DNA of 64,000 nucleotides from assembly GCA_022821145.1 (NCBI GenBank), contig JAJEEE010000084.1:10295-74294 (forward strand). The letters are read 5' to 3'. The translations under genes were made by a program, and so were the position numbers. Shown here in pieces: positions 1 to 64,000 of the stretch. The notes under the pieces are model-generated. The model was not told the origin of the DNA and made no database searches. It saw nothing but the letters and a program-made list of their open reading frames with translations. The first letter of the stretch is position 1; every line of letters starts with the position of its first letter. The DNA is from Acidobacteriota bacterium (GTDB lineage Bacteria; Acidobacteriota; Terriglobia; 20CM-2-55-15).

Positions 1-26
1 AGTTTCGTGGCAGCCCGATCGCGCTC

Positions 27-2414
27 ATGACGCATTCTACTCGATTGCTTCTCGGCTTGGCCTGCGGTGTGGCCGTCGCGTTCACGGCGTTCTCCGCCCC
101 GGCGGTCGCCCAAACGGTGGCGGGCGGCGATGCCGATGCGCTCGACGCGCATCGAGGCTTGGTGGATACGTATTGCCTCGCTTGCCACAGCGAGGCCGCA
201 CGGCTCGGAGGGCTCGCGCTGGAAGGACGGGACCTCGCCGACGCGCCCGATGAAGCGGAAGTCTGGGAGAAGGCCGTCCGCAAGCTCCGCGGACGCTTGA
301 TGCCGCCGCCCGGCAGCCCGCAGCCGGAGCAGGCGTCGATCGACGCGTTCGTCGGCTGGCTCGAGGGCGCGCTGGACGCGGCGCCGGCCGTCGAGGCGGG
401 CCACGTGCCGATCCAGCGGTTGAACCGCACCGAGTACGCCGCGGCCGTCAGGGAATTGCTGGCGGTGGATGTCTCACCGGACGTCCTGCCCCAGGACGTC
501 GCCGTCCACGGCTTCGACAACATCGCCGCCGCGCTCAACGAGTCGCCGGCCTTCGTCGAGCAGTACGTCGCCGCCGCGCGCTCGATCGCGCGGCGAGCCG
601 TCGGCGGGCCCAATCTCGAGAGCGTGAAGTACGTGCTCACCGAGAATCGGGGGCGCGAAGGCATGCCGCTGGGGCTGCGCGACGGGATGATGTTCCGGCA
701 CGAGTTCCCGGCCGACGGCGAGTACCGCGTCAACGTCCTGTTCCCTGACCAGACGGTCGGCCTGTATACGGGGCGCCTGGAGAACGCGAACACGCTCGTC
801 ATCATGGTGGACGGCCGCGTCGTGTTCCGCGAGCCGATCGGCGGCCTCGACGACCTGATGCTCAACAACCTCCTGGCCGGCGACGGGCGCGCCGAGATCA
901 TGGAACGGTTCACCAAGGTGCCCATCCAGGTGCAGGCCGGCGTGCGCGACGTGGTCGTCGGGTTCATCGAGCGATCGCAGTTCGAGTCGGCCGCGAACAC
1001 GGGCGGGGGCCGGTTCGGCGGAAACCAGCCCGGCCTGGGCGACGTCGAGATCGTCGGACCGTACGACGCAACCGGCGTTTCCAGCCCCAGCCGCGGGTTG
1101 ATCTACGTGTGCGAACCGGAAACGATCGGCGAGGACGCCTGCGCGCGGCGGATCGCGGACAACCTTGCAAGCCGCGCCTTCCGCCGGCGGGCGACGGAAG
1201 ACGACGCGGCCCGGCTGCTGCCGTTCTTCGAAGCGGGTCGGGTCGAGAGCGGCCGCTTCGACGACGGCGTGGAGCGGCTGGTCACCGCCGTGCTGGTGAG
1301 TCCGGATTTCCTGTACCGCTCGATCCGCGTTCCCGACGATGCCGTCGCCGATCTCAGCGGCCTGGAGTTGGCGTCGCGTCTGTCGTTCTTCATCTGGAAC
1401 ACGGGTCCCGACGATGAGCTGCTCGATCTGGCGGGCGCGGGCCGGCTGGGCGATCCCGGCGTTCTGGACGCGCAGGTCACGCGCATGCTGACCGACGCCA
1501 AGGCCTCCAGCCTCGTCACCAGCTTCGCGACGAAGTGGCTGGGTCTGACCGACCTGGAGTCCGTGCAGCCGGATCCGATGGTGTTCCCGGAATTCGACGA
1601 CGCGTTGTATCAGGACTTCGGACGGGAGGTCGAGCTGTTCCTCGAGAGCATCCTGCTCGAGGACCGCAGCATCCTGGACCTGTTGACGGCGGACCACACG
1701 TTCCTGAACGATCGGTTGGCCGCCCACTACGGCATTCCGGGGGTTGCGGGCTCGCAGTTCCGGAAGTTCGCGCTTGCCGACGATGCCCGTTTCGGGCTGC
1801 TCGGAAAAGGCGCGGTCCTCTTGAGCACGTCCTACGGGAACCGCACCTCCCCGGTGCTTCGAGGCGCCTGGGTGCTCGAGCGATTGCTGGGCACGCCGCC
1901 CACCCCGCCGCCCGCCGAAGTGGAAGCGTTCCCGGACGACCCGGAAGGCGAACGGCCCCGGACCGTGCGCGCGCGGCTGGAACAGCACCGCGCGGCGCCG
2001 GCCTGCAACCAGTGCCACGGCGTGATCGATCCGATCGGCCTGGCGCTGGAGAACTTCGACGCGATCGGGCGCTGGCGGACCATGGACAGCGCGGCGGAGG
2101 CCGCCATCGACGCCCGGACCGTGCTTCCGACCGGCGTGGCCATCGACGGCCCCGTCGAGCTCCGGGAACAGTTCACCGCCGCGCCGGCGATGTTCGTGCG
2201 GGCCGTCACCGAGAAGCTGTTCATGTACGCGCTCGGGCGGGAGCTCGAGTACTTCGACATGCCCGAGGTCCGCGCGGTGGTCCGCGAGGCCGCGAACGAC
2301 GACTACCGGTGGTCTTCGATCGTGAAGGCGATCGTTCGCACCGATGCTTTTCTGAAGCAGGGGCCGGTTCACTCACCGGCCGCGGACGTCGTGGAGGCGG
2401 CGGCCGCGAACTAG
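27..2414 (+). CDS. DUF1592/DUF1588/DUF1585-family secreted protein with cytochrome-c-like N-terminal motif (PSD1-like)
   Basis: Signal peptide (AVAFTAFSAPAVAQ) and a DTYCLACHS heme-binding-like motif. Domain order is typical of the Planctomycete/Acidobacteria DUF1592 family, which is invariably paired with DUF1501. The downstream DUF1501 gene starts 19 bp later. Confidence 0.8.
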   Translation: MTHSTRLLLGLACGVAVAFTAFSAPAVAQTVAGGDADALDAHRGLVDTYCLACHSEAARLGGLALEGRDLADAPDEAEVWEKAVRKLRGRLMPPPGSPQPEQASIDAFVGWLEGALDAAPAVEAGHVPIQRLNRTEYAAAVRELLAVDVSPDVLPQDVAVHGFDNIAAALNESPAFVEQYVAAARSIARRAVGGPNLESVKYVLTENRGREGMPLGLRDGMMFRHEFPADGEYRVNVLFPDQTVGLYTGRLENANTLVIMVDGRVVFREPIGGLDDLMLNNLLAGDGRAEIMERFTKVPIQVQAGVRDVVVGFIERSQFESAANTGGGRFGGNQPGLGDVEIVGPYDATGVSSPSRGLIYVCEPETIGEDACARRIADNLASRAFRRRATEDDAARLLPFFEAGRVESGRFDDGVERLVTAVLVSPDFLYRSIRVPDDAVADLSGLELASRLSFFIWNTGPDDELLDLAGAGRLGDPGVLDAQVTRMLTDAKASSLVTSFATKWLGLTDLESVQPDPMVFPEFDDALYQDFGREVELFLESILLEDRSILDLLTADHTFLNDRLAAHYGIPGVAGSQFRKFALADDARFGLLGKGAVLLSTSYGNRTSPVLRGAWVLERLLGTPPTPPPAEVEAFPDDPEGERPRTVRARLEQHRAAPACNQCHGVIDPIGLALENFDAIGRWRTMDSAAEAAIDARTVLPTGVAIDGPVELREQFTAAPAMFVRAVTEKLFMYALGRELEYFDMPEVRAVVREAANDDYRWSSIVKAIVRTDAFLKQGPVHSPAADVVEAAAAN

Positions 2415-2433
2415 CGATCATGGGAGACGCGTC

Positions 2434-3774
2434 ATGTTCATAACGAAGAAACACCTGTCCCGGCGAACGGTCCTGAAGGGCGCCGGCGTGACCCTGGCCC
2501 TGCCGTTCCTGGACGCCATGGTCCCGGCGGCCACGGCGACGGCTCAGACGGCGGCGGCGCCGAAGCTTCGAGCCGGCTTCTTCTACATCCCGCACGGGGC
2601 GATCATGTTCAACACCGCCCACGGGGCGGAATGGGACCGGTGGACGCCCAGCGGTTCCGGCGCGGACTTCCGGTTGAGCGCGATCATGCAGCCGCTGGAG
2701 CCGTTCAAGGACTGTGTCTCCTCGGTCGGGAACCTGGAGAACGCCGCCAGCGCCGGATCGGTGCACACGCTGAACCCGGCAACCTGGTTGAGTTGCACGC
2801 GCCCGGGCGGCGGCGGTTTCGGCGGCGGCGCCAACATGGCGGCGACGCTGGACCAGATCGTCGCGCGCAGGATCGGCCAGGACACGGCGCTGCCGTCCCT
2901 GGAGGTCGCCTCGGAGACGACCGTGCAGCAGGCGGCGGGCAGCGGCGGCCCGTACACGACGCTGTCGTTCCGCGACCCCACGTCCCCGCTGCCCATGGAA
3001 TACAACCCGAAGAAGGTGTTCAACCAGTTGTTCGGGGAAACGACGGCCGTGGAGCGCGTTGAGATCGCCCGGGAGAATCGCAGCCTCCTGGACATGATCC
3101 GCGACCGGACCGAGACGCTCCGCGGCGAGCTTGGAGCCGGAGACCGCGCCCGCCTGGAGGGCTACCTGGAGAGCGTTCGCGAAATCGAGCGGCGAACGCA
3201 ACTGATCGCGTCCCGGGACGTTTCCGACATCCACCTTCCGGAACGTCCGGTCGGCGTCCTCGACGACTTCGACCAGCAGGTCGATCTCCTGTTCGACCTG
3301 ATCGCGATCGCCTACCAGTCCGACCTGACGCGCGTGGCGTCCTACATCATGGTGGCCGAGGGCACGAACCAGACCTACAACCACATCGGGGTGCCGGACG
3401 CCTTCCACCCGGTGTCGCATCACGCCAACGACCTCGATCGAATCGAGAAGCTGGTGAAGATCCAGACGTGGCACATGGACCGGTTCGCCGCGTTCCTGCG
3501 GAAGATGGCCGACACGCCCGACGGCGACGGCTCGCTGCTGGATCACTCGATCTTCCTGTACGGGTCGAACATGGGCAACAGCGACCGCCACAACAACTAC
3601 CCGATCCCGACGGTCATCGTCGGCGGCGGCGACGGCCGCATGAAACGGGGCGGCCAGCACGTGGTCATGCCCGACCGCTCGCCGCTGGCCAACGTGCACC
3701 TGACGCTGCTCGGCAAGTTCGGGATCGAGCAGGAGTCGTTCGCCGACAGCACCGGCGTCATCTCGGAGTTGTAG
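2434..3774 (+). CDS. DUF1501 domain protein (sulfatase-like, Tat-exported)
   Basis: Twin-arginine signal SRRTVLKGAGVTLALPF, GGGGFGGG loop and conserved C-terminal HxxxN motifs. GGGAGA RBS lies 7 nt upstream of the start. Confidence 0.85.
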   Translation: MFITKKHLSRRTVLKGAGVTLALPFLDAMVPAATATAQTAAAPKLRAGFFYIPHGAIMFNTAHGAEWDRWTPSGSGADFRLSAIMQPLEPFKDCVSSVGNLENAASAGSVHTLNPATWLSCTRPGGGGFGGGANMAATLDQIVARRIGQDTALPSLEVASETTVQQAAGSGGPYTTLSFRDPTSPLPMEYNPKKVFNQLFGETTAVERVEIARENRSLLDMIRDRTETLRGELGAGDRARLEGYLESVREIERRTQLIASRDVSDIHLPERPVGVLDDFDQQVDLLFDLIAIAYQSDLTRVASYIMVAEGTNQTYNHIGVPDAFHPVSHHANDLDRIEKLVKIQTWHMDRFAAFLRKMADTPDGDGSLLDHSIFLYGSNMGNSDRHNNYPIPTVIVGGGDGRMKRGGQHVVMPDRSPLANVHLTLLGKFGIEQESFADSTGVISEL

Positions 3775-3787
3775 CCGGGGGCGCCGC

Positions 3788-4708
3788 GTGGATCGCAGGC
3801 AGGTACTTCAAGGCGCGATGGCCGGCGCGCTCACGCTCTGGGCCGCCCCGCGGGGACGCGCCCGCTCTCAGGCGTCCGCCGCCGTTCGCCGCCTGACCGA
3901 CGCCATCGCGGTGGTCGACGCGGGCGGGACCAACGTCGTCGCCCTGTCCACGGGCGACGGCTTGCTGCTCGTCGACAGCGGCGCTCCGAACCACGGCGAC
4001 GCGCTCGAGGCGGCGTTGAACGATCTGGCGGCGAACGCGAACGTCCACACGCTCATCAACACCCACTACCATCTGGAGAACACCGGCAACAACGAGCGGT
4101 TCGCGCGGTCGGGCGCGACCGTCATCGCGCACGACCGCACGCGCCAGTGGATGTCGACCGACTACTGGCTGCCGGACGAGAGCCGGTACGAGCCGGCGCG
4201 GCCCGAGGGCGCGCGTCCCACGCGGACCATCGTCAACACGGCGTCCATGGAAGCCGGCGGCGAACGGATCGAATACGGACATCTCGTGACCGCGCACACC
4301 GGCGGCGACATCTACGTGTACTTCCGGGATTCCAACGTGCTGGCCGTCGGCGACATCGCCTCGCCCGTCAAGGACCCCGAGCTGGACTGGATCTCGGGCG
4401 GATGGATCGGCGGCCTCGTGGACGCCATGGACCTGTTGCTCGCGATGACCGACGAACGGACGCGGGTCGTTCCGGGCGCCGGCCCGGTCATGACCTATGC
4501 CGAGTTCCAGGCCGAACGGGAGTTGATGGAGTTGGTCCGGCAGCGGCTGTTCACCCGGATTCGCCTGGGCGAAGGCCCTCGGGAGATGCTCGACGGCGGC
4601 GCGCTGGACGGGCTCGACCGCACGTGGGACGACCCGTACGCGTTCCTGTATGCGGCCGCGAGAGGCCTGTGGGGGAACCATAACAAGCTGGACCCGAACG
4701 TGGTCTAG
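3788..4708 (+). CDS. Metallo-beta-lactamase-fold hydrolase, Tat signal
   Basis: Tat motif RRQVLQGAMAGALTLWAAP. THYHLENTGN and TAHTGGD motifs resemble MBL metal-binding motifs. GTG start. Confidence 0.55.
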   Translation: MDRRQVLQGAMAGALTLWAAPRGRARSQASAAVRRLTDAIAVVDAGGTNVVALSTGDGLLLVDSGAPNHGDALEAALNDLAANANVHTLINTHYHLENTGNNERFARSGATVIAHDRTRQWMSTDYWLPDESRYEPARPEGARPTRTIVNTASMEAGGERIEYGHLVTAHTGGDIYVYFRDSNVLAVGDIASPVKDPELDWISGGWIGGLVDAMDLLLAMTDERTRVVPGAGPVMTYAEFQAERELMELVRQRLFTRIRLGEGPREMLDGGALDGLDRTWDDPYAFLYAAARGLWGNHNKLDPNVV

Positions 4709-4726
4709 CGGGTTGCGGAGGCAATT

Positions 4727-6412
4727 GTGAAGCGTTTCGTTCTGTCGGTCTTCTGCGTGGTGGCCGCGGCCGCGGCGTTCCTCGCCCAGGCGCCGCCGGG
4801 GGAGTTGGCCCGCGCGATCCAGGCCGGCAACCGCCGGGCCGCACTCGAGATGATCCGTGCCGGCGCCGACGTGAACGAGGCGCAGCCGGACGGGACCCGG
4901 CCGATCCACTGGGCGGTCTATCGCGTCGACTACGAGTTGATCGACGAGCTGATCTCCAGGGGCGCGGAGGCGGACGTCACCAACGAGCTGGGCTCCACGC
5001 CGCTCTCCGAAGCCGTCAAGCTGCGGGACGCCGCGATGGTACGGACGTTGCTCGACGCGGGTTCCGGACCCGAGGGCGCCAACCTCGACGGCCAGACCGC
5101 GCTCATGCTGGCCATCAAGAACGGGGACCTGGAGATCGTCCGGGCGCTGGTCGACAACGGCGCGAACGTCAACGCCGTGGAGGCCGTCCAGGACCAGACC
5201 CCCTTGATGTGGGCCGCCGCCGCCACGCGGAACGCGGCGGAGATGGTGGACATCCTGCTCGCCAACGGCGCGGACGTCCACGCCCGCGCGCGGTTCACCG
5301 ACTGGCCGAGCCAGATCACGTCGGAACCCCGCGCCCAGTATCACGCCTACGGCGGACTGACCTCGCTGCTGTACGCCGCGCGCGGCGGTTGTCTGGCGTG
5401 CGTCGAATCCCTGGTGACGGCCGGCGCGGACGTCAACCTCCCGACGCCCGAGGGCGTGACGCCCCTGAAGGTCGCGCTGGAGAACGGCAACAACGACGTC
5501 GCGCTGTTCCTGCTGGGCAACGGCGCCAACCCCCACGTCTGGGACGTGTACGGACGCACGGCGCTCTACGTCGCCGTCAACCGCAAGAACGCGGGCGGCG
5601 GCGGTTTCGGGTTCGGCGGCGGGCGCGGAGGCCGCGGGGCGCCGATCGGCCTGCCCGATCCCGCCGCCGGTCCGGCTGTCACGAGCATGGACGTGATTAC
5701 CGCGTTGCTCGACGCGGGCGTCGACCCCAACACCCAGCTCAGCATGCGCCGCCCCAGCAGTCAGGGCGGACGGTTCAGCGACCCGCTCCTCAGCACCGGC
5801 GCGACGCCGCTGCTTCACGCCGTCCGCGACAACGACCGGGAAGTGACCGAGCTGCTGCTCGAGCGGGGCGCCAATCCCAACATCTACGGGATGGGGACCA
5901 CGCCCTTCCTGCTGGCCGCCGGCGTCAACCCCTACGGCGGACGCGGAGGCCGCGGCGGCGCGCCGGCCGGCCCCGACACGGAACTCCTGGACCTGTTCAT
6001 CGAGCACGGCGCCGACGTCGACGCCCAGGTGACGGGCGTCCTGTCGTTCTCGATGCGCGTATCCCGGCGGGTCTCCGACGACGAGGGCGTGTCGGCCCTG
6101 CACTTCGCCGTCCAGTCCGGCAACGCCGGCCTGGTGCGCTATCTCCTGGACCACGGCGCCCGCACGGACCTGAGGGACTGGTCGGACCGCACGCCCCTGG
6201 ACGTGGCCAACGGCGTCCCCGCGCGACCCCTGCCGCCGGACGCCGGCGGCGCCCGCGTCCCGGATCCCTACGCCGTCGCCGACGACGAGGACGAGCCGGC
6301 CCCGCCGCCCGCCGCTCCCCCCGGATTCGGCGGCCGCGGCGGAGCGGGAGGCCCCGAAGCGGAAGTCATGGCCGAGATCCGGACGCTGCTGGAAGCGGCT
6401 CAAGGACAGTAG
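4727..6412 (+). CDS. Ankyrin-repeat protein, secreted
   Basis: Multiple ankyrin consensus repeats (TPLHWAV..G..E/D..LL..GAD.N) and an N-terminal signal peptide. Gly-rich inserts (GGGGFGFGGGRGGRG). GGAGG RBS before the GTG start. Confidence 0.8.
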   Translation: MKRFVLSVFCVVAAAAAFLAQAPPGELARAIQAGNRRAALEMIRAGADVNEAQPDGTRPIHWAVYRVDYELIDELISRGAEADVTNELGSTPLSEAVKLRDAAMVRTLLDAGSGPEGANLDGQTALMLAIKNGDLEIVRALVDNGANVNAVEAVQDQTPLMWAAAATRNAAEMVDILLANGADVHARARFTDWPSQITSEPRAQYHAYGGLTSLLYAARGGCLACVESLVTAGADVNLPTPEGVTPLKVALENGNNDVALFLLGNGANPHVWDVYGRTALYVAVNRKNAGGGGFGFGGGRGGRGAPIGLPDPAAGPAVTSMDVITALLDAGVDPNTQLSMRRPSSQGGRFSDPLLSTGATPLLHAVRDNDREVTELLLERGANPNIYGMGTTPFLLAAGVNPYGGRGGRGGAPAGPDTELLDLFIEHGADVDAQVTGVLSFSMRVSRRVSDDEGVSALHFAVQSGNAGLVRYLLDHGARTDLRDWSDRTPLDVANGVPARPLPPDAGGARVPDPYAVADDEDEPAPPPAAPPGFGGRGGAGGPEAEVMAEIRTLLEAAQGQ

Positions 6413-6487
6413 ACAAGCTGTAGTTCGACATCCGCCATGGCCTGCGCATCGTGCGCGGGCTAGTCTTCCTGTTATCCGCCCGTCTTC

Positions 6488-6546
6488 CGAGTTGACAGAT
6501 CGGCCGCTTCATTGTTGAATCTAGGCCTAGACCAAACAAGTCTAGA
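6488..6546 (+). promoter_or_regulatory. Candidate padR promoter/operator: TTGACA -35 element followed by palindromes TCTAGGCCTAGA and CTAGAC-N7-GTCTAG
   Basis: TTGACAGATCGG...TCTAGGCCTAGACCAAACAAGTCTAGAGAGG sits immediately upstream of the padR RBS (GAGAGG). PadR regulators bind inverted repeats. Confidence 0.35.
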
Positions 6547-6556
6547 GAGGATAGGT

Positions 6557-6904
6557 ATGGCGGCTCGGGACAAGGGTGAACGGGATCTGTTTCCTGGCGC
6601 GCTGGAGATGATGGTGCTCCAGACCTTGCGCCGAGGCCCGCTGCACGGCTACGCGCTCGCGCGAACGATCAAACGCAGCTCGGAAGACCTCCTGCAGATC
6701 GAGGAGGGGTCTCTCTATCCCGCCCTTCAACGGATGGTCAACTCCGGTTGGCTCCGGTCCGAGTGGGGCACGTCCGCTCGAAACCGGCGCGTACGCATCT
6801 ACCGGATTACTCCGTCCGGCCGCAAACAACTCGAACGCCAGGTTTCAAGCTACGAGCGCATGCTCCAGGGCATCGCACGGGTCATGAGGGCCGCTGAGTC
6901 ATGA
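6557..6904 (+). CDS. PadR-family transcriptional regulator
   Basis: Winged-helix PadR motif LHGYALARTI...EGSLYPALQRMVNSGWL...YRITPSGRKQL. Stop overlaps the downstream permease start (ATGA). Confidence 0.85.
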   Translation: MAARDKGERDLFPGALEMMVLQTLRRGPLHGYALARTIKRSSEDLLQIEEGSLYPALQRMVNSGWLRSEWGTSARNRRVRIYRITPSGRKQLERQVSSYERMLQGIARVMRAAES

Positions 6905-9585
6905 TGCGACTTCGGAATCTTCTTCGAAGGCGGCGCATCGACCTTGAGATTCGCGGCGAAGCGGAGGCGCACATCGCCGAGCGTGTCGACGAACTGGTGG
7001 AGGGGGGCACGGATGCCGCCGAGGCGCGGCGTCAGGCTATGCGGGACTTCGGGAACGTCGCCGCGGTACGCGAGGAAGTCCACGAGGCCAACGGGATCGG
7101 ACACCTCGAAACGCTGTGGCAGGACGTTCGGTTCGCGTTGAGCCACTACGGACGAAGTCCCATATTCTTCGCGGTGACCGTCCTGACTCTTTCCGTCGGG
7201 ATCGGTTCGAGCACTGCGGTTTTCAGCGTCGTTGACGCGCTGTTGTTCAGACCTCTGCCGTATCCCGAATCGGAACGGCTCATGGCGTTCGACGCAGAGG
7301 TCAGCCGCCCACGAAGTCTATACGCGTGGTCATACCCTCAACTCGAGACGTTGCGCCGGCGGCAAACCGCGTTTTCCTCTATCGCTGCATACTCCCCGTA
7401 CGACGTGACTCTTCAACATTCCGGTATTCCGGAAAACGTGGCGGCCGAGTTCGTGACGGCGAATTACTTCGCGCTCTTCGGAGTCGCGCCGTCGCTTGGC
7501 CGTGTGTTCCTGTCCGAGGAGGATGAGACGCCCGGCACACATGGCGTCGCTGTCATCAGTCATGCGTTGTGGCGCGACAAATTCGGCAGCGATCCGGGCG
7601 TGCTGGGAACCACCCTGCCCATTAACAGTGTGCCGCTGATCGTGGTTGGCGTCCTTCCCCCGAGGTTCCGTGGCCAAGATGGAACCACGGAAATCTGGAT
7701 TCCCACCATGATGGCGGACGCCGTTCGCGTTGCGACGGCACTCAGCCCGGGACAGTTCTGGCTTCGGGTGGTCGGTCGACTCGAAGACAACGTCACGGAA
7801 ACGCAGGCCCGGTCGGAGTTGGAGGCGATTTCAACAGGGATACTTGAAGAGATATCGCCGCGCTATCGGGACGCGATCGGGTTGGAGAGGTTGGTATTGA
7901 CGCCGTTGCGGGACACGAAAGTGGACCCGACGGTGGACCGGGCGTTTTTCAGCCTTTTCGGCGCGGTACTGTTCGTCATGGCAATCGCCTGCATCAACAC
8001 GGCGGGTTTGCTGTTGTCGCGGTCTGAGTGGCGTCGCGGCGAGTTGTCCCTGCGTCTCGCGCTGGGCGGCGCGCGTGGGCGGATGTGCCGACAACTCGTG
8101 ACGGAGGCCATGGTCCTGTCCATGATCAGCGGGGTCGTTGCGGTAGGCGTCGCGAGTGCCGGCGTCAAGTGGCTCACGACTGCGAAACCGTGGAACGCGA
8201 TCGGTTTCTGGTCGCAATATGCGAGCACGTTCGACTATTTCGAAGTGTCGCTGGATGGGCGCGTGCTGCTCTTCAACTTCGTGATCGCTGCGACGGTCGG
8301 GTTGCTGACCAGCCTGGGCCCGGCCCTTTACTTCATCGGAACGCCCTCGACAACAGCACTCAGCCGAGGCCGAGGCACGGCCCTGGTCGGCGCCCGCCCG
8401 TTGCGTCTCAGACTGGTCTCGAGCGTGTTGCTCGTGTTCCAGGTAGGGCTTTCGGTGTCTCTTGTCATCGGTGCGGGATTGCTCGTTCGCAGCTTTCTCC
8501 GGTTAACCGACGTTGACCTGGGATTCGATCCCGATCGTGTCTTGACCATGAACATGGATGTTGGATCACGAGAGGTTTTGCCGGACGTCATCCCAGACCT
8601 ATTGTCCCGATTGCAACGCCTGCCACTGGTGGAGTCGGCGAACATCGCCTACCAAGCCCCGCTGAGTGGAGCGCTGTTGAATGCCGATGCGGAGATTCAG
8701 AACCGGTCCAGCGCGACTGACAGCGTCAGGGCGACTCACAACATCGTCGCGCCGGAGTTCTTCGAAACGTTCGGCATATCTCCCCGGCGGGGCCGTCTCT
8801 TTACGGCTGACGACAGGTCCGAGAGCCCACGTGTGGCGATCGTGAATCGAAAGCTCGTCGACACGATCCTGCCTCCTGACGCCGACCCGATGGACACAAC
8901 GCTGAATCTGGTATTCCGCGCTCACCCGGACTCTCCGGGCGACGGTTCGATACGGGTTGTCGGCGTCGTCGATGACGTTCGGTACGGAGCCGTCGAGGAT
9001 TCGGTCGATCCCACGATCTACATCCCGGCCGCGCAGTCGACGATCGCATTGAACGTCTTGTCGGTCCGAACCTTCGGGAATCCTCTGTCCGTCGTTCCGA
9101 CGATTCGCCGGGAACTCGCATCCGTGGACAATGACATTGCCCTCACGGAGATCGAGTTGATGTCGGATCGTGTGGACCGACTCCTGGCGCGCTTCAGATA
9201 CAGTGCATCGATCATGTCCGGTTTCGCGAGTGTTGCCTTGTTGATAACGTTCGGCGGCATCTATGGCGTGATGGCGTACTCCGTATCGCGACGGTACGCC
9301 GAGTTCGGTGTCCGCCAGGCGCTGGGCGCATCGCGCGAGCGTCTCCTTCGTACGGTCCTCGCGGATGGCGTGGTCTTCATCACGCTAGGCCTGGTGATCG
9401 GATGGGTTGCGGCCGCGGCCGGCGGGCGCTTCCTCACGCCCGAACTCTATCTGGTCGAACCGAATGACGTCGTTACATTCGCCATCACGGCAGCCCTCGT
9501 TGCGCTCGTTGCCGCACTCGCGTGCCTTCTTCCGGCGAGTCGCGTCCTGAAGCTTGACTTGATGGCAACGCTGCGTAGCGAATAG
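6901..9585 (+). CDS. ABC-type permease, FtsX/MacB-like with periplasmic core domain (ADOP family, acidobacterial duplicated orphan permease type)
   Basis: N-terminal leader typical of ADOP permeases (LRRRRIDLEIRGEAEAHIAERVDEL...FGNVAAVREE...WQDVRFAL). Two FtsX 4-TM modules at the N- and C-terminal ends. Translationally coupled to padR. Confidence 0.85.
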   Translation: MMRLRNLLRRRRIDLEIRGEAEAHIAERVDELVEGGTDAAEARRQAMRDFGNVAAVREEVHEANGIGHLETLWQDVRFALSHYGRSPIFFAVTVLTLSVGIGSSTAVFSVVDALLFRPLPYPESERLMAFDAEVSRPRSLYAWSYPQLETLRRRQTAFSSIAAYSPYDVTLQHSGIPENVAAEFVTANYFALFGVAPSLGRVFLSEEDETPGTHGVAVISHALWRDKFGSDPGVLGTTLPINSVPLIVVGVLPPRFRGQDGTTEIWIPTMMADAVRVATALSPGQFWLRVVGRLEDNVTETQARSELEAISTGILEEISPRYRDAIGLERLVLTPLRDTKVDPTVDRAFFSLFGAVLFVMAIACINTAGLLLSRSEWRRGELSLRLALGGARGRMCRQLVTEAMVLSMISGVVAVGVASAGVKWLTTAKPWNAIGFWSQYASTFDYFEVSLDGRVLLFNFVIAATVGLLTSLGPALYFIGTPSTTALSRGRGTALVGARPLRLRLVSSVLLVFQVGLSVSLVIGAGLLVRSFLRLTDVDLGFDPDRVLTMNMDVGSREVLPDVIPDLLSRLQRLPLVESANIAYQAPLSGALLNADAEIQNRSSATDSVRATHNIVAPEFFETFGISPRRGRLFTADDRSESPRVAIVNRKLVDTILPPDADPMDTTLNLVFRAHPDSPGDGSIRVVGVVDDVRYGAVEDSVDPTIYIPAAQSTIALNVLSVRTFGNPLSVVPTIRRELASVDNDIALTEIELMSDRVDRLLARFRYSASIMSGFASVALLITFGGIYGVMAYSVSRRYAEFGVRQALGASRERLLRTVLADGVVFITLGLVIGWVAAAAGGRFLTPELYLVEPNDVVTFAITAALVALVAALACLLPASRVLKLDLMATLRSE

Positions 9586-9677
9586 GCGCGTTCGTTTCGT
9601 ATTGGGGCTCCACCGCGAAGTCCGGGCATCGTGGGCGAGTCGGGCGAACGGACGATGTAACAGGTGGTCATCCTTTG

Positions 9678-11474
9678 CTACCGTCCCAGCGCTTCCGGGC
9701 TCAAGGTCTCGACGGCCAACGCGACGCTCGCGTTTTCCAGGACTTCAACCGCCACGCCGGCGTCCCGGTAAGCTTCGGGCGCCGGGAAACCGGCGCGGGC
9801 AACGTCCAGCCAGGCCAATAGCCGATAGTTTCCCGGGGGCGCCTGGCGAAGAACGGAACGACCGAGGTGATCGGTCATGGCCCACTTGTGGAACCCGATG
9901 CGTTCGGGAACCGGATCGGGAACGAGGAGGACTGTGGCGCCGGGCACGTCGAGGCCCTCGGAATCCACCACGTTCAGATCGATCCTGCCGCCGTCCGGCG
10001 CCAACCGAACGATCAGAGAGTTGTCCGTGTCCGCAGGGATGTCTATCAGCATGGAATCGCTCGCGGCGCCGTTGAGCGAAACCGAACTCACGTAGTAGTC
10101 GTCGGGCAGCATGCGCGGGACGACGCGGTACCGCCCGGACACCAGGTTCGGCACTTCGAACGAGCCGTCGATCGTGATGGGCCGGATCGCCGCCGATTGT
10201 TGCAGTGGCTCGAGCGGATCCAGGACGACTCCGGGTCCGCCCGAGCTTCCGGCGATACTGCCGAAGGGCTCGCGATTCGACAGGAGGATCTGCCCCCGGA
10301 GCGACCCGCTCGCCGGCGCCCGGATCAACATGTCGTCGATATCCGCCGTCCCCACCTCCAGCGGCATCCACGCATCGCGAGGCCGGAGTCGCCGTTCTCG
10401 TCGTTCCGGCCCGATGGGGTCCTCGCCCAGGCTGACTCCGACACGGTACGTCCCCTCGACAAGCTCCACCTGGAAGGCGCCGCTTTCCGCGTCGTAGTCC
10501 GCCGTTACGTAATCGACAGCCGACAATCCGAAACGCGCCGCCGAATGAACCGTCACCACGGCGTGCGGCGGCGGCGCGTCGAAGACCGTGTCCACGATCC
10601 GGCCGCGGACGCGCCGCCGCCGCGGGGGCTCGACGACGAGCGCGTCCAGTTCCGTCGTGGATCCCGCGGCGATTGCGATCGAACTCGCCGGCACGGGTTC
10701 CCCGCCGCCCGGCCAGAACGACCAGCCATATTCCGTGTCGTCGAAGTGCCGCGGCAACTCGAAATTCCATGGGAGGCCAAAGGGAAGATCCGAGTCGCCG
10801 GTGTCTCCGCCCGTCGCCACGAGATACCGCCCTGCAGGGATGCGGGTGATCCGGTACTGTCCGGTGTCGTCGGTTCGTGTCTCCGTCTCCACGACGAGAC
10901 GGCGAGTTCCGTCCACATCGAACACCGAATTCAGCAGGTAGACGCCGATGGCCTCGACCGCACGTCCGTCGACGTCAACGACGCTGCCGGTGACCCGCCC
11001 TTCGGGTGTCAGTCGTATCTCGACAGGTTCGTCGAGCCCGTCACCCATCGTCCAAGGGATACCCGGCAGTCCGGGGGCCGCCGCCCCCAGCTCGTAGTTC
11101 ACGTAGCCGTTGGCCGACGCGCCGACCCCGTAAACCCCCGGCTCGGCGGGGATGGCGAAGCGGCCGGCCGCGTCGCTCGTCGCCCGCAGGTCGGCGCCGG
11201 GCTCGAAAAATCGCAACGGCGCCGGAAGCAATCCCCCGGGAGTCGTTGAGACATCGTCGTAGAGCGCGATCTCCGCGCCCGCGATGGGCAGTCCCGATGC
11301 GGCGTCGAGCACGGTTCCCGAGAACACGCCGGGCGTTTGCGTGACAAGCGTTTCGCCTGTACACGCGGCTGCGAGCAGAACGCCGAGCAACGGCAACACA
11401 CCGAAGCGGGGAACCGTCCGGGGCCGACACGAGTTCTTCAGCGCGGGAGCCTCATGGGGCGAAGTCGTCAGCAT
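9678..11474 (-). CDS. Lipoprotein with carboxypeptidase-regulatory-like (CarboxypepD_reg) beta-sandwich domains
   Basis: Start refined to MLTTSPHEA... with GAGGAGGGG RBS. Lipobox LLAAAC. GVFSGTVLDAASGLPIAGAEIALYDD is a CarboxypepD_reg signature. Confidence 0.6.
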   Translation of the reverse strand: MLTTSPHEAPALKNSCRPRTVPRFGVLPLLGVLLAAACTGETLVTQTPGVFSGTVLDAASGLPIAGAEIALYDDVSTTPGGLLPAPLRFFEPGADLRATSDAAGRFAIPAEPGVYGVGASANGYVNYELGAAAPGLPGIPWTMGDGLDEPVEIRLTPEGRVTGSVVDVDGRAVEAIGVYLLNSVFDVDGTRRLVVETETRTDDTGQYRITRIPAGRYLVATGGDTGDSDLPFGLPWNFELPRHFDDTEYGWSFWPGGGEPVPASSIAIAAGSTTELDALVVEPPRRRRVRGRIVDTVFDAPPPHAVVTVHSAARFGLSAVDYVTADYDAESGAFQVELVEGTYRVGVSLGEDPIGPERRERRLRPRDAWMPLEVGTADIDDMLIRAPASGSLRGQILLSNREPFGSIAGSSGGPGVVLDPLEPLQQSAAIRPITIDGSFEVPNLVSGRYRVVPRMLPDDYYVSSVSLNGAASDSMLIDIPADTDNSLIVRLAPDGGRIDLNVVDSEGLDVPGATVLLVPDPVPERIGFHKWAMTDHLGRSVLRQAPPGNYRLLAWLDVARAGFPAPEAYRDAGVAVEVLENASVALAVETLSPEALGR

Positions 11475-11718
11475 CGGAATCCCCTCCTCACACCTGAATG
11501 ACGCCATGGAGTCAGTATTCTGGCGAGGCGAAGCCGATGTCAACGTATCGCGCCCATCGACGGCCCTGGCGCGACGATTCCCCGGACGTCTGCACGACAC
11601 GGCGCGCACGGAGCTCGAACAGTTGTATGATCGGCATCGACGGTCCGGCTCCGTCCAGTCGGGAATCGGCCGTCGAACCCTCCGGGTTTCCGGGGTGGTC
11701 TATCAGAGGAGAAGTCCG

Positions 11719-12567
11719 ATGAAACGCATGACACTCACCAGCATCGTGCTGACGGTCGCGCTGCTCGCGCCGGTAGCCGCGATGGCGCAGGTCGCTTGCA
11801 CGCGCGACGGGCTGCAGAACGCGGCGGATCTCTACATCGAGGCCCAGACCTCGGGCGACCGCTCGGGACTGCCGCTGCCTCCGGGCGTGGGCTACCAGGA
11901 GAACATGGCGGTCGCCGACATCGAGACGGGCCTGATCAACACGCCGATGGCGATCGACCACCACCGCAGCCTGCTCGACACGGACACGTGCCAGACGTTC
12001 ACGGAAGTGATCGTGACGGACGAGGACGCGCCCTACGTGCTCGGTACGCGGCTCCGGGTGAACGGCGACAAGATCGCCGAGGTCGAGATCCTCTGGACCA
12101 CGACCGGCTACTGGCTGTTCGACGCCGACGCCTACCTGCAGTATTCGTCCACGGAGGACTGGGGGACGATCCCCGTCCCGGAGCGCGATTCCCGCGGCAC
12201 GCTGGTGGCCGCCGCCAACGCCTACCTCGACGCGTTCCTGGAAGGGAACACCGACGACGTGCCGTGGGGCTACCCCTGCGTCCGCACCGAAGGCGGCATG
12301 CACACCGGCACGGGCTCGGACGACGATACCTGCGCGGTCGGCGTCCCCAGCGGCGTCAACATCGCCAACCGCCGATTCGTGGTCGACGAGACCATCGGTT
12401 CGGTCGTCGTGTTCTGCACCTTCGGCGCCGGCAGCCCGGGCGGCGGCAGCGGCGCGCCCGACACGCACCTGTTCCGGCTGGAGAACGGCGTCTTGCGGTA
12501 CGTGCACACGCTCACGCACCTGCTGATGTCGGACTTCGGAGGCGGCGGAGGAGGCGCAGACGATTAG
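11719..12567 (+). CDS. Secreted hypothetical protein, paralog copy 1
   Basis: GAGGAGAAG RBS and signal peptide MKRMTLTSIVLTVALLAPVAAMAQ. About 88% identical to the gene at 21015. Gly-rich C-terminus. Confidence 0.6.
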   Translation: MKRMTLTSIVLTVALLAPVAAMAQVACTRDGLQNAADLYIEAQTSGDRSGLPLPPGVGYQENMAVADIETGLINTPMAIDHHRSLLDTDTCQTFTEVIVTDEDAPYVLGTRLRVNGDKIAEVEILWTTTGYWLFDADAYLQYSSTEDWGTIPVPERDSRGTLVAAANAYLDAFLEGNTDDVPWGYPCVRTEGGMHTGTGSDDDTCAVGVPSGVNIANRRFVVDETIGSVVVFCTFGAGSPGGGSGAPDTHLFRLENGVLRYVHTLTHLLMSDFGGGGGGADD

Positions 12568-12853
12568 CCTTCGTCGAGGAGCGCGGCGCGTCGGCGCACC
12601 CGGCGATGGACGGAGCCGAAGTCCGCTTTGTCGGGACCAACCAGGACGCTATTATCGCGAAAAACCGGGCTTCAGGGCCTGCCCGAGTCGTCCACGATCG
12701 CGAGGGCGGGCGCGGGTCACGGTCCTCTGCTCGCCCGTCCCAACGGGCTTCCCGCGCCGCTTGGGCATGGAGAGAAACGCCGCCGGCCCGGCGCGCCCCA
12801 GTTTTGGCAAGCCGCGTGCGTCGGGATACGCCATGACGAATCGACGCGTGAGC

Positions 12854-12873
12854 TATAATCCGCGCACGGGAGG
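12854..12873 (+). promoter_or_regulatory. Candidate -10 box (TATAAT) and RBS (GGGAGG) for the coiled-coil repeat gene
   Basis: GAGCTATAATCCGCGCACGGGAGGCGCCGAATG. TATAAT lies 21 nt upstream of the ATG at 12880. No good -35 element is seen. Confidence 0.3.
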
Positions 12874-12879
12874 CGCCGA

Positions 12880-13416
12880 ATGCCGCCATCCGTAGAAGAA
12901 CGCCTGGCGTATCTGGAAGGGAAAGTGGAAGACCACACCCGCGGTTTCGGCGAGGTCCGCGACCTCCTGGTCCATGTCGACGGCCATGTCCGCGCATTGG
13001 ATCAGAAGGTCGACCGGTTCCGCGAGGAACTGGCCGAGCGGATCGACGGCGTGAGCCAGGGCTTGGGCGCGCGGATCGAGGGGTTGGACCGGGGCCTGGG
13101 CGCGCAGATCGACGGGTTGGACCAGGGCCTGGGCGCGCGGATCGACGCGGTGAGCCAGAGCCTGGGCGCGCGGATCGATGGGCTGGACCGGAAGATCGAC
13201 CGGTTCCGCGGCGAGTTGTCCGCCCGGATCGACGGTCTGGGCCAGGGCCTGAGCGCGCGGATGGACGCCATGGACCAGAAGATCGACCGGTTCCGCGAGG
13301 AACTTGCCGGACGGATCGACATCATGGACCGGAACGCGTCCAGGCAGTTCCGATGGCTGGTCGGGATGATGTTCGGCATGATCCTGACTCTTGTCGCAGC
13401 TCTGTTCCGAGGCTGA
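12880..13416 (+). CDS. Coiled-coil protein with tandem 11-residue repeats (IDGLxxGLGAR) and a C-terminal transmembrane anchor
   Basis: Repeats ARIEGLDRGLGAQIDGLDQGLGARIDAVSQSLGARIDGLDRKIDRF... C-terminal hydrophobic tail WLVGMMFGMILTLVAALF. Good RBS. Confidence 0.6.
   Translation: MPPSVEERLAYLEGKVEDHTRGFGEVRDLLVHVDGHVRALDQKVDRFREELAERIDGVSQGLGARIEGLDRGLGAQIDGLDQGLGARIDAVSQSLGARIDGLDRKIDRFRGELSARIDGLGQGLSARMDAMDQKIDRFREELAGRIDIMDRNASRQFRWLVGMMFGMILTLVAALFRG
13060..13300. repeat. Approximately 33-bp tandem DNA repeats (about 6 units) inside the coiled-coil gene
   Basis: Units of the form GGCCTGGGCGCGCGGATCGACGGGTTGGACCAG repeated with variation. Coding, not a CRISPR array (no spacers). Confidence 0.5.
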
Positions 13417-13603
13417 GCCGGGCCCGGTCGCGCTCGTTCGAGCGCCTCCGGACGCGTGTTCACGTTGGCCGCGGCGATACGTTCGGCAACCGGGACTTGC
13501 CCACCGCGCGCGGCCTTCCGCGCCGCGCCGTCCCGCTCTGGAAACGGCGTTGGATGGAGCCGCGCCCGCTGGACTTCGCAGGCTCGCCTCGAGACTCCGC
13601 GCG

Positions 13604-14542
13604 TCAGGCGACGGTCCTGAAACGCTCGAAGCGCACCGCCAGACGATCGCGGTCGGGGCGGTCTCCTGCACGTTTTGGCAGATGCAGGACACTGCCCTCA
13701 AGCTGTTTCAGAGCTTCCAGCATCGGCCCGTCGTGCTGCTCGAGGAGTTGCCCGGAAACGTGCACGCGATAGTCCGGATCGATGCCGATCAGGTGGGCGT
13801 CGAACGCGGCGTGGTGGATCTTGGATAGCGGCAGGCCGTTGGGCACGATCGGCTGGCCCAGCATCTCATCCTTGTCGGAGACGATGTGCGCCGCGTCGAG
13901 CAGGCGGTGTTCGCGCAGGCCCGACAGGGCGCAGCGCCGGTCGTATGCGGCGATGACGGCTTCGCGGAACGAATCCTGATGCAAACGCTGCTTCACGACC
14001 CGCAGGGCGTAGCGGCGTTCTGCCGCCTGCGGCAGCGGCGACAGGTCGTCCTGCTCGGGCAAGCCGAACGAGATGCTCGCCTTGAGTGCCGCCGGATTCC
14101 ATCCTGAAATGAAGGTCGGGACGATGGCTTGGTATCGGCCGGGGGCGACTCCGAGAAAGTAGATGACGGGAACATGGTGTTCGTATGCCTCGAGCAGCCA
14201 GCGGTTGTCCGCCGCTGCCGGGTCCGACCCCATGAACGCGTAGTCGACGGTCTCTTCGCCCTGGTAGATCTGCCGATGCGCTTCACGCTGATCGTCGTAC
14301 CAGACCCGGCCGCCGCGTCGCGGCACGACCGTCTTGATGGACAGCAGGAAGCGCATCTGCCGCGGTTTGAAGATGCCGCGTTGCGGATTGATGAGCGGGA
14401 TCCGCCGGCCTTCGAAGTCGAAGCCGGGCTTGAGCAAATCCGCGGTCAACTGGTCGTGGACCACGTTCAACCCGCGGACATGGTCGAAGGCGGCAAGTCG
14501 CATCCGCGCGTCGAGGGCGATGAGATCGGCGTTTCCCGGCAT
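13604..14542 (-). CDS. HNH endonuclease (HNH_2/PF13391-type) with an N-terminal about 190-aa putative DNA-sensing domain; candidate Type IV (modification-dependent) restriction enzyme
   Basis: C-terminal motif CALSGL...LDAAHIVSDKD...NGLPLSKIHHAAFDAHLIGIDPDYRVHV matches the HNH_2 signature. The architecture (sensor domain + HNH_2) resembles ScoMcrA-like enzymes. Confidence 0.7.
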   Translation of the reverse strand: MPGNADLIALDARMRLAAFDHVRGLNVVHDQLTADLLKPGFDFEGRRIPLINPQRGIFKPRQMRFLLSIKTVVPRRGGRVWYDDQREAHRQIYQGEETVDYAFMGSDPAAADNRWLLEAYEHHVPVIYFLGVAPGRYQAIVPTFISGWNPAALKASISFGLPEQDDLSPLPQAAERRYALRVVKQRLHQDSFREAVIAAYDRRCALSGLREHRLLDAAHIVSDKDEMLGQPIVPNGLPLSKIHHAAFDAHLIGIDPDYRVHVSGQLLEQHDGPMLEALKQLEGSVLHLPKRAGDRPDRDRLAVRFERFRTVA

Positions 14543-14773
14543 TGGGTCTTGAACCGGCGGCTCGGCTGTTCGCCGAATGATATTCGGGCATCCTCCTTAG
14601 TCTCAAGTGCGATATCGGACGGTCGCGACGCGGCGCGGAATCGCACCGTGGGCATCGGCCTGCGTCGTCGGGGAGTCCCAACGTGCCCATCGCCGACAAT
14701 GGCCATGCGCACAGTTCCGACTCCGGGTTCTCATGGTCATGTCAAGAGCAGCCACGCATCCATAGGAGCGGCC

Positions 14774-15103
14774 ATGGCGAACGACACGGCGCTCAGCGAT
14801 CGTATACGCCCGATGCTTGCGCGGAGGAACGGCGTTTCCGAGCGCAAGATGTTCGGGGGCGTCGGTTTCATGATCAACGGCAACATGTGTGTCGGGACGT
14901 GGAAGGGATCGCTCATCGCGCGGCTGGACATGAACGATTACGGCCGAATGCTGGCGGAGCCGCATGCGAGACCGGCGGACATGAACGGCCGTCCGATGAG
15001 GGGATGGGTGCTGGTCGAGCCGGCCGGCCTCGAAACCGAGGACGACCTGGCCGAATGGGTCGAGCGGGCCGCCGCGTTCACCCAGTCCCTGCCGGCCAAG
15101 TGA
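14774..15103 (+). CDS. TfoX N-terminal domain protein
   Basis: ERKMFGGVGFMINGNMCVG motif and about 110 aa length fit TfoX_N. AGGAG RBS. Confidence 0.6.
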   Translation: MANDTALSDRIRPMLARRNGVSERKMFGGVGFMINGNMCVGTWKGSLIARLDMNDYGRMLAEPHARPADMNGRPMRGWVLVEPAGLETEDDLAEWVERAAAFTQSLPAK

Positions 15104-15208
15104 GACTTGAGGAACGCGTGGCAGAGTGACATCGTCGCGGCACTCGACTAATGACCCCCGCTCTATACAGAGGCTCGGTCGAATCGGTCGCCTGTGAACA
15201 CAGAGGAC

Positions 15209-15604
15209 ATGGCCACGACCAGCATCACCGTCCGCAACCTCGATGACCACGTGAATACCGGCTTGCGCGTGCGAGCGGCGAACGACGGTGGTTCCATGGA
15301 GAAGGCAGCGCGGCTGACTACGCGCGAGGCGGTCGGCCGCAAGCCGAGTAACCGAAATCTGACCGGCATCATCCGATCGCATTTCGGCCCGGACAACGGC
15401 GTCGATTCAGAGTTGTCACCATTCTGTACTCGAAACCTCAGGAACTGTGTGGAGAGTGCGACGTCTTGGTCACCGTCGATTTCACGGCTGGGCGTCGACT
15501 ACGCGGCAGGTCCGTATCGAAGCACGGCGTGTGAACGATCACCTGTCGTCAGTCGTCTAGCCGAGAACTGTCCTGCCTCGACACGGGAGCCGGCTGAAGA
15601 ATAA
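15209..15604 (+). CDS. Ribbon-helix-helix antitoxin-like protein (FitA/VapB-type) with an unusual C-terminal extension; no cognate toxin follows
   Basis: MATTSITVRNLDDHVNTGLRVRAANDGGSMEKAARLTTREAV is the classic Arc/RHH antitoxin N-terminus. The ORF runs to 131 aa and overlaps the convergent 372-aa gene. No PIN toxin ORF is found downstream. Confidence 0.5.
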   Translation: MATTSITVRNLDDHVNTGLRVRAANDGGSMEKAARLTTREAVGRKPSNRNLTGIIRSHFGPDNGVDSELSPFCTRNLRNCVESATSWSPSISRLGVDYAAGPYRSTACERSPVVSRLAENCPASTREPAEE

Positions 15605-16667
15605 CGTAACCATCGACGACCAACTTCTGATCCAGCGCTTCCACTTTCCGCTGAAATTCCGACGGCGTCATCTGGTTCTCGTCGAGCAACGAGTACTGAT
15701 CCACGTAGCCCTGGAGTACGCCGTGGCATGCGACAAGTTTACGCAGCGCTGGAACGTTTTTCTCCGTGTCCACCTCAACCGTGCGCTTCGCTTCCTTGGG
15801 CGGCCAGGGAATCCAGGATCCGTCCCCGCCAACGGAGAGGTGAATCTTATTCCGCAACTCGTTAATGCGTTCTTCTTCGCTCCGCTTCTCGTCGTTGACG
15901 AAATTCAGCCACGAGGCCACTTCGCTTAGCGGAACGTCGGACGCAAACTCGCCAGCCATGAACCGCTCTGGATGTTGGCCTAAAAAGTCGCGCTCTACGA
16001 TTCGTCGGGCTTGCCTCGCCCAGAATGTGAAGTCGTCTTCCAAGTTGCGTCTGGCGGCACCTACCATTCCCAGTTCCGCCGAGCACTTGGCGGTCGCAAG
16101 AGATGTCAGTGCGAAGTATTCCTGGCACGCCATGGCCGTCTCGGTCGGAGATTCAGGGAGTAGTTCCTGGTACTTCTCCTTGATCGGTCCGAAAACGTTC
16201 AGAATTCCGTGAAGCAACTGTTGTTCACGCGCATCCACGGAGCCTTCTTGCATGACCATCGAAAGGTATTTCAGGGCGCTCTTCAGCTTGGCGCGTTCGT
16301 CCAATTCCAGCAGTCGTGCTATTCCGTCCACTGAGTCCTTCAGCGCTTTCAGATTGTCGTCGAGTTTCGTCAGTTTGGCATGAATAATGCCGAATCCCAC
16401 GGCGCTGACTGCTAGGTTCAAGCCGGAAAAATGCATCGCGCGCGCTGCGTGTTGCAACACGACGTCGGGGGTGCCGACTTCCCCCACGGGGATCAAGTGC
16501 CGGATGATTCGGCCTGCTCCGTCGTGACCCTGTGCGACGCGGATCACGCCGCCCGACAAGTCAAAAACTCCGCTCTTGACTCCTGCGATGACATCCTGAG
16601 GGATTGATCGAGCGACAGTCCATCCGTGCAGAAAATCCGGAAGATTTTGGCTGGTCACGAGCGCCAT
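15549..16667 (-). CDS. Hypothetical protein (372 aa) with an N-terminal globular region, one hydrophobic segment (LNLAVSAVGFGIIHAKL) and a long coiled-coil-rich C-terminal part; lies in the AT-richer core of the 13.6-17.8 kb accessory island
   Basis: No recognisable family. Local sequence is AT-richer (roughly mid-50s %GC by eye) than the rest of the window. It has its own sigma70-like promoter. Confidence 0.5.
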   Translation of the reverse strand: MALVTSQNLPDFLHGWTVARSIPQDVIAGVKSGVFDLSGGVIRVAQGHDGAGRIIRHLIPVGEVGTPDVVLQHAARAMHFSGLNLAVSAVGFGIIHAKLTKLDDNLKALKDSVDGIARLLELDERAKLKSALKYLSMVMQEGSVDAREQQLLHGILNVFGPIKEKYQELLPESPTETAMACQEYFALTSLATAKCSAELGMVGAARRNLEDDFTFWARQARRIVERDFLGQHPERFMAGEFASDVPLSEVASWLNFVNDEKRSEEERINELRNKIHLSVGGDGSWIPWPPKEAKRTVEVDTEKNVPALRKLVACHGVLQGYVDQYSLLDENQMTPSEFQRKVEALDQKLVVDGYVILQPAPVSRQDSSRLDD

Positions 16668-16707
16668 GGCTTGTGTGTTCGTCGTTGTCTCCTTGCTGGA
16701 AACGGCA

Positions 16708-16741
16708 ACATTTTATCGAGTTGGGATCAACAACGTCAAGA
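16708..16741 (-). promoter_or_regulatory. Sigma70-like promoter for the 372-aa gene (TTGACG-N17-ATAAAAT)
   Basis: Minus-strand sequence reads TTGACGttgttgatcccaactcgATAAAATg. It lies about 33 nt upstream of the ATG at 16667. Confidence 0.45.
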
Positions 16742-16936
16742 TTCGATTTCGTCACAAATGACTGATTATTAAAGTGGTTATCGATCGCACGGCTTCCCCC
16801 GCCATCAGGTTGCGCAGATCGTGGGCGTGGCATCCAGTGATGCCGAAGCTGCCGAATTCCCAGAACGGGTCGTCTCGCATGTCGGACGCGTTCTTCGGTC
16901 TGCGAAGATGTACGACAATGACTCGTTCATCGCGCA

Positions 16937-17773
16937 TCAGTTATTTCTCTGAATCAGCTCAACCCTTTGCCGCACGAACCACCGGTAGAATTTCCTGGTG
17001 TTCAGAAAAGTCGGCGGTCTTGCGCTGCGCTGAATATAACCGTCGTTCACCGATAGGCCGCCCCACTTCTTGAGCAAACTGGGACGCACGCGATAGGCGC
17101 GGTCGCGCCATTCGCCGATTGGGATGCACTTGGTCAGACGCCCGGACACAGTCGCCTTGGCACGTACGACGATGTCGGCAACGGCAATTTTGCGGACGCG
17201 GGTATGGGCGTTGATCTTGAAGTGCTTTGCGCGAATCGAAACGGCTGGCAGAACGTCATCGACGACGAATAGACCGACCAACCCGTAAACCAGCTTTCGC
17301 GGCTCTCGAACTGACCGAAGACCGGCGTAGAAGACCAGGAGGTCGCCGTCCGATAGATGTTTGAGTCCGGTGCCGCGCTTGTCGCCGTTGTCGCCGTAGG
17401 TCAGCCACTCGAAGTCCGGGTCCAGATGCATCGAACGATCAAGCAAGCGCGGCGGAGGTCCAAGACGACTTTCGAGACCGATGCTCGAAGCGAACTGCTG
17501 CAAAGACGGGAGAATTTCACGGTACGGTCGCTCGAGACCAGGCCGGAAGGGGCGGCTTTCGGGAATCGGTACGTACACGAATCGACCGGATTCCGGGTCG
17601 AGCGGAGCGTTCCATTCCCCATACGCTTGGTCCACGCCCACTCGAATCAGAATCGCCTTCATCTCTGGTGCCAACTGCTCGTCGATCCAAGAGCGGGTGT
17701 TCTGACCGGCTCGCAGTGTCTCGTCCACTTCGAATGTTAGTGTGTCTGCGGTTTCCGCGCCGAGCTGAAGCAT
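16937..17773 (-). CDS. Hypothetical protein (278 aa), in the AT-richer core of the island
   Basis: Conserved-looking core LIRVGVDQAYGEWNAPLDPESGRFVYVPIPE and a basic C-terminus (KKWGGLSVNDGYIQRSARPPTFLNTRKFYRWFVRQR) that may bind nucleic acid. No family recognised. Confidence 0.5.
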   Translation of the reverse strand: MLQLGAETADTLTFEVDETLRAGQNTRSWIDEQLAPEMKAILIRVGVDQAYGEWNAPLDPESGRFVYVPIPESRPFRPGLERPYREILPSLQQFASSIGLESRLGPPPRLLDRSMHLDPDFEWLTYGDNGDKRGTGLKHLSDGDLLVFYAGLRSVREPRKLVYGLVGLFVVDDVLPAVSIRAKHFKINAHTRVRKIAVADIVVRAKATVSGRLTKCIPIGEWRDRAYRVRPSLLKKWGGLSVNDGYIQRSARPPTFLNTRKFYRWFVRQRVELIQRNN

Positions 17774-17936
17774 TTTGGCAGAATAGGCTGAACGGCGGGA
17801 CGCAAAGAGAGACCGTCAGTCCAAGTCCGGCCATCCGGTGGAAAGAGTGCTGCGCGACGCTCGAAACGCGCTGACGTAGCGAATGGCGCACGTCTCCTGC
17901 GCCGGAAAAAAGGCAAGGCAAGGCCTTCAACGCGAA

Positions 17937-17958
17937 AGGCCCCGGCTCGCGCCGGGGC
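17937..17958 (-). terminator. Rho-independent-type hairpin (GGCCCCGGC tcgc GCCGGGGCC) downstream of the G8 gene
   Basis: Perfect 9-bp GC stem with a 4-nt loop. On the minus strand it is followed by CTTTCGCG. Located 27 bp after the G8 stop. Confidence 0.45.
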
Positions 17959-17984
17959 CTCACGTCCATTCAGCGGGGATGAAT

Positions 17985-20516
17985 CTACCTGCTGACGTTG
18001 ATCCTGGTTCCACCAGCCGGACCGCCGGCGCCCGGACCGCCGGGGCCGCCGGTGCTGGCCGCACCGCTGGCGTCCGCGACCACAAGCTTGACCCACAGGG
18101 CCTCGTCATCGCGGTAGTGTGACGTCTCGCTGGCGTCGCGCAGCGCAGCCAGGCTGCTTTGTTCCGCGCCCACGGCGGCGGTTGTGAACTCGGGAAGCTC
18201 GAAAATCACGAAGGAGCCCGGGTCCATTTCCTGCAAGGAGAGGGACAGCGTCTCCCTGGATGTCTCGACCCGGACCTCGGCGCCGCTGCCGATCGTGGTT
18301 CCCCCGTTGTATTCGAACCGCCTGCCATTGCGTTGGAGGATGATCGGATTGGTAATGGGGCCCGTCTGGAACCCGCTGAAATTGCCGGCGATGCTCAAGC
18401 GGCCCATGTCCCCCGTGCACACGGCGGCGTTCCAGGACTGCCTGATCTCACAGACGTCTTCGTCGGATGCGATTCCGTTGTCGATGACTATGTAGGCGCC
18501 GGGAGTGCCGCTGACCGAGCCGTCCACGTCATGGAACGCCGCACTCCTGTAGGCGGCGCTGCGTCCGTAATCGGACGCCCAACGGCGTTGGATCGGAGGG
18601 AAGCTGACCGGCTTGGCGTTGACGAATGTCGCGCCCTCGACCCAGTTGTTGGTGCTCATGCCGAAGCTGGTGAACAACAGGTAGGAGAGTGCGCCCGCAT
18701 CGCGAAGCTCGTTGGGCTCGTAGTTCACGAAAGTGACGTTTTCCACTTCGTGGTGGAAATCGTAGAACTCGTAGCCGCGAATCGGGAAATCCGGGGCCGC
18801 GGACGGCAGGCTGCGGCCGTAAGCCACTTCCTCGGGACTGGTGGGGTTTCCTACGTTGTCGCTCTCCCCCACGAACAGAGAGTCGACGACCCGCGACGTG
18901 TAGGGCGCGGCGCCGACAATGCCGGCCGCATGGGTAAAGCCGATCGCGTTGTCGGCCAGTTTCAAATTGGTGTACAGGTGCATCTCACCGCGGCCCCAGA
19001 CGGCGCCATTGCGGTTCTTGTAGCCGGTGAAATCATCGAAGTGCGCCACCACCACCTCGCTGTTCTCATCGGCGGGATCGGCGCGGCTGACAAGGTTGGG
19101 GCCGGCGATACCGAACGTGCCGTCGGGGCGGGGGCCGCGGTCGAGCATCAGGCCATCGAAATTGGAGTGGGCGGTATTGCCTCTGAACTCCCGCAGCCTG
19201 GACCGTCCGGGCCAGGTATTGGCGCTGATCTCCGTGCCTTCGAACGCCCCGATCGGATGCGTGGGAAAGGCCATCCAGTAGCCGACCTGGTCGGAACCCG
19301 CCGCCACGTTGTCACGGTAGATGTTGTCGGGGTGCGTGATCCAGAAAGTGGAGGCGGTGTTGTCCGAGGGGATCAGGACATGCTCGGACCGCTGGCCCTC
19401 CGTGGACTGATGAGGCAGAAAAAGGTTGGTCGGGTTGCAGGGCAAGGTCGGATGGCACTTGGTCTGGATTCCCAGGTTGCGAACGACCTGGTTGCCCGTC
19501 TCGATGCCGTCTTCCATGAAGAAGCAGTGCCCCACGGTGTTGTAGGTGACATTGTTCTCGACGAGCAGATTATCCGTGCCATGAATGGTCACGCAGCGGT
19601 TGAACGTGTCGTGAATCGCGGAGTTCTTGATGTATTGCCCCGTCACGTCGCCGTTGAGATGCCAGTGGATCGGGTACCGGGCGAGCTCCAGATGCTGACC
19701 CATTCGAGTCAACTCGATGCCGGCGACATTCATCGTGCTCCCGTCCATCGCCATGATATGCCCGCCGAAATAGGAGTCTTCGGAGTCGGCGGAAGCCTGA
19801 ATCTTGATATTGCGCGTCAGCAAACCGACTTCGCCGCGTTGATCGACGTCGAACGTGATCTCGCCGAAATGCATGTATTCGAGCGGCTGATCCAGCGTGA
19901 TCACATTGCCCTGAACACCGGAAATGAGCCGCTTCTCCGCCTGCCTCGGGTTGAAATCCGTGGACGCCAGAACAATCGCGTCACCGACTCGCCACTGGCT
20001 CGCGTCGAGAACTTCGATCGTGGTGGCGCCCGCCTCGGCGGTTGCCGCCAGCTTGGTCCACGCGTTTTCCCGATCACCGTACAGGCTCAGCACTCCGCCT
20101 TGAATCAGGATCCCGCGGTCACCCATTTCGTTGATGTTCTCATCCGGAACATTGTCGGTCAGGGTTATCGTCGCATTGCGCGTGTGAGGATCCGTTTCAC
20201 TGCCGGCATGCAGCTCGCCGCGCAGCAGAATCCACTCGGTCGTGAACTCGACATCGTTCTCGTTGGAAAAGCTGAGCTGTCCGTCGAGATTCATCCCGTG
20301 CAGCGCCGGCGGGCTGACGTCGAGGACGACGTCCATGCCCTCGCCGATGGTGACGATGTCACCCTCCCCCGGGACCGCGCCGTCCGACCAGGTGGACGGA
20401 TCCGACCAGAGTCCCCCGCTGACCGCCGAGGCGCCTTGCTCCTGCGCTGCGGCGCTGACGGCGAAACAGGCTGAAACCAGCAATGAGAAAAGAGACAAGC
20501 GATTGCGAATTTGCAT
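17985..20516 (-). CDS. G8-domain / right-handed beta-helix secreted protein
   Basis: Start refined to MQIRNRLSLFSLLVSACFAVSAAAQ (GGGGAG RBS). GGLWSDPSTWSDGAVPGEGDIVTI is the G8 domain start. Parallel beta-helix repeats follow. C-terminal Gly/Pro-rich tail. Confidence 0.75.
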   Translation of the reverse strand: MQIRNRLSLFSLLVSACFAVSAAAQEQGASAVSGGLWSDPSTWSDGAVPGEGDIVTIGEGMDVVLDVSPPALHGMNLDGQLSFSNENDVEFTTEWILLRGELHAGSETDPHTRNATITLTDNVPDENINEMGDRGILIQGGVLSLYGDRENAWTKLAATAEAGATTIEVLDASQWRVGDAIVLASTDFNPRQAEKRLISGVQGNVITLDQPLEYMHFGEITFDVDQRGEVGLLTRNIKIQASADSEDSYFGGHIMAMDGSTMNVAGIELTRMGQHLELARYPIHWHLNGDVTGQYIKNSAIHDTFNRCVTIHGTDNLLVENNVTYNTVGHCFFMEDGIETGNQVVRNLGIQTKCHPTLPCNPTNLFLPHQSTEGQRSEHVLIPSDNTASTFWITHPDNIYRDNVAAGSDQVGYWMAFPTHPIGAFEGTEISANTWPGRSRLREFRGNTAHSNFDGLMLDRGPRPDGTFGIAGPNLVSRADPADENSEVVVAHFDDFTGYKNRNGAVWGRGEMHLYTNLKLADNAIGFTHAAGIVGAAPYTSRVVDSLFVGESDNVGNPTSPEEVAYGRSLPSAAPDFPIRGYEFYDFHHEVENVTFVNYEPNELRDAGALSYLLFTSFGMSTNNWVEGATFVNAKPVSFPPIQRRWASDYGRSAAYRSAAFHDVDGSVSGTPGAYIVIDNGIASDEDVCEIRQSWNAAVCTGDMGRLSIAGNFSGFQTGPITNPIILQRNGRRFEYNGGTTIGSGAEVRVETSRETLSLSLQEMDPGSFVIFELPEFTTAAVGAEQSSLAALRDASETSHYRDDEALWVKLVVADASGAASTGGPGGPGAGGPAGGTRINVSR

Positions 20517-20719
20517 GGATCTAGACTCCCCGTACCGACCCAGGTTTCTCGGACACGAGTAACATACCATAGTCACGCGGACGGTTCGAAGGCAAGACGG
20601 CCGCGCGCATCAGGCGCGGCAGCCGCACCTTCGATGGCCGGACGCCGGCCATGCTGGGGCGCGCCCGGATGTTGCGACGACCTTCCCCGCTCAACGGCGA
20701 CGCGGCGATCACCTGCCGG

Positions 20720-20943
20720 ATCTTTATCCGCTCCCGCGACAGCTCGTTGTCCATTACCAGACCCGTCACGGCCGATTTCAGCGTCTGGGTCTCCTCGTCG
20801 ACCGCCTCCGCGAGGCGGCTTTTCAATCCTGCCTCGTCGGCCGCCGGATACGCGTATCGCCACCGCATCAGCGTCGCCGCCGTCACCCCGTGCTTTCGGC
20901 TCGTCGCCTCCAATTCGGCCCCGCGCAACGGTTCCAAGACCAC
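20720..20943 (-). mobile_element. IS3/IS911-family transposase OrfA remnant (5'-truncated, no OrfB)
   Basis: VLEPLRGAELEATSRKHGVTAATLMRWRYAY...LKSRLAEAVDEETQTLKSAVTGLVMDNELSRERIK matches the HTH plus leucine-zipper region of IS3 OrfA. It lacks the first 25 or so residues and any DDE catalytic part. Confidence 0.45.
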
Positions 20944-21014
20944 CGTGGCCTTCCAGCGCGCCGACCACCGACCCTCCGAAACACTCCCCGGGGGCGCACC
21001 AGAGGGGAAGTTCG

Positions 21015-21855
21015 ATGAAACGCATCACTCCGGTTTGGATCGTGCTGACCGCCGCTCTGCTCGTCCCGACAGCCGCGTTCGCCCAAATTGCCTGCACGCG
21101 CGACGGGTTGCAGAACGCGGTCGATCTCTACATCGCTGCCCAGACCTCGGGGGATCGATCCGGCCTGCCGCTGCCGCCGGGCGTGGGCTACATGGAGAAC
21201 GTGGCGATCGCCGACATCGAGACCGGCCTGATCAACACGCCGATGGTGATCGACCACCACCGCAGCCTGTTCGACACGGACACCTGCCCGACCTTCACGG
21301 AAGTGATCGTGACGGACGAGGACGCGCCCTACGTCCTCGGCACGCGACTCCGCGTCAACGGCGACAAGATCGCCGAGATCGAGATCCTGTGGACCACGAC
21401 GGGCTACTGGCTGTTCGACGCCGACGCGTACCTGCAGTATTCCTCGACGGAGGACTGGGGCCCGATCCCGGTCGCGGACCGCGACTCGCGCGGCACGCTG
21501 GTGGCCGTCGCCAACGCCTATCTCGACGCGTTTCTGGAAGGGAACACGGACATCGTGCCATGGGGTTATCCCTACGTCCGCACCGAAGGCGGCACGTACA
21601 CCGGCACGGGTTCGGACGACGACACCTGCGCGGTCGGCGTCCCCAGCGGCGTCAACAGCGCCAACCGCCGATTCGTCGTGGACGAGACCATCGGGTCTGT
21701 CGTCGTGTTCTGCACGTTCGGTGCCGGCACCCCGGGCGGCGGCAGCGGCGCGCCCGCCACGCACCTGCTTCCGGGTGGAGAACGGCGTCCTGCGCTACGT
21801 CCACACGTCGACGCACCTGCTGATGTCGGACTTCGGGGGCGGGGCGGACAACTAG
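21015..21855 (+). pseudogene. Paralog copy 2 of the secreted hypothetical protein, with a 1-nt insertion near the 3' end (about 21770) shifting the frame
   Basis: About 88% nt identity to 11719..12567 starting about 45 bp upstream of the ATG. CTGCTTCCGGGTGGAG here versus CTGTTCCGGCTGGAG in copy 1. The original frame resumes to ...SDFGGGADN* ending at 21855. Could be a sequencing error. Confidence 0.5.
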
Positions 21856-21897
21856 CTTCGTCAAAGAAGGCGCCAAGACGTTGCGAAAAATTCGGCA

Positions 21898-21927
21898 CGG
21901 ACCAGTGGGCACCGTCCCACTGGTCCG
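21898..21927. terminator. Bidirectional hairpin terminator between paralog 2 and the convergent DUF2075 gene
   Basis: CGGACCAGTGGG caccgt CCCACTGGTCCG: a 12-bp perfect stem followed by GATTTCAG. Confidence 0.55.
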
Positions 21928-21947
21928 GATTTCAGCATTGGGCACGA

Positions 21948-23951
21948 TCACCTAATGTCAGTGCACCCGGCCTGGCGGAGGATCCGTGCAACTTGATCGA
22001 ATTCCGTTGGTTGTCGCGTCGAATCGGCCGCATCACCAACGGGAACGAGTATCGCCATTCCTGCACGTGCACGGGTGAGCAGTACCCTGTAAGTGTTGAT
22101 TCGATGCTGACGGGTCTTCGGCTCCTTGACATTGCTCCATCTTGGGGCGCGAATCTTGCGTGGGATCCATTGATCGCCACGCCAAATCAGGTCGTTCCCC
22201 CAGCAGACACCGGCGTAATCAACTTCGAGCCCCTGGCAAACAAATTCCGAAAGCGGCACCTCGAGGGCATTCGACGAGCGGAAGTCACCTGTCGGCCGCA
22301 AGAACCAGTGGACGACTTGTTGTAATTCGTTGGACCTTGGGGACGGCGGAATACCGTCTGCAATAAGCCTCTTAGCGCCAGAACTTACGAGCAGCCCAAC
22401 CCGCCGCTCTCCCCGCTTCCGCTCCGATAGCCAAGCTCGCAAAGTAGCAACGTCACGCGTTATGTGTGCTGGAGGCTGCTGCATTTCGTTGGCTATACGA
22501 GCCGCATCTTCGATCCGGCCGATCAGGAGCGCTTCAACCCAACGTCCGTGGAGAGGGTTCCTGTAGGCTCGCAAATTGGTTTCGAGATGGAGACTTGGAT
22601 CCAAGTGAAATTCAAGTTCTCTGATATCGACCGTATCGCCCAAACCCTTAAGGCCACCCCGTTCATGCAGCGCTGCCTTGCTGGCGTATCCCGACCATCC
22701 GTCAACGTCCGCGATTGCTTGTGCCCACAGTGGAAGTCCACCCTCACCGCGATTAATCTCTTGGCCGGGGCCGACCAAGCAAACCAAACAGGCCCAACGA
22801 AGGCGGCCCATGATTTCGAGGAACAGTTGCGGCTCTGAGACCTCTCGACCCAAGAGTCGGAGCCCAGACTGCGCATCCCACGCACGCTGCGCCTCGTCGA
22901 AGACAACTACATGTTCCGGAGGTTTCGACCGGGGATCTTGGTGATCCTTGAGATAGCCGAGAAGAGTCTGGAGGGCTTGCTGTGCCTGCCGTTGAGCGTC
23001 TCGTTTGGATGTTCCAATCCGCTTTTTCGCATCCTCTGCGATCGCTTCCTGGAGCACGTAGACCAGAGGCCGATTGCCGCTAAGCAGCACGGCCGGTTCA
23101 CCGGCCACACGGCCCGACATGCCCGCAAAAACGAGGTCCAAACCGAGAAGAGTCTTGCCTGAACCCGGCTCTCCAGTGACAAAACAAACGATCTTCTTAC
23201 GCTCGGAACGCGCGAACTCGACAAGTTCGGCCAATCGTCTGGACGTGCGCGTTATCGCTTCGCCGGATGCATCCGCTCGGCCAATTTCCTTAACGGAATG
23301 ACCGGCATAGAGCGAACGTGCTGCTGTCACAATGTCAGGTGTGGGATTGTACGAGGCGGAGTCAAAAGTGGACCAAGAAATCTGCTTGCCCATAGCAAGA
23401 TGAGCGATGGAGTTTAAGGCGTCGCTCAAGCTCTCCGAGTTGGCCAAGACGCAACTGCTGACTGTCTCGAGACAATTCAGTTTGTGAGTGCAAGCGCTGT
23501 TTGGCCCGTGTTCCACACAGAGCAATGGAACAATTCGACGTGTCTTGCAGTCCTCATGAAAGTCTCTTAGGCACAAGGCATAGTCGACCGCCTGGTCAAC
23601 ATCGCTTGTAACGAACGCGGTGCCCCCGGTTTTGAACTCCAAGCAGATGACCCAGTCTTTGATCAACAGCACTGTGTCGATCCGCCGTCCGAGTCGGAGC
23701 AGTGGATATTCTAGGAGAATTCCCCATTTCAGACTGTCTTGTCGAGTAACAGCGAGGGCTTGACGCAATATACGGATCTGGGAGCGCCATGCTTCAATTT
23801 GCTGGGATTCGTCTCCTGTGTGCTCGATACTCACCCTAGTGGCCAAGAACCCGATCACATGGTCGGGATCGCTCGCGAGAAACCGCTCCACCGTCGATCC
23901 GAAGAAAGCTTTTTTCGACGAACGTGATTCAACGCTGTGCATTGATGCCAA
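21948..23951 (-). CDS. DUF2075 (Schlafen-like SF1 ATPase) protein with an N-terminal PD-(D/E)xK nuclease-like domain; candidate stand-alone defence protein
   Basis: Walker A CFVTGEPGSGKT and the characteristic C-terminal TYRVLLTRARAGMAILVP motif identify DUF2075. N-terminus has E...RIDTVLL...CLEFK (D/ExK). The gene region is AT-richer than the flanks. Confidence 0.8.
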   Translation of the reverse strand: MASMHSVESRSSKKAFFGSTVERFLASDPDHVIGFLATRVSIEHTGDESQQIEAWRSQIRILRQALAVTRQDSLKWGILLEYPLLRLGRRIDTVLLIKDWVICLEFKTGGTAFVTSDVDQAVDYALCLRDFHEDCKTRRIVPLLCVEHGPNSACTHKLNCLETVSSCVLANSESLSDALNSIAHLAMGKQISWSTFDSASYNPTPDIVTAARSLYAGHSVKEIGRADASGEAITRTSRRLAELVEFARSERKKIVCFVTGEPGSGKTLLGLDLVFAGMSGRVAGEPAVLLSGNRPLVYVLQEAIAEDAKKRIGTSKRDAQRQAQQALQTLLGYLKDHQDPRSKPPEHVVVFDEAQRAWDAQSGLRLLGREVSEPQLFLEIMGRLRWACLVCLVGPGQEINRGEGGLPLWAQAIADVDGWSGYASKAALHERGGLKGLGDTVDIRELEFHLDPSLHLETNLRAYRNPLHGRWVEALLIGRIEDAARIANEMQQPPAHITRDVATLRAWLSERKRGERRVGLLVSSGAKRLIADGIPPSPRSNELQQVVHWFLRPTGDFRSSNALEVPLSEFVCQGLEVDYAGVCWGNDLIWRGDQWIPRKIRAPRWSNVKEPKTRQHRINTYRVLLTRARAGMAILVPVGDAADSTRQPTEFDQVARILRQAGCTDIR

Positions 23952-24086
23952 TGAAAGTGGGTCAGTGGAGTAAGGGCTTAAGCGTACGGGCCGCTGCCGA
24001 CCGACGTGCTTGCGTCTAACGGACTGCTAATCCAGGCGCAGAGCACAGTCGCGTCTTCGCGACACGCTTCAGACGACACGTCGACG

Positions 24087-24335
24087 TCAGGGAGAACGCC
24101 CGTCGCCATCAATGACGTCTTGTAAGGACGCCGTGTCGATCAAATCAACGCCCGGCCTGACCCCGGTTCCATGAAACACGGGAAGCTCAACCGTAGGACG
24201 CTCGGTTGCGCCGCGCCGCGACAGGGACTCACGGAGGGCATCGTGGATGACGGCCGTCAACGTCCGTCCCGATTCCGCTGCGATGCGCCTCAACTCGGCG
24301 AAGAGGTCGTCGTCCAAACGCATGATCACGCGCAT
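24087..24335 (-). CDS. RHH antitoxin (VapB-like), orphan
   Basis: MRVIMRLDDDLFAELRRIAAESGRTLTAVIHDALRESLSRR...LPVFHGTGVRPGVDLIDTASLQDVIDGDG matches the mycobacterial VapB pattern. Only 135 bp separate it from the DUF2075 gene and no PIN toxin is present. Confidence 0.6.
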   Translation of the reverse strand: MRVIMRLDDDLFAELRRIAAESGRTLTAVIHDALRESLSRRGATERPTVELPVFHGTGVRPGVDLIDTASLQDVIDGDGRSP

Positions 24336-24470
24336 ATGCAACAAGTTACTCGCATAACCTGTCGTTATCAAACGCTCGGCGGTTGCGAACGTCGATCTCC
24401 GGCTCACGGAAGGAACCGATTCCACTCTCTCAGCGTACGTGATTGGCGCGAGCCAGAAAGGCCCGTTGGA

Positions 24471-26945
24471 TCAGGGGTCGGACAGCCCCGCCCCCATGAT
24501 CCGGGTGCGTAGCGCCTCGACGCTCGATTCCCGGCCCTGGAACAGGTCGGCCGGGAACCGGAGATGAGCGAGGATCGAGTCGCGGATCGGCGTTCCCAGG
24601 TTGTTGTTGAACCCGGCGCCCGCCAGGTACTGGAGGCGCAGGTTCCGGTCGGTGTTGATCCGGGCGCCGGCGGCCCACTCCCGCAGATCCGCGCCGCGCC
24701 CGGAGTACGTTTCCAGTACGTCCGGAACCGATCGGTAACCGACTCCCGCCAGTGACGTTTTGACCGCGTCGAAGGCCGCGCTGTCGATACGGTCCTGCCA
24801 GGCGTCGACGTCGATCGGCGTGGCCGCCGCATCCTCGGCGCGCCCGGCCAGCACCAGGTCGTAGCCCCGCCCGTCGAGGGTGTCGTTCCGCCAGACCGTG
24901 CCGTCGGGAAAGACCTCGAGAAACGTCGCGATCACGCTCCGCACGGCGTCGGGAGTACTTTCGTACAACGGCACCCACTGCGTCACGACGCCGCCCGGAT
25001 TGAGGCGCGCCTTCACGTGCTGGAAGTACTCCCGCGTGTACAGCGTGGCCGCGCCCTTCACCCAGGGGTGGATCGGGTCCGACGTGATGATGTCGAACGT
25101 CTCCCGGGTCGTGAGCACGTAGTGGCGGGCGTCGTCGTACACGAACTCGACCCTGCGATCGGCCGCCGCGTCGTGGTTGACGTCGCGGAAGTACGTCGAC
25201 ACGACTCGTGGAATCAACGGCTCCAGCTCGCATACGACGATGCGCTCGACTGTGGGGTGGGTGCCGACGGCGCCGGTGGTGACGCCCGAGCCGAAGCCGA
25301 CGACGAGCGCGCTGCGCGGTCCGTCGCCGTGCATCAACGCCGCCAGGTGACCCAGCAGGCGCTGGAGGCGCATGTCCTGCGGTTCGGTGGAGGCCTCGAC
25401 CTTGCCGCTGACGTGGAAGTTGCGTTGGCCGTTGAAGTCCTCGGTCACGGCGACGGACGCGTTGATGCCTTCGCCCACGTACAGGGCGTTGGGTGGGCCC
25501 TGCCATGGGAGTTGCCGGCCCCACGCCACAAGTCCCGCCGGTACCGTCGGCACGCGGGATGCGGTCCAGACGCCCGCACCGAGCAGGAGGGCAAACGCTG
25601 TGGCCGCGCTTCGGCCCGCCGTGGCGAACCGTTCTCCGTGGGATGTCCGTAAAGCCGGCGCCAACGCAACGGCTGCCGAGACCATCGAGACGGCGGCCAA
25701 CAGGCGCTGGGCGCCGCCGGTTCCCAGGAGGGGGATGCCGGCCAGACCGACGAGAAGCGCGCCGAATATGGCGCCGAGCGTGTTGGCGGCGTAGAGGCGG
25801 CCGACGACAGCGCCTGTGTCGCCGGACGGAAGCGCGGCGGCGGCCACGGCCAGGGGGAAGCTCGCGCCCCAGAGCAATGCGGCGGGCAGCATTGCGACGA
25901 GCGCGCGGGCGAAGTCGATCTGGAAGTGGAACCAGACGCTGGGAGCGAGCGACGGATCGACGGGCCAGTAGGGGAGCTGGCCGGCGGCCATCCACGCGCC
26001 GTATGCGATGGCGAAGGCCAACGCGAGCTGCGTCCACGCCAGGGCGGCGCGGGCGTGAGTGGTTGTCCGGGCGATCAGGGCGCCGGCGGCGCTGCCGATG
26101 CCGAGACCCATGAGGAAGACGGCGAGGATGACCGAGAAGGCATAGGTGGTGCCGCCGAACAGGAGCGAGAGCAGGCGCGTCCAAGCGACCTCCGCGCCGA
26201 GCGCGGTAAAGCCCGACAGCGCGATGGCGGCGTGGACGCCGCGCGGCGCCCACGGCCGGGCCGGCGGGGTCCGCGGGGGCGCTTCCGGTTCGTCGCTGGT
26301 TTCGGGCGGGGCGTACCGGGCGCGCTTCGAGAGCAGGTAGGCGCCGGCGGCAACGACGGCGTTGACGGCGACGGCCGTCAGGGCCGCCGTCGTTACGTCA
26401 TGGACGCGCAGCAGGTAGAAACCGGCGGCGACACAGCCCGCCACCGCGCCCAGTATGTTGCCGCCGTAGACGTACCCGAGCCACGCGACGCCTTCGGGCG
26501 TGGCCCGAACGTATCGCGAAATCGCAGGCAGCGTGGCGCCCATCAGCATCGTGGGCGGCAGGAGCAGGATGCCGGCGGCGACGGCGCGGAGCGCGATGCT
26601 GGACGTGCCGCCGCCGTCGACGGCGGTGTAGAGGCGGCCCACGAGCGGCATCAGCACGATCAGCAGCGCGCCCGCCGCGGCGATCAAGACTTCGAGCGCC
26701 GCGTAGACGCGCAGCGGGTGCCGGGCGGGAGAAACCCACCGCGGCAGCAGCAGCGCGCCGGCGCACATCCCGCCCATGAAGGCGCCGAGCAGCACGGCCA
26801 ACGAAACGGCCGAGGCGCCGAGCACCAGCTCGAGCGTCTGGAACCAGGCGATCTCATAGATCAGCGCCGCGCAGCCGGAGGCGGCGAAAAGGAGCACCAT
26901 AGCGGGGAGGTAGCGGGCGGAGGGCGCGGCTTGCGACGAGTTCAT
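24471..26945 (-). CDS. Fused membrane (MFS-like) domain plus spermidine synthase-like polyamine aminopropyltransferase
   Basis: 12 or more TM helices N-terminally. C-terminal LVVGFGSGVTTG...VVCELEPLI...DDARHYV...FDIITSDPIHPW motifs are SpeE-like. This is a known fusion family. Confidence 0.8.
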   Translation of the reverse strand: MNSSQAAPSARYLPAMVLLFAASGCAALIYEIAWFQTLELVLGASAVSLAVLLGAFMGGMCAGALLLPRWVSPARHPLRVYAALEVLIAAAGALLIVLMPLVGRLYTAVDGGGTSSIALRAVAAGILLLPPTMLMGATLPAISRYVRATPEGVAWLGYVYGGNILGAVAGCVAAGFYLLRVHDVTTAALTAVAVNAVVAAGAYLLSKRARYAPPETSDEPEAPPRTPPARPWAPRGVHAAIALSGFTALGAEVAWTRLLSLLFGGTTYAFSVILAVFLMGLGIGSAAGALIARTTTHARAALAWTQLALAFAIAYGAWMAAGQLPYWPVDPSLAPSVWFHFQIDFARALVAMLPAALLWGASFPLAVAAAALPSGDTGAVVGRLYAANTLGAIFGALLVGLAGIPLLGTGGAQRLLAAVSMVSAAVALAPALRTSHGERFATAGRSAATAFALLLGAGVWTASRVPTVPAGLVAWGRQLPWQGPPNALYVGEGINASVAVTEDFNGQRNFHVSGKVEASTEPQDMRLQRLLGHLAALMHGDGPRSALVVGFGSGVTTGAVGTHPTVERIVVCELEPLIPRVVSTYFRDVNHDAAADRRVEFVYDDARHYVLTTRETFDIITSDPIHPWVKGAATLYTREYFQHVKARLNPGGVVTQWVPLYESTPDAVRSVIATFLEVFPDGTVWRNDTLDGRGYDLVLAGRAEDAAATPIDVDAWQDRIDSAAFDAVKTSLAGVGYRSVPDVLETYSGRGADLREWAAGARINTDRNLRLQYLAGAGFNNNLGTPIRDSILAHLRFPADLFQGRESSVEALRTRIMGAGLSDP

Positions 26946-26981
26946 GCGGGTACGGGTCGGGCGGTCGGTTTCGGTCGCGAT

Positions 26982-27227
26982 CTATCGCTTGATCCAGTCG
27001 CGAAGCGCCGTGTCGATCCGCTCCCGCCACCCCGGCCCGCCGGCCCGGAAATGGTCGATCACATCGCGTGACAACCGAATCGTCGTCGACACTCTCGGTC
27101 GAGTGGCGGGCGGACGACCCTGGCGGACAGGCGCCTTCGCGAACTCTTCCGGCCAGCCGTCACGGGACAGATCCGGTGCGGTGTCAGGATCGAAGTCGTG
27201 CGCGATAGAGCCGTCTTTCTCTCTCAT
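26982..27227 (-). CDS. BrnA-like (CopG/RHH-type) antitoxin, orphan (no BrnT upstream)
   Basis: MREKDGSIAHDFDPDT...PRVSTTIRLSRDVIDHFRAGGPGWRERIDTALRDWIKR resembles the BrnA signature (TIRLDxDVLxWFK..G.GYQTRIN..LR). GAGGAAAG RBS. It is the 3' part of a longer spurious ORF in the track. Confidence 0.5.
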   Translation of the reverse strand: MREKDGSIAHDFDPDTAPDLSRDGWPEEFAKAPVRQGRPPATRPRVSTTIRLSRDVIDHFRAGGPGWRERIDTALRDWIKR

Positions 27228-27292
27228 TGGCTTTCCTCGTGCCGATGGTCCGACGCATGTCGTCGCGAGCGTCCAGCTGTCGGCTTCCGGCG

Positions 27293-28534
27293 TCAGTCCG
27301 TCACCGACGCTCCTGCCAGCATCGAGACCGCGGCCAGCGTCGTCTGCGCGGCGTTGAGCCCCAGCCGGAAGTCGTCGTCGCTGAACGATTCGAACACGTC
27401 GATCGGCTGGTGCCAGGTCGGGTTCCAGCCGGCCCCGGTGTGCATGCCGCGCTCGTTCTCGCGGAGGCTGATCGACGGGACGAGGTCCATGAACGGCGTC
27501 GAGTCCGTGTTCGTCATGTGCGGTCCGACGGCGGCCGGGTAGTCCGTCGCGAACTCCTCGTTCGCTTCTCGGAAGAAGAAGGCCAGCCGCATCGCCCGGT
27601 CCGCGAACCGGGACTCGGACTGGAACTCGATGTTGATGTCGGCCTCCGGCCGCTGCTCCGGGTTCCACGTGCCGTCGGCCCGCGGCATGCCGTGATCCCA
27701 CAACATCATGTCGTGCTGGATCATCGCCAGCCACATGGGTTCGGGATACCGGCCCGATCCGGGCGGATCCTCGACGCCCTGCAGGTCCGCGCGCTGCTCG
27801 ACGTAGGCCCGCGACCCGTTCAACCCGGTTTCCTCGTTGTTCCACAGCGCGAACCGGATCGACACGTCGGTCTCGACGTCGGGCATGTTCAGAATGCGGG
27901 CCAGCTCCATGACCAGCGCCGTGCCGGACGCGTTGTCGTTCAACGCTTCGCCCCAGCCGTGCCCGTCCATGTGCGCGCCCAGGATGTACATCTCGCCGGG
28001 TCGCGTCGCGCCGGTCTTGGTGCAGTAGACCTGCTCGCGAGGACCGTTCACCGCCGGCTGCCGATTCAGCTCCCGCAGCCGCTCGTCGGGCTGGGCGTCC
28101 GGGTCGTTGTTGACACCGGTCGGCCGCGTGATCCCGTAGTAGCGGGAGCCGCCGGGGCCGTTCCGGATCTCGCCGCTGGCGATCACCGGGTCGGGCGGCG
28201 CGCCGCGGCCCCGGCCGCGGCCCACGGTCGGGCGCGGCGGCGGGTCGTACACGTAGTGAAGGCGGGCCGTCTCGCACCCGTAGCTCAGAAGCTGTTCCTC
28301 GATCCAGTCGACGGCGTCCCGGTTGCGGTCCGTCCCCTGGCGGCGGTCGCCGAACCGGGCCAAGCCCCGCATCGTGTCCTTGTAGCGTTCCAGATCCAGG
28401 CGTCCGACGAGCGCGGCGACGGGATCGGGGGCGACGACCTCGTCCTGACCGGCCGCCTCGGGAACTACGGCCGGGCCTGCGCAAACCAGGATCGGGCCGC
28501 AGACGGCCGTGGCGAGGAGTGCTTCGAAGCGCAT
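27293..28534 (-). CDS. M28-family zinc aminopeptidase, secreted
   Basis: Start refined to MRFEALLATAVCG... (GGGAGGA RBS). HMDGHGWGEALNDNASGTALVMELARIL and NNEETGLNGSRAYV are M28 metal-binding motifs. Confidence 0.8.
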   Translation of the reverse strand: MRFEALLATAVCGPILVCAGPAVVPEAAGQDEVVAPDPVAALVGRLDLERYKDTMRGLARFGDRRQGTDRNRDAVDWIEEQLLSYGCETARLHYVYDPPPRPTVGRGRGRGAPPDPVIASGEIRNGPGGSRYYGITRPTGVNNDPDAQPDERLRELNRQPAVNGPREQVYCTKTGATRPGEMYILGAHMDGHGWGEALNDNASGTALVMELARILNMPDVETDVSIRFALWNNEETGLNGSRAYVEQRADLQGVEDPPGSGRYPEPMWLAMIQHDMMLWDHGMPRADGTWNPEQRPEADINIEFQSESRFADRAMRLAFFFREANEEFATDYPAAVGPHMTNTDSTPFMDLVPSISLRENERGMHTGAGWNPTWHQPIDVFESFSDDDFRLGLNAAQTTLAAVSMLAGASVTD

Positions 28535-28629
28535 AGCGATCCTCCCATGATGGTGTCGGCGTTCGAGGATCATATCAGCGGCCCTGTGATCGCGCTTGGT
28601 ATAATCCGGCATCTGCGGTGGAGGTTTCC

Positions 28630-30354
28630 ATGACAATCGTCCGAGCGGTCGCCGCCGTCCTCGTCGTCGTTCCGGCGGCATGGGCGCAGGTGACGAACTA
28701 CCGACCCGTCACCGACGAAATGCTCCGGAGTCCCAGTCCGGACGACTGGCTGATGTTCAGCCGCACCTACGACGCCCAGCGCTACAGCCCGCTGGAAGCG
28801 ATTGACCGCGACAACGTCGGCGGACTCGTGCTGGCCTGGTCCCGCGGCCTGAACGACGGGAACGCCGAGGCGATCCCGATCGTCCACGACGGCGTGATGT
28901 ACATCGTGGAGCCGGGCGCGGTCGTACGGGCCCTGGACGCGGCCACGGGCGATTCCATATGGGAGTACCGGCACGACGCGGGCGACGCGGCGGCCCGCGC
29001 GCGGACCAAGACGATCGCCATCTACGAGGACGTCATCCTGTACACGGCGCCCGACGGCTACGTGATGGCGCTCGACGCCGTCGACGGCGAGGTGCGCTGG
29101 CAGACCTACGCGGGCGAGGCCGCCCACACGTCGGGGCCCGTGGCCGTCGACGGCCGGGTAATCACGGGGCGGGCCTGCGCCCGGACGCGCGAGAGCTGCT
29201 TCATCGCCGCCCACGACATCGCCACCGGCGAGGAGCTGTGGAAGTTCTACACCGTGCCGGGTCCGGGCGAGCCCGGCTACGAGACGTGGGGCAACCCGTC
29301 GCCGGAGACGCACGCCCGGAACATGGCGTCGGCGTGGGGCCTGCCCGGCTCCTACGACCCGGAAACCGACACGCTGCTGTGGGGCGTGGCCAACCCCATG
29401 CCCAACACGCGCGCCGCGCGCCACGACGGCAACGTCGACGCGGTGCCGCGCGTGTCGCCGTCCGACCTGTACAGCAATTCCACGCTGGCGCTGGACCCGG
29501 CCACCGGCGAGCTGAAGTGGTACTACCAGCATCTGCCGGGCGACGACTGGGACGAGGACTACACGAACGAACGCATCCTGACGACCGTCCGCTTCGACCC
29601 GGATCCGGAATACGTGAAGTGGTTCAACCCGAACGTCGCCCGCGGGGAGGAACGCGAAGCGACCGTGATGGTCGGGGAGGGCGGCGGCATCTTCGTCAAC
29701 GACCGCCGCACGGGCGAGTTCCTGTGGGCCACGCCGTTCCCGTTCGACACGCCGCGGTTCCTGATCTCGCACATCGACGGCGCCACCGGGCGGACCGAGC
29801 TGAACTCGGACCTGATCCTCGAGGAGCCGGGCGACAACCACCTGATATGCTTCTTCAACACGACCAGCTTCTGGCCGTCGTCCTACCATCCGGGCACCCG
29901 GTCGCTCTACATCCCGTACGTCGACAACTGCCTGGACATGACGCGCGCCGACGGCGAGAACCGCGAGCGCCGCTTCGGACGGGCGCGGCCCGAGGGCGAC
30001 CCCGACGCGTTCGCCGGCATCGCCCGCGTGAACCTGGACACGGGCGAGCTGATGCGCTTCGGCGTCAGCGCCATGCCCAGCACCGGGGCGACGCTGGCGA
30101 CGGCGGGCGGGGTCGTGTTCCACGGCGACGTGAACCGGCGTTTCCGCGCCTTCGACGCCGAAACCGGGGACGCGCTGTGGGAGACCGTGCTGGGCGGTCC
30201 CGTGTCGATCAGCCTGATCACCTACGCGGTCGACGGCCGGCAGTACGTGGCCGTCACGACGGGGAACAAGGGCGGCGCGCTCGCCCGGGGCGCCGGCCTC
30301 CAGCCGCCGCGCAACCACAACGAGATCTACGTGTTCGCGTTGCCGCCACAATGA
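28630..30354 (+). CDS. PQQ-dependent dehydrogenase-like beta-propeller protein (quinoprotein alcohol dehydrogenase family)
   Basis: Signal peptide. Repeated W-motif propeller blades (GDSIWEY, GEVRWQT, GEELWKF, GELKWYY, GDALWET) are typical of the PQQ methanol/ethanol dehydrogenase family. GGAGG RBS before the second Met. Confidence 0.7.
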   Translation: MTIVRAVAAVLVVVPAAWAQVTNYRPVTDEMLRSPSPDDWLMFSRTYDAQRYSPLEAIDRDNVGGLVLAWSRGLNDGNAEAIPIVHDGVMYIVEPGAVVRALDAATGDSIWEYRHDAGDAAARARTKTIAIYEDVILYTAPDGYVMALDAVDGEVRWQTYAGEAAHTSGPVAVDGRVITGRACARTRESCFIAAHDIATGEELWKFYTVPGPGEPGYETWGNPSPETHARNMASAWGLPGSYDPETDTLLWGVANPMPNTRAARHDGNVDAVPRVSPSDLYSNSTLALDPATGELKWYYQHLPGDDWDEDYTNERILTTVRFDPDPEYVKWFNPNVARGEEREATVMVGEGGGIFVNDRRTGEFLWATPFPFDTPRFLISHIDGATGRTELNSDLILEEPGDNHLICFFNTTSFWPSSYHPGTRSLYIPYVDNCLDMTRADGENRERRFGRARPEGDPDAFAGIARVNLDTGELMRFGVSAMPSTGATLATAGGVVFHGDVNRRFRAFDAETGDALWETVLGGPVSISLITYAVDGRQYVAVTTGNKGGALARGAGLQPPRNHNEIYVFALPPQ

Positions 30355-30446
30355 CGTGCGTCCGTGACGCCGGCCGAAGGGCCGGGGCCCGAACGCCGGC
30401 CCCGTGGGCCGGGAAGCCGGCGTCTCGCCGCGGTCGTGCTTGAAGC

Positions 30447-30650
30447 CTATTCTTCCGAACGGAACCCGAAGGATGTCCGCGACAGGACCTGTCGCGGGCG
30501 TCCGGGATCGGCCACCTCCACGGACGAACTGCCGCCGCCCCAGTAATACTCTTCGTTGAACAGATTGGTGGCGGACAGCGTGAACCGCGCGGGTCCGACA
30601 CGCCAGGACACCGCCGCGTCGACCAGGGTATAGGGATCCAGAAGGAACCG
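30447..30650 (-). pseudogene. Remnant of the C-terminal strands of a TonB-dependent receptor
   Basis: ...SATNLFNEEYYWGGGSSSVEVADPGRPRQVLSRTSFGF matches a TBDR C-terminus (NLFxxxY...PGRPRxV..G..Y.F). No plug or barrel lies upstream; the position is occupied by the DUF5916 gene start. Confidence 0.4.
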
Positions 30651-30654
30651 AGTG

Positions 30655-33000
30655 ATGGCGCACACGCCCCGGATCATCAGGCAAAATACTGAAATGATCG
30701 TGGCCACTGCATGCGTTCTGTTCCTTGCTTTCGTGATGATGCCGCCGAGCGCGGCCGGTCAGGAGGAAGCCGCGCCCGCCGCGGACCGGCCGGCGGTTCC
30801 GGTCGTTCGGTCGATCGCGCCGCCTCGGACCGAGGCGATCCCACCGGGCAGCGCAACGACGTCCCCCGGGGACCGCCGGTGGATGGAGGCGGTGCGGCTG
30901 GCGCCCGGCGAATCGATCACGCTGGACGGACGGCTCGACGAAGCGGTCTGGTCGCGCGCCGTTCCGGCCGCCAACTTCCTGCAGCGGGACCCGGACAACG
31001 GCGAGCCCGCGACCGAGCCGACCGAGGTCCGCATCGTCTACGACGCCGACAAGCTCTACATGGGCGTCACGCTGTTCGATTCCGATCCGGACGGGCTGAT
31101 CTACTACCAGATGGGGCGGGACGGATTCCTGCCCTCGGACGACAAGCTGCAATGGGCGTTCGACACCTTCAACGACGGCCAGAGCGCGTATTGGTGGGAG
31201 ATGAATCCGGCCGGGTCGATGGCCGATTCGTTGCGGGGCGCGAACAACACGAACAACCGTCAATGGGACGGTATCTGGGACGCGCGCACGACGCGCAGCG
31301 AGATCGGGTGGATCATCGAGTTCGAAGTTCCGTTCAGGACGATGAACTTCAACCCGGACACCGACGAGTGGGGCGCCAACTTTCAGCGCACGGTCGCACG
31401 AAAGAACGAAGTCAGCATATGGATGGGATGGCTGCGGAACCAGGGTCTCAACCGGATGAGCAACGCGGGACGGCTGATCGGAATCCGGGACGTGACGCAA
31501 GGGCGCGGCCTGGACATCAAGCCCTACTTCCTGGCCGACTCGGAGTCGTCCCCGGGCCGGGGAGATCCCACGCCCCGGAACGACGCCGATGCCGGCGTCG
31601 ATTTCTTCTACAACCTGACGCCGAGCCTCAGGGCGAATCTGACGCTCAACACGGATTTCGCCCAGGCCGAGGTCGACGAGCGGCAGGTCAACCTGACGCG
31701 CTTCTCACTCCTGTTCCCCGAGAAGCGGGACTTCTTCCTCGACGGCAGCCTGTTCTTCGACTTCGCGAGCGCGGGCGGCGAGTCGCTGATCCCGTTCCAG
31801 AGCCGGCGCATCGGGCTCGACGAGAACAACACGCCGCAACGGATCAACTTCGGCGGCAAGCTGACCGGACAGGCCGGGGCGTTCGACATCGGCGTTTTGC
31901 AGGTTCAGACCGCCGACGAAACCGACGATCGCGAGGATGGTTCGCCGGGCGAAGATTTCACCGTCATACGGCTCAAGCGCCGCATGTTCCGCGAGTCGTA
32001 CTTCGGCGGAATCTATACGCTTCGCGACACGCGGGGGGCCGGCGACGCGAGGCGCCAGACCATGGGGCTCGACTTCCGGTTGGCGACTTCGACGTTCCGG
32101 GGCTCGGACAACCTGGGACTGACGGGGTACTTCCTTCGCACGACCGATCCGCTCGGCGCCGACGGCCGGAACTCCGCGTTCGGCGCCGAGCTCGACTATC
32201 CCAACGATCCCTTGTCGATGGCCGTCGGATATCAGGAGATCCAGGAGAACTACGACGCGGCCATCGGCTTCACCCGCCGGACCGGTTTCCGAAACGTCAA
32301 CCAGACGATCGAGTTCTCTCCCAGACCGAGCCGGCATCCCTGGATCCGGGTGTTCAACTTCGGGGCCACGACGGACTGGTTTCTCGATCCCGTCGACAAC
32401 AGCCTGCTGACCCGGGAGTCCGACTTCACGGCGATCGGGATCGAAACGCACCGGCAGGATTCGGTCGAGTTCCATGTCTTGCCGACCTACGAGCGGCTCG
32501 AGCGCGACTTCCGGATCGCGCCCGGAGTGACGCTTCCCGCCGGCAGCGAATACGGCTTCACGCGTTTCCGGATTCAGGGGGAGACGACCAGTCGCCGTCC
32601 TGTCGCGTTCTCGCCGCAGCTCGAGTGGGGCGAATTCTTCTCCGGTACGCGCCTCACGATCGCCAACGCGGTCGAGTACCGCGCCGCGCCCGGTCACATG
32701 TTCACCTTCACGAACGAATGGAATCGCGTCTCGCTGGCCGAAGGGCAGTTCTATACGAAGCTCTACCGGTTCATCGCCGAGACGCAGTTCAACCCCCGGA
32801 TCTCGCTCGTCAACAACATCCAATACGACACGCAGAGCAACGTCATCGGCTGGCAGTCGCGTTTCCGCTGGATCGTGACGCCGGGGAGCGATCTCTATTT
32901 CGTCTACGTGCACAACTGGGTGGACGACCCGGTGAGGGGCGAGACCTATACCCTCGACCGCCGGTTGTCTTCGAAGGTCTTGTACACGTATCGGTTTTGA
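30655..33000 (+). CDS. DUF5916 domain protein with an N-terminal CBM9-like domain (secreted)
   Basis: NTDFAQAEVDERQVNLTRFSLLFPEKRDFFLDG is the hallmark DUF5916 segment. Signal peptide. GAAGGAA RBS. Confidence 0.7.
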   Translation: MAHTPRIIRQNTEMIVATACVLFLAFVMMPPSAAGQEEAAPAADRPAVPVVRSIAPPRTEAIPPGSATTSPGDRRWMEAVRLAPGESITLDGRLDEAVWSRAVPAANFLQRDPDNGEPATEPTEVRIVYDADKLYMGVTLFDSDPDGLIYYQMGRDGFLPSDDKLQWAFDTFNDGQSAYWWEMNPAGSMADSLRGANNTNNRQWDGIWDARTTRSEIGWIIEFEVPFRTMNFNPDTDEWGANFQRTVARKNEVSIWMGWLRNQGLNRMSNAGRLIGIRDVTQGRGLDIKPYFLADSESSPGRGDPTPRNDADAGVDFFYNLTPSLRANLTLNTDFAQAEVDERQVNLTRFSLLFPEKRDFFLDGSLFFDFASAGGESLIPFQSRRIGLDENNTPQRINFGGKLTGQAGAFDIGVLQVQTADETDDREDGSPGEDFTVIRLKRRMFRESYFGGIYTLRDTRGAGDARRQTMGLDFRLATSTFRGSDNLGLTGYFLRTTDPLGADGRNSAFGAELDYPNDPLSMAVGYQEIQENYDAAIGFTRRTGFRNVNQTIEFSPRPSRHPWIRVFNFGATTDWFLDPVDNSLLTRESDFTAIGIETHRQDSVEFHVLPTYERLERDFRIAPGVTLPAGSEYGFTRFRIQGETTSRRPVAFSPQLEWGEFFSGTRLTIANAVEYRAAPGHMFTFTNEWNRVSLAEGQFYTKLYRFIAETQFNPRISLVNNIQYDTQSNVIGWQSRFRWIVTPGSDLYFVYVHNWVDDPVRGETYTLDRRLSSKVLYTYRF

Positions 33001-33013
33001 GAACGGAGGCTCG

Positions 33014-33760
33014 ATGGAGTTGGAGTTCGTCCCGCTGCTGGGGGTTCAACGAGACATCTACCGCCTGCCGCGCGGCCGGGAACGCTTCGAGGCGTACCTG
33101 CGCACGATGGTGGATGCCGGCACCGGCGATCTGGATCTTCCCCTCGTGAACATGAACCCGATGGGGAAGGACCACGTGCCGCTCCTGCTGGATCGGCTGC
33201 TCGAGCTGGACGCTGACGCGGTCGGTGCGGCCGCCACCGCCGCGGCGCAGCCGGCCGTGGCCGACGTTGCCGGCGCCTACCGGGTCGGGCTGGTCGTGGC
33301 CGATGACGCCGGGGGCGGCTGGACCGACCGTCACGGCACAGAGTTGGACCACCGGTTCGGGGGCGAAGCGCTCTACAAGCGCGGCTGGATCGTCGGCCTG
33401 CTCTGGACCCGTGAGACCCCGTCGGAGACCCGCGTGCGTCATGAGGTGACGATGTGCATCCATCGGCTGGCGCATATCCGCCGCCATGGCCCCGCGACGT
33501 CGATCTCGGCGATGCTCGAGCAGGAAGGGGAGGCGATGGCCGCGGCCGGCTGTATCGAGCCGGCGCTGGACGCGGATGACCTGGCTTACACGCGTCAGAT
33601 CATCGAGCCCTACCTGGCGGCGTCCGACCGGCCGACCGTGGTCGCCTGCCTGTACGGCGACGAAACCGCCCGGAAGCTGGGCTATCCCGCCCTTGGATTC
33701 AGCTCCGGAGCCGGGCTCGCGCTCGCACTCGACACCGCCCGTAGCCGACGTCTCTCCTGA
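33014..33760 (+). CDS. Hypothetical protein
   Basis: GGAGG RBS. 248 aa with no recognisable family. Confidence 0.45.
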   Translation: MELEFVPLLGVQRDIYRLPRGRERFEAYLRTMVDAGTGDLDLPLVNMNPMGKDHVPLLLDRLLELDADAVGAAATAAAQPAVADVAGAYRVGLVVADDAGGGWTDRHGTELDHRFGGEALYKRGWIVGLLWTRETPSETRVRHEVTMCIHRLAHIRRHGPATSISAMLEQEGEAMAAAGCIEPALDADDLAYTRQIIEPYLAASDRPTVVACLYGDETARKLGYPALGFSSGAGLALALDTARSRRLS

Positions 33761-34870
33761 ATGGTGTGGAATCTAGTGTACCGTCTCTAAATTGACTGCA
33801 CGTTATTAGTTTGAGCGAGTGCGGCGCGAGCGCGTTGGATTTTGGCGAGGATTTCTTCGCCCTTCTGGCGCCAGACATAGGGTTTCGGGTTGAGATTACG
33901 TTCTGCGAGGTAATCGGTCATGGCGTGGACCAACTCGTCAACGCTGCGGAAGCTGCCTTGGCGGACGACATCGTCGGTGAGATCGCGGAAGAATCGTTCC
34001 ACCAGGTTCATCCACGAACTGGAGGTGGGGGCGAAGTGCATCGCGATGCGGTCGCATCCGTGGGTCTTCCGGTGGCGTTGATTGCGCCACTGGATCCAGG
34101 ATTTCACTTTTGCGTGTTTGTGGGTGGCGTAATCGTCGGCAATCAAACGAAGCGTCAAGTCCGAGGGGGTGTCCCGGTCGAGTTGTTTGACGAAGGGCAG
34201 CCACTGCCGATGCGTGTGCCGGGCGGCCGTCTGATGGAAGATCTTTCCGTCCAGGTAGGACAACGCGGCGAACAGCGTGACGGCGCCATGCCGTTTGTAA
34301 TCGTGTGTCTGGGTGCGGCTGTACCCGCGCATGACGGGAAACCCGGGCTGTGTCCGGTCCAACGCCTGACATTGGCTCTTCTCATCGCAGCACAGTACGA
34401 GCGCCCGGTCCGGGGGGTTCAAGTACAAGCCGATCACGTCCCAGAACTTCGTCTCGAAGTTCTTGTCGTTGGACAGCTTGAAGGTGCGCGTGACATGGGG
34501 CTTGATGCCGTTGGCGCTCCAAAGCCGTTGCACCGTCGCCTTCGACACGCCTGTCGCCTCGGCCATTGTGCGCACCGACCAACGCGTCCGATGCGGCGGC
34601 GGCTGCGTCGCCCCGACAATGATCTTCTCCCGCACTTTCGGGTCGATCCCTTCCTTTATTGATCCTGTTCACGATCGGGGTCGTCACGGTCGCATGGATG
34701 CGGCTACGTTGAAACGAGCGTTCTTCTGGTGGGCGCCGGTTTCTGCATCGGGATCGCCGCGTCGTCCGTAGCGGGCTCCCGCCGACCAGCAGATTCCCGC
34801 CCAGAAAGAGGGAATCATCGAGGGAACGACGGAGGTTCATGGGGGTCAAGTTACTAAATATGAATGACTT
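33761..34870 (-). mobile_element. Probable IS630-family insertion sequence (about 1.1 kb); ends not resolved
   Basis: The transposase gene plus about 235 bp upstream lie between the hypothetical gene (ends 33760) and the TBDR gene (ends 34997). A weak inverted match GGAATCT...AAxTTGAC occurs near both ends. TIRs and TA target duplication were not confidently identified. Confidence 0.35.
33787..34635 (-). CDS. IS630-family (Tc1/mariner-type DDE) transposase
   Basis: MHFAPTSSSWMNLVERFF is the IS630 signature (HFTPxxSSWLNxVERWF). An HTH ...TGVSKATVQRLWSANGIKPH is present. Same length as ISY100 transposase (282 aa). Confidence 0.85.
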   Translation of the reverse strand: MREKIIVGATQPPPHRTRWSVRTMAEATGVSKATVQRLWSANGIKPHVTRTFKLSNDKNFETKFWDVIGLYLNPPDRALVLCCDEKSQCQALDRTQPGFPVMRGYSRTQTHDYKRHGAVTLFAALSYLDGKIFHQTAARHTHRQWLPFVKQLDRDTPSDLTLRLIADDYATHKHAKVKSWIQWRNQRHRKTHGCDRIAMHFAPTSSSWMNLVERFFRDLTDDVVRQGSFRSVDELVHAMTDYLAERNLNPKPYVWRQKGEEILAKIQRARAALAQTNNVQSI

Positions 34871-34996
34871 GTGAAGATTCCGTCGCTCGCGCTGCCTGCG
34901 CGCGGACGGGACGCCGGCGCGGCCCGCGCGTCGGGTGCAGATTGTCGAGCTGGCCGCTTCGGCGCCTCCCCCGCTTGGTTTGCGACGCCGCGTTTC

Positions 34997-37330
34997 CTAA
35001 TGGAACCGCAGCGCGTAGCTCAACCGGATCCCGCGGCCCATTTCCGGCGCCCGGTCCTTGATGTACGACGTGTGGTTCCGATACAGCACGTTGGTCACGT
35101 TGCTGGCCGTGAACGACACGATGTGCGCCGAGCGCTGCTGCGGCCAGACGTAGGATGCCCGCACGTCGAGGACGGCGTAGCCGTCCGTTGCGGTTTCTCC
35201 GCGGAAGACGTCGTCCTGTCTCGCCGCGAACGTCAAACGCGGGCTCACCACGAATCCGCGGTACGGCAGGTCGAGGTCCAGCGTGCCGCGGAGCGGCGGA
35301 ATACGCGGCAGCGCCTCGCCGGTCGCGGTCAACTTGGCGTCGACGCGCCCGAGGCCGAGCGTGGCCCAGACCCCTCCGGCGAGCCGGATGCTGCCCCGTG
35401 CGTCGAACCCGACGAAGCGGCTGTCGCCCTGCAGGACGTTGAAGACCGGCAGGTTGTCGATTACGTCGCCGCTGCGGTGGCCGAAGATGAAGTTGCCGAT
35501 GTCGTAGACGAAGAAGTTCACGTCGCCGCGGACGCGGCCGCCCCGGTGGCGCAGGCTCACATCGAGGCCGAGAGTCGATTCGCCGTCCAGGTCCGGGTTC
35601 CCGACGTCGAAAGAGAGCGTGCCGACGTGAGCACCGAAATTGTACAGCTCCTCGATCGCCGGGGCGCGGTGCGAACGGGTCAGGTTGGCGACCAGGGCGT
35701 TGCCGGCGCCGAGGTCCGCATGGACACCGACCGATGCCGACACGCCGGTGAAGTCGCGGTCGCGGGTGGCGGGCGCCTCGACGTGGTGGCCGGCGCCCTC
35801 CTCATCGGCGTGCGGATGTCCGCCGGAACGCTCGGCCACCCGGTAGCGGTCACGGTCGACCCGCCCGCCGAACTGCAGGCGAAATCGGCCCAGGCTCAGC
35901 TCTTCGTAGGCGAAGGCCGCGAAGGACGCCAGATCGGTCCTTGGCGCCAGCGCCTCGACACCCACGGCCTGGAAATCGCGTACCCGCGTCCAGACGCCGA
36001 ACCTCCCGGCCAGACGGTCCGTCTGCCGCTGGTCGACGTCGGCGCGGACGATATAGGTATGGTTGTCGTAGCGGGTGCCGACGCGCTCATGGCCATCCTC
36101 GATCTCCAACTCGTTGTGGCCCCAGTCGATGACGTTCGCGCTGAGTCGCAGCCCCTCGACGAAGCGGTTGGTGAAGCCCTGGAAGCCGATATCGAAGCGC
36201 GCGGCGCGACGCTGCCAGTCGAGCGCGATCGCGGTCTCCCCGTGGTCGTCGCGGTGGTCGTTGTCGTGGGCGTCCATGTGTCCCGGGGATTCTTCCTCGT
36301 GGTGTGCGTGTAACTCGCCGGCGAACGGCACGCCGTACCGGCCGTCGTTCAACGTCACGTCGACGCTCGCGAAGAGTCGGTCGCGCGACCAGCCGACGCC
36401 GGCCCGGGCGTTCCTGGACAAGGTGGCGGAGTTCTCGACGATCCCCGCCGGCGTGGAGTAGTCCTCGGCGCGCCGCCGGCCGCCGCCGACCCAGTAATGG
36501 ACCCCGTTCCGCGCATGCTGCAGTCCGAAGTTCACGCCTCGCTGCGCGTTTGCGCTTCCCAGATCGGTGCTCGCCTGCGCCCGCGTGCCGTTGCCGGGCG
36601 ATTCCCGGTAACCCGCGTGCGGCGTGACGACGTTGACGAGCCCGCCGACCGCGTTCGAGCCGTACAACAACGTCGCCGGCCCGCGCACGATCTCGATTCG
36701 CTCCGCGCCGCCGGGATCGACCGCGACGCCATGGTCGCCCGACTCCCCCGACAGGTCACCGGTGCGAATCCCGTCCTGAAGGATCAGCACCCGGTCCCCG
36801 TCGAATCCGCGAATGATCGGCCTGTTCGCTCCGGGGCCGAATCCGCGGACCGCGATGCCCGGCTCGCGCTCGATGGCCGCGGCCAGGTCGCCGGCCGACT
36901 CCCGGGCGATGTCGAACGTTTCGACCGTCGACACGGCGTTGAAGGCCTCCAGCGTCGTCTGGGTTCCGCCCGCCGAGGCCGTCACGGTCACCTCCTCACG
37001 TATGGGCGAGAGGCTCAGCACGAAATCGGCCGTCGCCGTCCCGTCGGTTTCGATCGTCACCATCTGCCGCACGGCCGTCAGATGCTCTCGCTGCGCGAGG
37101 ACCTCGTAGGCGCCGGCCGGCAGGTTGTCGACCTCGAACCGGCCGCGTTCGTCGGTCAGCGCCGAGGCGCCGGAGCCCACGACCAGGATCAACGCGCCGC
37201 GAATCGAGTCTCCGTTCTCTTCCAGCGTCACGGTTCCGCGCACGGCGCCGGTCACGCGGGCCAGCAGCGGCGTTCCAGTGGCGGTGGCCACCACGGCCGC
37301 CGCAAGGCATGTCGTAATCGTTCGGTGCAT
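34997..37330 (-). CDS. TonB-dependent receptor with N-terminal carboxypeptidase-regulatory-like domain (Oar-like)
   Basis: Start refined to MHRTITTCLAAAVVATA. CarboxypepD_reg segment (VRGTVTLEENGDSIRGALILVV). Plug-region motifs (RGFGPGANRPIIRGFDGDRVLILQDG, IEIVRGPATLLYGSNAVGG). C-terminal ...GIRLSYALRFH. Confidence 0.85.
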   Translation of the reverse strand: MHRTITTCLAAAVVATATGTPLLARVTGAVRGTVTLEENGDSIRGALILVVGSGASALTDERGRFEVDNLPAGAYEVLAQREHLTAVRQMVTIETDGTATADFVLSLSPIREEVTVTASAGGTQTTLEAFNAVSTVETFDIARESAGDLAAAIEREPGIAVRGFGPGANRPIIRGFDGDRVLILQDGIRTGDLSGESGDHGVAVDPGGAERIEIVRGPATLLYGSNAVGGLVNVVTPHAGYRESPGNGTRAQASTDLGSANAQRGVNFGLQHARNGVHYWVGGGRRRAEDYSTPAGIVENSATLSRNARAGVGWSRDRLFASVDVTLNDGRYGVPFAGELHAHHEEESPGHMDAHDNDHRDDHGETAIALDWQRRAARFDIGFQGFTNRFVEGLRLSANVIDWGHNELEIEDGHERVGTRYDNHTYIVRADVDQRQTDRLAGRFGVWTRVRDFQAVGVEALAPRTDLASFAAFAYEELSLGRFRLQFGGRVDRDRYRVAERSGGHPHADEEGAGHHVEAPATRDRDFTGVSASVGVHADLGAGNALVANLTRSHRAPAIEELYNFGAHVGTLSFDVGNPDLDGESTLGLDVSLRHRGGRVRGDVNFFVYDIGNFIFGHRSGDVIDNLPVFNVLQGDSRFVGFDARGSIRLAGGVWATLGLGRVDAKLTATGEALPRIPPLRGTLDLDLPYRGFVVSPRLTFAARQDDVFRGETATDGYAVLDVRASYVWPQQRSAHIVSFTASNVTNVLYRNHTSYIKDRAPEMGRGIRLSYALRFH

Positions 37331-37574
37331 TGTTTTTCCCTTTCCTGAGTCCCAACGTTTCATCGATCCGCCAACGACGTGAATGGAGTCGACGTGACCC
37401 GCGAGCCGCCGCCGGACGCCGCGGGAGAACTCCACATGGCGATGCCGGCAGCCCGCGGTTCGCACGGCCACGGCGAATACGGCCGTCGCGCGGGGCGCAT
37501 TCGCAGGCGCCGCGGACAGGGGCGATTTCGCCGTCGATGGCGGTGTTACTGGCGAACGAAGCGCGTGATGGGTG

Positions 37575-37880
37575 CTAGGCGGGGGGGCCGCGGGCGGATA
37601 CGCGGCGGAAATGACCGGGCACGATCCACCCGACGGCGTCAACCGGCGCGATCGGCGCCGCAAGGTCCCTGTATTCGACCTGCAAGGGTCCGGACAGTTC
37701 CGCGGCGGCCTGGTGCCGGAGTTGGCAGACCGCGCAGTCCTGGTCGGCCGCGTGTTCTTCGTGACAGATGGCGGCGGCCACCGTGACGCCGGCGAGCAAC
37801 ATCGCCAGGGCGGCGATCCAGATGCGCCGGCCGGAGCCTCGTTGTGCGAGCCCTGTATGCACGGATCCCCTCTTGAACAT
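37575..37880 (-). CDS. Small membrane-anchored Cys/His-motif protein (DUF2946-like, putative metal-binding), copy A
   Basis: N-terminal TM (IWIAALAMLLAGVTVAAAI) followed by HEEHAADQDCAVCQLRHQAAAEL. Located directly upstream of the TBDR. A paralog lies at 38691..38996. Confidence 0.5.
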   Translation of the reverse strand: MFKRGSVHTGLAQRGSGRRIWIAALAMLLAGVTVAAAICHEEHAADQDCAVCQLRHQAAAELSGPLQVEYRDLAAPIAPVDAVGWIVPGHFRRVSARGPPA

Positions 37881-37964
37881 CAGCCTCGCGGAGATTGCCC
37901 GGAGCGGCCAGCGGGCATGCGGATGGACCGCGCGGCTATTCGAAGCGGGCATGCAGGAGACAAG

Positions 37965-38393
37965 TCAGCCGCCATGATCCGGATGCTCCTCATCGGCGCA
38001 TACCGAGCATGCGCCGGCTTGGCAGACACGGGCACTCTGCAGGAGGGCGCCCGCGAGGGTGAGGCTGCCGGCAGCCGACGTCACGGTCTCGGGCAGCGGC
38101 CCGAGCCATTCGGCGAGGGAAGCCGCCCACAGCGCGGCTCCGCCGACGAACGCGAGGACCACGACGGGGTTCTTGCGGCCGGGGCCCAGGACGAGCATCG
38201 CCGCGCCGAGAGAGACGGTCCCGACCCACACGGCTCGCTCGACGCCTTCGGAGAGTGCGAGCGCGGGTGTCGCCGCGACCAGGAACGGCGTGAGGACGCA
38301 GTGCAGGCCGCAACAGACCGCGGCGTACGCGGCAAGTCGCGATCCCGAAGCCAGGTACGCGCTCGACGGGATGGTTGCACGAGTGTCGTTCAT
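37965..38393 (-). CDS. MerT/MerC-like heavy-metal transport membrane protein
   Basis: Vicinal Cys in TM1 (LAAYAAVCCGLHCVLTPFLV), as in MerT ASACCLGPLVL. C-terminal CQAGACSVC metal-binding cluster. 3-4 TM helices. Start overlaps (ATGA) the stop of the upstream TBDR-leader remnant ORF. Confidence 0.4.
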   Translation of the reverse strand: MNDTRATIPSSAYLASGSRLAAYAAVCCGLHCVLTPFLVAATPALALSEGVERAVWVGTVSLGAAMLVLGPGRKNPVVVLAFVGGAALWAASLAEWLGPLPETVTSAAGSLTLAGALLQSARVCQAGACSVCADEEHPDHGG

Positions 38394-38460
38394 GGTGACG
38401 CGCCGACGGGAGCGGCGGCGGCCGCGGCGGCCGCAAGAGGTTTCGTAATCGCTCGGTGCA
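38390..38460 (-). pseudogene. Remnant of the first about 23 codons of a second TonB-dependent receptor (MHRAITKPLAAAAAAAAPVGASP*)
   Basis: Homologous to the start of the intact TBDR (MHRTITTCLAAAVVATATG). Truncated and followed by the MerT-like gene. Confidence 0.35.
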
Positions 38461-38690
38461 TTGCTCTTCTTCCCTTGTCCCGACGTTTCATCGATCCGCC
38501 AACGACGTCCGTGTGTCGCGAGCCGCCGCGGGCCGCCCGGGAGAACTCCACGTGGCGCTGCCGGCAGTCGGAGGCCCGCGCGGCGACGGCAGAGTCAGCC
38601 ATCGGGCTGGGCGCACTTGCATGCGCCGCCCACACGGGAAATCTCGCCGGCGATGGCGGTATTACAGGCGAACGAAGCGTGTGATGGGAG

Positions 38691-38996
38691 CTAGCCGGGG
38701 GGGCCGCGGGCGGATACGCGTCGGAAATGAGCGAGTCCGATCCACCCGGCGTCGTCAGCCGGCTCGATCGGTTCCACCAGGTCCGTGTATCCGACCAGCA
38801 AGGGTGTGGACAGTTCCGCGGCGGCCTGGTGCCGGAGTTGGCAGACCGCGCAGTCCTGGTCGGCTGCGTGTTCTTCGTGGCCGGCGGCCGTGGCGAGCGT
38901 GACGCCCGCCAGGACGAGGGCCAAGGCGACGACCCAGCCGTGCCAACCGGAGCCGCGTCCTGCGAATCCCTTGCGGATGGCTCTTCTCTTGACCAT
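38691..38996 (-). CDS. Small membrane-anchored Cys/His-motif protein (DUF2946-like), copy B
   Basis: MVKRRAIRKGFAGRGSGWHGWVVALALVLAGVTLATAAGHEEHAADQDCAVCQLRHQAAAEL... Same length (101 aa) as copy A, with an identical core motif. Confidence 0.5.
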   Translation of the reverse strand: MVKRRAIRKGFAGRGSGWHGWVVALALVLAGVTLATAAGHEEHAADQDCAVCQLRHQAAAELSTPLLVGYTDLVEPIEPADDAGWIGLAHFRRVSARGPPG

Positions 38997-39595
38997 CGGG
39001 AATCCAAATTAGCAGACGCGTCCCCACGGCCGCAAGTGGAATGCGGCGAAAACAAGGATGCCGCGGTGGCCACTTTCAGTGTGGTGTGGTTGCGGTGGTT
39101 GTACGCGGTTCGGGTTGGCGGTCCGGAAGCGCCGGCGGTTCGGGGTGTACCCAAGCAGTGCTCGGCGTATACGAGTTGAAACGTATCGAATTGCTTCGCG
39201 ACGTGTTCGTCTGGGCCTATAGGCGATCGGCCGCCCGCTACGTTGCGGTCAGGCAATCCCTGGGCAAGCCCGATCCCTTTCGGATGAAACACCGAAAGGC
39301 GCTTCACACGGTTGTCGGCGCGGTCGTTCGCGGACGCAAGAACAAGAAGGGGCTGCCGTCCAGGTCGACGCGTGGACTTGGCGGAACATCGAAGAACCGG
39401 AGCGCGAGCGGTTCCGGGAGGTTGCCGAACGAGAACTTCTGAACTTGCACGAGGGGAATTTCGCGCGCTACCGAATCAGCCCGCGCGAGTTTGCGGCCTG
39501 GCAGGAGGCCTGGACCCGTTGAACGACCCTCGGCAGGCTTCGGATGCCGTATGGTGGGGTACGTCTCTGATAACAGCCCCTCTACGGGAGCGTTC

Positions 39596-40351
39596 ATGGC
39601 AGCCGATCGAACCACCACGTTGTTCTACGAGCTGTTCAGCCCTCTGCCGCGGCAGGGGCCGGGCTCCGCGGCGAGCACGCGGCGGGCCCTGGGGCTGGTG
39701 CCGGGCGTCGGGCCACGCACGCCCGTGCTCGACGTCGGTTGCGGGACCGGCGCCCAGACGCTCGTGCTGGCGGAGAGCTCGCGGGCGCGGATCGTCGCCG
39801 TCGACAACCACGCCCCGTTCGTCGATGCGCTGAACAGGAAGGCGCGGGAGCGGGGCCTCACGGACCGGCTGGAAGCCCGCGTGGCGGACATGCGCCGACT
39901 CGACTTCGCCGACGGCGCCTTCGACCTGATCTGGTCCGAAGGCGCCGTCTACATCATGGGTGTCGAAGCGGGCCTCCGCGACTGGCGCCGGTTGCTCCGG
40001 CCGCACGGGCACGTCGCGCTGACGGAGGTATGCTGGCGGAAGCCGGAGCCGCCCGCGGAATGCGCGGCGTTCTGGATGGCGGAATACCCGGCTATCCGCG
40101 ACACCTCCGCGCTGGTGGAGGCCGTCGAGGCGTGCGGCTACGAGACGATCGGGCGCTTTCCGCTTCCCGCCTCGGCCTGGTGGGACGACTACTATCGGCC
40201 GTTGCAAGACAACGTCCACGCGTTCCGGAAGCGTCACCGCGGCGCGCCGGATGCGCAGCAGTTGGCGGATCGGTGCCAGAAGGAAATCGACATCTGGCAC
40301 GCCTATTCGGAATACTACGTCTACGAGTTCTTCGTGCTCCGCGCCCTTTGA
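39596..40351 (+). CDS. Class I SAM-dependent methyltransferase
   Basis: VLDVGCGTGAQTLVLAE (motif I), DLIWSEGAVYIMG, GHVALTEV. GGGAG RBS. Confidence 0.75.
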   Translation: MAADRTTTLFYELFSPLPRQGPGSAASTRRALGLVPGVGPRTPVLDVGCGTGAQTLVLAESSRARIVAVDNHAPFVDALNRKARERGLTDRLEARVADMRRLDFADGAFDLIWSEGAVYIMGVEAGLRDWRRLLRPHGHVALTEVCWRKPEPPAECAAFWMAEYPAIRDTSALVEAVEACGYETIGRFPLPASAWWDDYYRPLQDNVHAFRKRHRGAPDAQQLADRCQKEIDIWHAYSEYYVYEFFVLRAL

Positions 40352-40566
40352 GCCGAATCCCACGCCGAAACACCCGGCCGCCGACGAAGGGGTCGTTCGG
40401 GCGGCCGGGAGTTCCTGCCCTGTCACGACCGTTCAGCACCCGCGCCGTCGAGTTTCTGGCTTCGATCCGGCCATTGGCATAGAATCGCACCGCACTTGTA
40501 TAGCAGCGAGCAGGATTCCGGAGTCATGGTCCGGCGTCGCGTCCGACGCCGGACGCGGGAGGACCG

Positions 40567-42723
40567 ATGATGACGAGCATGCGTGGTTTTCGTCGAGCGG
40601 CGGCTGTGGCCGCGGTTGTGTTCCTGGCCGGGTGCGGCGCGGACACCGGAGAGACACCGGGTCCGGACATCGGCGCGGACGACATCGGAGGCGTCGTCAC
40701 GAGCCCGGACGGGCCGGAGGCCGGCGTCTGGGTGATCGCGGAGACCGCGGAGCTGGGAACCCCGTTCGCCCGGATCGTGGTGACCGACGATGCGGGACGC
40801 TACCTGGTTCCGGACCTGCCCGACGCGTCCTACGACGTCTGGGTGCGGGGATACGGGCTCGTCGACTCGGCCCGGGTCCAGGCGTCCCCGGGCGACAGCC
40901 TCGACCTGACGGCCACGGTCGCGCCCGACGATGCGGCCGCGGCCCACTATTACCCGGCCGGCTACTGGTACTCGCTGATCGAGCCGCCCGCCGAGAGCGA
41001 GTTTCCCGGCACGGGGCCCGAGGGCAACGGCATCTCGCCCGGAATGGAAAACCAAGCCGAATGGCTCCGCGCGATGAAGTCCGGCGGCTGCTGGGCGTGC
41101 CACCAGTTGGGCAACCAGGCGACGCGCGAGATCCCGGAGGCGCTCGGGGAGTTCGACTCGTCGGTCGAAGCCTGGGCGCGGCGCATCCTGTCCGGACAGG
41201 CCGGCAACAACATGGCGGGCGGACTGCGCAACATGGGCGAGCAACGGGCGCTGGAGATGTTCTCGGACTGGACCGACCGGATCGCGGCCGGCGAGCTGCC
41301 GCCCGCGCCGCCGCGGCCCTCGGGCGTCGAGCGCAACGTCGTGGTCACCGTCTGGGACTGGGCCGACCCGACCGCGTACCTGCACGACGTCGTGTCCACG
41401 GACCGGCGCGACCCCACCGTGAACGCGGACGGTCCCGTGTACGGGGCGCTGGAGCTGAGCGCGGACTACGTTCCGGTCCTGGACCCGGCGGCGCACACGA
41501 CGGCGGAAATCCCGCTGACGGTCCGCGATCCCGAAACGCCGATGACGAATCAGAACGTGCCCGCGGCGTCGCCCTACTTCGGCGACGAGCCCATCTGGGA
41601 CAGCCGCAACAACGTGCACAACCCGATGATCGACGGCGAGGGGCGCGTCTGGCTCACGACGGCCGTCCGGCCGCCCGAGACCCCGGACGTCTGCCGGGAA
41701 GGCTCCGACCACCCGTCGGCCCGGTTGTTCCCGGTGGCGCGCGCCGGGCGGCACCTGGGCGTCTACGATCCGGCCACCGGCGAGCTGACGCACATCGGCA
41801 CGTGCTTCGGCACGCACCACCTGATGTTCGCCGAGGACGAGGACTCGACGCTGTGGACCAGCGGCGGCGGGCAGGTCGTCGGCTGGCTCAACACCCGCAT
41901 GTTCGACGAGACCGGCGACGAGGAGGCCTCGCAGGGCTGGACGGCGCTCATCATGGACACGAACGGCAACGGCCAGCGCGACGACTATGTCGAGCCGAAC
42001 CAAGAAGTGGACCCGAACCTGGACAAGCGCTTCGGCGGAGCATTCTACGCCGTCGCCCCGGCGCCGGACGGCTCCATCTGGGGTACGTCGCTCGGCTTTC
42101 CCGGGGCGGTCATCCGCCTGGATCCGGGATCGAATCCCCCGGCGACGGCGCTGGCCGAGGTCTACGAGTTGCCGTACGGGAACCCGGCGGCCGAGGTGCA
42201 GGGGTTCTCGCCCCGGGGCGGGGACGTGGACCGCGACGGCGTGTACTGGGCGGCCCTGGCCAGTGGGCACATGGCCAGCTTCGACCGGTCGCGGTGCGCG
42301 GTCCTGAACGGACCGACGGCGACGGGGCAGCACTGCCCCGAGGGCTGGACGATGTACGCCGAGCCGCTGCCCCAGATCCGGGGCGTCGCCGGCCCGGGCA
42401 GCGCCGAGGGCAGCTACTACACCTGGGTGGACCAGTTCGACACGCTGGGCCTGGGCGAGAACGTGCCCATCAACACGGGCAACGCTTCCGAGGGCCTGCT
42501 GGCGCTGGTCGACGGGGAATGGGTCGTGATGCGCGTACCCTATCCACTGGGTTTCTACACGAAGTGGATGGACGGGCGGATCGACGACCCCGACGCCGGT
42601 TGGAAGGGCCGGGGCGTCTGGGCCACCTACAGCAGCCGGGCGCCGTTTCACATGGAGACCGGCGCGGGCACGACCAGCAAGGTCTACAAGTTCCAGGTGC
42701 GGTCCAGCCCGCTGGACAACTGA
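40567..42723 (+). CDS. Lipoprotein with CarboxypepD_reg-like N-terminal domain and a c-type heme-binding motif (CWACH)
   Basis: Lipobox FLAGCG. GVVTSPDGPEAGVWVIAE is CarboxypepD_reg-like. GGCWACHQLG is a CxxCH motif. GGAGG RBS. Confidence 0.6.
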   Translation: MMTSMRGFRRAAAVAAVVFLAGCGADTGETPGPDIGADDIGGVVTSPDGPEAGVWVIAETAELGTPFARIVVTDDAGRYLVPDLPDASYDVWVRGYGLVDSARVQASPGDSLDLTATVAPDDAAAAHYYPAGYWYSLIEPPAESEFPGTGPEGNGISPGMENQAEWLRAMKSGGCWACHQLGNQATREIPEALGEFDSSVEAWARRILSGQAGNNMAGGLRNMGEQRALEMFSDWTDRIAAGELPPAPPRPSGVERNVVVTVWDWADPTAYLHDVVSTDRRDPTVNADGPVYGALELSADYVPVLDPAAHTTAEIPLTVRDPETPMTNQNVPAASPYFGDEPIWDSRNNVHNPMIDGEGRVWLTTAVRPPETPDVCREGSDHPSARLFPVARAGRHLGVYDPATGELTHIGTCFGTHHLMFAEDEDSTLWTSGGGQVVGWLNTRMFDETGDEEASQGWTALIMDTNGNGQRDDYVEPNQEVDPNLDKRFGGAFYAVAPAPDGSIWGTSLGFPGAVIRLDPGSNPPATALAEVYELPYGNPAAEVQGFSPRGGDVDRDGVYWAALASGHMASFDRSRCAVLNGPTATGQHCPEGWTMYAEPLPQIRGVAGPGSAEGSYYTWVDQFDTLGLGENVPINTGNASEGLLALVDGEWVVMRVPYPLGFYTKWMDGRIDDPDAGWKGRGVWATYSSRAPFHMETGAGTTSKVYKFQVRSSPLDN

Positions 42724-42738
42724 TCCGGCGGCCGGCGG

Positions 42739-44154
42739 CTAACGGATGATGAGGAGCTGGCCGGCGTAGATCGTGCTCCCGGCAAGCCCGTTCAGGGCCA
42801 TCAGTTCGCGCACCGCCATGCCGAAGCGCTCGGCGATCCCCGAGAGCGTATCGCCGCGGCGGACACGGTACTGTTCGGGTTCGGCCGACGAGTCGGTCAC
42901 CAACGTCTGTCCAGGATAGATCCGGTCCGAGGACAGCCCGTTGATGGCGCGCAGCCGGCTGAGGCCCATGCCGAGCGTTTCGGCGATTTCCGAGAGCGTG
43001 TCGCCGGGCCGGACGCGGTACTCGCCGGTGGCGGCCGGCCGTGCCGGTTCGTCCGCCGCCTCCGCGACGCGCAACGTCTCTCCCGCGAAGATCCGGTCCG
43101 ACGGCAGCGCGTTGATCGCCATGAGCCGGCTGACGCTCATGCCGAAGTCCTCGGCAATGTCCGACAGCGTGTCGCCGGGGCGGACGCGGTAGGTGGCGCC
43201 GCCCTCGGCCGTGATCATCGGCCGGCCGGGCGCCAGGTAGGCCGGCGTGGAGAAGTCCTCGGGCGCGTCCAGGGCGATCGGGCCGAAGTGGAACGCGTAG
43301 TTCTCGTAGACGTTCACGGCCGCCACGAACTCGGCGTAGAAGTTCATGGACGCGTAGCCGAATGTCCGGCCGTCGTAATTCCGGATGATCGTGGCCATGT
43401 CCGACCCGTGCGCCGCGCGCGCGCGCGCCATCCCGGCCGTCCCGTGGTTGTAGGCCGTGATGGCGAGCGGCCACGATTGGAGGCGCTCGTAGTTGTTGCG
43501 GAGCAGCCGCGCCGCCGCCCGCGTGGCGATCACGGGGTTGGTCCGGTCGTCGCGCCCGCGCCGCACCGTCATGTAGAGGCGGCCCGTGGCCGGCATGAAC
43601 TGCCAGATGCCGACCGCGCCGGCGTAGGATCGCGCCGCGTTCAGATAGGACGACTCCACCAGCGGCAGCAGGGCGATGATCGTTGGAACGCCTTCTTCCT
43701 CGAAGACCTGCCGGAAGTAGGCGTCATAGCGTCCGGAACGGACGACGCCCTCCCTGAAGCGTTCCTTGATGCCGCGCTGCACGTGAATGCGGCCCCGCAG
43801 GACGGCGATGTCGCCGGCCGTCATCCGCACGCCGTCCGCCGCGATGCGGTCGTAGAGCACGCGCGCGTCCGACGTCAGTCCGTCCGGGTTGTCGATCCCG
43901 GCCCGGACCTCGTCGAGCAGGCTCTGGACGCGCCGCACGCCGGAGCGCCGCTCGTCCTCGCCGACCACGTCGTAGATCAGGTCGACGCGTTGCCCGTCGT
44001 GGATGATCAGGTCGTCGGCGCCGTACTCGGCGAAGACTTTTTCCCAGAACTCGATGCGGTCCTCGATGCCGGTGACGGGAAACAGCTCCGGAGACAATTG
44101 CGCGGGGAAAGACAGCGCGACCGCGAGCGAGGCGGCCGAGAGCAGTGTCAGCAT
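42739..44154 (-). CDS. mltD: Membrane-bound lytic murein transglycosylase D-like (SLT domain + 3 LysM)
   Basis: SLT motifs (ESSYLNAARSYAGAVGIWQFMPATG, AYNHG). Three LysM repeats (YRVRPGDTLSDIAEDFGMSVSRLMAINAL, twice more). Start refined to MLTLLSAASL (GGAGGA RBS). Confidence 0.8.
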   Translation of the reverse strand: MLTLLSAASLAVALSFPAQLSPELFPVTGIEDRIEFWEKVFAEYGADDLIIHDGQRVDLIYDVVGEDERRSGVRRVQSLLDEVRAGIDNPDGLTSDARVLYDRIAADGVRMTAGDIAVLRGRIHVQRGIKERFREGVVRSGRYDAYFRQVFEEEGVPTIIALLPLVESSYLNAARSYAGAVGIWQFMPATGRLYMTVRRGRDDRTNPVIATRAAARLLRNNYERLQSWPLAITAYNHGTAGMARARAAHGSDMATIIRNYDGRTFGYASMNFYAEFVAAVNVYENYAFHFGPIALDAPEDFSTPAYLAPGRPMITAEGGATYRVRPGDTLSDIAEDFGMSVSRLMAINALPSDRIFAGETLRVAEAADEPARPAATGEYRVRPGDTLSEIAETLGMGLSRLRAINGLSSDRIYPGQTLVTDSSAEPEQYRVRRGDTLSGIAERFGMAVRELMALNGLAGSTIYAGQLLIIR

Positions 44155-44265
44155 CCGTGGATCCTCCAAGCCATCAGCGTCGTCGGGGCTCGAACATGCC
44201 GCTTCATCGGCCCCGCGCTCCGTCCGTTATTCTACCAAGACGGTACAAGTCTGGTCCCGGCCGTG

Positions 44266-45612
44266 TCACAGCTTTCGCAGCAGCGCCTGGGACGCGACGA
44301 GCAACGGATCCCAGAGGCTGCCGTACGGAGGCGTGTAGCCCAGGTCGAGTTGCGACAGCGCGTCGACCGTCAAACCCGACGTGATGGCCGCGGCGGCGAC
44401 GTCGATCCGCTTGGCCACGTCCCCATACCCGGCCGACTGCGCGCCCACCACGCGGCGGGAGTCCGCGTCGGCGATCAGCTTGACCCAGATCCGGCGCGCC
44501 GTCGGATAGTACGCCGCGCGGTCCTGCGCCTCGATGCGCGCTGACACGGCGCGGATGCGTTCGGCCGCGGCCTCGTTCGAGCACAGACCGGTGCGGCCGA
44601 CGGCCATGTCGAAGACCTTGAGAACGGTCGTTCCCACGGCGCCCGCGAACCGGCTGCGGCGTCCGGCCAGGTTCTCGCCGGCCACGCGTCCCTGCTTGGC
44701 GGCGACCGTGCCCACGTAGTGGATGACGGGCCGCCGCCGTTGAATGCAGAACGCCTCGGCGCAGTTGCCGGCGGCGTAGACGCCCGGCACGTTGGTTTCC
44801 ATGTATTCGTTGACCGCGATCGCTCCGGTCGCTCCGATGCGGACGCCGGCGGCCCCGGCGAGCGCCGTGTTCGGAACGACGCCGGTGTCGAGCAGGACCG
44901 CGTCGGCCGGCGCCGCGCCCGGATGGCCGCGCGACTTCACGCCCGTCACCCGGCCGTCGCCGCCGATGAGCGCGTCGACCGGGCTCGAGGTGCGGACGCC
45001 GACGCCGTGGCGTTCGAGCTCGTACTCGACGATCCGGGCCATGTCGGCGTCCATGCTCGGCATGACCTGGTTTCGCGCCTCGAAGATCGTGACGCCCTTC
45101 CCCAGCCGCCGCAGGCTCTCGGCCATTTCCAGGCCGACGTAACCGGCCCCGACGATCACGACCCTCTCGGCGGCTTCCACCGCCGGGCGCAGCCGGACGG
45201 CGTCCTCCAGCGTGGTCACGGAGAAGACGTTCTCCAGGTCCGTGCCCGGAATCTCCGGGAGCCGCGGCTTGACGCCGGTGGCCAGAAGCAGCCGGTCGTA
45301 GCCCCACCCGACGCGCTCGCCCGTGTCGAGCCGCGCGCCCTCGACGCGTCGTCTGGACGGGAGCACCGTGTCGATGGCGACACGGGTCCGCGCCTCGATG
45401 TCGCGCTCGTTCCGGAGGCGCGCGGGCGTGAACGCGATCAGGTCGTCGGCCTCGACGTCGCCCGCAACGAAGTAGGGAATGCCGCACGTGCTGTAGGAAA
45501 CGGTCGGGCTCTTCTCGAGCACGGTGATCCGGAGGCGCGGATCGAGCCGGCGCGCGCGCGAGGCGGCGGTCATGCCGGCGGCGTTTCCTCCGACGACGAC
45601 GATCCGGTCCAT
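44266..45612 (-). CDS. FAD-dependent pyridine nucleotide-disulfide oxidoreductase (CoA-disulfide reductase / NADH oxidase family)
   Basis: MDRIVVVGGNAAGMTAASRARR (FAD-binding GxGxxG). Active-site YSTCGIPYF. Second Rossmann VVIVGAGYVGLE. Start overlaps the upstream MTase stop (TGATG). Confidence 0.8.
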   Translation of the reverse strand: MDRIVVVGGNAAGMTAASRARRLDPRLRITVLEKSPTVSYSTCGIPYFVAGDVEADDLIAFTPARLRNERDIEARTRVAIDTVLPSRRRVEGARLDTGERVGWGYDRLLLATGVKPRLPEIPGTDLENVFSVTTLEDAVRLRPAVEAAERVVIVGAGYVGLEMAESLRRLGKGVTIFEARNQVMPSMDADMARIVEYELERHGVGVRTSSPVDALIGGDGRVTGVKSRGHPGAAPADAVLLDTGVVPNTALAGAAGVRIGATGAIAVNEYMETNVPGVYAAGNCAEAFCIQRRRPVIHYVGTVAAKQGRVAGENLAGRRSRFAGAVGTTVLKVFDMAVGRTGLCSNEAAAERIRAVSARIEAQDRAAYYPTARRIWVKLIADADSRRVVGAQSAGYGDVAKRIDVAAAAITSGLTVDALSQLDLGYTPPYGSLWDPLLVASQALLRKL

Positions 45613-46352
45613 CAGCGATACCGTTCCCGTTCCACGACCCACGATTCCGGGTCGTCGCCGCCTTCGCGTTCCATGACGACGTGCGTGGCGTCGGCCAGGA
45701 CGCGGACCCGATCGGAACCCAGCGTCCGGGACAGCTCGAGAAACTCGCCCGGCGTGAACGCGGAACGGACCGATCGGGCGTGGACATCCCGCAGGCGCTC
45801 GGGATACCGGCCGCCGTGCCGGCGGATATGCGAGCCGATCCGGAAGCGGTTCGGGCGGACGAGGTCGCGGATCAGGACGGCGCCGCCGGGCTTGGCGATC
45901 CGTGCGACCTCGGCCACGACGGGCGCGGGATCCGACCATTGGTGCAGGACGCCGTCGGACACGACGACGTCGAAGTAGCCGTCCTTGAAGCGGAACCGGA
46001 ACGGCTCTCCGACCTGGAAGAACATCCGGTCCCCCAGACCCCACTCGATCGCGGTGTCGCGCGCCCGGTCGGCCATCGCCCGCGTGCGGTAGACGCCCAT
46101 GGCCAGGAGATCTTCCCGCTTCCATAGCATCTTCATGGCCACGAGGCCGAGCGGGCTGCCCAGGTCCAGCACCATCCCGCTGGAGACGCCCAGGCCCAGC
46201 GCGCGCTCGACGAAGCGTTCCTCCAGTTCCGAGAAGTAGGGCCGGCCGGCGGCTTCCACCCAGCCTTCGATCTCCTCCTCCTCGTCCGCGCCATCGCGGC
46301 CCGCGAACGCCTGCCGGCCGGGATCGACCAGCCGGCGGAGCGTCCGGATCAC
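45612..46352 (-). CDS. Class I SAM-dependent methyltransferase
   Basis: VLDLGSPLGLVAMKM (motif I), DVVVSDGVLHQW, GGAVLIRDL. GTG start overlaps the upstream membrane-protein stop (GTGA). Confidence 0.7.
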   Translation of the reverse strand: MIRTLRRLVDPGRQAFAGRDGADEEEEIEGWVEAAGRPYFSELEERFVERALGLGVSSGMVLDLGSPLGLVAMKMLWKREDLLAMGVYRTRAMADRARDTAIEWGLGDRMFFQVGEPFRFRFKDGYFDVVVSDGVLHQWSDPAPVVAEVARIAKPGGAVLIRDLVRPNRFRIGSHIRRHGGRYPERLRDVHARSVRSAFTPGEFLELSRTLGSDRVRVLADATHVVMEREGGDDPESWVVERERYR

Positions 46353-46837
46353 TCGGCTTCCGGCGCGTTTCCGACCAGGCCGGCGACTTCGTCCAGCAGG
46401 ATGTTGTTCTTGGACATGTACTGGATCTCGCGGAACAGCGCGTAGATGAACGTCGCGAGCGCCAGGGCGCCGAGCCCCGTGTGAATCCAGACCGGGACGA
46501 CGCGCGTGTCGACGCCGGCGCCGATGATGAACACGGCCATGGTGAACACGATCGTCCAACTGGCCGCGGGAAAGACCCCCGCCTTGAACGTCCGGGTCCT
46601 GAGGACGAACTCCTCCCGCCGCGGATGGTCGACCATCAGGTCCTTCACCTGCTTGGCCGTCCCGATGAAGTAGAAGATCGACATGCACTGCGCCAGGACG
46701 ATGACGAACGTTGTGAATAGGGCGAACAGGAAATGCTGGTTGACGTCGGCTCGGCTGTCGACGGCGAATCCCAGGGCTATCGTGATCACGAGGCTGATGG
46801 CGCCCATCAGTGAGCTGGTCAACAGTGCGAGAACCAT
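46349..46837 (-). CDS. Hypothetical 4-TM membrane protein (first gene of the membrane protein / MTase / oxidoreductase operon)
   Basis: Four hydrophobic helices. No family recognised. Translationally coupled to the downstream MTase. Confidence 0.5.
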   Translation of the reverse strand: MVLALLTSSLMGAISLVITIALGFAVDSRADVNQHFLFALFTTFVIVLAQCMSIFYFIGTAKQVKDLMVDHPRREEFVLRTRTFKAGVFPAASWTIVFTMAVFIIGAGVDTRVVPVWIHTGLGALALATFIYALFREIQYMSKNNILLDEVAGLVGNAPEAE

Positions 46838-46931
46838 GGCGTTCCGGGCGAGATTCTAACACGCCGTCGGGGAAGCCCCGGGGCTCCCGGCGGTTGTGCC
46901 CCGGCACGAAATCGTGCTATCTAGAAAGTCG

Positions 46932-47612
46932 ATGCGGCGCGCCGTGTGGATCCTGACCATCGCGGCCCTGACGGCCGGTTGTCACAGCCGGAGCCGTACC
47001 GGCGCCGCGTCTACCGTCTCCGAAGTCTCCCAAGAGTTTCTCGAGCCCCACGAGGGCGCCGTCGCCGTCGGCCGCGCATCGTATTACGGCGACCCGTATC
47101 ACGGACGGCCGACCGCCAACGGCGAGACGTACGACAAGAACAAGATCTCCGCCGCCCACCGGACGCTCCCTTTCGACACCTGGGTCCGCGTGGAGAACCA
47201 GATCAACGGCCGCTCGGTCGACGTGCGGATCAACGACCGGGGCCCCTTCGTCGCCGGACGCATCATCGACCTGTCGGAGGCGGCGGCGCGCCGCATCGAC
47301 ATGATCCGGACCGGCGTGGCGCCCGTCACGCTGACGGTCGTCCGCGAATCCCCGAACCCGTCCACGGCCCGGCCGGAGCTGCACGTGTTCTACGCCGTGC
47401 AACTCGGCGCGTTCGGCCAGGAGGCGCCCGCCCAGGACCTGCGCCGGCGCATGGAGCGGAAGTACACGGGCGTCTACGTCGACCGCCCCACGGATGACTC
47501 GCCGTTCTACAAGGTTCGCATCGGACGCGCCCTGCTGAGCGAAGCCCGTTACTTGCAGAACCTCGTGAGGGACGAGGACGGCATCGATGCCATCGTGGTT
47601 CAGATGAACTGA
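46932..47612 (+). CDS. rlpA: Septal-ring lytic transglycosylase RlpA-family lipoprotein (DPBB + SPOR domains)
   Basis: Lipobox LTAGC. GRASYYGDPYHGRPTANGETYD...HRTLPFDTWVRVEN...GRSVDVRINDRGPF is the RlpA DPBB signature. C-terminal SPOR-like (FYAVQLGAFGQEAPAQ...YKVRIG). Confidence 0.8.
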   Translation: MRRAVWILTIAALTAGCHSRSRTGAASTVSEVSQEFLEPHEGAVAVGRASYYGDPYHGRPTANGETYDKNKISAAHRTLPFDTWVRVENQINGRSVDVRINDRGPFVAGRIIDLSEAAARRIDMIRTGVAPVTLTVVRESPNPSTARPELHVFYAVQLGAFGQEAPAQDLRRRMERKYTGVYVDRPTDDSPFYKVRIGRALLSEARYLQNLVRDEDGIDAIVVQMN

Positions 47613-47690
47613 ACCGGATCGTCGTTCGAGTGAATCGAACGGAGTCGTCGTTCGAGTGAATCGAACGGGATCGTCGTTCAGATGAAGCCG
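47585..47690. repeat. About 26-bp tandem repeat (about 3.5 units) duplicating the 3' end of rlpA into the intergenic region
   Basis: CATCGTGGTTCAGATGAACTGAACCGG / ATCGTCGTTCGAGTGAATCGAACGGAG / TCGTCGTTCGAGTGAATCGAACGGGAT / CGTCGTTCAGATGAAG. Confidence 0.5.
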
Positions 47691-47700
47691 TAGCCGCGGG

Positions 47701-48630
47701 CTATACGGCCACCCGCGCCGCGACTCTCACCTTCGAGCCCTGCCGGACGCCGCGCGCTTCCATGCGTTCGCGGATGCGTTCGAGGATTCGGTTCCGGTCC
47801 AGCCCCCAGTCCGGGCCGAGCAGGAGCCCGGGCGGCGCCTCGCCGAACAGGCGCTCGATCACGATGGACGGATCCAGGCGCTCGACGAAATCGCACACCA
47901 GGTCGAGGTATTCCTCGAACGTCATCAGCCGGAACGGCCGCGCGAGGTGCTCGGCGCCCAGCGCCGTGCCCCGTACGACGTGGAGGTGATGGATCTTCAG
48001 CATGTCCACCTCGACGCGCGACATCTCGTCGGCCATCGCCAGCCACTGGGCGCGCGTCTCCCAGGGGAACCCGAGCACCAGGTGCGCTCCGACCATGAAG
48101 GCGCGGCCGCGGCACATCTCCCGCGCCCGGAGGAACGCCGCGTAGTCGTGGCCGCGGTTGACGCGCCGCAGCGTGTCGTCGTGGATCGACTCCACGCCGA
48201 ACTCCAGCGTCACCGTCGTGTGGCGGGCGAACGCGTCGATCATGTCGATCTTCCCGGCGTCCACGCAGTCCGGGCGCGTGCCGATGGCGAGGCCGACGAC
48301 ATCGGGATGGTCCAGCGCCTCGGAATAGAGCCGTTCCAGGCGCTCCGTCTCGGCGTAGGTGTTGGTGAACGGCTGGAAGTACACGATGAACTTGCCCGCT
48401 TCCACGCGTTTGCGGAGATAGCGGATGCCCCGATCGACCTGGTCGCGGATCGGGTCGGTCCGGATGGCGTGCGGCGGGCGGAAGGAGCTGTTGTTGCAGT
48501 AGGCGCAGCCGCCGGCCGCCACCGTGCCGTCGCGGTTGGGGCAGGTGAACCCGGCGTCGACGACCACCTTGTGGACCCGCCGGCCGAAACGCTTCCGCAG
48601 CCACGCGTTGTAGGTGCGGTAGCGCTCCAT
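47701..48630 (-). CDS. Radical SAM protein, TIGR01212 (YhcC-like) family
   Basis: CxxxCxxC-type cluster motif FTCPNRDG...GGCAYC. Family-typical VYFQPFTNTYA. Start refined to MERYRTYNAW. Confidence 0.8.
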   Translation of the reverse strand: MERYRTYNAWLRKRFGRRVHKVVVDAGFTCPNRDGTVAAGGCAYCNNSSFRPPHAIRTDPIRDQVDRGIRYLRKRVEAGKFIVYFQPFTNTYAETERLERLYSEALDHPDVVGLAIGTRPDCVDAGKIDMIDAFARHTTVTLEFGVESIHDDTLRRVNRGHDYAAFLRAREMCRGRAFMVGAHLVLGFPWETRAQWLAMADEMSRVEVDMLKIHHLHVVRGTALGAEHLARPFRLMTFEEYLDLVCDFVERLDPSIVIERLFGEAPPGLLLGPDWGLDRNRILERIRERMEARGVRQGSKVRVAARVAV

Positions 48631-48638
48631 CGGTTCTG

Positions 48639-49418
48639 CTAGTTCTTCCAGCGGAACGGGTCGTCCGGGTCGCGGTCGCGCTCGGCCTGCTTGCGGTTGT
48701 AGTAGACCTCGAACTTCCGGCGCAGCCGCTGCCGCCGCCATTCTTCATAGCGGTCCTTCAGGCCGGCGCTGAACCGGAGCTTGCGCCCCCCTCCCGCGCG
48801 CAGGTAGAGATACCCGAACAGCGCGCCGCCGAGATGCGCCACGTGGGCGACCCCGCCCCCGGCGGACCGGAACGACATGAGGAACGCGATGCCGATCAGG
48901 ATGAGCGCCAGGTTCAGGGCCCGGACGGGCAGGATGCCCCACACCAGGATGATGCGCGTGGGGAACGTCAGGCCGTACGCGAGCAGAATGCCGTAGATGG
49001 CGCCCGACGCCCCGATGGTGATCACCGGCGAGCTCCATGAAGTCAGGACGGTCAGGACGCCCGCGCCGACGCCGCAGACGAAGAAGAAGCGGTAGAACTC
49101 GGAACGGCCCCAGGCGTATTCCAGCTCGCGTCCGAACATCCACAGCATGAACATGTTGAACAGGATGTGGATGAAGTCCGCGTGCAGGAAGATGTAGGTC
49201 GCCAACTGCCACAGGAACAGCCGCCCGGTGACGTCGGCCGGCCGGAGCCCGAAGCTCGCGGTGAGCATGCCCCCGCTGGCGAACCCGTCCAGGAGCTGCA
49301 GCGCGAAGACGGCGACGTTCGCGATGAGGAGCGTCTTGACCGCGCCGCCGAAGCCGCCGCCGTCGGCGCCGATGTAGGAGTAGGCGGGCCGTCCCCCGCC
49401 GGCGAAGTGGCGGGACAC
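48639..49418 (-). CDS. Rhomboid-family intramembrane serine protease
   Basis: Catalytic Ser motif IGASGAIYG and His motif AHLGGALFGY. Six or more TM helices. Confidence 0.85.
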   Translation of the reverse strand: MSRHFAGGGRPAYSYIGADGGGFGGAVKTLLIANVAVFALQLLDGFASGGMLTASFGLRPADVTGRLFLWQLATYIFLHADFIHILFNMFMLWMFGRELEYAWGRSEFYRFFFVCGVGAGVLTVLTSWSSPVITIGASGAIYGILLAYGLTFPTRIILVWGILPVRALNLALILIGIAFLMSFRSAGGGVAHVAHLGGALFGYLYLRAGGGRKLRFSAGLKDRYEEWRRQRLRRKFEVYYNRKQAERDRDPDDPFRWKN

Positions 49419-49419
49419 G

Positions 49420-49584
49420 CTACCTGCTCCCGGGTCCGAGCATCCGGCCGGCGTAGAACACGCCCACCCCGGCCGCGGCGGTGTACATCATCGGCCCCAT
49501 CTCCCCGAAGTAGATCAGGAGGGATTCCCCGACCAGCACCAGCCCGAGTAGTTGCAGACCCCTGGATGCGTATTGGCGTATCAT
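49420..49584 (-). CDS. Possible small 2-TM membrane protein upstream of the rhomboid gene
   Basis: MIRQYASRGLQLLGLVLVGESLLIYFGEMGPMMYTAAAGVGVFYAGRML. Only ORF logic and position support it. Confidence 0.3.
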   Translation of the reverse strand: MIRQYASRGLQLLGLVLVGESLLIYFGEMGPMMYTAAAGVGVFYAGRMLGPGSR

Positions 49585-49659
49585 GCTGCCTGCGTCCGAC
49601 CCTGATTCTAGCAGCTTTCGCATGCACGGGCCGTGGGGCCGGACGCGCCCGGTGGCCGC

Positions 49660-50247
49660 ATGGATTCCCCGACGATGATCGCCCTCCAGCTTGCCGTCAG
49701 CTTCCTGATCGGCGCCATTCCGTTCGCCGTCGTCGCGATGTGGGGGACGGGCAAGGACATCACGCGCGAGGGGTCGCGCAACCCGGGCTTCAACAACGTC
49801 TGGCGGGTGACCAACTTCCGCCGCAGCATGGTTTCGCTCGTCGGCGACGTGTCGAAGGGCGGCGTGGCCGTGTACATCCTGTCCGCGCCCGGCGACCCGG
49901 AGTGGCTCCGGTGGGCGCTGGGCCTGGCCGCGGTGGCCGGCCACTGCTGGACGCCGTTCCTGCGCTTCAACGGCGGCAAGGGCGTGGCGACGATGGCCGG
50001 GGCCCTGCTCTACCTGGAACCGCTGATCACGGCGCCCTGCCTCGTGCTCTACCCGACGCTGCGCAAGTTCGGCCGCGGGATGGGCTGGGTCCAGGAGGGC
50101 GCCATCTCGTCGATGACGACTATGACCCTCATCGCCGCCGTAGTTACCGCAGTGCGGGGCGGGGAACCGGGCGCGCTGGCCTTCGCGGGATGGGCCATGA
50201 TCGTCCTGCGCCACATCCCGAACATACGCGAGATTCTCGGGCGGTAG
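49660..50247 (+). CDS. plsY: Glycerol-3-phosphate acyltransferase PlsY (acyl-phosphate dependent)
   Basis: GSRNPGFNNVWRV matches the PlsY GSGNxGxTN motif. The AGHCWTPFLRFNGGKGVATMAG motif and 5-TM topology also fit. Confidence 0.8.
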   Translation: MDSPTMIALQLAVSFLIGAIPFAVVAMWGTGKDITREGSRNPGFNNVWRVTNFRRSMVSLVGDVSKGGVAVYILSAPGDPEWLRWALGLAAVAGHCWTPFLRFNGGKGVATMAGALLYLEPLITAPCLVLYPTLRKFGRGMGWVQEGAISSMTTMTLIAAVVTAVRGGEPGALAFAGWAMIVLRHIPNIREILGR

Positions 50248-50268
50248 CCGCCGAGCCGCCTCGGCCGG

Positions 50269-51867
50269 CTACGGCGGGCCGGACGGAGTCTCCGCCGCCG
50301 CGGTCTTCGCCTGCTTGATGAACATGGGCCGGATCCACTTCTCGATGCCCTTGGTGTGGATGTTGACCCAGTAGTCGGCCCAATCGATCTCTTCCGGATC
50401 CCACGACAGGCGCTCGCGATCGCCTTCGGCCAGCATCTCGTAGGCCTCGCGGATGTTGCCGGTTTCGAAGATGAAGCTGTTGTGGATCATGAACGGCAGA
50501 AACATGTCCAGCGTCTGCTCCTGCTGCCGGATCTGCCGCCGCGTGATCCGCAGGTTCCGCAGGTACGGCTCCATCGTCTTCTTGCCCAGGATCACCTTCA
50601 GGAAGTTGAACGTGGCCTGCAGCAGGTCCAGGCCCCACCGCAGCCGTTGGCGCCGGGCTTCCATCTGTTCCACGGTGACGACCTGCGTCTCGACGTACGC
50701 CTTCCACATGTTGGCGAGCTTGTTGCCGTCCTTGCGGTGCTTGTGCCGATACCTGGAGTTCATGCCCAGGAACCCCACCAGGCGCGGGAGCATGACAGGG
50801 TTTTCGGCCGCGGTGGCCAGGTGGTAGACGGGCCGGTTCCGGCCGGCCAGCGTCGCGGCGGCGACGATCAGGACGCCCGTGGCGATCAGGTCGACGGGAA
50901 TGATCTCCAACGGTCCGTCCTTGCGCACCGGCCACGCCTTGACCCCTTCGCCGCCCATCAGCACGAGCGGCGCCGAGGTCGTCATGCCCTCGTTCCAACC
51001 GCGGAACGGAAACGCGCGCGCCGTTTCGACGATGGCGGGGCGGACGATCGCGAAGTCCAGGCCGGGCGTTCGCGCGATGAGTTGCTCGCCCATGCTCTTG
51101 GTGTACGTGTACGTGTTCGTCCAGCCCCAGTGGTCGGCGCGCTCGATGCCGCCCTGCCTCCGCCGTTCCCGGTCGGAGTCGGCCGCGACGAACGCCTCGC
51201 ACCACCGGATTTCCTCCTCGACGTCGAAGCGCGCGTCGCCGGCGTCGGCGCGCTTCGGGTAGTAGCCGGCGATGTCGGGGTCTTCCGGCACGCGGCCGCT
51301 CTTCTTGCCGGCCACGAAAGCCGTCGAGATATGGACGAGCCGCGCCTGGAGCACGCGCGTCAGCTCGATCAGGTTCCGGACGCCGTAGACGTTGGTCTCC
51401 AGCGATTCGTCCAGCGGCGGGGTGAACTCGACCAGCCCGGCCGTGTTGATCACCAGGTCCACGTTGCCGGCCAGCCGGGACAGCGCCTCGGCCGCGATGC
51501 CGCACATGGGGCTGGTCAGGTCGCCTTCCACGATCGTCGTCCGCCGGAGGATCGCATCCGTGCCCAGGCGCTCGACGACGCCCGCCAGCGGCGGCGAGGC
51601 CAGTATCTCGGACCAGAAGCGGTCCGGACCCGGGAGGTTCTTCTTCGGGCGGACCTGCACAACGAGTTTCTCGATCTCCGGAAGCCGATCCAGGACCATC
51701 GCCAGGAGCACCTTGCCCAGGAACCCCGTTCCGCCGAGCAGCAGGATGGTGCGCCCGGCGAACGCGTCGACGGCGCAGACGAGCCCCGCGCCCCGGGCGC
51801 GCCGGGGTGCGTCCTCGCGGTACTCGCCCGTCACCGGGTCGAACCGCCAGTTCTCGGGCGCGATCAT
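50269..51867 (-). CDS. Fatty acyl-CoA reductase (NAD_binding_4 / male-sterility domain, alcohol-forming FAR-like)
   Basis: ILLLGGTGFLGKVLLAMVL Rossmann fold, YTYTKSMGEQL catalytic YxxxK, C-terminal FAR-like region. The ATGA start overlaps the stop of the upstream SGNH hydrolase. Confidence 0.8.
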   Translation of the reverse strand: MIAPENWRFDPVTGEYREDAPRRARGAGLVCAVDAFAGRTILLLGGTGFLGKVLLAMVLDRLPEIEKLVVQVRPKKNLPGPDRFWSEILASPPLAGVVERLGTDAILRRTTIVEGDLTSPMCGIAAEALSRLAGNVDLVINTAGLVEFTPPLDESLETNVYGVRNLIELTRVLQARLVHISTAFVAGKKSGRVPEDPDIAGYYPKRADAGDARFDVEEEIRWCEAFVAADSDRERRRQGGIERADHWGWTNTYTYTKSMGEQLIARTPGLDFAIVRPAIVETARAFPFRGWNEGMTTSAPLVLMGGEGVKAWPVRKDGPLEIIPVDLIATGVLIVAAATLAGRNRPVYHLATAAENPVMLPRLVGFLGMNSRYRHKHRKDGNKLANMWKAYVETQVVTVEQMEARRQRLRWGLDLLQATFNFLKVILGKKTMEPYLRNLRITRRQIRQQEQTLDMFLPFMIHNSFIFETGNIREAYEMLAEGDRERLSWDPEEIDWADYWVNIHTKGIEKWIRPMFIKQAKTAAAETPSGPP

Positions 51868-52586
51868 GGACCGGGCGCGTTCAGATAGCCTTCGATCGCG
51901 TTGAAGACGGTGTCGGCGACTATCGTGTATCCCTCGGCCGTGGGGTGCGTGCCGTCGGGCTGCATGTAGCGGAGCGAGTCTTCCAGCGTCGCCTCGCCGG
52001 CATCGAGAGCCTCCAGGTCGACCAGGCCCTCGAGGAAGAACGGGATCCGATCGACGTCGTGCCGCTCCTCCAGCTCGATGTACATGTTCTCGAACGCGGC
52101 GATGTAGTCGGGCCCGTAGTTGCGCGGCAGCGTGAGGCCGGCCAGGATGACGCGGCTGTCGATCGCCTGGAAGGCCTCGATCATTACGGCCAGGTTGTCG
52201 CGCGCCGCGTCGAGCGAACGTCCCTGCAGGCCGTCGTTGCCGCCGAACTCCAGGATCACGATCGCCGGCTCGAGCGCCAGGGCGTCGGGCAGGCGCGCCA
52301 CTCCCTGCGCCGTGGTGTCGCCGTCGTTCCCGTGGTTCACCACCCGGTACCGGTATCCGAGCGCGTCCAGGCGGTCCTGAAGCTGGGAGGGATAGGACAT
52401 CGCGTCCTCGACTTCGTACCCGTTCGTCAGGCTGTCGCCGAACGCCAGTATGACGGGCAGGCCGGTGTCCAGCGCGGTGGGCGCGGATGCCGGGGATTCG
52501 GGCGCAACAGTTTCGGGCGCCGTGCTGCACGACATGGCGCCCAACAGGGCCGGGACGAGAGCGAGCGTGTGGAATCGGGCGCGCAT
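51864..52586 (-). CDS. SGNH/GDSL hydrolase (TesA/arylesterase-like), secreted
   Basis: GDSLTNGY block I, GGNDG block III, DGTHPT block V with catalytic His. Signal peptide. Confidence 0.8.
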   Translation of the reverse strand: MRARFHTLALVPALLGAMSCSTAPETVAPESPASAPTALDTGLPVILAFGDSLTNGYEVEDAMSYPSQLQDRLDALGYRYRVVNHGNDGDTTAQGVARLPDALALEPAIVILEFGGNDGLQGRSLDAARDNLAVMIEAFQAIDSRVILAGLTLPRNYGPDYIAAFENMYIELEERHDVDRIPFFLEGLVDLEALDAGEATLEDSLRYMQPDGTHPTAEGYTIVADTVFNAIEGYLNAPGP

Positions 52587-52653
52587 GCCCGATAGTGTAT
52601 CCGAGGCTTCGGGCCCGGTCCATGGCGCGCGGCCGCGCGCCGGGGACGTCCGG

Positions 52654-53778
52654 CTACCAGCTGACGCGCAGGCCGGCCGTGGCGCCGACGCCGTTGTACG
52701 CGCCGCCGTCGTTGGCCGCGTCGTCCATGTCGCCGAACGTGAGGCCGGACTGGAACTTCAGCTTGTGGCCGTAGAAGTAGTAGTTGGCGCCCAGGTACAG
52801 CTCGTTGTACCGGTCGCCGCGGCCGGCGACGGCGCTCCTCTCGTACCGCGCCAGCCGGACGCCGTTGGCTTCCTCGCTCGCGAGGTAGGTGTGGCGGCCC
52901 ACGATCTGGAACTTCTCCGTGACGTTGACGAAAGGCATCGTCATCAGGCCCCAGAGGTCGCTCTGTCCCTGGTAGCCCACGCCCCTCGACACGTCTTCGC
53001 GGATGCCCCAGCGGCCCGCGTCGAAGTTGAAGTTGATCGACGTGACGTGCCGGAGTTGCCGCGTGAACGTGTTGTCCTCGTCGGGCGTCTGGTGGATGTA
53101 GTTGCCCCGGACGAGCGCCTGGTTCACGCCCAGATGCTCCCCGAAGTCGTAACCGAGCGACGCCAGCGTGAAGACGCTGCCGCTGAACCGGCCGAACTCG
53201 CGGTTCCTCGCCCCGCCCGAGAACGCGCCGACGTGGTACTGCCAGTTGGAGAACCCGCCTTCCAGGCTGACGCCGGGCATGTACTCGTCCGGAAACCACA
53301 TGTTGTTGGCCAGGTTGCTCCGGTCGATCGTGATCAGCTCCTTCGACGACGTGGAGCCGTCCATCGTGAAGGGGACGCCGTGCTTGCCGAAGGTGAGGGC
53401 CATGCCGTCGCCCGGCGCCCATTCCAGGTAGAAGTCCGTCAGCCGCCTGTAGAACGGATCCGCCTCCTGGGGATTGAACTCGGCCTCGGCATGGAACGTC
53501 CACTCCTCGAGAAACCGCGTCTTCACGCCCACTCGAAGGCGCCGGACGTTCCATTCGCTGTGTGTGCCCCGGTCCCCGTCGACCGTGGCGTATTCGTACT
53601 GGAACCGGCCGCTGAACTGGACGCTCTGGACGCCGCGGCTCGAGTCGTCGTCGTACCAGTTCACGAAGTTGTTCCAGACGGCGTCGTAGTCTTCAATCGA
53701 CTGCGGCGCCGCGGCGAGTCCCGGCGCCGCCGCGAGCGTTCCGATCAGGGCGAGATGAACAACCGGTTGCAGTTTCAC
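52654..53778 (-). CDS. Outer-membrane porin, phosphate-selective porin O/P-like
   Basis: GTG start with GGAGG RBS. Signal peptide ALIGTLAAAPGLAAAPQ. Beta-barrel pattern. C-terminal ...GLRVSW aromatic terminus. Confidence 0.6.
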   Translation of the reverse strand: MKLQPVVHLALIGTLAAAPGLAAAPQSIEDYDAVWNNFVNWYDDDSSRGVQSVQFSGRFQYEYATVDGDRGTHSEWNVRRLRVGVKTRFLEEWTFHAEAEFNPQEADPFYRRLTDFYLEWAPGDGMALTFGKHGVPFTMDGSTSSKELITIDRSNLANNMWFPDEYMPGVSLEGGFSNWQYHVGAFSGGARNREFGRFSGSVFTLASLGYDFGEHLGVNQALVRGNYIHQTPDEDNTFTRQLRHVTSINFNFDAGRWGIREDVSRGVGYQGQSDLWGLMTMPFVNVTEKFQIVGRHTYLASEEANGVRLARYERSAVAGRGDRYNELYLGANYYFYGHKLKFQSGLTFGDMDDAANDGGAYNGVGATAGLRVSW

Positions 53779-53958
53779 TGGATAGCCTCCGAGTTTGCCG
53801 TTCCCGGTCACCATAACCGGTATGTTGCGGCCGTGTAATAGCCGCGCTCCAGAGTTCACCAAGAGTTCACGCCGAGTTGAGCCGCCTGTCACGGAATGGC
53901 CGGGATCGAGCGATTCGGCCCGGCCGGGGGACCTGATCTGGACGGGGCGGATCCGGCG

Positions 53959-54750
53959 TCAGGACGATTGCTGGCCGCGGCGGCGGTTTATGAAACGCAC
54001 CAGCGGCGCGGTCAGGCCCGGCGGAAGCATCCGCGCGGCCAGGACGAAAACGCGGTTCACGACGCCGGGAACGACGATCGGACGTCCGCGGAGCGTGGCG
54101 GTGCAGGCGATCCGCGCGGCCGTCTCGGCGCTCATGCCGGCGTCGGGCCGTTTCTCGGCGATTCCGGCGCGGGATCGGAACGCCGTGCGCGTGACGCCCG
54201 GGCAGAAGCAGGTTACGGTCACGCCGGTCCCCGCCAGCTCGTTCCCGAGCGATTGCGAGAAGGACAGCAGGAACGCCTTGGAAGCGGCGTACACGGACTG
54301 GAGCGGCACGGGGGCGAAGGAATAGACCGACGCGACGTTCAGGATGCGGCCGCTGCCGCGGCGGATCATGCCCGGCAACAGCGTGCGCGTGAGCCGGAGC
54401 GCCGCGTGGACCTGCAGGTTGACCAGGCCGAGGTTGTCGTCGATCGGGCTCGACGCGAAGTCTCCGTGGATGCCGAAGCCCGCGTTGTTGACCAGCACCT
54501 CGTAGCGGCGACGTGCCGCGGCCAGGGCGCCGACGAGCGGGTCGACGCCCCCCGGCTCGGACAGATCCGCGGCGACGACGTGGGTGGCCGCCTTCAGACG
54601 GGCGCATTCGGCGGCGACCCCGTCCAGCGCGTTCCGGTCGCGTCCCGTCAGGACCACGTTGAATCCGCCGGCCGCGAACTCCAGGGCCAGGGCCCGGCCG
54701 ATCCCGGACGAGGCGCCCGTGATGACGGCCCACCGGGCGTCGTCGTCCAT
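53959..54750 (-). CDS. Short-chain dehydrogenase/reductase (SDR); candidate acyl/alkyl-DHAP reductase
   Basis: TGASSGIGRALA (TGxxxGxG), NNAG, YAASKAF (YxxxK). Start overlaps the stop of the upstream AGPS gene (TAATG). Confidence 0.8.
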   Translation of the reverse strand: MDDDARWAVITGASSGIGRALALEFAAGGFNVVLTGRDRNALDGVAAECARLKAATHVVAADLSEPGGVDPLVGALAAARRRYEVLVNNAGFGIHGDFASSPIDDNLGLVNLQVHAALRLTRTLLPGMIRRGSGRILNVASVYSFAPVPLQSVYAASKAFLLSFSQSLGNELAGTGVTVTCFCPGVTRTAFRSRAGIAEKRPDAGMSAETAARIACTATLRGRPIVVPGVVNRVFVLAARMLPPGLTAPLVRFINRRRGQQSS

Positions 54751-56576
54751 TACGCGCCGAGGTCCTGGTTGCCCGCGCCGAACAGGTTCGTGGGGTCGAG
54801 GGTCTTCTTCAGGCCGCGTTTCCATTCCAGCGCGGTCTCGGACATGATCCGGGGCAGGTAGGCGCGCCGCAGCTTCCCGACGCCGTGATGGTGCGACAGG
54901 GACCCGCCGGAGCGCAGGATCTCGTCGCGGGCCGTGTTCTCCAGCTCCAGGTACACCGCCTGGGGATTCGGGACGCCCTTGTAGTAGAAGCCGAAATAGA
55001 AGTAGATGCACACGCCGGTGCGGTAGATCTGCGTGACGCGGGCCGTGACGTAGGGCTGCCCGGGCAGGCCGCGCTTCGCGTACTCCTCCTTCAGACGGCG
55101 TTCCACGTTCCGGACCATCGGCATCGCGTCGCTCCAGGACACCGAGGTCTCGAACGATTCGGCGATGATGTAGTAGTTCATCAGGAAGTCGCGGATGTAG
55201 GCGATGCTGTAGGTGAGCTGATAGCCGCGCCGTCCGTTCTCGCTTCCGGCCTTCATGCCGCCGTGCCGTGCCGCGATCCGGTAGAGCGCGCGCTGCTGCC
55301 GGCGGACCTCGTCGCGCGAGCCCTCGAACACGAGCGTGCACAGCGTCATCCGGTCCGGCCGGAAGCCCTTCACCCGCGTGACGACGAAGCTCTGCGCCCG
55401 GCTCTTGAGCGCGGCCAGACCGCCCGCCGAGCGCGGTTTCAGCGCGTAGCCGAACTGGAACTGCATGTTGTCGACCAGGCGCACGCTCGCCGGGGGCGTG
55501 GCCTCGCGCGCCAGGTCGTACATGAACCGGAAACCGTCCTCGAAGGTAGGGAACAGGACCGATCCGTATTCCTGGGCCTCGGGCAGCGGAAAGATCTTCA
55601 CGACCGCGGACGTGACGATGCCCAGCGTGCCCTCGGAGCCGAACAGCAGCCGGCGCAGGTCGAGGCCGGTCGACTCGCGCGGCGACACGCCGGCGCGCTC
55701 CAGGCGGCCCGAGGCCGTCGCGACCTGGATGTCCAGCACCAGGTCCTCGATGTTGCCGTAGCGGTTCTTCTTCATGCCGCTCGCGTGGGTGGCGACCCAC
55801 CCGCCGAGCGTGGAGAACTCGACGCTGTCGGGCTCGTGCCCCATCGTCACGCCGTGCCGCGCCAGCTCGGCCATGATCCGGCGGCCCGGGGCGCCGGCCT
55901 GGATGGAGGCCATCATGTTCCGCGTGTCGATCCACAGGACGCGGTCCATCCGGCGCATGTCCACGGAGACGATCGCGCGTTTCTCGTCGGCCCGGCAGCG
56001 GAGCGCGTCGCTGACGTTGGTCCCGCCGCCGTACGGGATCAGCGACACGTCGTGCCGCTTCGCCGCTTCGATCAGGCGCGTGACCTGGTCGTCGGCTTCC
56101 GGGTATACGACCAGGTCCGGGATACGGCCGAGCTCCCCGTACTTGATGGCGTACATCTCTTCCTGCGTGTGGCCGTGGCCGTGCCGGAGCCGCACCTCGC
56201 CGGCGTCGTCGAGCTGCCCCGCCGCCAGGAAACCGGCGATCTCGGCCCGGAATTCCGGCGCGGGCCGCGCCTCGGGGATCCGCGTGGGATACCGCGGCGC
56301 GTTGACGTCGCCGGGGTCGAGGTCGATTCCCAGGACTTCCCGGACCCAGGGCAGGAAGCGCGGGAGCTCCTTGCCGCTCAGCTCGTAGCGGTCGCCGCGA
56401 ATCGTCACGTGGCCGTTCTCGTTGAAGTCGAAGCGCGTGTCCTTGAAGCCCCAGACGTCAAGGCTCTCGGCCTGGTCCGGTCCTTCGGGGGGCGTCGGGT
56501 CGGGAACGATGCGGGACGCGCCGGGATCGATCGCCGGATGCGCCTCCTGACGGGGCGATGTGTCCGCGAAGCTCAA
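54750..56576 (-). CDS. Alkyldihydroxyacetonephosphate synthase (AGPS)-like FAD-linked oxidase
   Basis: N-terminus WGFKDTRFDFNENGHVTIRGDRYELSGKELPRFLPW and RLRHGHGHTQEEMYAIKYGELGRIPDLVVYP parallel human AGPS (WGYNDSKF...GKRYPLSG, RAHGHCLHEIF...ERIPDIVLWP). FAD-binding PCMH domain. HHHGVGK motif. TTG start. Confidence 0.85.
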   Translation of the reverse strand: MSFADTSPRQEAHPAIDPGASRIVPDPTPPEGPDQAESLDVWGFKDTRFDFNENGHVTIRGDRYELSGKELPRFLPWVREVLGIDLDPGDVNAPRYPTRIPEARPAPEFRAEIAGFLAAGQLDDAGEVRLRHGHGHTQEEMYAIKYGELGRIPDLVVYPEADDQVTRLIEAAKRHDVSLIPYGGGTNVSDALRCRADEKRAIVSVDMRRMDRVLWIDTRNMMASIQAGAPGRRIMAELARHGVTMGHEPDSVEFSTLGGWVATHASGMKKNRYGNIEDLVLDIQVATASGRLERAGVSPRESTGLDLRRLLFGSEGTLGIVTSAVVKIFPLPEAQEYGSVLFPTFEDGFRFMYDLAREATPPASVRLVDNMQFQFGYALKPRSAGGLAALKSRAQSFVVTRVKGFRPDRMTLCTLVFEGSRDEVRRQQRALYRIAARHGGMKAGSENGRRGYQLTYSIAYIRDFLMNYYIIAESFETSVSWSDAMPMVRNVERRLKEEYAKRGLPGQPYVTARVTQIYRTGVCIYFYFGFYYKGVPNPQAVYLELENTARDEILRSGGSLSHHHGVGKLRRAYLPRIMSETALEWKRGLKKTLDPTNLFGAGNQDLGA

Positions 56577-56912
56577 ACGTGGATTCTAACCCCATTCAGC
56601 CTTGGGGTCCGAACCCGAATCGCCCGGCGCTGCTTCACGCTGGCAGCGGGTCGACGCGGTCTTTTCTTGGACTGACGCCTCGCTTCGCCATCATCTCACG
56701 GGACTGTCCCATTGTAGTTGCGGCGTTCCTCGCCGCGACTGGACAACGCGGCAATTGCCTTCGCAATTGCCGAGGCGGACGCCGCCGCGTCAGTCCAAGA
56801 CAACGATCGCTTCAGTTCAGTCCTCACGAACGCAGCCGGTGTCGGGCCGTTCCGTACCGGCGAAGCGTGGAATCACCCTGGCGAATCGCCGGATTCGGAC
56901 CGCGTCCACGTC

Positions 56913-56918
56913 TATAAT
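56913..56918 (+). promoter_or_regulatory. TATAAT -10 box 10 bp upstream of the HAD gene ATG (near-leaderless)
   Basis: CACGTCTATAATGGGGTTGCCCATG. No convincing -35 element. Confidence 0.3.
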
Positions 56919-56928
56919 GGGGTTGCCC

Positions 56929-57639
56929 ATGAACAAGGCCGCTTTCTACGACCTGGACGGCACTCTGCTGGACTGCAACCTGGTTTCCACGCACGCCTAC
57001 TACGCCCGCAACGACCGGTCGCCCGTGAAGAGCGCATACCAGTTCACCAAGGTTCTGCTGAGCGTGCCGTTCCTGTTCGCGCTGAGCCTCCATTCGCGGT
57101 CGCTGTTCACCGCCGCGTCCTTCCGCGCCTACCGGGGCATGCACCGGGACCGCCTGGTCGGGTTGGCCGACGACCTGTTCGAGGTGACGCTGAAGCCGTC
57201 GATCTTTCCGCATGCGGGCGAGCTGATCGAAACCACGCGCGCGCTGGGTTACCGGAACGTCCTGGTCACGGGCACGCTGGACTTCACCATCCGCCCCGTG
57301 GCGCTGCACTTCGGGATCCACGACGTGATCTCGAACCGGCTCGAGTTCAAGCGGCACGTCGCCACGGGCCGCGTCCACGGCAAGCTGCTCGCCGAAAGCG
57401 AGAAGGCGCGCGCGGTGCGGGAGTACGCCGACCGCGAGGGGCTGGACCTGGCCCGGTGCTGCGCGTTCTCCGACAGCTCGGCCGACGTGCCGATGCTCTC
57501 GGCCGTCGGTCATCCCGTGGCCACGAACCCCACGCGGCGCCTGCGCCGCATCGCCCATCGGAACGGTTGGCCGATTCTTGAGCTGGACGCGTCGTCTCCC
57601 CGGTATCCCTCCTTCCTGCAGCCCGCGAGCACGCATTGA
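56929..57639 (+). CDS. HAD-IB family hydrolase (phosphoserine-phosphatase-like)
   Basis: FYDLDGTLL (DxDxT), VLVTGT, SDSSADVPML (motif IV). Membrane-associated N-terminal helix typical of the TIGR01490 subfamily. Confidence 0.7.
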   Translation: MNKAAFYDLDGTLLDCNLVSTHAYYARNDRSPVKSAYQFTKVLLSVPFLFALSLHSRSLFTAASFRAYRGMHRDRLVGLADDLFEVTLKPSIFPHAGELIETTRALGYRNVLVTGTLDFTIRPVALHFGIHDVISNRLEFKRHVATGRVHGKLLAESEKARAVREYADREGLDLARCCAFSDSSADVPMLSAVGHPVATNPTRRLRRIAHRNGWPILELDASSPRYPSFLQPASTH

Positions 57640-57643
57640 GGCG

Positions 57644-58315
57644 ATGATTCACGTCCGGAACCTGATCAAGACGATCGATACCGGTTCGCACCGCGTGGAG
57701 ATTCTCAGGGACATCACCTTCGACGTGCCCGCCGCGGAGGTCCTGGCCGTCATGGGCCCGTCGGGCAGCGGCAAGAGCACGCTGCTGGGCATGCTGGCGG
57801 GTCTGGACTGGCCCACGTCGGGTTCGGTCGCGATCGACGGCGTCGAGATCACCTCGCTGGACGAGGACGCGCTGGCGGAGGTTCGCGGGCGCAAGATCGG
57901 GTTCGTGTTCCAGGCCTACCAGTTGATTCCCACGCTGACGGCGCTGGAGAACGTCCTGCTCCCGGCCGAGATGCTCGGCGGCGTCGACAACGGCGGTCCC
58001 GCGCGCGCCCGCGGCCTGCTCGGGAGCGTGGGTCTGGCCGAGCGCCACGATCACTATCCGGCGCAACTCTCCGGCGGCGAGCAGCAGCGAGTCGCCGTGG
58101 CGCGCGCGTTCATGATGCGGCCGTCGGTTCTTCTGGCGGACGAGCCGACCGGGAACCTGGACAGCGAGAACGGGAACCACGTGCTGGAGCTGCTGTTGAC
58201 GCTGAACCGCGACGAGGGCGCGACGCTGGTCCTGGTGACGCACGACCGGGAGCTGGCGTCCCACGCGGATCGGACGATCACCCTGAAGGACGGGCGGATC
58301 GTGGGGGACGCGTGA
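57644..58315 (+). CDS. ABC transporter ATP-binding protein (YbbA/LolD/MacB-ATPase-like)
   Basis: Walker A GPSGSGKST, signature LSGGEQQRVAVARA, Walker B LLADEPTGNLD, H-loop VTHD. Stop overlaps the permease GTG start. Confidence 0.85.
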   Translation: MIHVRNLIKTIDTGSHRVEILRDITFDVPAAEVLAVMGPSGSGKSTLLGMLAGLDWPTSGSVAIDGVEITSLDEDALAEVRGRKIGFVFQAYQLIPTLTALENVLLPAEMLGGVDNGGPARARGLLGSVGLAERHDHYPAQLSGGEQQRVAVARAFMMRPSVLLADEPTGNLDSENGNHVLELLLTLNRDEGATLVLVTHDRELASHADRTITLKDGRIVGDA

Positions 58316-60834
58316 GGTTCGCCTTCCGCATGGCCTGGCGCGAAGCCCGCGCGGCGCGCGGGCGCTTCGTCTTCGTGATCCTGGCCATCGCCGCCGGCGT
58401 GGGCGCGCTGACCGGCGTCAAGGGCTTCAACGAATCGGTGCGCCACACGCTGCTGGCCGAGGCCCGGACGCTGATGGGCGCCGACCTGGCCGTGCGCCTG
58501 CAGGTGGACCCGACCCCGGAGGAGATCGCATTCCTCGAAGGCCTCCGTTCCGAGGGCATCGATTTCACCCCGGTCACCGAGACGGTGTCGATGGCCTCGT
58601 CGGCGTCGGTGACGCTGCCGCTCCTGAGCTCGGTCAAGGCCGCCGACCTGTCGGCGTATCCCTACTACGGCGATCTGGAACTCGATCCGTCCGGGGCCGG
58701 GTTGACCGAGGATCGGGTCGCGGTTTCCAGCGACCTGCTCCTGCGCCTCGGCGTCGAGGTCGGCGACGTGATCCGGGTGGGCGCCGGGGAGTTCACCATC
58801 GCCGCCGTGTCGGTGAGCGAGCCCGACCGCATGACGACCGGCTTCACGCTGGGGCCGCGCGTGCTGATGACCCGTTCGGGCTTCGACCGGGCGGGGATGA
58901 ACGTGCCCGGCAGCCGCGCCACCGAGCGCCTGCTGTTGCGGCTTCCCGCCGGCGCCGACCTGCAGACCGTGCGGGACGAGGTGTCCGGCGTTTTCGGGCG
59001 GCGCGGCCGGGTGTCGGACTACACCGAGGAGAACCGCACGCTCTCGCGCGGGTTGCGCCGCGCGACGACGTTCCTGAGCCTGGTCAGCCTGATCGCCCTG
59101 ATCGTCGGCGGCCTCGGCGTGGCGACGTCCATCGAAGGGCACATCAAGCAGAAGATGGACTCCATCGCCATGATCAAGTGCGTGGGCGGGCGCTCGGGGC
59201 AGATCATGCGGATGTACCTGGCCCAGGCTCTGTTGCTCGGGTTCGCGGGCAGCCTCGCCGGGGTCGTGCTCGGATTCGGGGTCCAGGCCGTGTTCCCGCG
59301 ATTCCTGGTGGCGTACTTCGATGTCGACGTGGCATGGGTCGTGTCCTGGGCGCCCATCTTCCAGGGTATCCTCGCCGGCGTGATGACCGCGCTGCTGTTC
59401 ACGATCCCGCCGCTGCTGTCGATCGCCGAGATCCGCCCGGCGTTGATCTTCCGCCGCGACATGGACGAAGCGCGGCCCCGGCGCCGGGACTGGAAGCCGC
59501 ATGCGGCATTCGGCGCGATCGGCGTGGGCCTCTGGGCGATGGCCGTCTGGATCGGCGGCTCGTTCGAGGCGGGTTCCATCTTCGCCGGCGGCGTGATCGT
59601 GAGCGCCGTCGTGCTGCTCCTGGCGGGGAAGGGCACGCTCGCGGTCATTCGGCGGCTCGTCGGCCGGTTCGGCCGAGGGTGGCCGCCGGCGCTTCGATAC
59701 GGCGTCGCCAACCTGTACCGGCCCGGTTCGCATATGGCCGCGATCCTGGCGGCCCTGGGAATCGGGGTCATGTTCACGCTGTCCGTGCAACTTCTGCAGG
59801 GCACGCTCATCGATCAACTCGTCGCCAGCGCGCCGCCGGACATGCCGAACGTCTACATGATCAACATCACCGACCGGGAGCGCGAGGGCCTCTGGGACCT
59901 GCTGGAGACCCACGACGGCGTGATCGAGGCGCCCCCGGCCTCCCCGGCGGTATCGGCGCTGCTGCACACGGTGGAGGGCGTGCCGATCGAGGACATGGAC
60001 CGGGTCCCGGGACAGCGCCGGTACCTGCGGTCGCAGTTCCAGTTGACGTGGGCCGACGCCGAGCCGCCGGCGACGGAGCTGCTCGAGGGCGAGTGGTGGG
60101 CGCCGGGGACCCCGGAGGCGCTGGTGTCGGTCGAGGACAACGCCGCCGGCGTCCTCGGACTGGAGCCCGGGGACGCCGTGGAGTGGAGCATCGGGGGGCG
60201 CGTGGTCGGCGCCCGGGTCGCCAACGTCCGGCGCACCGACAGCCAGCGCATGGGCGCGAACAACCAGTTCATCCTGACGCCCGGCACGCTCGACGGCTTC
60301 CCGGGCATCTACTACGGCGCGCTGCGCGTGGACCCGGACCGGGTGGGCGCGCTCCAGAGGGACGTCTTCGAGTTGTACCCGTCGGTCACCGTCGTGAACG
60401 CCGCCGACATCGTCGACATCGTCCAGGAAATGATCGGCGAGATCAGCCTCGTGGTCCGGTTCGTGGCCGCGTTCGCGATCTTGGGCGGCCTGATCATCCT
60501 GGCCGCGAGCGTCGCGGGTACGCGCTACCGCCGGATCCGGGAGGCGGCGATCCTGAAGACCGTCGGCGCCCGGAGATGGCGCGTCATCGGCGTCTTCTCG
60601 ATGGAGTTCCTGGTGCTGGGCGTGCTGGCCGGGTCGATCGGCGCGCTGCTGGCCGCCGCGTTCACGACCGTGATCGTCGAGCGGTTGATGGAAGGGACGT
60701 ACCAGGTGGACTGGACGCCGCTGGCCATCGCGGTCGGGGTGATGGCCGTCCTCACCCTGGCGACGGGGTGGGCCGCCAGCTTCCGGATTCTCGGCCAGAA
60801 ACCCCTGGAAGTCTTGCGGCGGGCCGACGCCTGA
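58312..60834 (+). CDS. ABC transporter permease with two FtsX domains and MacB-like periplasmic domains (YbbP-like, about 840 aa)
   Basis: Ten predicted TM helices in two 4-TM FtsX modules. Large periplasmic loops. Size and architecture match E. coli YbbP. Confidence 0.85.
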   Translation: MRFAFRMAWREARAARGRFVFVILAIAAGVGALTGVKGFNESVRHTLLAEARTLMGADLAVRLQVDPTPEEIAFLEGLRSEGIDFTPVTETVSMASSASVTLPLLSSVKAADLSAYPYYGDLELDPSGAGLTEDRVAVSSDLLLRLGVEVGDVIRVGAGEFTIAAVSVSEPDRMTTGFTLGPRVLMTRSGFDRAGMNVPGSRATERLLLRLPAGADLQTVRDEVSGVFGRRGRVSDYTEENRTLSRGLRRATTFLSLVSLIALIVGGLGVATSIEGHIKQKMDSIAMIKCVGGRSGQIMRMYLAQALLLGFAGSLAGVVLGFGVQAVFPRFLVAYFDVDVAWVVSWAPIFQGILAGVMTALLFTIPPLLSIAEIRPALIFRRDMDEARPRRRDWKPHAAFGAIGVGLWAMAVWIGGSFEAGSIFAGGVIVSAVVLLLAGKGTLAVIRRLVGRFGRGWPPALRYGVANLYRPGSHMAAILAALGIGVMFTLSVQLLQGTLIDQLVASAPPDMPNVYMINITDREREGLWDLLETHDGVIEAPPASPAVSALLHTVEGVPIEDMDRVPGQRRYLRSQFQLTWADAEPPATELLEGEWWAPGTPEALVSVEDNAAGVLGLEPGDAVEWSIGGRVVGARVANVRRTDSQRMGANNQFILTPGTLDGFPGIYYGALRVDPDRVGALQRDVFELYPSVTVVNAADIVDIVQEMIGEISLVVRFVAAFAILGGLIILAASVAGTRYRRIREAAILKTVGARRWRVIGVFSMEFLVLGVLAGSIGALLAAAFTTVIVERLMEGTYQVDWTPLAIAVGVMAVLTLATGWAASFRILGQKPLEVLRRADA

Positions 60835-60848
60835 CCGCGGCCGCCTTG

Positions 60849-62270
60849 CTACGGCAGGCGGGGAGCGTCGACCTCGGGCAGCCGCGCCGCCAGTCGCGCC
60901 TGGACTTCCGCCAGCGCCGGATCCCCGGCGAGGTTCCGCCATTCGTTGGGATCGGCTTCCAGGTCGTACAGCTCCTCGGAACCGTCCGGGTGCCGCGTGT
61001 ACCGGTAGCGCTGCCCGCGGACCGTGTGGTTCCGGAAACCGTCGGTCGTGATGGCCACGTGGTCCCATTCCGCCCCGGGATTCTCGATCAGGGGCAGCAG
61101 GCTGGCGCCTTCCAGGTGGTCCGGCACGGGCAGCCCGGCCAGTTCGGCCAGCGTCGGATAGACGTCCAGCAGCGACACCGGGCGGTCGGAGCGGCTGCCG
61201 GGCGTTGTCACGCCCGGCGCGGCGATGATCAGGGGCACGCGGGTCGATTCGGTCCACAGCGAGTTCTTGCGCCACCGGTGCTTTTCGCCCAGGTGAAAGC
61301 CGTGGTCCGACAGCAGGACGACGATCGTGTCGTCGGCCCGCCCGCTCGCGTCGAGCGCGTCAAGCAGCCGTCCGACCATCGCGTCGGCGAACGACGTGCT
61401 GGCCAGGTAGGCCTGCACGGCGTCGGGCCAGACGCCCGCTTCCAGCACCCAGTCGTGCATCGCGTTTCCCTGCGACGGCGCCGTCCGGGCGATCTCGGGG
61501 ACGTCGTCCAGGTCGTTCTCGATCGTGGTGGGCAGCTCGATCTCCGCCAGCGGGTGCATGTCGAGATAGGGCTGCGGGACGTACCAGGGAAGGTGGGGCC
61601 GGTAGATGCCGGCCGCCAGGAAACGGGGGCCGACGGCGGGCTCCGCGATCCGTCCCTCCACCCATCCGACGACTTGGCCGTCGCCCATGGCGCGTTCGTC
61701 GACCCACACGCGCGACCAGTCGAACCCGAAGAAACCCGGGTTCTCGTTGGCCGGGCGGGCGGGCGGCCCGACCTCGTCGGGAAGCTGCCGGTCCAGGGCC
61801 GGGTAGAAGTCGTTCCAGGCCGTCGTGTCGTTCAGGCCGAAGAATCCGGGCGCGCTGTAGGTGTGGGCGTGGAAGAGCTTGCCCGCGCCGAACGTGGCGT
61901 ACCCATTGTCCATGAAATGGCCGGGAAGCGTCCGGACCCCGTCGAAGACGTCTAGCGTCCGCCAGTCGGGCGCATTGTCGTAGACGCCCGACGTCGAGGG
62001 GCGCAGCCCGGTCATGAACGCGGTCCGGGACGGGTTGCACAACGGCGCGGTGGTGTGCGCGTTCGTGAACGTGATGCCGCGCTCGGCCAAACGGTCCATG
62101 TTCGGCGTCCGAACGTTGGGATGGCCGCCCAGGGGGCCCACCCAGTCGTTCAGGTCGTCGATGGTGATCAGCAGGACGTCGGGCGGCCCTTGGGCGCCGG
62201 CCGGAGCGGCCAGGCACAGGCCGAGCGCTGCGGCCGTCAGTCCCGCGGCGAACCCTCGTCGGCGTCGCAT
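60849..62270 (-). CDS. Sulfatase (formylglycine-dependent), secreted
   Basis: Formylglycine motif TAPLCNPSRTAFMTG (C-x-P-S-R). Signal peptide MRRRRGFAAGLTAAALGLCLAAPAGAQ. LLSDHG metal-binding segment. Confidence 0.8.
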   Translation of the reverse strand: MRRRRGFAAGLTAAALGLCLAAPAGAQGPPDVLLITIDDLNDWVGPLGGHPNVRTPNMDRLAERGITFTNAHTTAPLCNPSRTAFMTGLRPSTSGVYDNAPDWRTLDVFDGVRTLPGHFMDNGYATFGAGKLFHAHTYSAPGFFGLNDTTAWNDFYPALDRQLPDEVGPPARPANENPGFFGFDWSRVWVDERAMGDGQVVGWVEGRIAEPAVGPRFLAAGIYRPHLPWYVPQPYLDMHPLAEIELPTTIENDLDDVPEIARTAPSQGNAMHDWVLEAGVWPDAVQAYLASTSFADAMVGRLLDALDASGRADDTIVVLLSDHGFHLGEKHRWRKNSLWTESTRVPLIIAAPGVTTPGSRSDRPVSLLDVYPTLAELAGLPVPDHLEGASLLPLIENPGAEWDHVAITTDGFRNHTVRGQRYRYTRHPDGSEELYDLEADPNEWRNLAGDPALAEVQARLAARLPEVDAPRLP

Positions 62271-62388
62271 GCGCGACACTCTACCAGTTGTCGGAGAACC
62301 GTTTCCAGGACTTCCCGCGCGAGCGCGGAGCGGACGTACTGATATTCTTGGATGCGTGCGTGCGGTGCTTGATCGGGGTGGGGGGAAC

Positions 62389-62832
62389 ATGAGGATTCTG
62401 ACCGCGCTGTTCATGGTGATCGCGTGGACGGCGCCGGCGGGGGCCCAATCCGATGACTCGGCGAAGCGCCGTCACGTCCTTCCGCATATCGCCGACGGGG
62501 ACGGGTGGCAATCGTCCCTTCTGGTCACGAACGTATCGCCCGCGGCAGCTTCCTGCACGGTCCGGTTGACGGGGCTGACCGCGGCGCGGTTCGAATCCGC
62601 CGCGGGCCTGTTCAGGACTGGTTCGACCGCGACGTTCGCTCTTCGGGGCTCCGGCGGCTTCCTGGAGTGGCGCTCCAGGAACGAGTCGGAGTTGGCCTCC
62701 GGCTACGCCACCGTCGATTGCACCGAGCCGGTCGTGGCGCAGGTCGTGTTCGCGTCGGTCGACGACACGGGCCGAAGGCTGGGAATGGCCACGGTATTCA
62801 GCTCGCAAGCCGGTAACAGGTTCCGGTTCTGA
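62389..62832 (+). CDS. First module (signal peptide + A1) of a modular tandem-repeat secreted protein; terminates at a frameshift relative to the downstream modules
   Basis: MRILTALFMVIAWTAPAGAQ signal. HVLPHIADGDGWQSSLLVTNVS...WRSRNESELASGY...GMATVFSSQAGNRFRF*. The homologous A2 module reads through into module B. Confidence 0.5.
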   Translation: MRILTALFMVIAWTAPAGAQSDDSAKRRHVLPHIADGDGWQSSLLVTNVSPAAASCTVRLTGLTAARFESAAGLFRTGSTATFALRGSGGFLEWRSRNESELASGYATVDCTEPVVAQVVFASVDDTGRRLGMATVFSSQAGNRFRF

Positions 62833-63870
62833 CGCCCGCGGCCACGCTCGGACTCGCCATCGCGAACGACACGGGTTACGAGGCGGTCTGCTGGATGGAC
62901 CTCGAAGGCCATCCTTCCCGAATAGTGACTCGGTTCCGACTCGATGTGCCCTCCAAGACCTCCATGGCGCGCATGCTCAACGAGCTCGTTTCGATTCCCG
63001 AAACGTTCTCCGAAGGCGCGTTGACCATGAATTGCACTCGGGAAGTCACACTCGTCGGGTTGCACTTCGAGCTGCGGCCCGACGGCGGCATCGTCACCTT
63101 CAACACGCTGCCGCCGACGCTTCTCGGCAGCAACTACGTCGACGGCCAACGCGAATCGGCGGTCGACGCAACGGCGAGACGCGTTCACGTGGTGCCGCAC
63201 ATCGCCGACGGGGGCGGGTGGCAGTCCTGGCTGATCGTCACGAACGTCTGGCGATACGAAAGCGTGTGCGTGCTGGACTTGCACGGCTTGGCGGCGGACC
63301 GGTTCGAGGAAGCCGACGAGGTTTCCGTGCCGGTTTCGACAGCCACCTTCACACTTCCGGAATCGGGCGGGCACTTCGTATGGCGCAGTCGGAACGAGTC
63401 GGCATTGGCGTCCGGCTACGGCATTCTCGACTGCACGTGGCCGGTCACGGTGCAGCTCGTGTTCGCGTCGATCGGCGAGGGTGGCGAGCCGACGGGGATG
63501 GCCACGGTCTTCAGCTCCCAGGCCGGATCGAAGTTCCAGCTGCCGGTGCTGACGCCGGAAGCCGCGGTCGGATTTGCAATCGCCAACGATACGGACGTCG
63601 ACGCCGCCTGCCGTCTCGGCGTCGCAGACCGGCGCCGGGTGAACGTGGGCGAAGCTGTCCTGTCGGTTCCATCCAGGTCCAACTACGCGCAAATGCTCCG
63701 GGCCGCGATCGCGTTGCCGGAAACGTTCCCGGGAGGAACGGCCACGATCGCGTGCGACCCACAGGTCGCGACCATCGGACTGCATTTCGAGTTGAGTGCA
63801 GACGGCGCCATCGATACGTTCAACACGCTCCCGCCGGCCGTTCTGGAGGCGTCTGCCGAGCGAACCCTTG
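62440..63870. repeat. About 700-bp direct tandem repeat (two A-B units, about 70-80% identical) underlying the modular protein
   Basis: Compare CACATCGCCGACGGGGACGGGTGGCAATCGTCCC (62474) with CACATCGCCGACGGGGGCGGGTGGCAGTCCTGGC (63198). Compare GGAATGGCCACGGTATTCAGCTCGCAAGCCGG with GGGATGGCCACGGTCTTCAGCTCCCAGGCCGG. Confidence 0.6.
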
Positions 63871-64000
63871 CCGCGCGGGCGGCGTCGGACCGGGCTGCGC
63901 TGGAGGCTTTCTACGATGCGGCCGGCGGTCCGGGTTGGGTCGATCGCACGAACTGGAAAACCGACGCGCCTCTCCGGGAGTGGCACGGAGTGTGGACGAA
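62817..64000 (+). CDS. Continuation (modules B1-A2-B2 plus start of an LRR N-terminal cap) of the tandem-repeat secreted protein; open to the window end
   Basis: Stop-free frame to 64000. B modules: (Q/K)VPVLTP(A/E)A.LGLAIANDT...LHFEL..DG.I.TFNTLPP. A2: HVVPHIADGGGWQSWLIVTNV...WRSRNESALASGY...GMATVFSSQAGSKFQ. Ends ...ALEAFYDAAGGPGWVDRTNWKTDAPLREWHGVWT, a typical bacterial LRR cap. Confidence 0.45.

Follow-up and report, generated by a model that had tools for sequence, protein, structure and literature searches.

Results

Gene content and base composition of the locus

The window, a 64-kb stretch of DNA from an Acidobacteriota bacterium, contains two neighbouring ORFs of 372 aa (15549-16667, minus strand) and 278 aa (16937-17773, minus strand), both present as described in a first-pass annotation, which had read them as a cassette of family-less proteins and a candidate for an undescribed defence module (Table 1). 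The atypical composition ascribed to this region was confirmed by windowed GC and by codon usage. GC content is 0.567 in the 372-aa coding sequence, 0.469 upstream of it (16668-16812) and 0.584 in the second gene, whereas the window has 0.67 and the flanking HNH gene, which had been put at about 64%, has 0.649. Windows of 1.37 kb with GC below 0.565 make up 2.7% of all those in the 64 kb, and values below 0.58 are confined to ~15.1-18.0 kb and 22.0-24.7 kb, the two-ORF region thus being one of the two lowest-GC zones (0.57-0.58 vs 0.67). GC3 is 0.67 in both genes vs 0.85-0.95 in most host genes, and the AT-rich run of 67 nt reported as unique does occur only once in the window (16711-16777).

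Table 1. Features of the locus, with positions in the window
Feature	Position	Strand	Remarks
HNH_2 nuclease	13604..14542	-	Pfam HNH_2 E 8e-10; PADLOC HNH PDLC04132 E 3.5e-26
TfoX_N-domain gene	14774..15103	+	109 aa; Pfam TfoX_N E 3.8e-17; public gene call mapped from L001
FitA/VapB-like RHH antitoxin ORF	15209..15604	+	Pfam FitA-like_RHH E 2.4e-10, residues 10-46
JukB-superfamily gene (probable distant member)	15549..16667	-	372 aa, intact
AT-rich upstream region of the JukB-like gene	16668..16798	-	GC ~0.47; promoter-like site and AAGGAG motif
5' remnant of the Nmad3 cognate partner gene	16799..16940	-	~45 codons
Nmad3-domain gene	16937..17662	-	241 aa from Met38; ORF reaches 17773; intact

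Upstream of the 372-aa gene lies a single promoter-like site, TTGACG-N18-TAAAAT (10/12), at 16739-16710(-). The near-consensus promoter claimed earlier therefore exists as a site, but the count of such sites in 3 kb (1 observed vs 0.7 +/- 0.7 by chance) is at chance level, so that its position alone argues for a promoter. The gene appears to be transcribed from a putative promoter of its own.

The neighbours proposed from the first reading (HNH_2, TfoX_N and FitA-like RHH) were all borne out by Pfam, and a PDC-S41/Schlafen-type helicase is also found nearby. The HNH_2 nuclease, whose N-terminal domain is of unknown family, resembles type IV (modification-dependent) restriction enzymes and scores 49.9 bits against NCBIfam PT-DNA_restrict, under the cut-off of 180. 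The TfoX_N gene is a neighbour that is part of no module shown. PADLOC matches to mad2, mad3 and mad8 also occur in the window, their source ORFs lying outside the 20 ORFs that were rescanned. No tRNA is present in the window, and an Rfam scan of 12.5-21 kb returned one sub-threshold sRNA match only.

The 372-aa protein is related to JukB

Pfam and NCBIfam contain no match for the 372-aa protein, but part of the PADLOC JukB profile (PDLC04114) aligns to it with 61.5 bits (E 2.2e-17), which contradicts its description as family-less. All 57 members of its family match this profile, and a JukA-linked JukB from a Klebsiella plasmid scores lower (44.8 bits). HHalign between the family and a canonical JukB from P. 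luteola, itself matching the PADLOC profile with E 4e-142, gave a probability of 99.2% (E 7e-20, 197 columns), with the motifs GGVxR, AGQIVxHL and LSGLNLAVSxxGFA in common. The family profile also matched the PDB entry of JukB (9jht, E 0.005), the best PDB structural match of the 372-aa protein, with an identity to PA14 JukB of 11-14% in structural alignments. Sequence homology is limited to the N-terminal ~55% of the protein, the remaining ~45% being unalignable by sequence.

After an N-terminal beta domain with the invariant motif GGVxR...AGxIxRHLxP come a helix of moderate hydrophobicity (residues ~77-98) and a predicted helical bundle; the long coiled-coil region previously assigned to this protein is replaced in the AlphaFold model by that bundle. 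From the sequence, no signal-peptide-like N-terminus was seen.

JukB, the effector of Juk (the jumbo phage killer system known from Pseudomonas aeruginosa PA14; PDB 9JHT; PDLC04114/04115), assembles as tetramers into a pore through which the early-infection vesicle of the phage is permeabilised, and thereby protects against phiKZ-like phages (PMC13434031, PMC13282480). The crystal structure of JukB is solved and its pore mechanism has been published (PMC13434031, PMC13282480), and the module is thus not an undescribed one. The 372-aa protein shares with JukB the N-terminal GGVxR and AGxIVxHL-P motifs, the hydrophobic LSGLNLAVS..GF helix and, as predicted, a helical bundle after the N-terminal domain, and its gene is likewise found in defence or mobile contexts. 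It differs in being 40-90 aa longer, in its hosts (Cyanobacteria, Chloroflexota, Desulfobacterota/Binatia and Acidobacteriota, whereas JukB occurs in Pseudomonas and enterobacteria) and in its genomic arrangement. In canonical operons jukA and jukB overlap by 4 nt, whereas neither the 372-aa gene nor its homologs at ~60 loci adjoin or overlap a jukA (YaaW; PF13099/PF03981). Its structural neighbours also include alpha-helical pore-forming toxins (Cry delta-endotoxin domain I and PirB and, more weakly, AhlB, SmhA and MakB); Cry/PirB-type toxins, however, are secreted and show no sequence similarity to it, whereas the 372-aa protein appears cytoplasmic and lacks receptor-binding domains II and III, and helical bundles match many folds non-specifically. 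By its homology to JukB, the protein is probably a membrane-active effector, the one part of the earlier guess of an enzyme plus a membrane or coiled-coil effector that stands.

Genomic distribution of JukB-like genes without JukA

Related loci were collected with a 14-sequence alignment, and ~60 homologous loci were inspected. JukA was sought in the 64-kb window and up to +/-8 kb around the homologs. Neither phmmer nor a JukA HMM built from three sequences of plasmid operons detected it in the window or in the ~60 loci, the positive controls L071 and L072 being recovered; PADLOC found no JukA among window ORFs of at least 150 aa, and it was not recurrent among 137 neighbour ORFs of JukB-like loci. 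Escherichia coli YaaW used as a query returned only near-identical E. coli proteins among the matches listed, a poor base for a JukA profile.

JukB relatives without a linked JukA form ~146 clusters at 50% identity, most of them in Cyanobacteria, Chloroflexota and Desulfobacterota/Binatia. Complete genomes with a lone JukB-like gene include Microbulbifer hydrolyticus CP047491.1, Limnothrix sp. CP166615.1 and Binatia OZ241976.1. They often adjoin PADLOC defence genes, including TIR, DRT reverse transcriptases, viperin, AbiL and PDC candidates, and one homolog has a DEAD/DEAH helicase on one side and a DpdE-like helicase on the other, after which come a small four-helix-bundle gene and an N6 methylase. 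Other copies adjoin HigB/HTH, Fic or SocA/Panacea toxin-antitoxin genes, and the nearest homolog, at 68% identity, stands by itself as the sole accessory gene beside repA on a small mobilisable RepA_C/relaxase plasmid. Across the ~60 loci no neighbour family was common to more than four, these four being syntenic relatives, and no immunity-gene candidate recurred; phage genomes yielded no homologs of the protein. DNA similarity to other JukB-like loci ends inside the coding sequence, and therefore no mobile-element boundary could be defined. The proposed defence association thus holds for the 372-aa gene, through its homology to a validated anti-phage effector, the PADLOC defence genes near its homologs and local neighbours such as the HNH nuclease and the PDC-S41/Schlafen-type helicase, but not for an undescribed paired module.

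The second gene encodes an Nmad3 protein with a truncated partner

The 278-aa ORF had also been described as family-less, but its residues 39-236 match Pfam Nmad3 (PF18754) with E 1.3e-22 and 81.1 bits, far above the gathering cut-off of 27. Its homologs start at Met38 (MKAILIRVG, 17662), and the real protein is therefore 241 aa long, not 278. EVE, YTH and ASCH readers can be superposed on the model of a homolog sharing 78% identity, and so can the reader domains of modification-dependent nucleases such as VcaM4I and McrB (N-domain); judging from this homolog, the protein probably adopts a PUA-like fold (EVE/YTH/ASCH) and is a predicted reader of modified bases. The searchable literature gave no experimentally established role for Nmad3. 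The 'NMAD' systems of the DefensePredictor paper were considered and rejected, as they correspond to Nmad2.

The cognate partner of Nmad3 is a domain of ~200 aa with the motif DPFWEFGSFG(C/I)TGCH, fused to or directly following Nmad3 in 21 of the 120 homologs listed and at 6/10 Nmad3 loci, where it is intact (L007, L008, L063, L064, L067 and L068). PADLOC has no model for the Nmad3 protein, the intact partner or the fused form, nor does Pfam for the partner. The gene that follows Nmad3 in some lineages is, by our own reading of the sequence, Nmad2-like instead. A metagenome scan with a single Nmad3 protein retrieved 8 loci, and an alignment query would reach further.

At the present locus this partner is cut short. 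The 269-bp spacer between the two genes, taken to be empty, holds its 5' end, read as an ORF of 61 aa at 16752-16937 (also 61 aa in the Logan gene call) that retains the VHLRRP...DPFWEFGSFGITGCH motif. When the fused homologs P0123 and P0180 were used in tblastn, only their residues 244-285 and 254-293 matched, here alone in the window, and the remaining ~145-160 partner codons were found nowhere in it; ~45 codons are thus left of the fused or downstream domain that completes the two-domain module. Aligned with L007 and L008, the DNA agrees at ~85% of positions as far as ~16798 and no better than random after it, this breakpoint coinciding with the point where the AT-rich promoter segment that precedes the JukB-like gene begins. 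The edges of the presumed insertion carry no flanking repeats beyond short chance ones and no integrase marks.

On the other side, the tail of the RHH ORF overlaps the 3' end of the convergent JukB-like gene by 56 bp. As in VapB/FitA-VapC type II toxin-antitoxin systems, a FitA-like RHH domain is present at 15209-15604, but no PIN toxin ORF follows it, the JukB-like gene occupying that position. By our own comparison with the usual length of VapB/FitA antitoxins, the antitoxin-like part of the RHH ORF stops near 15446, which may therefore mark the opposite boundary of the replaced stretch.

The co-occurrence elsewhere that marks a conserved two-gene operon was not found: none of 56 JukB-like loci contains Nmad3 or its partner (up to +/-8 kb), and none of 10 Nmad3 loci contains a JukB-like gene. 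Together with the partner stump between the genes, this speaks against the co-inherited pair first proposed.

Discussion

The partner stump ends at ~16798, where the promoter region of the JukB-like gene begins, and we therefore interpret the supposed cassette as the scar of an insertion or replacement event, because of which the two genes lie side by side. The explanation that we consider likely as a whole is that two unrelated, horizontally acquired, defence-type genes with no joint function, their foreign composition counting in support, became adjacent in this way, the 372-aa gene, a distant relative of JukB, being a member of the JukB superfamily that has diverged, stands alone and brought the AT-rich segment 16668-16798 with it. 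The event could have been either an insertion with deletion or a recombinational swap, and both genes, co-oriented and with similar GC3, could also have arrived jointly in one fragment after a rearrangement elsewhere. When the JukB-like segment arrived, the Nmad3 partner would have been lost starting at codon ~46, probably along with the toxin that belonged to the neighbouring RHH antitoxin. The Nmad3 reader would normally act with its fused or downstream ~200-aa domain, and with this partner deleted the Nmad3 module in the window is most likely crippled.

The data show the homologies, the lack of co-occurrence and the truncation breakpoint directly; from the homology to JukB we infer a pore activity, a trigger and a defence function in the Acidobacteriota host. 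At rest, the 372-aa protein would most likely be a soluble helical bundle burying its hydrophobic helix; once triggered, it would oligomerise and permeabilise a membrane, either that of a phage-derived compartment, as JukB does with the early-infection vesicle, or the cell's own in abortive infection. Candidate sensors are the protein's own conserved N-terminal beta domain or a JukA-type protein whose gene lies elsewhere in the genome. That the whole JukA-unlinked clade consists of self-contained, single-gene sensor-plus-pore immune proteins needing no JukA is a rather unlikely extension.

Also improbable is that the clade is not anti-phage at all and serves plasmid or mobile-element addiction, exclusion, a bacteriocin-like membrane toxicity or membrane remodelling. 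Such roles would suit the lone accessory gene beside repA, the copies next to toxin-antitoxin genes, the lack of a sensor partner and the secreted pore-forming toxins (Cry, PirB) among the structural neighbours; they fit poorly with the characterised relatives, all of them defence effectors, with the many homologs adjoining PADLOC defence genes and the one between two helicases, with the lack of a recurring immunity-gene candidate and with the apparent lack of a signal peptide. We give still less credence to both genes being decaying relics of old insertions without present function: neither ORF is shortened, no family-invariant column is missing from either, and the JukB-like gene still has a promoter-like site in a suitable place, notwithstanding the wreckage around them (the truncated partner and the orphan antitoxin with its aberrant tail) and the frameshift-like 3' end of a paralog copy at 20.9-21.8 kb. 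Finally, a newly assembled module, in which Nmad3, as a reader of modified nucleic acid, would detect DNA or RNA of the phage and switch on the JukB-like pore in place of JukA, could draw on the adjacency, common orientation and similar composition of two intact genes with all family-invariant residues and on the modularity of Juk systems, where JukA pairs with varied effectors, but is highly improbable given a pairing seen at none of the 56 JukB-like and 10 Nmad3 loci, a truncated third gene and separate promoter-like site in between and the destruction of the conserved Nmad3 partner domain.

Conclusions

Under the preferred reading of an insertion or replacement scar, the candidate for an undescribed defence system of two genes turns out to combine a known effector family with a known, though uncharacterised, domain family, joined by a gene-disrupting insertion, and the locus illustrates the turnover of defence islands, with one defence gene overwriting another. 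The modest novelty lies in the JukA-unlinked clade of JukB-like genes, with its ~150 clusters. These lone relatives reside on plasmids and in defence islands of phyla whose jumbo-phage biology is unknown, and they bear on the sensor-effector modularity of Juk systems. If they did prove to be single-gene sensor-pores, their spread would suggest that membrane-bound early phage compartments, or another membrane target, are common in these poorly studied phyla, and JukB-type pores would constitute a portable one-gene defence carried on small plasmids.

A JukB-type protein encoded beside Nmad3

The two reading frames predicted in the first-pass annotation, 15549-16667(-) of 372 aa and 16937-17773(-) of 278 aa, are both there, and neither product is without a family as had been proposed. 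The 372-aa protein matched no Pfam or NCBIfam model and its 139 relatives in a homolog search, from Deltaproteobacteria/Binatia, Anaerolineae, Cyanobacteria and Microbulbifer, are all unnamed, but it matched the PADLOC model of JukB (E 2.2e-17), the pore-forming effector of the anti-phage Juk system, as did all 57 aligned relatives (best E 1.7e-24). Its score of 61.5 bits exceeds the 44.8 bits of the JukA-linked JukB from Klebsiella plasmids, which served as a positive control (JukA, E 1.4e-65, overlapping a divergent JukB) together with the canonical operon of a Pseudomonas luteola plasmid (JukA, E 2.4e-28; JukB, E 4.4e-142; 4-nt overlap). A profile of the JukB-like family aligned with P. luteola JukB over 197 columns (99.2% probability, E 7e-20), the two sharing the motifs GGV(I/V)R, AGQIV.HL and LSGLNLAVS..GFA, and an exhaustive profile search collected 146 clusters at 50% identity with E <= 1e-30, or 987 with E <= 1e-3. 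By sequence the 372-aa gene belongs to the JukB superfamily; the fold comparison pointed in the same direction, with a result that was not clean.

The most hydrophobic 19-residue window of the protein (residues 77-95) has a Kyte-Doolittle value of 1.49, under the usual transmembrane threshold, which fits a constitutive membrane anchor less well than a helix that stays buried while the protein is soluble. Two reviews (PMC13434031, PMC13282480) describe how JukB, once JukA bound to phage gp241 has recruited it, makes the phiKZ early-infection vesicle permeable by forming tetrameric pores.

Genomic context of JukB-like genes

We examined 56 homologous loci with flanks of up to +/-8 kb. Canonical jukA overlaps jukB, whereas the JukB-like genes are not linked to JukA: neither phmmer with E. 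coli YaaW nor a three-sequence JukA HMM, which picks up both control operons, found JukA in the 56 loci or in the 64-kb window, and PADLOC found none among 101 window ORFs and 137 immediate-neighbour ORFs of these loci. According to the Juk preprint, the two genes may also occur unlinked. No neighbour family recurred in more than four of the 56 loci, and the four sharing one are syntenic relatives.

According to PADLOC, frequent defence neighbours are PDC-S03, PDC-M45, TIR, DRT reverse transcriptases, viperin, AbiL and Cas1. Toxin-antitoxin genes are among the other neighbours. The homolog most similar to the window protein (68% identity) stands by itself next to repA on a small mobilisable plasmid, and none of the phage genomes searched carries a homolog. 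A role as a non-defence membrane toxin or in addiction is a rival reading that we consider unlikely.

In four related genomes (Binatia, Deltaproteobacteria and Syntrophobacterales MAGs; L003, L012, L013 and L014), the JukB-like gene follows a gene for a xanthine-dehydrogenase-family molybdopterin subunit at a distance of ~40 bp, and the opposite strand carries another gene of this kind. DUF2442, HigB/HTH and Fic genes are inserted alongside in L003 and L014, and the site looks like a recurrent insertion hotspot. Two paralogs of a Lyngbya sp. MAG (P0087 and P0092) carry consecutive locus tags on one contig (VKK42_23560, VKK42_23565), and one ORF of the 137-ORF neighbour scan also matched JukB, which indicates that tandem duplication occurs.

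Nmad3 and the remnant of its partner

The 278-aa ORF belongs to Pfam Nmad3 (PF18754; E 1.3e-22, 81 bits against a cut-off of 27) and has 2229 homologs. Since those listed cover only 87% of it and start at MKAILIRVG, the true gene is most likely 16937-17662, encoding 241 aa. The predicted model of a fused homolog 78% identical to the window protein (pLDDT 84) superposes on PUA-like readers, namely the modification-dependent nuclease VcaM4I, YTH and ASCH domains, THYN1 bound to 5mC DNA and the McrB N-terminal domain.

Among the 120 homologs listed, 21 are fusions that also contain a partner domain of ~200 aa, marked by the motif VHLR.P...DPFWEFGSFGCTGCH...RLAFAQGG; in other cases this partner has a gene of its own directly downstream, whose start overlaps the stop codon of Nmad3. 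It was present in six of ten Nmad3 loci, including L007, where the pair has a type I restriction-modification system and a PLD gene on one side and conjugation and integrase genes on the other. Two other loci have a downstream gene that is Nmad2-like by eye, with a G(A/G)AP...C(T/ )LAICKP motif (L069, ~2520-3300; L070, ~920-1480) instead of the DPFWEFGSFGCTGCH partner, suggesting that Nmad3 may pair with alternative second domains.

In the window, what had been read as a 269-bp spacer starts with a 61-aa ORF (16752-16937) overlapping the Nmad3 stop; over its first ~42 residues this ORF matches the beginning of the partner at 79% identity. The remainder of the partner is absent throughout the 64 kb. 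The Nmad3 gene is intact, but the two-domain module to which it belongs is disrupted. Aligned with L007 and L008, whose partner gene is intact, the window DNA stays ~85% identical up to about 16798; there the identity collapses, at the very position where the JukB-like gene's AT-rich promoter region begins. At the opposite edge, no PIN toxin accompanies the RHH antitoxin ORF, whose aberrant tail shares 56 bp with the convergent JukB-like gene. Both boundaries indicate that the 3' part of the partner and, probably, a toxin gene gave way to a segment of ~1.3-1.35 kb with the JukB-like gene. The event is marked by neither flanking repeats nor a tRNA gene or recombinase, and DNA similarity to other JukB-like loci stops within the coding sequence.

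Composition and promoter-like site

The atypical composition was borne out by computed GC and GC3, as were the HNH_2, TfoX_N and FitA-like RHH neighbours by Pfam and the single occurrence of a 67-nt AT-rich run (16711-16777). GC is 0.567 in the 372-aa coding sequence and 0.469 in the 145 bp upstream, 0.584 in the Nmad3 gene and 0.649 in the HNH gene, against 0.67 overall. Only 2.7% of 1.37-kb windows fall below 0.565, and values below 0.58 are confined to about 15.1-18.0 kb and 22.0-24.7 kb. GC3 is 0.67 in both genes versus 0.85-0.95 in most host genes. The proposed promoter corresponds to a sigma-70-like site (TTGACG-N18-TAAAAT, 10/12; 16739-16710(-)) ~43 nt upstream of the JukB-like ATG, but the count is at chance level (one per 3 kb, against 0.7 +/- 0.7 in shuffled sequence), so that position alone supports it.

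Other features of the window

Features outside the two genes, with the evidence for each
Feature	Position	Strand	Evidence
Paralogous gene copy 1	11689-12545		83-89% DNA identity between copies, ~860 bp
Paralogous gene copy 2	20985-21842		as copy 1
178-aa repeat protein	12880-13416	+	33-nt (11-aa) tandem repeats, DRF/GL..RIDGL..
G8 + CEMIP-type beta-helix protein, 863 aa	17985-20576	-	E 1e-25, 3e-82
sRNA BjrC68 (Bradyrhizobiaceae)	17915-18006	-	Rfam sub-threshold, 23.7 bits vs gathering 39
Schlafen-group-3/DUF2075-type helicase, 667 aa	21948-23951	-	PADLOC PDC-S41 candidate, full length, E 7e-210
PDC-M72A + ankyrin matches	4727-6412	+	PADLOC scan

The paralogs, whose products have a signal-peptide-like start (MKR(M/I)T...AQ(V/I)ACTRDGLQ), are direct repeats 9.3 kb apart bracketing the entire accessory stretch (coiled-coil, HNH, TfoX, RHH, JukB-like, Nmad3 and G8 genes). 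The reading frame of copy 2 diverges near its 3' end (THLLPGGERR vs THLFRLENGV), suggesting a frameshift. The repeat protein has a hydrophobic C-terminal segment and sub-threshold Pfam matches (apolipoprotein-like and coiled-coil). The G8 protein, hydrophobic at its N-terminal segment, is encoded directly upstream of Nmad3; its architecture is better known in animal hyaluronidase-like proteins. The BjrC68-like match overlaps terminator-like hairpins right after the G8 gene and is probably merely its terminator. The helicase fills the other low-GC zone (0.56). Single PADLOC matches to MADS components occurred among the 101 window ORFs (mad3, E 2e-31; mad2, E 1e-17; mad8, E 1e-10), none of them among the 20 ORFs rescanned.

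Discussion

The proposal of a novel two-gene defence system is unsupported: one gene is JukB-related, the other belongs to a known family, and they were never paired elsewhere, with no Nmad3 or partner in the 56 JukB-like loci (tblastn) and no JukB-like gene in the ten Nmad3 loci. The two genes are adjacent by accident. That the two genes are inert relics is improbable, and a newly formed Nmad3-JukB pair, to which adjacency in this window would point, is very improbable given these counts.

We favour, with reasonable confidence, a stand-alone JukB-type alpha-helical pore-former. It appears to be expressed from its own promoter, and either its conserved N-terminal domain or a JukA-type sensor from another site in the genome would trigger it. 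On a Candidatus Chlorohelix allophototropha plasmid (L073; NZ_CP128401.1, 209146-210315), the JukB-like gene is flanked by a very large DEAD/DEAH helicase (43-bp gap) and a DpdE-like helicase (2-bp gap; PADLOC DpdE, E 2e-212), followed by a small four-helix-bundle gene and an N6 DNA methylase, possibly a new effector context for JukB-like proteins.

Follow-up and report, generated by a model that had tools for sequence, protein, structure and literature searches.

A duplicated candidate arrest-peptide leader in a metal-uptake-type locus of an Acidobacteriota bacterium

Layout of the duplicated locus

The locus lies in a 64,000-nt window of an Acidobacteriota bacterium (GCA_022821145.1 JAJEEE010000084.1:10295-74294), and all its features are on the minus strand (Table 1). 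Along that strand, a small upstream ORF (B), a long spacer, a short receptor stub and a MerC-family gene are followed by a second small ORF (A), a second spacer and a complete TonB-dependent receptor gene.

Table 1. Features of the locus; coordinates are counted from the first letter of the window
Feature	Coordinates	Strand	Basis
Promoter-like element, module B	39006..39035	-	Arrangement recurs ahead of most family members
Upstream ORF B, 101 aa	38691..38996	-	Homologues (n = 111), synonymous codon variation
Spacer B, 229 nt, proposed attenuator region	38462..38690	-	C>G excess, conserved 5' block
Receptor stub, 23 codons (MHRAITKPLAAAAAAAAPVGASP, then stop)	38390..38461	-	Aligns with copy A receptor codons 1-23
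MerC-family membrane protein, 142 aa, cargo of module B	37965..38393	-	Pfam PF03203
Degenerate promoter remnant before ORF A (TGGCCG-17-GAGGCT)	37882..37910	-	Alignment with the promoter-like element conserved in the family
Upstream ORF A, 101 aa from the ATG at 37880	37575..37880	-	Same architecture as ORF B
Spacer A, 244 nt, proposed attenuator region	37331..37574	-	C>G excess, identity to spacer B, homologous spacers
TonB-dependent receptor, 777 aa, cargo of module A	34997..37330	-	CarboxypepD_reg, Plug and barrel (Pfam)

About 600 nt, comprising the upstream ORF, the long spacer and receptor codons 1-23, are present twice with approximately 82-85% identity. Repeat finding returned a gapless 300-nt pair (37413-37712 and 38529-38828, 82% identity) flanked by repeat pairs sharing the same offset of about 1116-1131 nt, and in the MAFFT alignment of 37250-37960 with 38380-39080 the mean column identity was 85%. 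Between the two copies, the identity was 41% upstream of the ORF, 68% at ORF codons 1-39, 98% at codons 40-61, 81% at codons 62-91, 94% from codon 92 to the stop, 81%, 78% and 71% in the successive thirds of the spacer, and 60% at receptor codons 1-23. Judged from these alignments, the module is duplicated in the window along with the first 23 codons of the receptor, and the repeated unit is probably a cis-acting regulatory module in which a promoter is followed by a small upstream ORF and about 230-245 nt of spacer. The sequence anatomy of this module and its conservation are directly observed.

A sequence-only reading of the same DNA had already described a diverged tandem duplication with two 101-aa membrane-anchored Cys/His ORFs, a conserved spacer of about 245 nt with GC-rich inverted repeats, a full receptor retained only in copy A, and a truncated receptor start joined by ATGA to a membrane protein gene, and all these elements were recovered here. 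That membrane protein had been called a MerT-like permease, an assignment we replace: it scored 34.2 bits against PF03203 (MerC; cut-off 27.6), and the Pfam search gave no MerT match for it. It carries CCGLHC in the first helix and the C-terminal tail CQAGACSVCADEEHPDH.

The stub keeps the ribosome-binding site and the start codon of the receptor, and its TGA overlaps the ATG of the MerC-like gene. It thus probably works as a translational-coupling leader for that gene. The complete receptor has its own ribosome-binding site (GGAAAGGGA) before the ATG, and the alignment with orthologues confirmed its start codon. The best NCBIfam match was ZnuD, with 206 bits, far under the cut-off of 950, and TonB-copper scored 49 bits; the best solved relative was ZnuD 4rdr (E=1.7e-32), with OprC at E=3e-10. 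The loops are rich in His and Asp (HAHHEEESPGHMDAHDNDHRDDH), and the receptor appears to be ZnuD-like.

The promoter-like element of module B has a -35 TTGCGG (39035-39030), an 18-nt spacer ending in TGc and a -10 TAATTT (39011-39006), and ends 9 nt upstream of the ATG of ORF B. Upstream of most family members we found the pattern TTGCCG-17/18-TGnTAGCGT, about 9 nt before the first ATG; the strict form was matched in 47/82 cases, and the remainder were mostly near-matches. A generic sigma-70 scan did not call the module B element, which by its conserved arrangement may act as a promoter. In the remnant before ORF A, the T and A of the -10 are lost, and this suggests that transcription reaches module A by reading through from module B.

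The small ORF, its spacer and the genes that follow

The two upstream ORFs share 67% protein identity and both contain HEEHAADQDCAVCQLRHQAAAEL. ORF B has a membrane helix at about residues 21-39, followed by H40-E-E-H43...D46-Q-D48-C49-A-V-C52-Q-L-R-H56, a 44-residue linker, R97-G-P-P100, Gly101 and a TAG stop. The motif HEEHxxDQDCAVCQLRH is invariant in the two window ORFs and is followed in both by exactly 44 residues, R-G/A-P-P, one residue and the stop; the tails read RRVSARGPPG in ORF B and RRVSARGPPA, ending ARGPPA before TAG, in ORF A. Inside ORF A, 18 nt from its start, a GTG is preceded by AGAGGGGA.

Related loci (n = 80) were all in metagenome-assembled genomes of Vicinamibacterales or other Acidobacteria, with up to 6 leader loci per genome heading differing operons. 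Across the family, H43, C49-A-V-C52-Q-L-R55 and P100 are invariant, H40, E41, E42, H56, R97 and P99 are near-invariant, and residues 20-38 are strongly hydrophobic. The C-terminal R-G/A-P-P, its fixed 44-residue distance to CxxC and the stop one codon later add a feature that the sequence-only reading did not include: among the 80 scorable ORFs the spacing was 44 residues in 76 and 43 in two, and the stop lay one codon past PP in about 72. Position 98 was Ala in 44 and Gly in 29 of the 73 canonical tails. In the family comparison the codons at conserved residues vary synonymously, which shows that the upstream ORF is translated. AlphaFold predicted a single helix (17-63) with a disordered tail, and the same organization, one helix and a disordered tail, has been reported for CruR; this speaks for a translated peptide that is not a folded protein.

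The DUF2946-like character proposed for these ORFs was supported, without formal membership: ORF B scored 15.1 bits, ORF A had no match in the Pfam search, and the best score in the wider superfamily was 21.4 bits, with the cut-off at 23.7. Two close relatives, L001 and L002, have a +1 frameshift in upstream ORF A, directly after the Pro-Pro codons, and this copy may be decaying.

The region around the stop codon is rich in C. Between -75 and +50 nt relative to the stop, 94-100% of the loci have more C than G. Both window copies show this, with an excess of up to +27% in copy A (block at about 37512-37616, spanning the ORF end) and up to +24% in copy B, where a pyrimidine-rich block directly follows the stop (about 38656-38690). 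Part of this C-richness is forced by the Ala, Arg and Pro codons of the arrest motif. The 5' block of the spacer is conserved in nearly all loci, and about 35 nt after the stop are conserved regardless of the downstream gene. The two window spacers are 71-81% identical, and blocks of spacer A are common to 25 aligned homologous spacers. Spacer B has a purine-rich ribosome-binding region ahead of the stub ATG and a GC hairpin without U-tract (GGCGCAT-GCAA-GTGCGCC, 38610-38627), and no intrinsic terminator was found in it on the minus strand; spacer A also has GC-rich hairpins. The leader had no Rfam match even at E=10, and the RNAalifold consensus of the 25 homologous spacers contained only 3 bp (-0.3 kcal/mol).

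ZnuD-like receptors lie downstream of the leader in 58 loci, and 48 of the 57 distinct receptors have at least 5 His in a 25-aa loop. In L028 and L077 the gene after the leader encodes a COG0523 protein (CobW domains), which in L028 aligns end-to-end with ZigA (561 bits; cut-off 600). Other cargo includes ABC-2 transporter sets resembling the Zur-regulated znuGHI of Caulobacter (PMC4176598). Some cargo gives no hint of zinc (Peripla_BP_2/FecCD, a FeoB-like Gate protein, Pyr_redox_3 and an MFS/spermidine-synthase fusion), and none of the CruR-type copper neighbours (PepSY_TM, PCuAC, ScoC, YcnI, CopC, OprC-type receptors) was found behind the leader. By gene content, the leader-headed genes look like a set for zinc limitation and not for copper. 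The metal-uptake character proposed by the sequence-only reading is retained, while its copper or mercury assignment is not supported, given the ZnuD-like receptors, the ZigA-like GTPase and the ABC-2 transporters behind the leader. Of the 80 related loci, none other than L001, L002 and that of the window has a MerC-family gene behind this leader.

A proposed arrest mechanism and its alternatives

The terminal R-G/A-P-P, the fixed distance from CxxC and the position of the stop suggest that the small ORF could encode a metal-sensing ribosome-arrest peptide like CruR or CutF, for which the spacer would serve as attenuator region. A CruR-type arrest-peptide leader, duplicated in series, is in our judgement a likely explanation of the module. 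The stall, the involvement of Rho, the direction in which the switch works and the metal sensed are all carried over by analogy with characterised systems.

The ORF would give a membrane-targeted peptide with H-x2-H-x5-C-x2-C-x3-H exactly 44 residues before R-G/A-P-P, and the ribosome would stall once Pro99 occupies the P site and Pro100 the A site. Robust arrest has been described for RAPP as well as for RGPP, and in the CruR arrest the two Pro codons lie in the P and A sites (PMC12992588). The stalled ribosome would shield the C-rich RNA straddling the stop codon from Rho loading, so that RNA polymerase could pass the spacer and the downstream uptake gene would be expressed. When present, the metal would bind the freshly emerged His/Cys segment, and folding or tension would free the arrest, as Zn-dependent folding of a Cys2His2 peptide releases SecM arrest (PMC4571824). 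The ribosome would then terminate and depart, leaving the C-rich RNA bare, and transcription would end in the spacer.

Since copy A is without the conserved promoter, the two modules probably work one after the other within a single operon, as serial attenuators. The upstream copy B would now drive the MerC-family gene, probably via translational coupling through the receptor stub, and the downstream copy A, its promoter lost, could by analogy still gate the receptor. A second RAPP-ORF family is located inside related operons, which indicates that serial leaders are common in the clade.

Given this class of mechanism, we lean slightly towards the Rho step. An unlikely alternative is that the stalled ribosome controls translation instead, the post-stop pyrimidine block pairing with the purine-rich ribosome-binding region unless the stall keeps the helix open; such control, with parallels in SecM-secA, MifM-yidC2 and CutF-cutO, might also operate jointly with Rho. 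In the minimum-energy fold of about 17 of the 25 spacers, the first 5-25 nt that follow the stop are paired with the final 30 nt ahead of the start codon; the block falls inside the footprint of a ribosome stalled at Pro99/Pro100 or just past it, and CutF operates by such unmasking. However, the energy of the block-block duplex was no better than that of composition-matched shuffles (mean z = +0.15 over 49 loci; z = +1.4 for window copy A), and spacers of 230-245 nt far exceed the known SD-unmasking systems, the CutF authors themselves considering unmasking as likely limited to short spacers.

Zinc is the most likely metal because the leader family heads zinc-limitation-type genes, and for an arrest-peptide leader we give it roughly an even chance. 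Such a Cys/His motif would bind Cu, Ni, Co or Cd as well. Copper sensing by the same mechanism, as in CruR, with the receptor as a copper importer, is a little less probable than translational control. It would fit the sole characterised relatives, CruR and CutF, which are copper sensors with CxxC or CxxxC, as well as CxxC being a classic Cu(I) site, the recurring weak match to DUF2946 and the soft-metal Cys sites of MerC-type proteins. On the other hand, the copper neighbours of CruR were not found behind the leader, the receptor favours ZnuD over TonB-copper and OprC, the ZigA-like GTPase and the znuGHI-like sets share the same leader, and the three extra conserved His and the acidic residues of the motif suit Zn(II).

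That the small ORFs are mature membrane-anchored metal-binding proteins, either chaperones or receptor partners, with plain intergenic DNA as spacer, seems very unlikely to us. A membrane helix is indeed present, as is a conserved motif of metal ligands, and DUF2946 proteins have long been annotated as periplasmic, of unknown function; but the strongest constraints (the terminal motif, the sequence-variable linker of fixed length and the adjacent stop) fit only a nascent chain, and ordinary proteins strongly avoid RAPP and RGPP. Moreover, the same ORF stands before unrelated cargo, always first and always with a long spacer of conserved start, and its predicted structure is one helix and a disordered tail, so the 101-aa ORFs are probably not metal-handling proteins. 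Least credible of all is the earlier suggestion that the leader is itself the regulatory element, which would make it a metal riboswitch or a Zur/Fur-type operator: despite the spacer identity, the shared blocks and the hairpins, the Rfam and consensus-fold results are negative, the hairpins vary in position and sequence and are expected anyway in 67% G+C DNA, conservation within the module peaks in the ORF, the upstream region has the promoter-like element and no recurrent palindromic operator-like motif, and the CruR RNA itself did not sense metal in vitro, so the spacer is probably not a riboswitch.

Comparison with known systems

The closest parallel to the arrest-peptide reading is CruR (Bp2923, DUF2946) of Bordetella pertussis, a copper-responsive uORF that governs the TonB-dependent transporter BfrG (Roy et al. 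2022, PMC9426467). There the nascent chain stalls at RAPP, and its release on metal binding sets off termination by Rho; RAPP, CXXC and translation of the ORF are all required for regulation and the CxxC-RAPP spacing of 45 residues tolerates 1-2 residues. Both systems have a small exported or membrane-targeted peptide encoded first in the operon, CxxC at a fixed distance from a C-terminal R-x-P-P (44 residues here), and a C>G region across the ORF end and the spacer start, a feature shared with the CruR rut region. In both, a TonB-dependent receptor follows after a long spacer, of 162 nt in CruR and of 229-244 nt here, and the cargo is a metal-uptake gene expected to be on when metal is scarce. 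The family described here differs in lying below the Pfam DUF2946 cut-off, in belonging to Acidobacteriota, a phylum absent from the >2000 CruR homologues, in its shorter peptides (95-101 aa against 145), and in a stop one residue past PP instead of three. Three conserved His and acidic residues enlarge its ligand motif, its cargo is of zinc type and not of copper type, and it occurs in multiple copies, up to 6 per genome and serially within operons. Because the family is below the Pfam threshold, homology to CruR is unproven and the likeness could be convergent.

CutF and CutF-like proteins (Rhodobacter capsulatus; Ozturk et al. 2023, PMC9973294; bioRxiv 10.1101/2025.02.05.636593) are likewise peptides of less than 150 aa that combine a membrane or signal segment with a Cys/His metal motif and, at the C-terminus, a Pro-rich motif for stalling, and they lie upstream of metal-homeostasis genes. 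Their authors noted that not all of them are copper-specific and proposed nickel or cobalt as ligands of clusters made of His only; that study makes no mention of zinc. In CutF, however, metal binding raises stalling, opens a nearby stem-loop and switches on a detoxification gene over a short spacer, whereas here the cargo is for uptake and the spacer is long, and the expected polarity is opposite, as in CruR.

The RAPP/RGPP arrest peptides (ApdA, ApdP, ApcA and Streptomyces uORFs; Fujiwara et al. 2025, PMC12992588) and SecM share an R-A/G-P-P core, placed close to the C-terminal end of a small membrane or secretory protein whose ORF lies upstream of the regulated gene, and a genome survey found RAPP/RGPP ORFs enriched upstream of TonB-dependent receptors (PMC12992588). 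Those studied experimentally monitor protein export or copper, and neither a ligand motif like the present one nor a zinc link has been described for them.

The kinds of cargo match the Zur regulon (ZnuD in Neisseria, ZigA in Acinetobacter, ZnuK/ZnuGHI in Caulobacter, PMC4176598), with a ZnuD-like receptor bearing a His/Asp loop, although far below the equivalog cut-off, a ZigA-like COG0523 GTPase and an ABC-2 set. The known control is transcriptional, by Zur at an operator, whereas here a conserved leader peptide and spacer precede each operon. The 142-aa protein resembles MerC (PF03203) in its score, in the Cys of its first helix and in its Cys-rich C-terminal tail, while the mer operon context (merR, merA, merP, merT) is absent. 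No MerC-zinc link was found in the literature searched; since the gene is under a metal-uptake-type leader next to a receptor, a part in the import of some other thiophilic divalent metal seems likelier than one in mercury resistance. If the arrest-peptide reading holds, CruR-type leaders would extend to the Acidobacteriota, where they would head genes of the zinc-starvation type.

Duplicated leader module and its probable history

Two diverged copies of one module, each composed of a small upstream ORF, a spacer and the start of a TonB-dependent receptor gene, lie in tandem on the minus strand. Repeat finding recovered the self-similarity of the 37.2-39.1 kb region as pairs at a constant offset, with 82-85% identity: 37413-37712 and 38529-38828 form a gapless 300-nt pair (82% identity) flanked by other pairs at the same offset, and the mean column identity is 85% when 37250-37960 is aligned with 38380-39080. 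The sequence-only reading had reported this duplication, and its coordinates and description of the locus were accurate, with one error. The 142-aa protein that it called MerT-like matches Pfam PF03203 MerC (34.2 bits vs. a cut-off of 27.6; E=4e-8; residues 19-116 on profile positions 2-102 of 108), and neither Pfam nor NCBIfam gave a MerT match for it at E up to 0.1.

Features of the duplicated locus, in window coordinates, with examples of a second leader ORF at related loci (L numbers denote loci with the same leader in Vicinamibacterales or other Acidobacteria genomes)
Feature	Position	Strand	Remark
Promoter-like element	39035-39006	-	Upstream of small ORF B
Small ORF B, 101 aa	38996-38691	-	
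Proposed stall site B, ORF codons 99-102	38691-38702		Biased second Pro codon and stop
Spacer B, 229 nt	38690-38462	-	
Receptor-gene stub, 23 codons	38461-38390	-	TGA overlaps the ATG of the 142-aa gene
Membrane protein gene, 142 aa	38393-37965	-	MerC-family
Intergenic stretch, 84 nt		-	Between the 142-aa gene and small ORF A
Small ORF A, 101 aa	37880-37575	-	
Proposed stall site A, ORF codons 99-102	37575-37586		Biased second Pro codon and stop
Spacer A, 244 nt	37574-37331	-	
TonB-dependent receptor, 777 aa	37330-34997	-	
Second RAPP ORF (examples)	L011:9123-9392; L021:9097-9366; L024:6595-6900; L029:4647-4916		Also at 6 more loci

The identity between the two copies is uneven. It is 41% in the upstream region, 68% over ORF codons 1-39, 98% over codons 40-61 (HEEHAADQDCAVCQLRHQAAAEL), 81% over the linker codons 62-91 (where 13 of the 14 differing codons are non-synonymous) and 94% over the final ten codons plus stop; the successive thirds of the spacer reach 81%, 78% and 71%, and the first 23 receptor codons 60%. 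The spacer is thus conserved, yet less so than the His/Cys motif and the C-terminus of the ORF, which ends in HFRRVSARGPPA in copy A and in ARGPPG in copy B. For the receptor itself, a start at ATG 37363 (MKRWDSGKGK...) was discarded, as it is not conserved in orthologues, whereas ATG 37330 and its purine-rich site are.

Comparison among loci, and only this, revealed a promoter-like element (TTGCCG-17/18-TGnTAGCGT) that ends about 9 nt before the first ATG in most family members, a distance that implies a leaderless or very short-leader mRNA. A generic sigma-70 scan of the locus returned no promoter. Copy B carries the element as TTGCGG-18-TAATTT, while copy A has only a degenerate remnant, TGGCCG-17-GAGGCT, at 37910-37882. 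Many loci have, in addition, an AGGAGG and, after it, a second ATG or GTG 18 nt inside the ORF.

Copy B is homologous to copy A through the receptor ribosome-binding site and the first 23 codons, up to the ATGA where the MerC-like gene begins; the latter lacks its own ribosome-binding site. The simplest history compatible with this arrangement would be that a unit made of promoter, ORF, spacer and receptor 5' end was duplicated, that the upstream copy captured the MerC-like gene via translational coupling, and that the downstream copy lost its promoter because its transcription now comes from upstream. The outcome would be one operon with two attenuators in series. If so, the duplication illustrates how the module may spread: a copy that still carries the first codons of its old cargo can capture a new gene by translational coupling.

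Among the loci studied, the duplicated arrangement is shared by two close relatives only, L001 and L002, with 95-97% identity in ORF B. In both of them the Pro-Pro homopolymer of ORF A has 8 C, not 7 C (L002:7362-7485 and L001:3679-3802, compared to window 37520-37640), and the resulting +1 shift takes ORF A 11 codons past RGPP to a TAA; this is either real decay of the copy or a shared homopolymer error.

A Fic-family gene remnant is present on the plus strand at 39041-39442; it matches residues 343-409 of a 466-aa Fic protein flanking the L001 locus at 88% identity, and the window lacks about 1 kb of that gene, beside the module B promoter. On the other side, a DDE_3 (IS630-like) transposase gene lies at 33787-34635 on the same strand as the receptor and 361 nt downstream of it, so mobile DNA abuts the locus.

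Small-ORF family, proposed stall site and spacer

We found 111 relatives of the small ORFs among 5.8 billion proteins searched; no Pfam domain is recorded for any of them, and the few named ones come from Acidobacteria metagenome-assembled genomes. The scan of one genome per species gave 80 loci, all in Vicinamibacterales or other Acidobacteria, with up to six leader loci per genome (isolate 2866737b carries L003, L015, L022, L033, L039 and L044).

Residues H43, C49-A-V-C52-Q-L-R55 and P100 are invariant in the 43-member alignment, and H40, E41, E42, D46, Q47, H56, Q57, W85, H90, R93, A96, R97 and P99 are nearly so. The CXXC (C49-A-V-C52) is retained both in all these 43 members and in 82/82 ORFs at the loci. 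Of the 80 ORFs scored, 76 have 44 residues between CxxC and R-[A/G]-P-P and two have 43, and in about 72 the stop falls exactly one residue past Pro-Pro. The tails follow the pattern AR[AG]PP[AVG] and stop; among the 73 canonical ones, position 98 is Ala in 44 (RAPP) and Gly in 29 (RGPP), and both window copies are RGPP.

Synonymous codons vary freely at most of the conserved residues (four codons each for R55 and P99), which indicates that selection acts on the peptide. Pro99 uses all four Pro codons, while Pro100 is CCC in 73/75 loci; the stop is TAG in 70/82 upstream ORFs, vs. 49% among long ORFs of the same loci. The bias toward CCC and TAG is readable as a nucleotide- or tRNA-level constraint at the proposed stall site.

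The maximum 19-residue Kyte-Doolittle value is 2.4 in copy A (residues 20-38) and 2.1 in copy B (residues 21-39), with Arg/Lys before the segment in both. AlphaFold2, run with the family alignment, predicted a confident single helix at residues 17-63, with the C-terminal third disordered (mean pLDDT 64.6). The predicted hydrophobic segment and the predicted helix together match an N-terminal export signal or an N-in/C-out membrane segment.

A second, paralogous RAPP-terminated ORF is present in at least 10 loci, between the receptor (or its remnant) and ABC-2 ATPase/permease genes. It encodes about 89 aa (MRRSRSTL...TTPHFHDEAE..DDTCVLCHVQ, then a 42-residue linker and the end SRAPPA before the stop) and has no match in Pfam. 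Serial leaders are therefore not unusual in this clade.

The region around the ORF stop is rich in C. The C>G excess straddling each window stop codon is +24% to +27%, and family-wide C exceeds G from -75 to +50 nt around the stop in 94-100% of loci. Nearly all loci also conserve about 35 nt past the stop (TAG-yy-CCCGTCACGCGCTkCGTTTCGyCC), regardless of the next gene. No intrinsic terminator was found on the minus strand by the terminator scan. By analogy with characterised leaders, the best interpretation of the spacer is that it forms the attenuator region in an arrest-peptide switch, where Rho loading, pausing and termination would take place ahead of the ribosome-binding site of the next gene.

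A translational component may operate beside this Rho-type attenuation. Minimum-energy folds often pair the post-stop block with the purine-rich ribosome-binding site of the receptor. As a mask of that site, the pyrimidine block was rejected: the duplex energy is no better than that of composition-matched shuffles (mean z = +0.15, n=49).

The suggestion of the sequence-only reading that the leader may be a metal-responsive regulatory RNA fared worse. Rfam covariance models gave no match in the whole window at gathering thresholds, nor in 37200-39400 at E up to 10, and the RNAalifold consensus of 25 homologous spacers has three base pairs only, which argues against a conserved global fold. Single-sequence folds do contain GC hairpins without U-tracts, including the one at 38610-38627 noted in that reading, and a GCGCAT-loop-ATGCGC-type hairpin occurs at +50 to +65 in about a third of loci. 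We discounted these hairpins because their sequences and positions drift and such pairing is expected at 67% G+C.

Genes behind the leader and the candidate metal

The receptor follows the leader in 58 of about 79 informative loci, 176-505 nt past the ORF stop (by BLAST alignment start); the orthologues at these 58 loci are 54-78% identical to the window receptor (BLAST and Pfam). The best receptor model for the window protein is NCBIfam NF038289 ZnuD, at 206 bits against an equivalog cut-off of 950, vs. 49 bits for the TonB-copper model. Its closest solved relative by sequence is ZnuD (4rdr, E=1.7e-32), with OprC at 3e-10. The window receptor has a His/Asp-rich loop, HAHHEEESPGHMDAHDNDHRDDH, and 48/57 distinct receptor orthologues possess a His/Asp-repeat loop in which a 25-aa stretch contains 5 or more His. 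In the ZnuD structures, loops of this kind bind zinc.

Other genes are also found behind the leader. In L028 and L077 the cargo is a ZigA-like COG0523 GTPase, and that of L028 matches ZigA over its full length (561 bits vs. a cut-off of 600). ABC-2 ATPase and permease sets are present as well; a set of this kind, znuGHI, is Zur-regulated in Caulobacter (PMC4176598). Further cargo comprises a Peripla_BP_2/FecCD importer, Pyr_redox_3 with a FeoB-like Gate protein, DUF169 and a beta-propeller protein. None of the copper-linked neighbours of CruR, the copper-responsive leader of Bordetella pertussis, was seen behind the leader (PepSY_TM, PCuAC, ScoC, YcnI, CopC). In the literature searched, nothing connected MerC with zinc.

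Seven of the nine receptor orthologues without the His/Asp-repeat loop come from one locus sub-group (L017, L025, L041, L044, L045, L052 and L056). In five of these (L017, L025, L041, L052 and L056) the receptor is apparently followed by a fused MFS/spermidine-synthase gene, a pairing that family models established in L017 alone. Since the fusion is also found after a His-rich receptor, that of L020, the correlation is imperfect; the pattern could represent a metallophore-based uptake variant under the same leader.

At L012 (6373-6759), L022 (6453-6680) and L049, all that is left of the receptor behind leader and spacer is a C-terminal fragment, aligned from residues 656-738, and the second RAPP ORF and ABC-2 genes come after it. 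To judge from these remnants, the receptor gene was deleted repeatedly and the leader kept.

The conserved motif of the small ORF, H-x2-H-x5-C-x2-C-x3-H, offers a Cys2-His3 set plus acidic ligands. A precedent for metal acting on arrest is known from an engineered system, in which the Cys2His2 finger ADR1a releases a SecM arrest when it folds in a Zn2+-dependent manner (Nilsson et al. 2015, PMC4571824). We thus favour zinc on the basis of the ZnuD-like receptors, the ZigA-like and ABC-2 cargo, the absence of copper neighbours, the Cys2-His3 motif and the ADR1a precedent. Provided that the class of mechanism is right, these features would give zinc roughly an even chance of being the metal, with copper next most likely and other divalent metals after it. 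No report of a zinc-responsive arrest peptide was found in the literature searched, and zinc is mentioned in neither the CutF paper nor that of Fujiwara et al. (PMC12992588).

According to this scheme, Zn(II) would bind to the just-emerged Cys2-His3 segment at the exit of the ribosome tunnel, and binding would release the R-A/G-P-P arrest and thereby shut off transcription of zinc-uptake operons. The regulon of the leader family is probably zinc-related. The full proposal, a zinc-sensing nascent-peptide switch together with a second RAPP-leader family marking a zinc-limitation regulon of up to six or more operons per genome in Vicinamibacterales, is tentative and falls somewhat short of an even chance. 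If true, leaders often placed serially within one operon would do post-transcriptionally what Zur does elsewhere, and the family would include the first natural zinc-responsive arrest peptide, the natural counterpart of the engineered ADR1a-SecM experiment.

To our knowledge, nascent-peptide sensing of metal on the ribosome for uptake regulation has been demonstrated only for copper (CruR and CutF). A zinc response would extend the principle to a second top-of-the-series metal, with a compact sensor of about 100 codons plus 240 nt. It would also hint at how the zinc-starvation response is organised in the Vicinamibacterales and, more generally, in the Acidobacteriota, a poorly studied phylum abundant in soil and marine environments.

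Comparison with CruR and other arrest peptides

CruR is the DUF2946 protein Bp2923, encoded by the first-position upstream ORF of a TonB-dependent transporter operon (PMC9426467). Its regulation needs translation of the ORF, the C-terminal RAPP and the CXXC (Roy et al. 2022, PMC9426467). The Rho-dependent terminator is marked by a C>G region that begins at the end of the ORF and extends into a 162-nt spacer, and copper relieves the arrest, triggering termination; the same authors state that a riboswitch is known for neither copper nor zinc (PMC9426467). In vitro, CruR arrests while its two Pro codons occupy the P and A sites; of the arrest cores, RAPP and RGPP rank as the two most robust, and ORFs with either of them are over-represented upstream of TonB-dependent receptor genes (Fujiwara et al. 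2025, PMC12992588).

The window ORFs share with CruR the CxxC, the R-x-P-P near the C-terminus, the membrane segment, the operon-first position, the C>G region across the ORF end and the long spacer followed by a receptor. The CXXC-RAPP spacing of CruR is 45 residues, with a tolerance of 1-2, vs. 44 in the window family. The window copies have RGPP in place of RAPP, and RGPP is arrest-competent (PMC12992588). The cargo genes of the family differ from the CruR gene set. Arrest, Rho dependence, regulatory polarity and metal identity are what we infer from this anatomy and from the characterised relatives.

The small proteins had been called DUF2946-like, and this stands only as a weak, recurrent resemblance. 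Sub-threshold matches to DUF2946 were found in 16/43 close and 23/36 wider members, always at profile positions ~50-117, the half from CxxC to RAPP; every score is below the gathering cut-off of Pfam PF11162 (23.7 bits; best 21.4), with copy B at 15.1 bits and copy A without a match. Word-indexed and exhaustive profile searches for a DUF2946 link returned only unannotated acidobacterial relatives, none at the Pfam cut-off. The exhaustive one, on 1.8 billion representatives, added only more unannotated 85-135-aa proteins of the same architecture, with the named matches from other Acidobacteriota. Acidobacteria are absent from the homologue list of CruR itself (PMC9426467). As far as can be read from sequence, the family appears to share the CruR anatomy in every feature, yet it is not filed as a DUF2946 member; the resemblance may reflect either distant homology or convergence on the same device.

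The 44-residue ruler, the stop one codon past Pro-Pro and the near-invariant CCC and TAG are constraints usable in structural work on RAPP arrest. Overall, the locus belongs to a known class of device. Compared to the characterised systems, what is new is the phylum, a sequence family that the curated model does not cover, a different and probably zinc-related regulon, the multiple copies per genome and the serial use.
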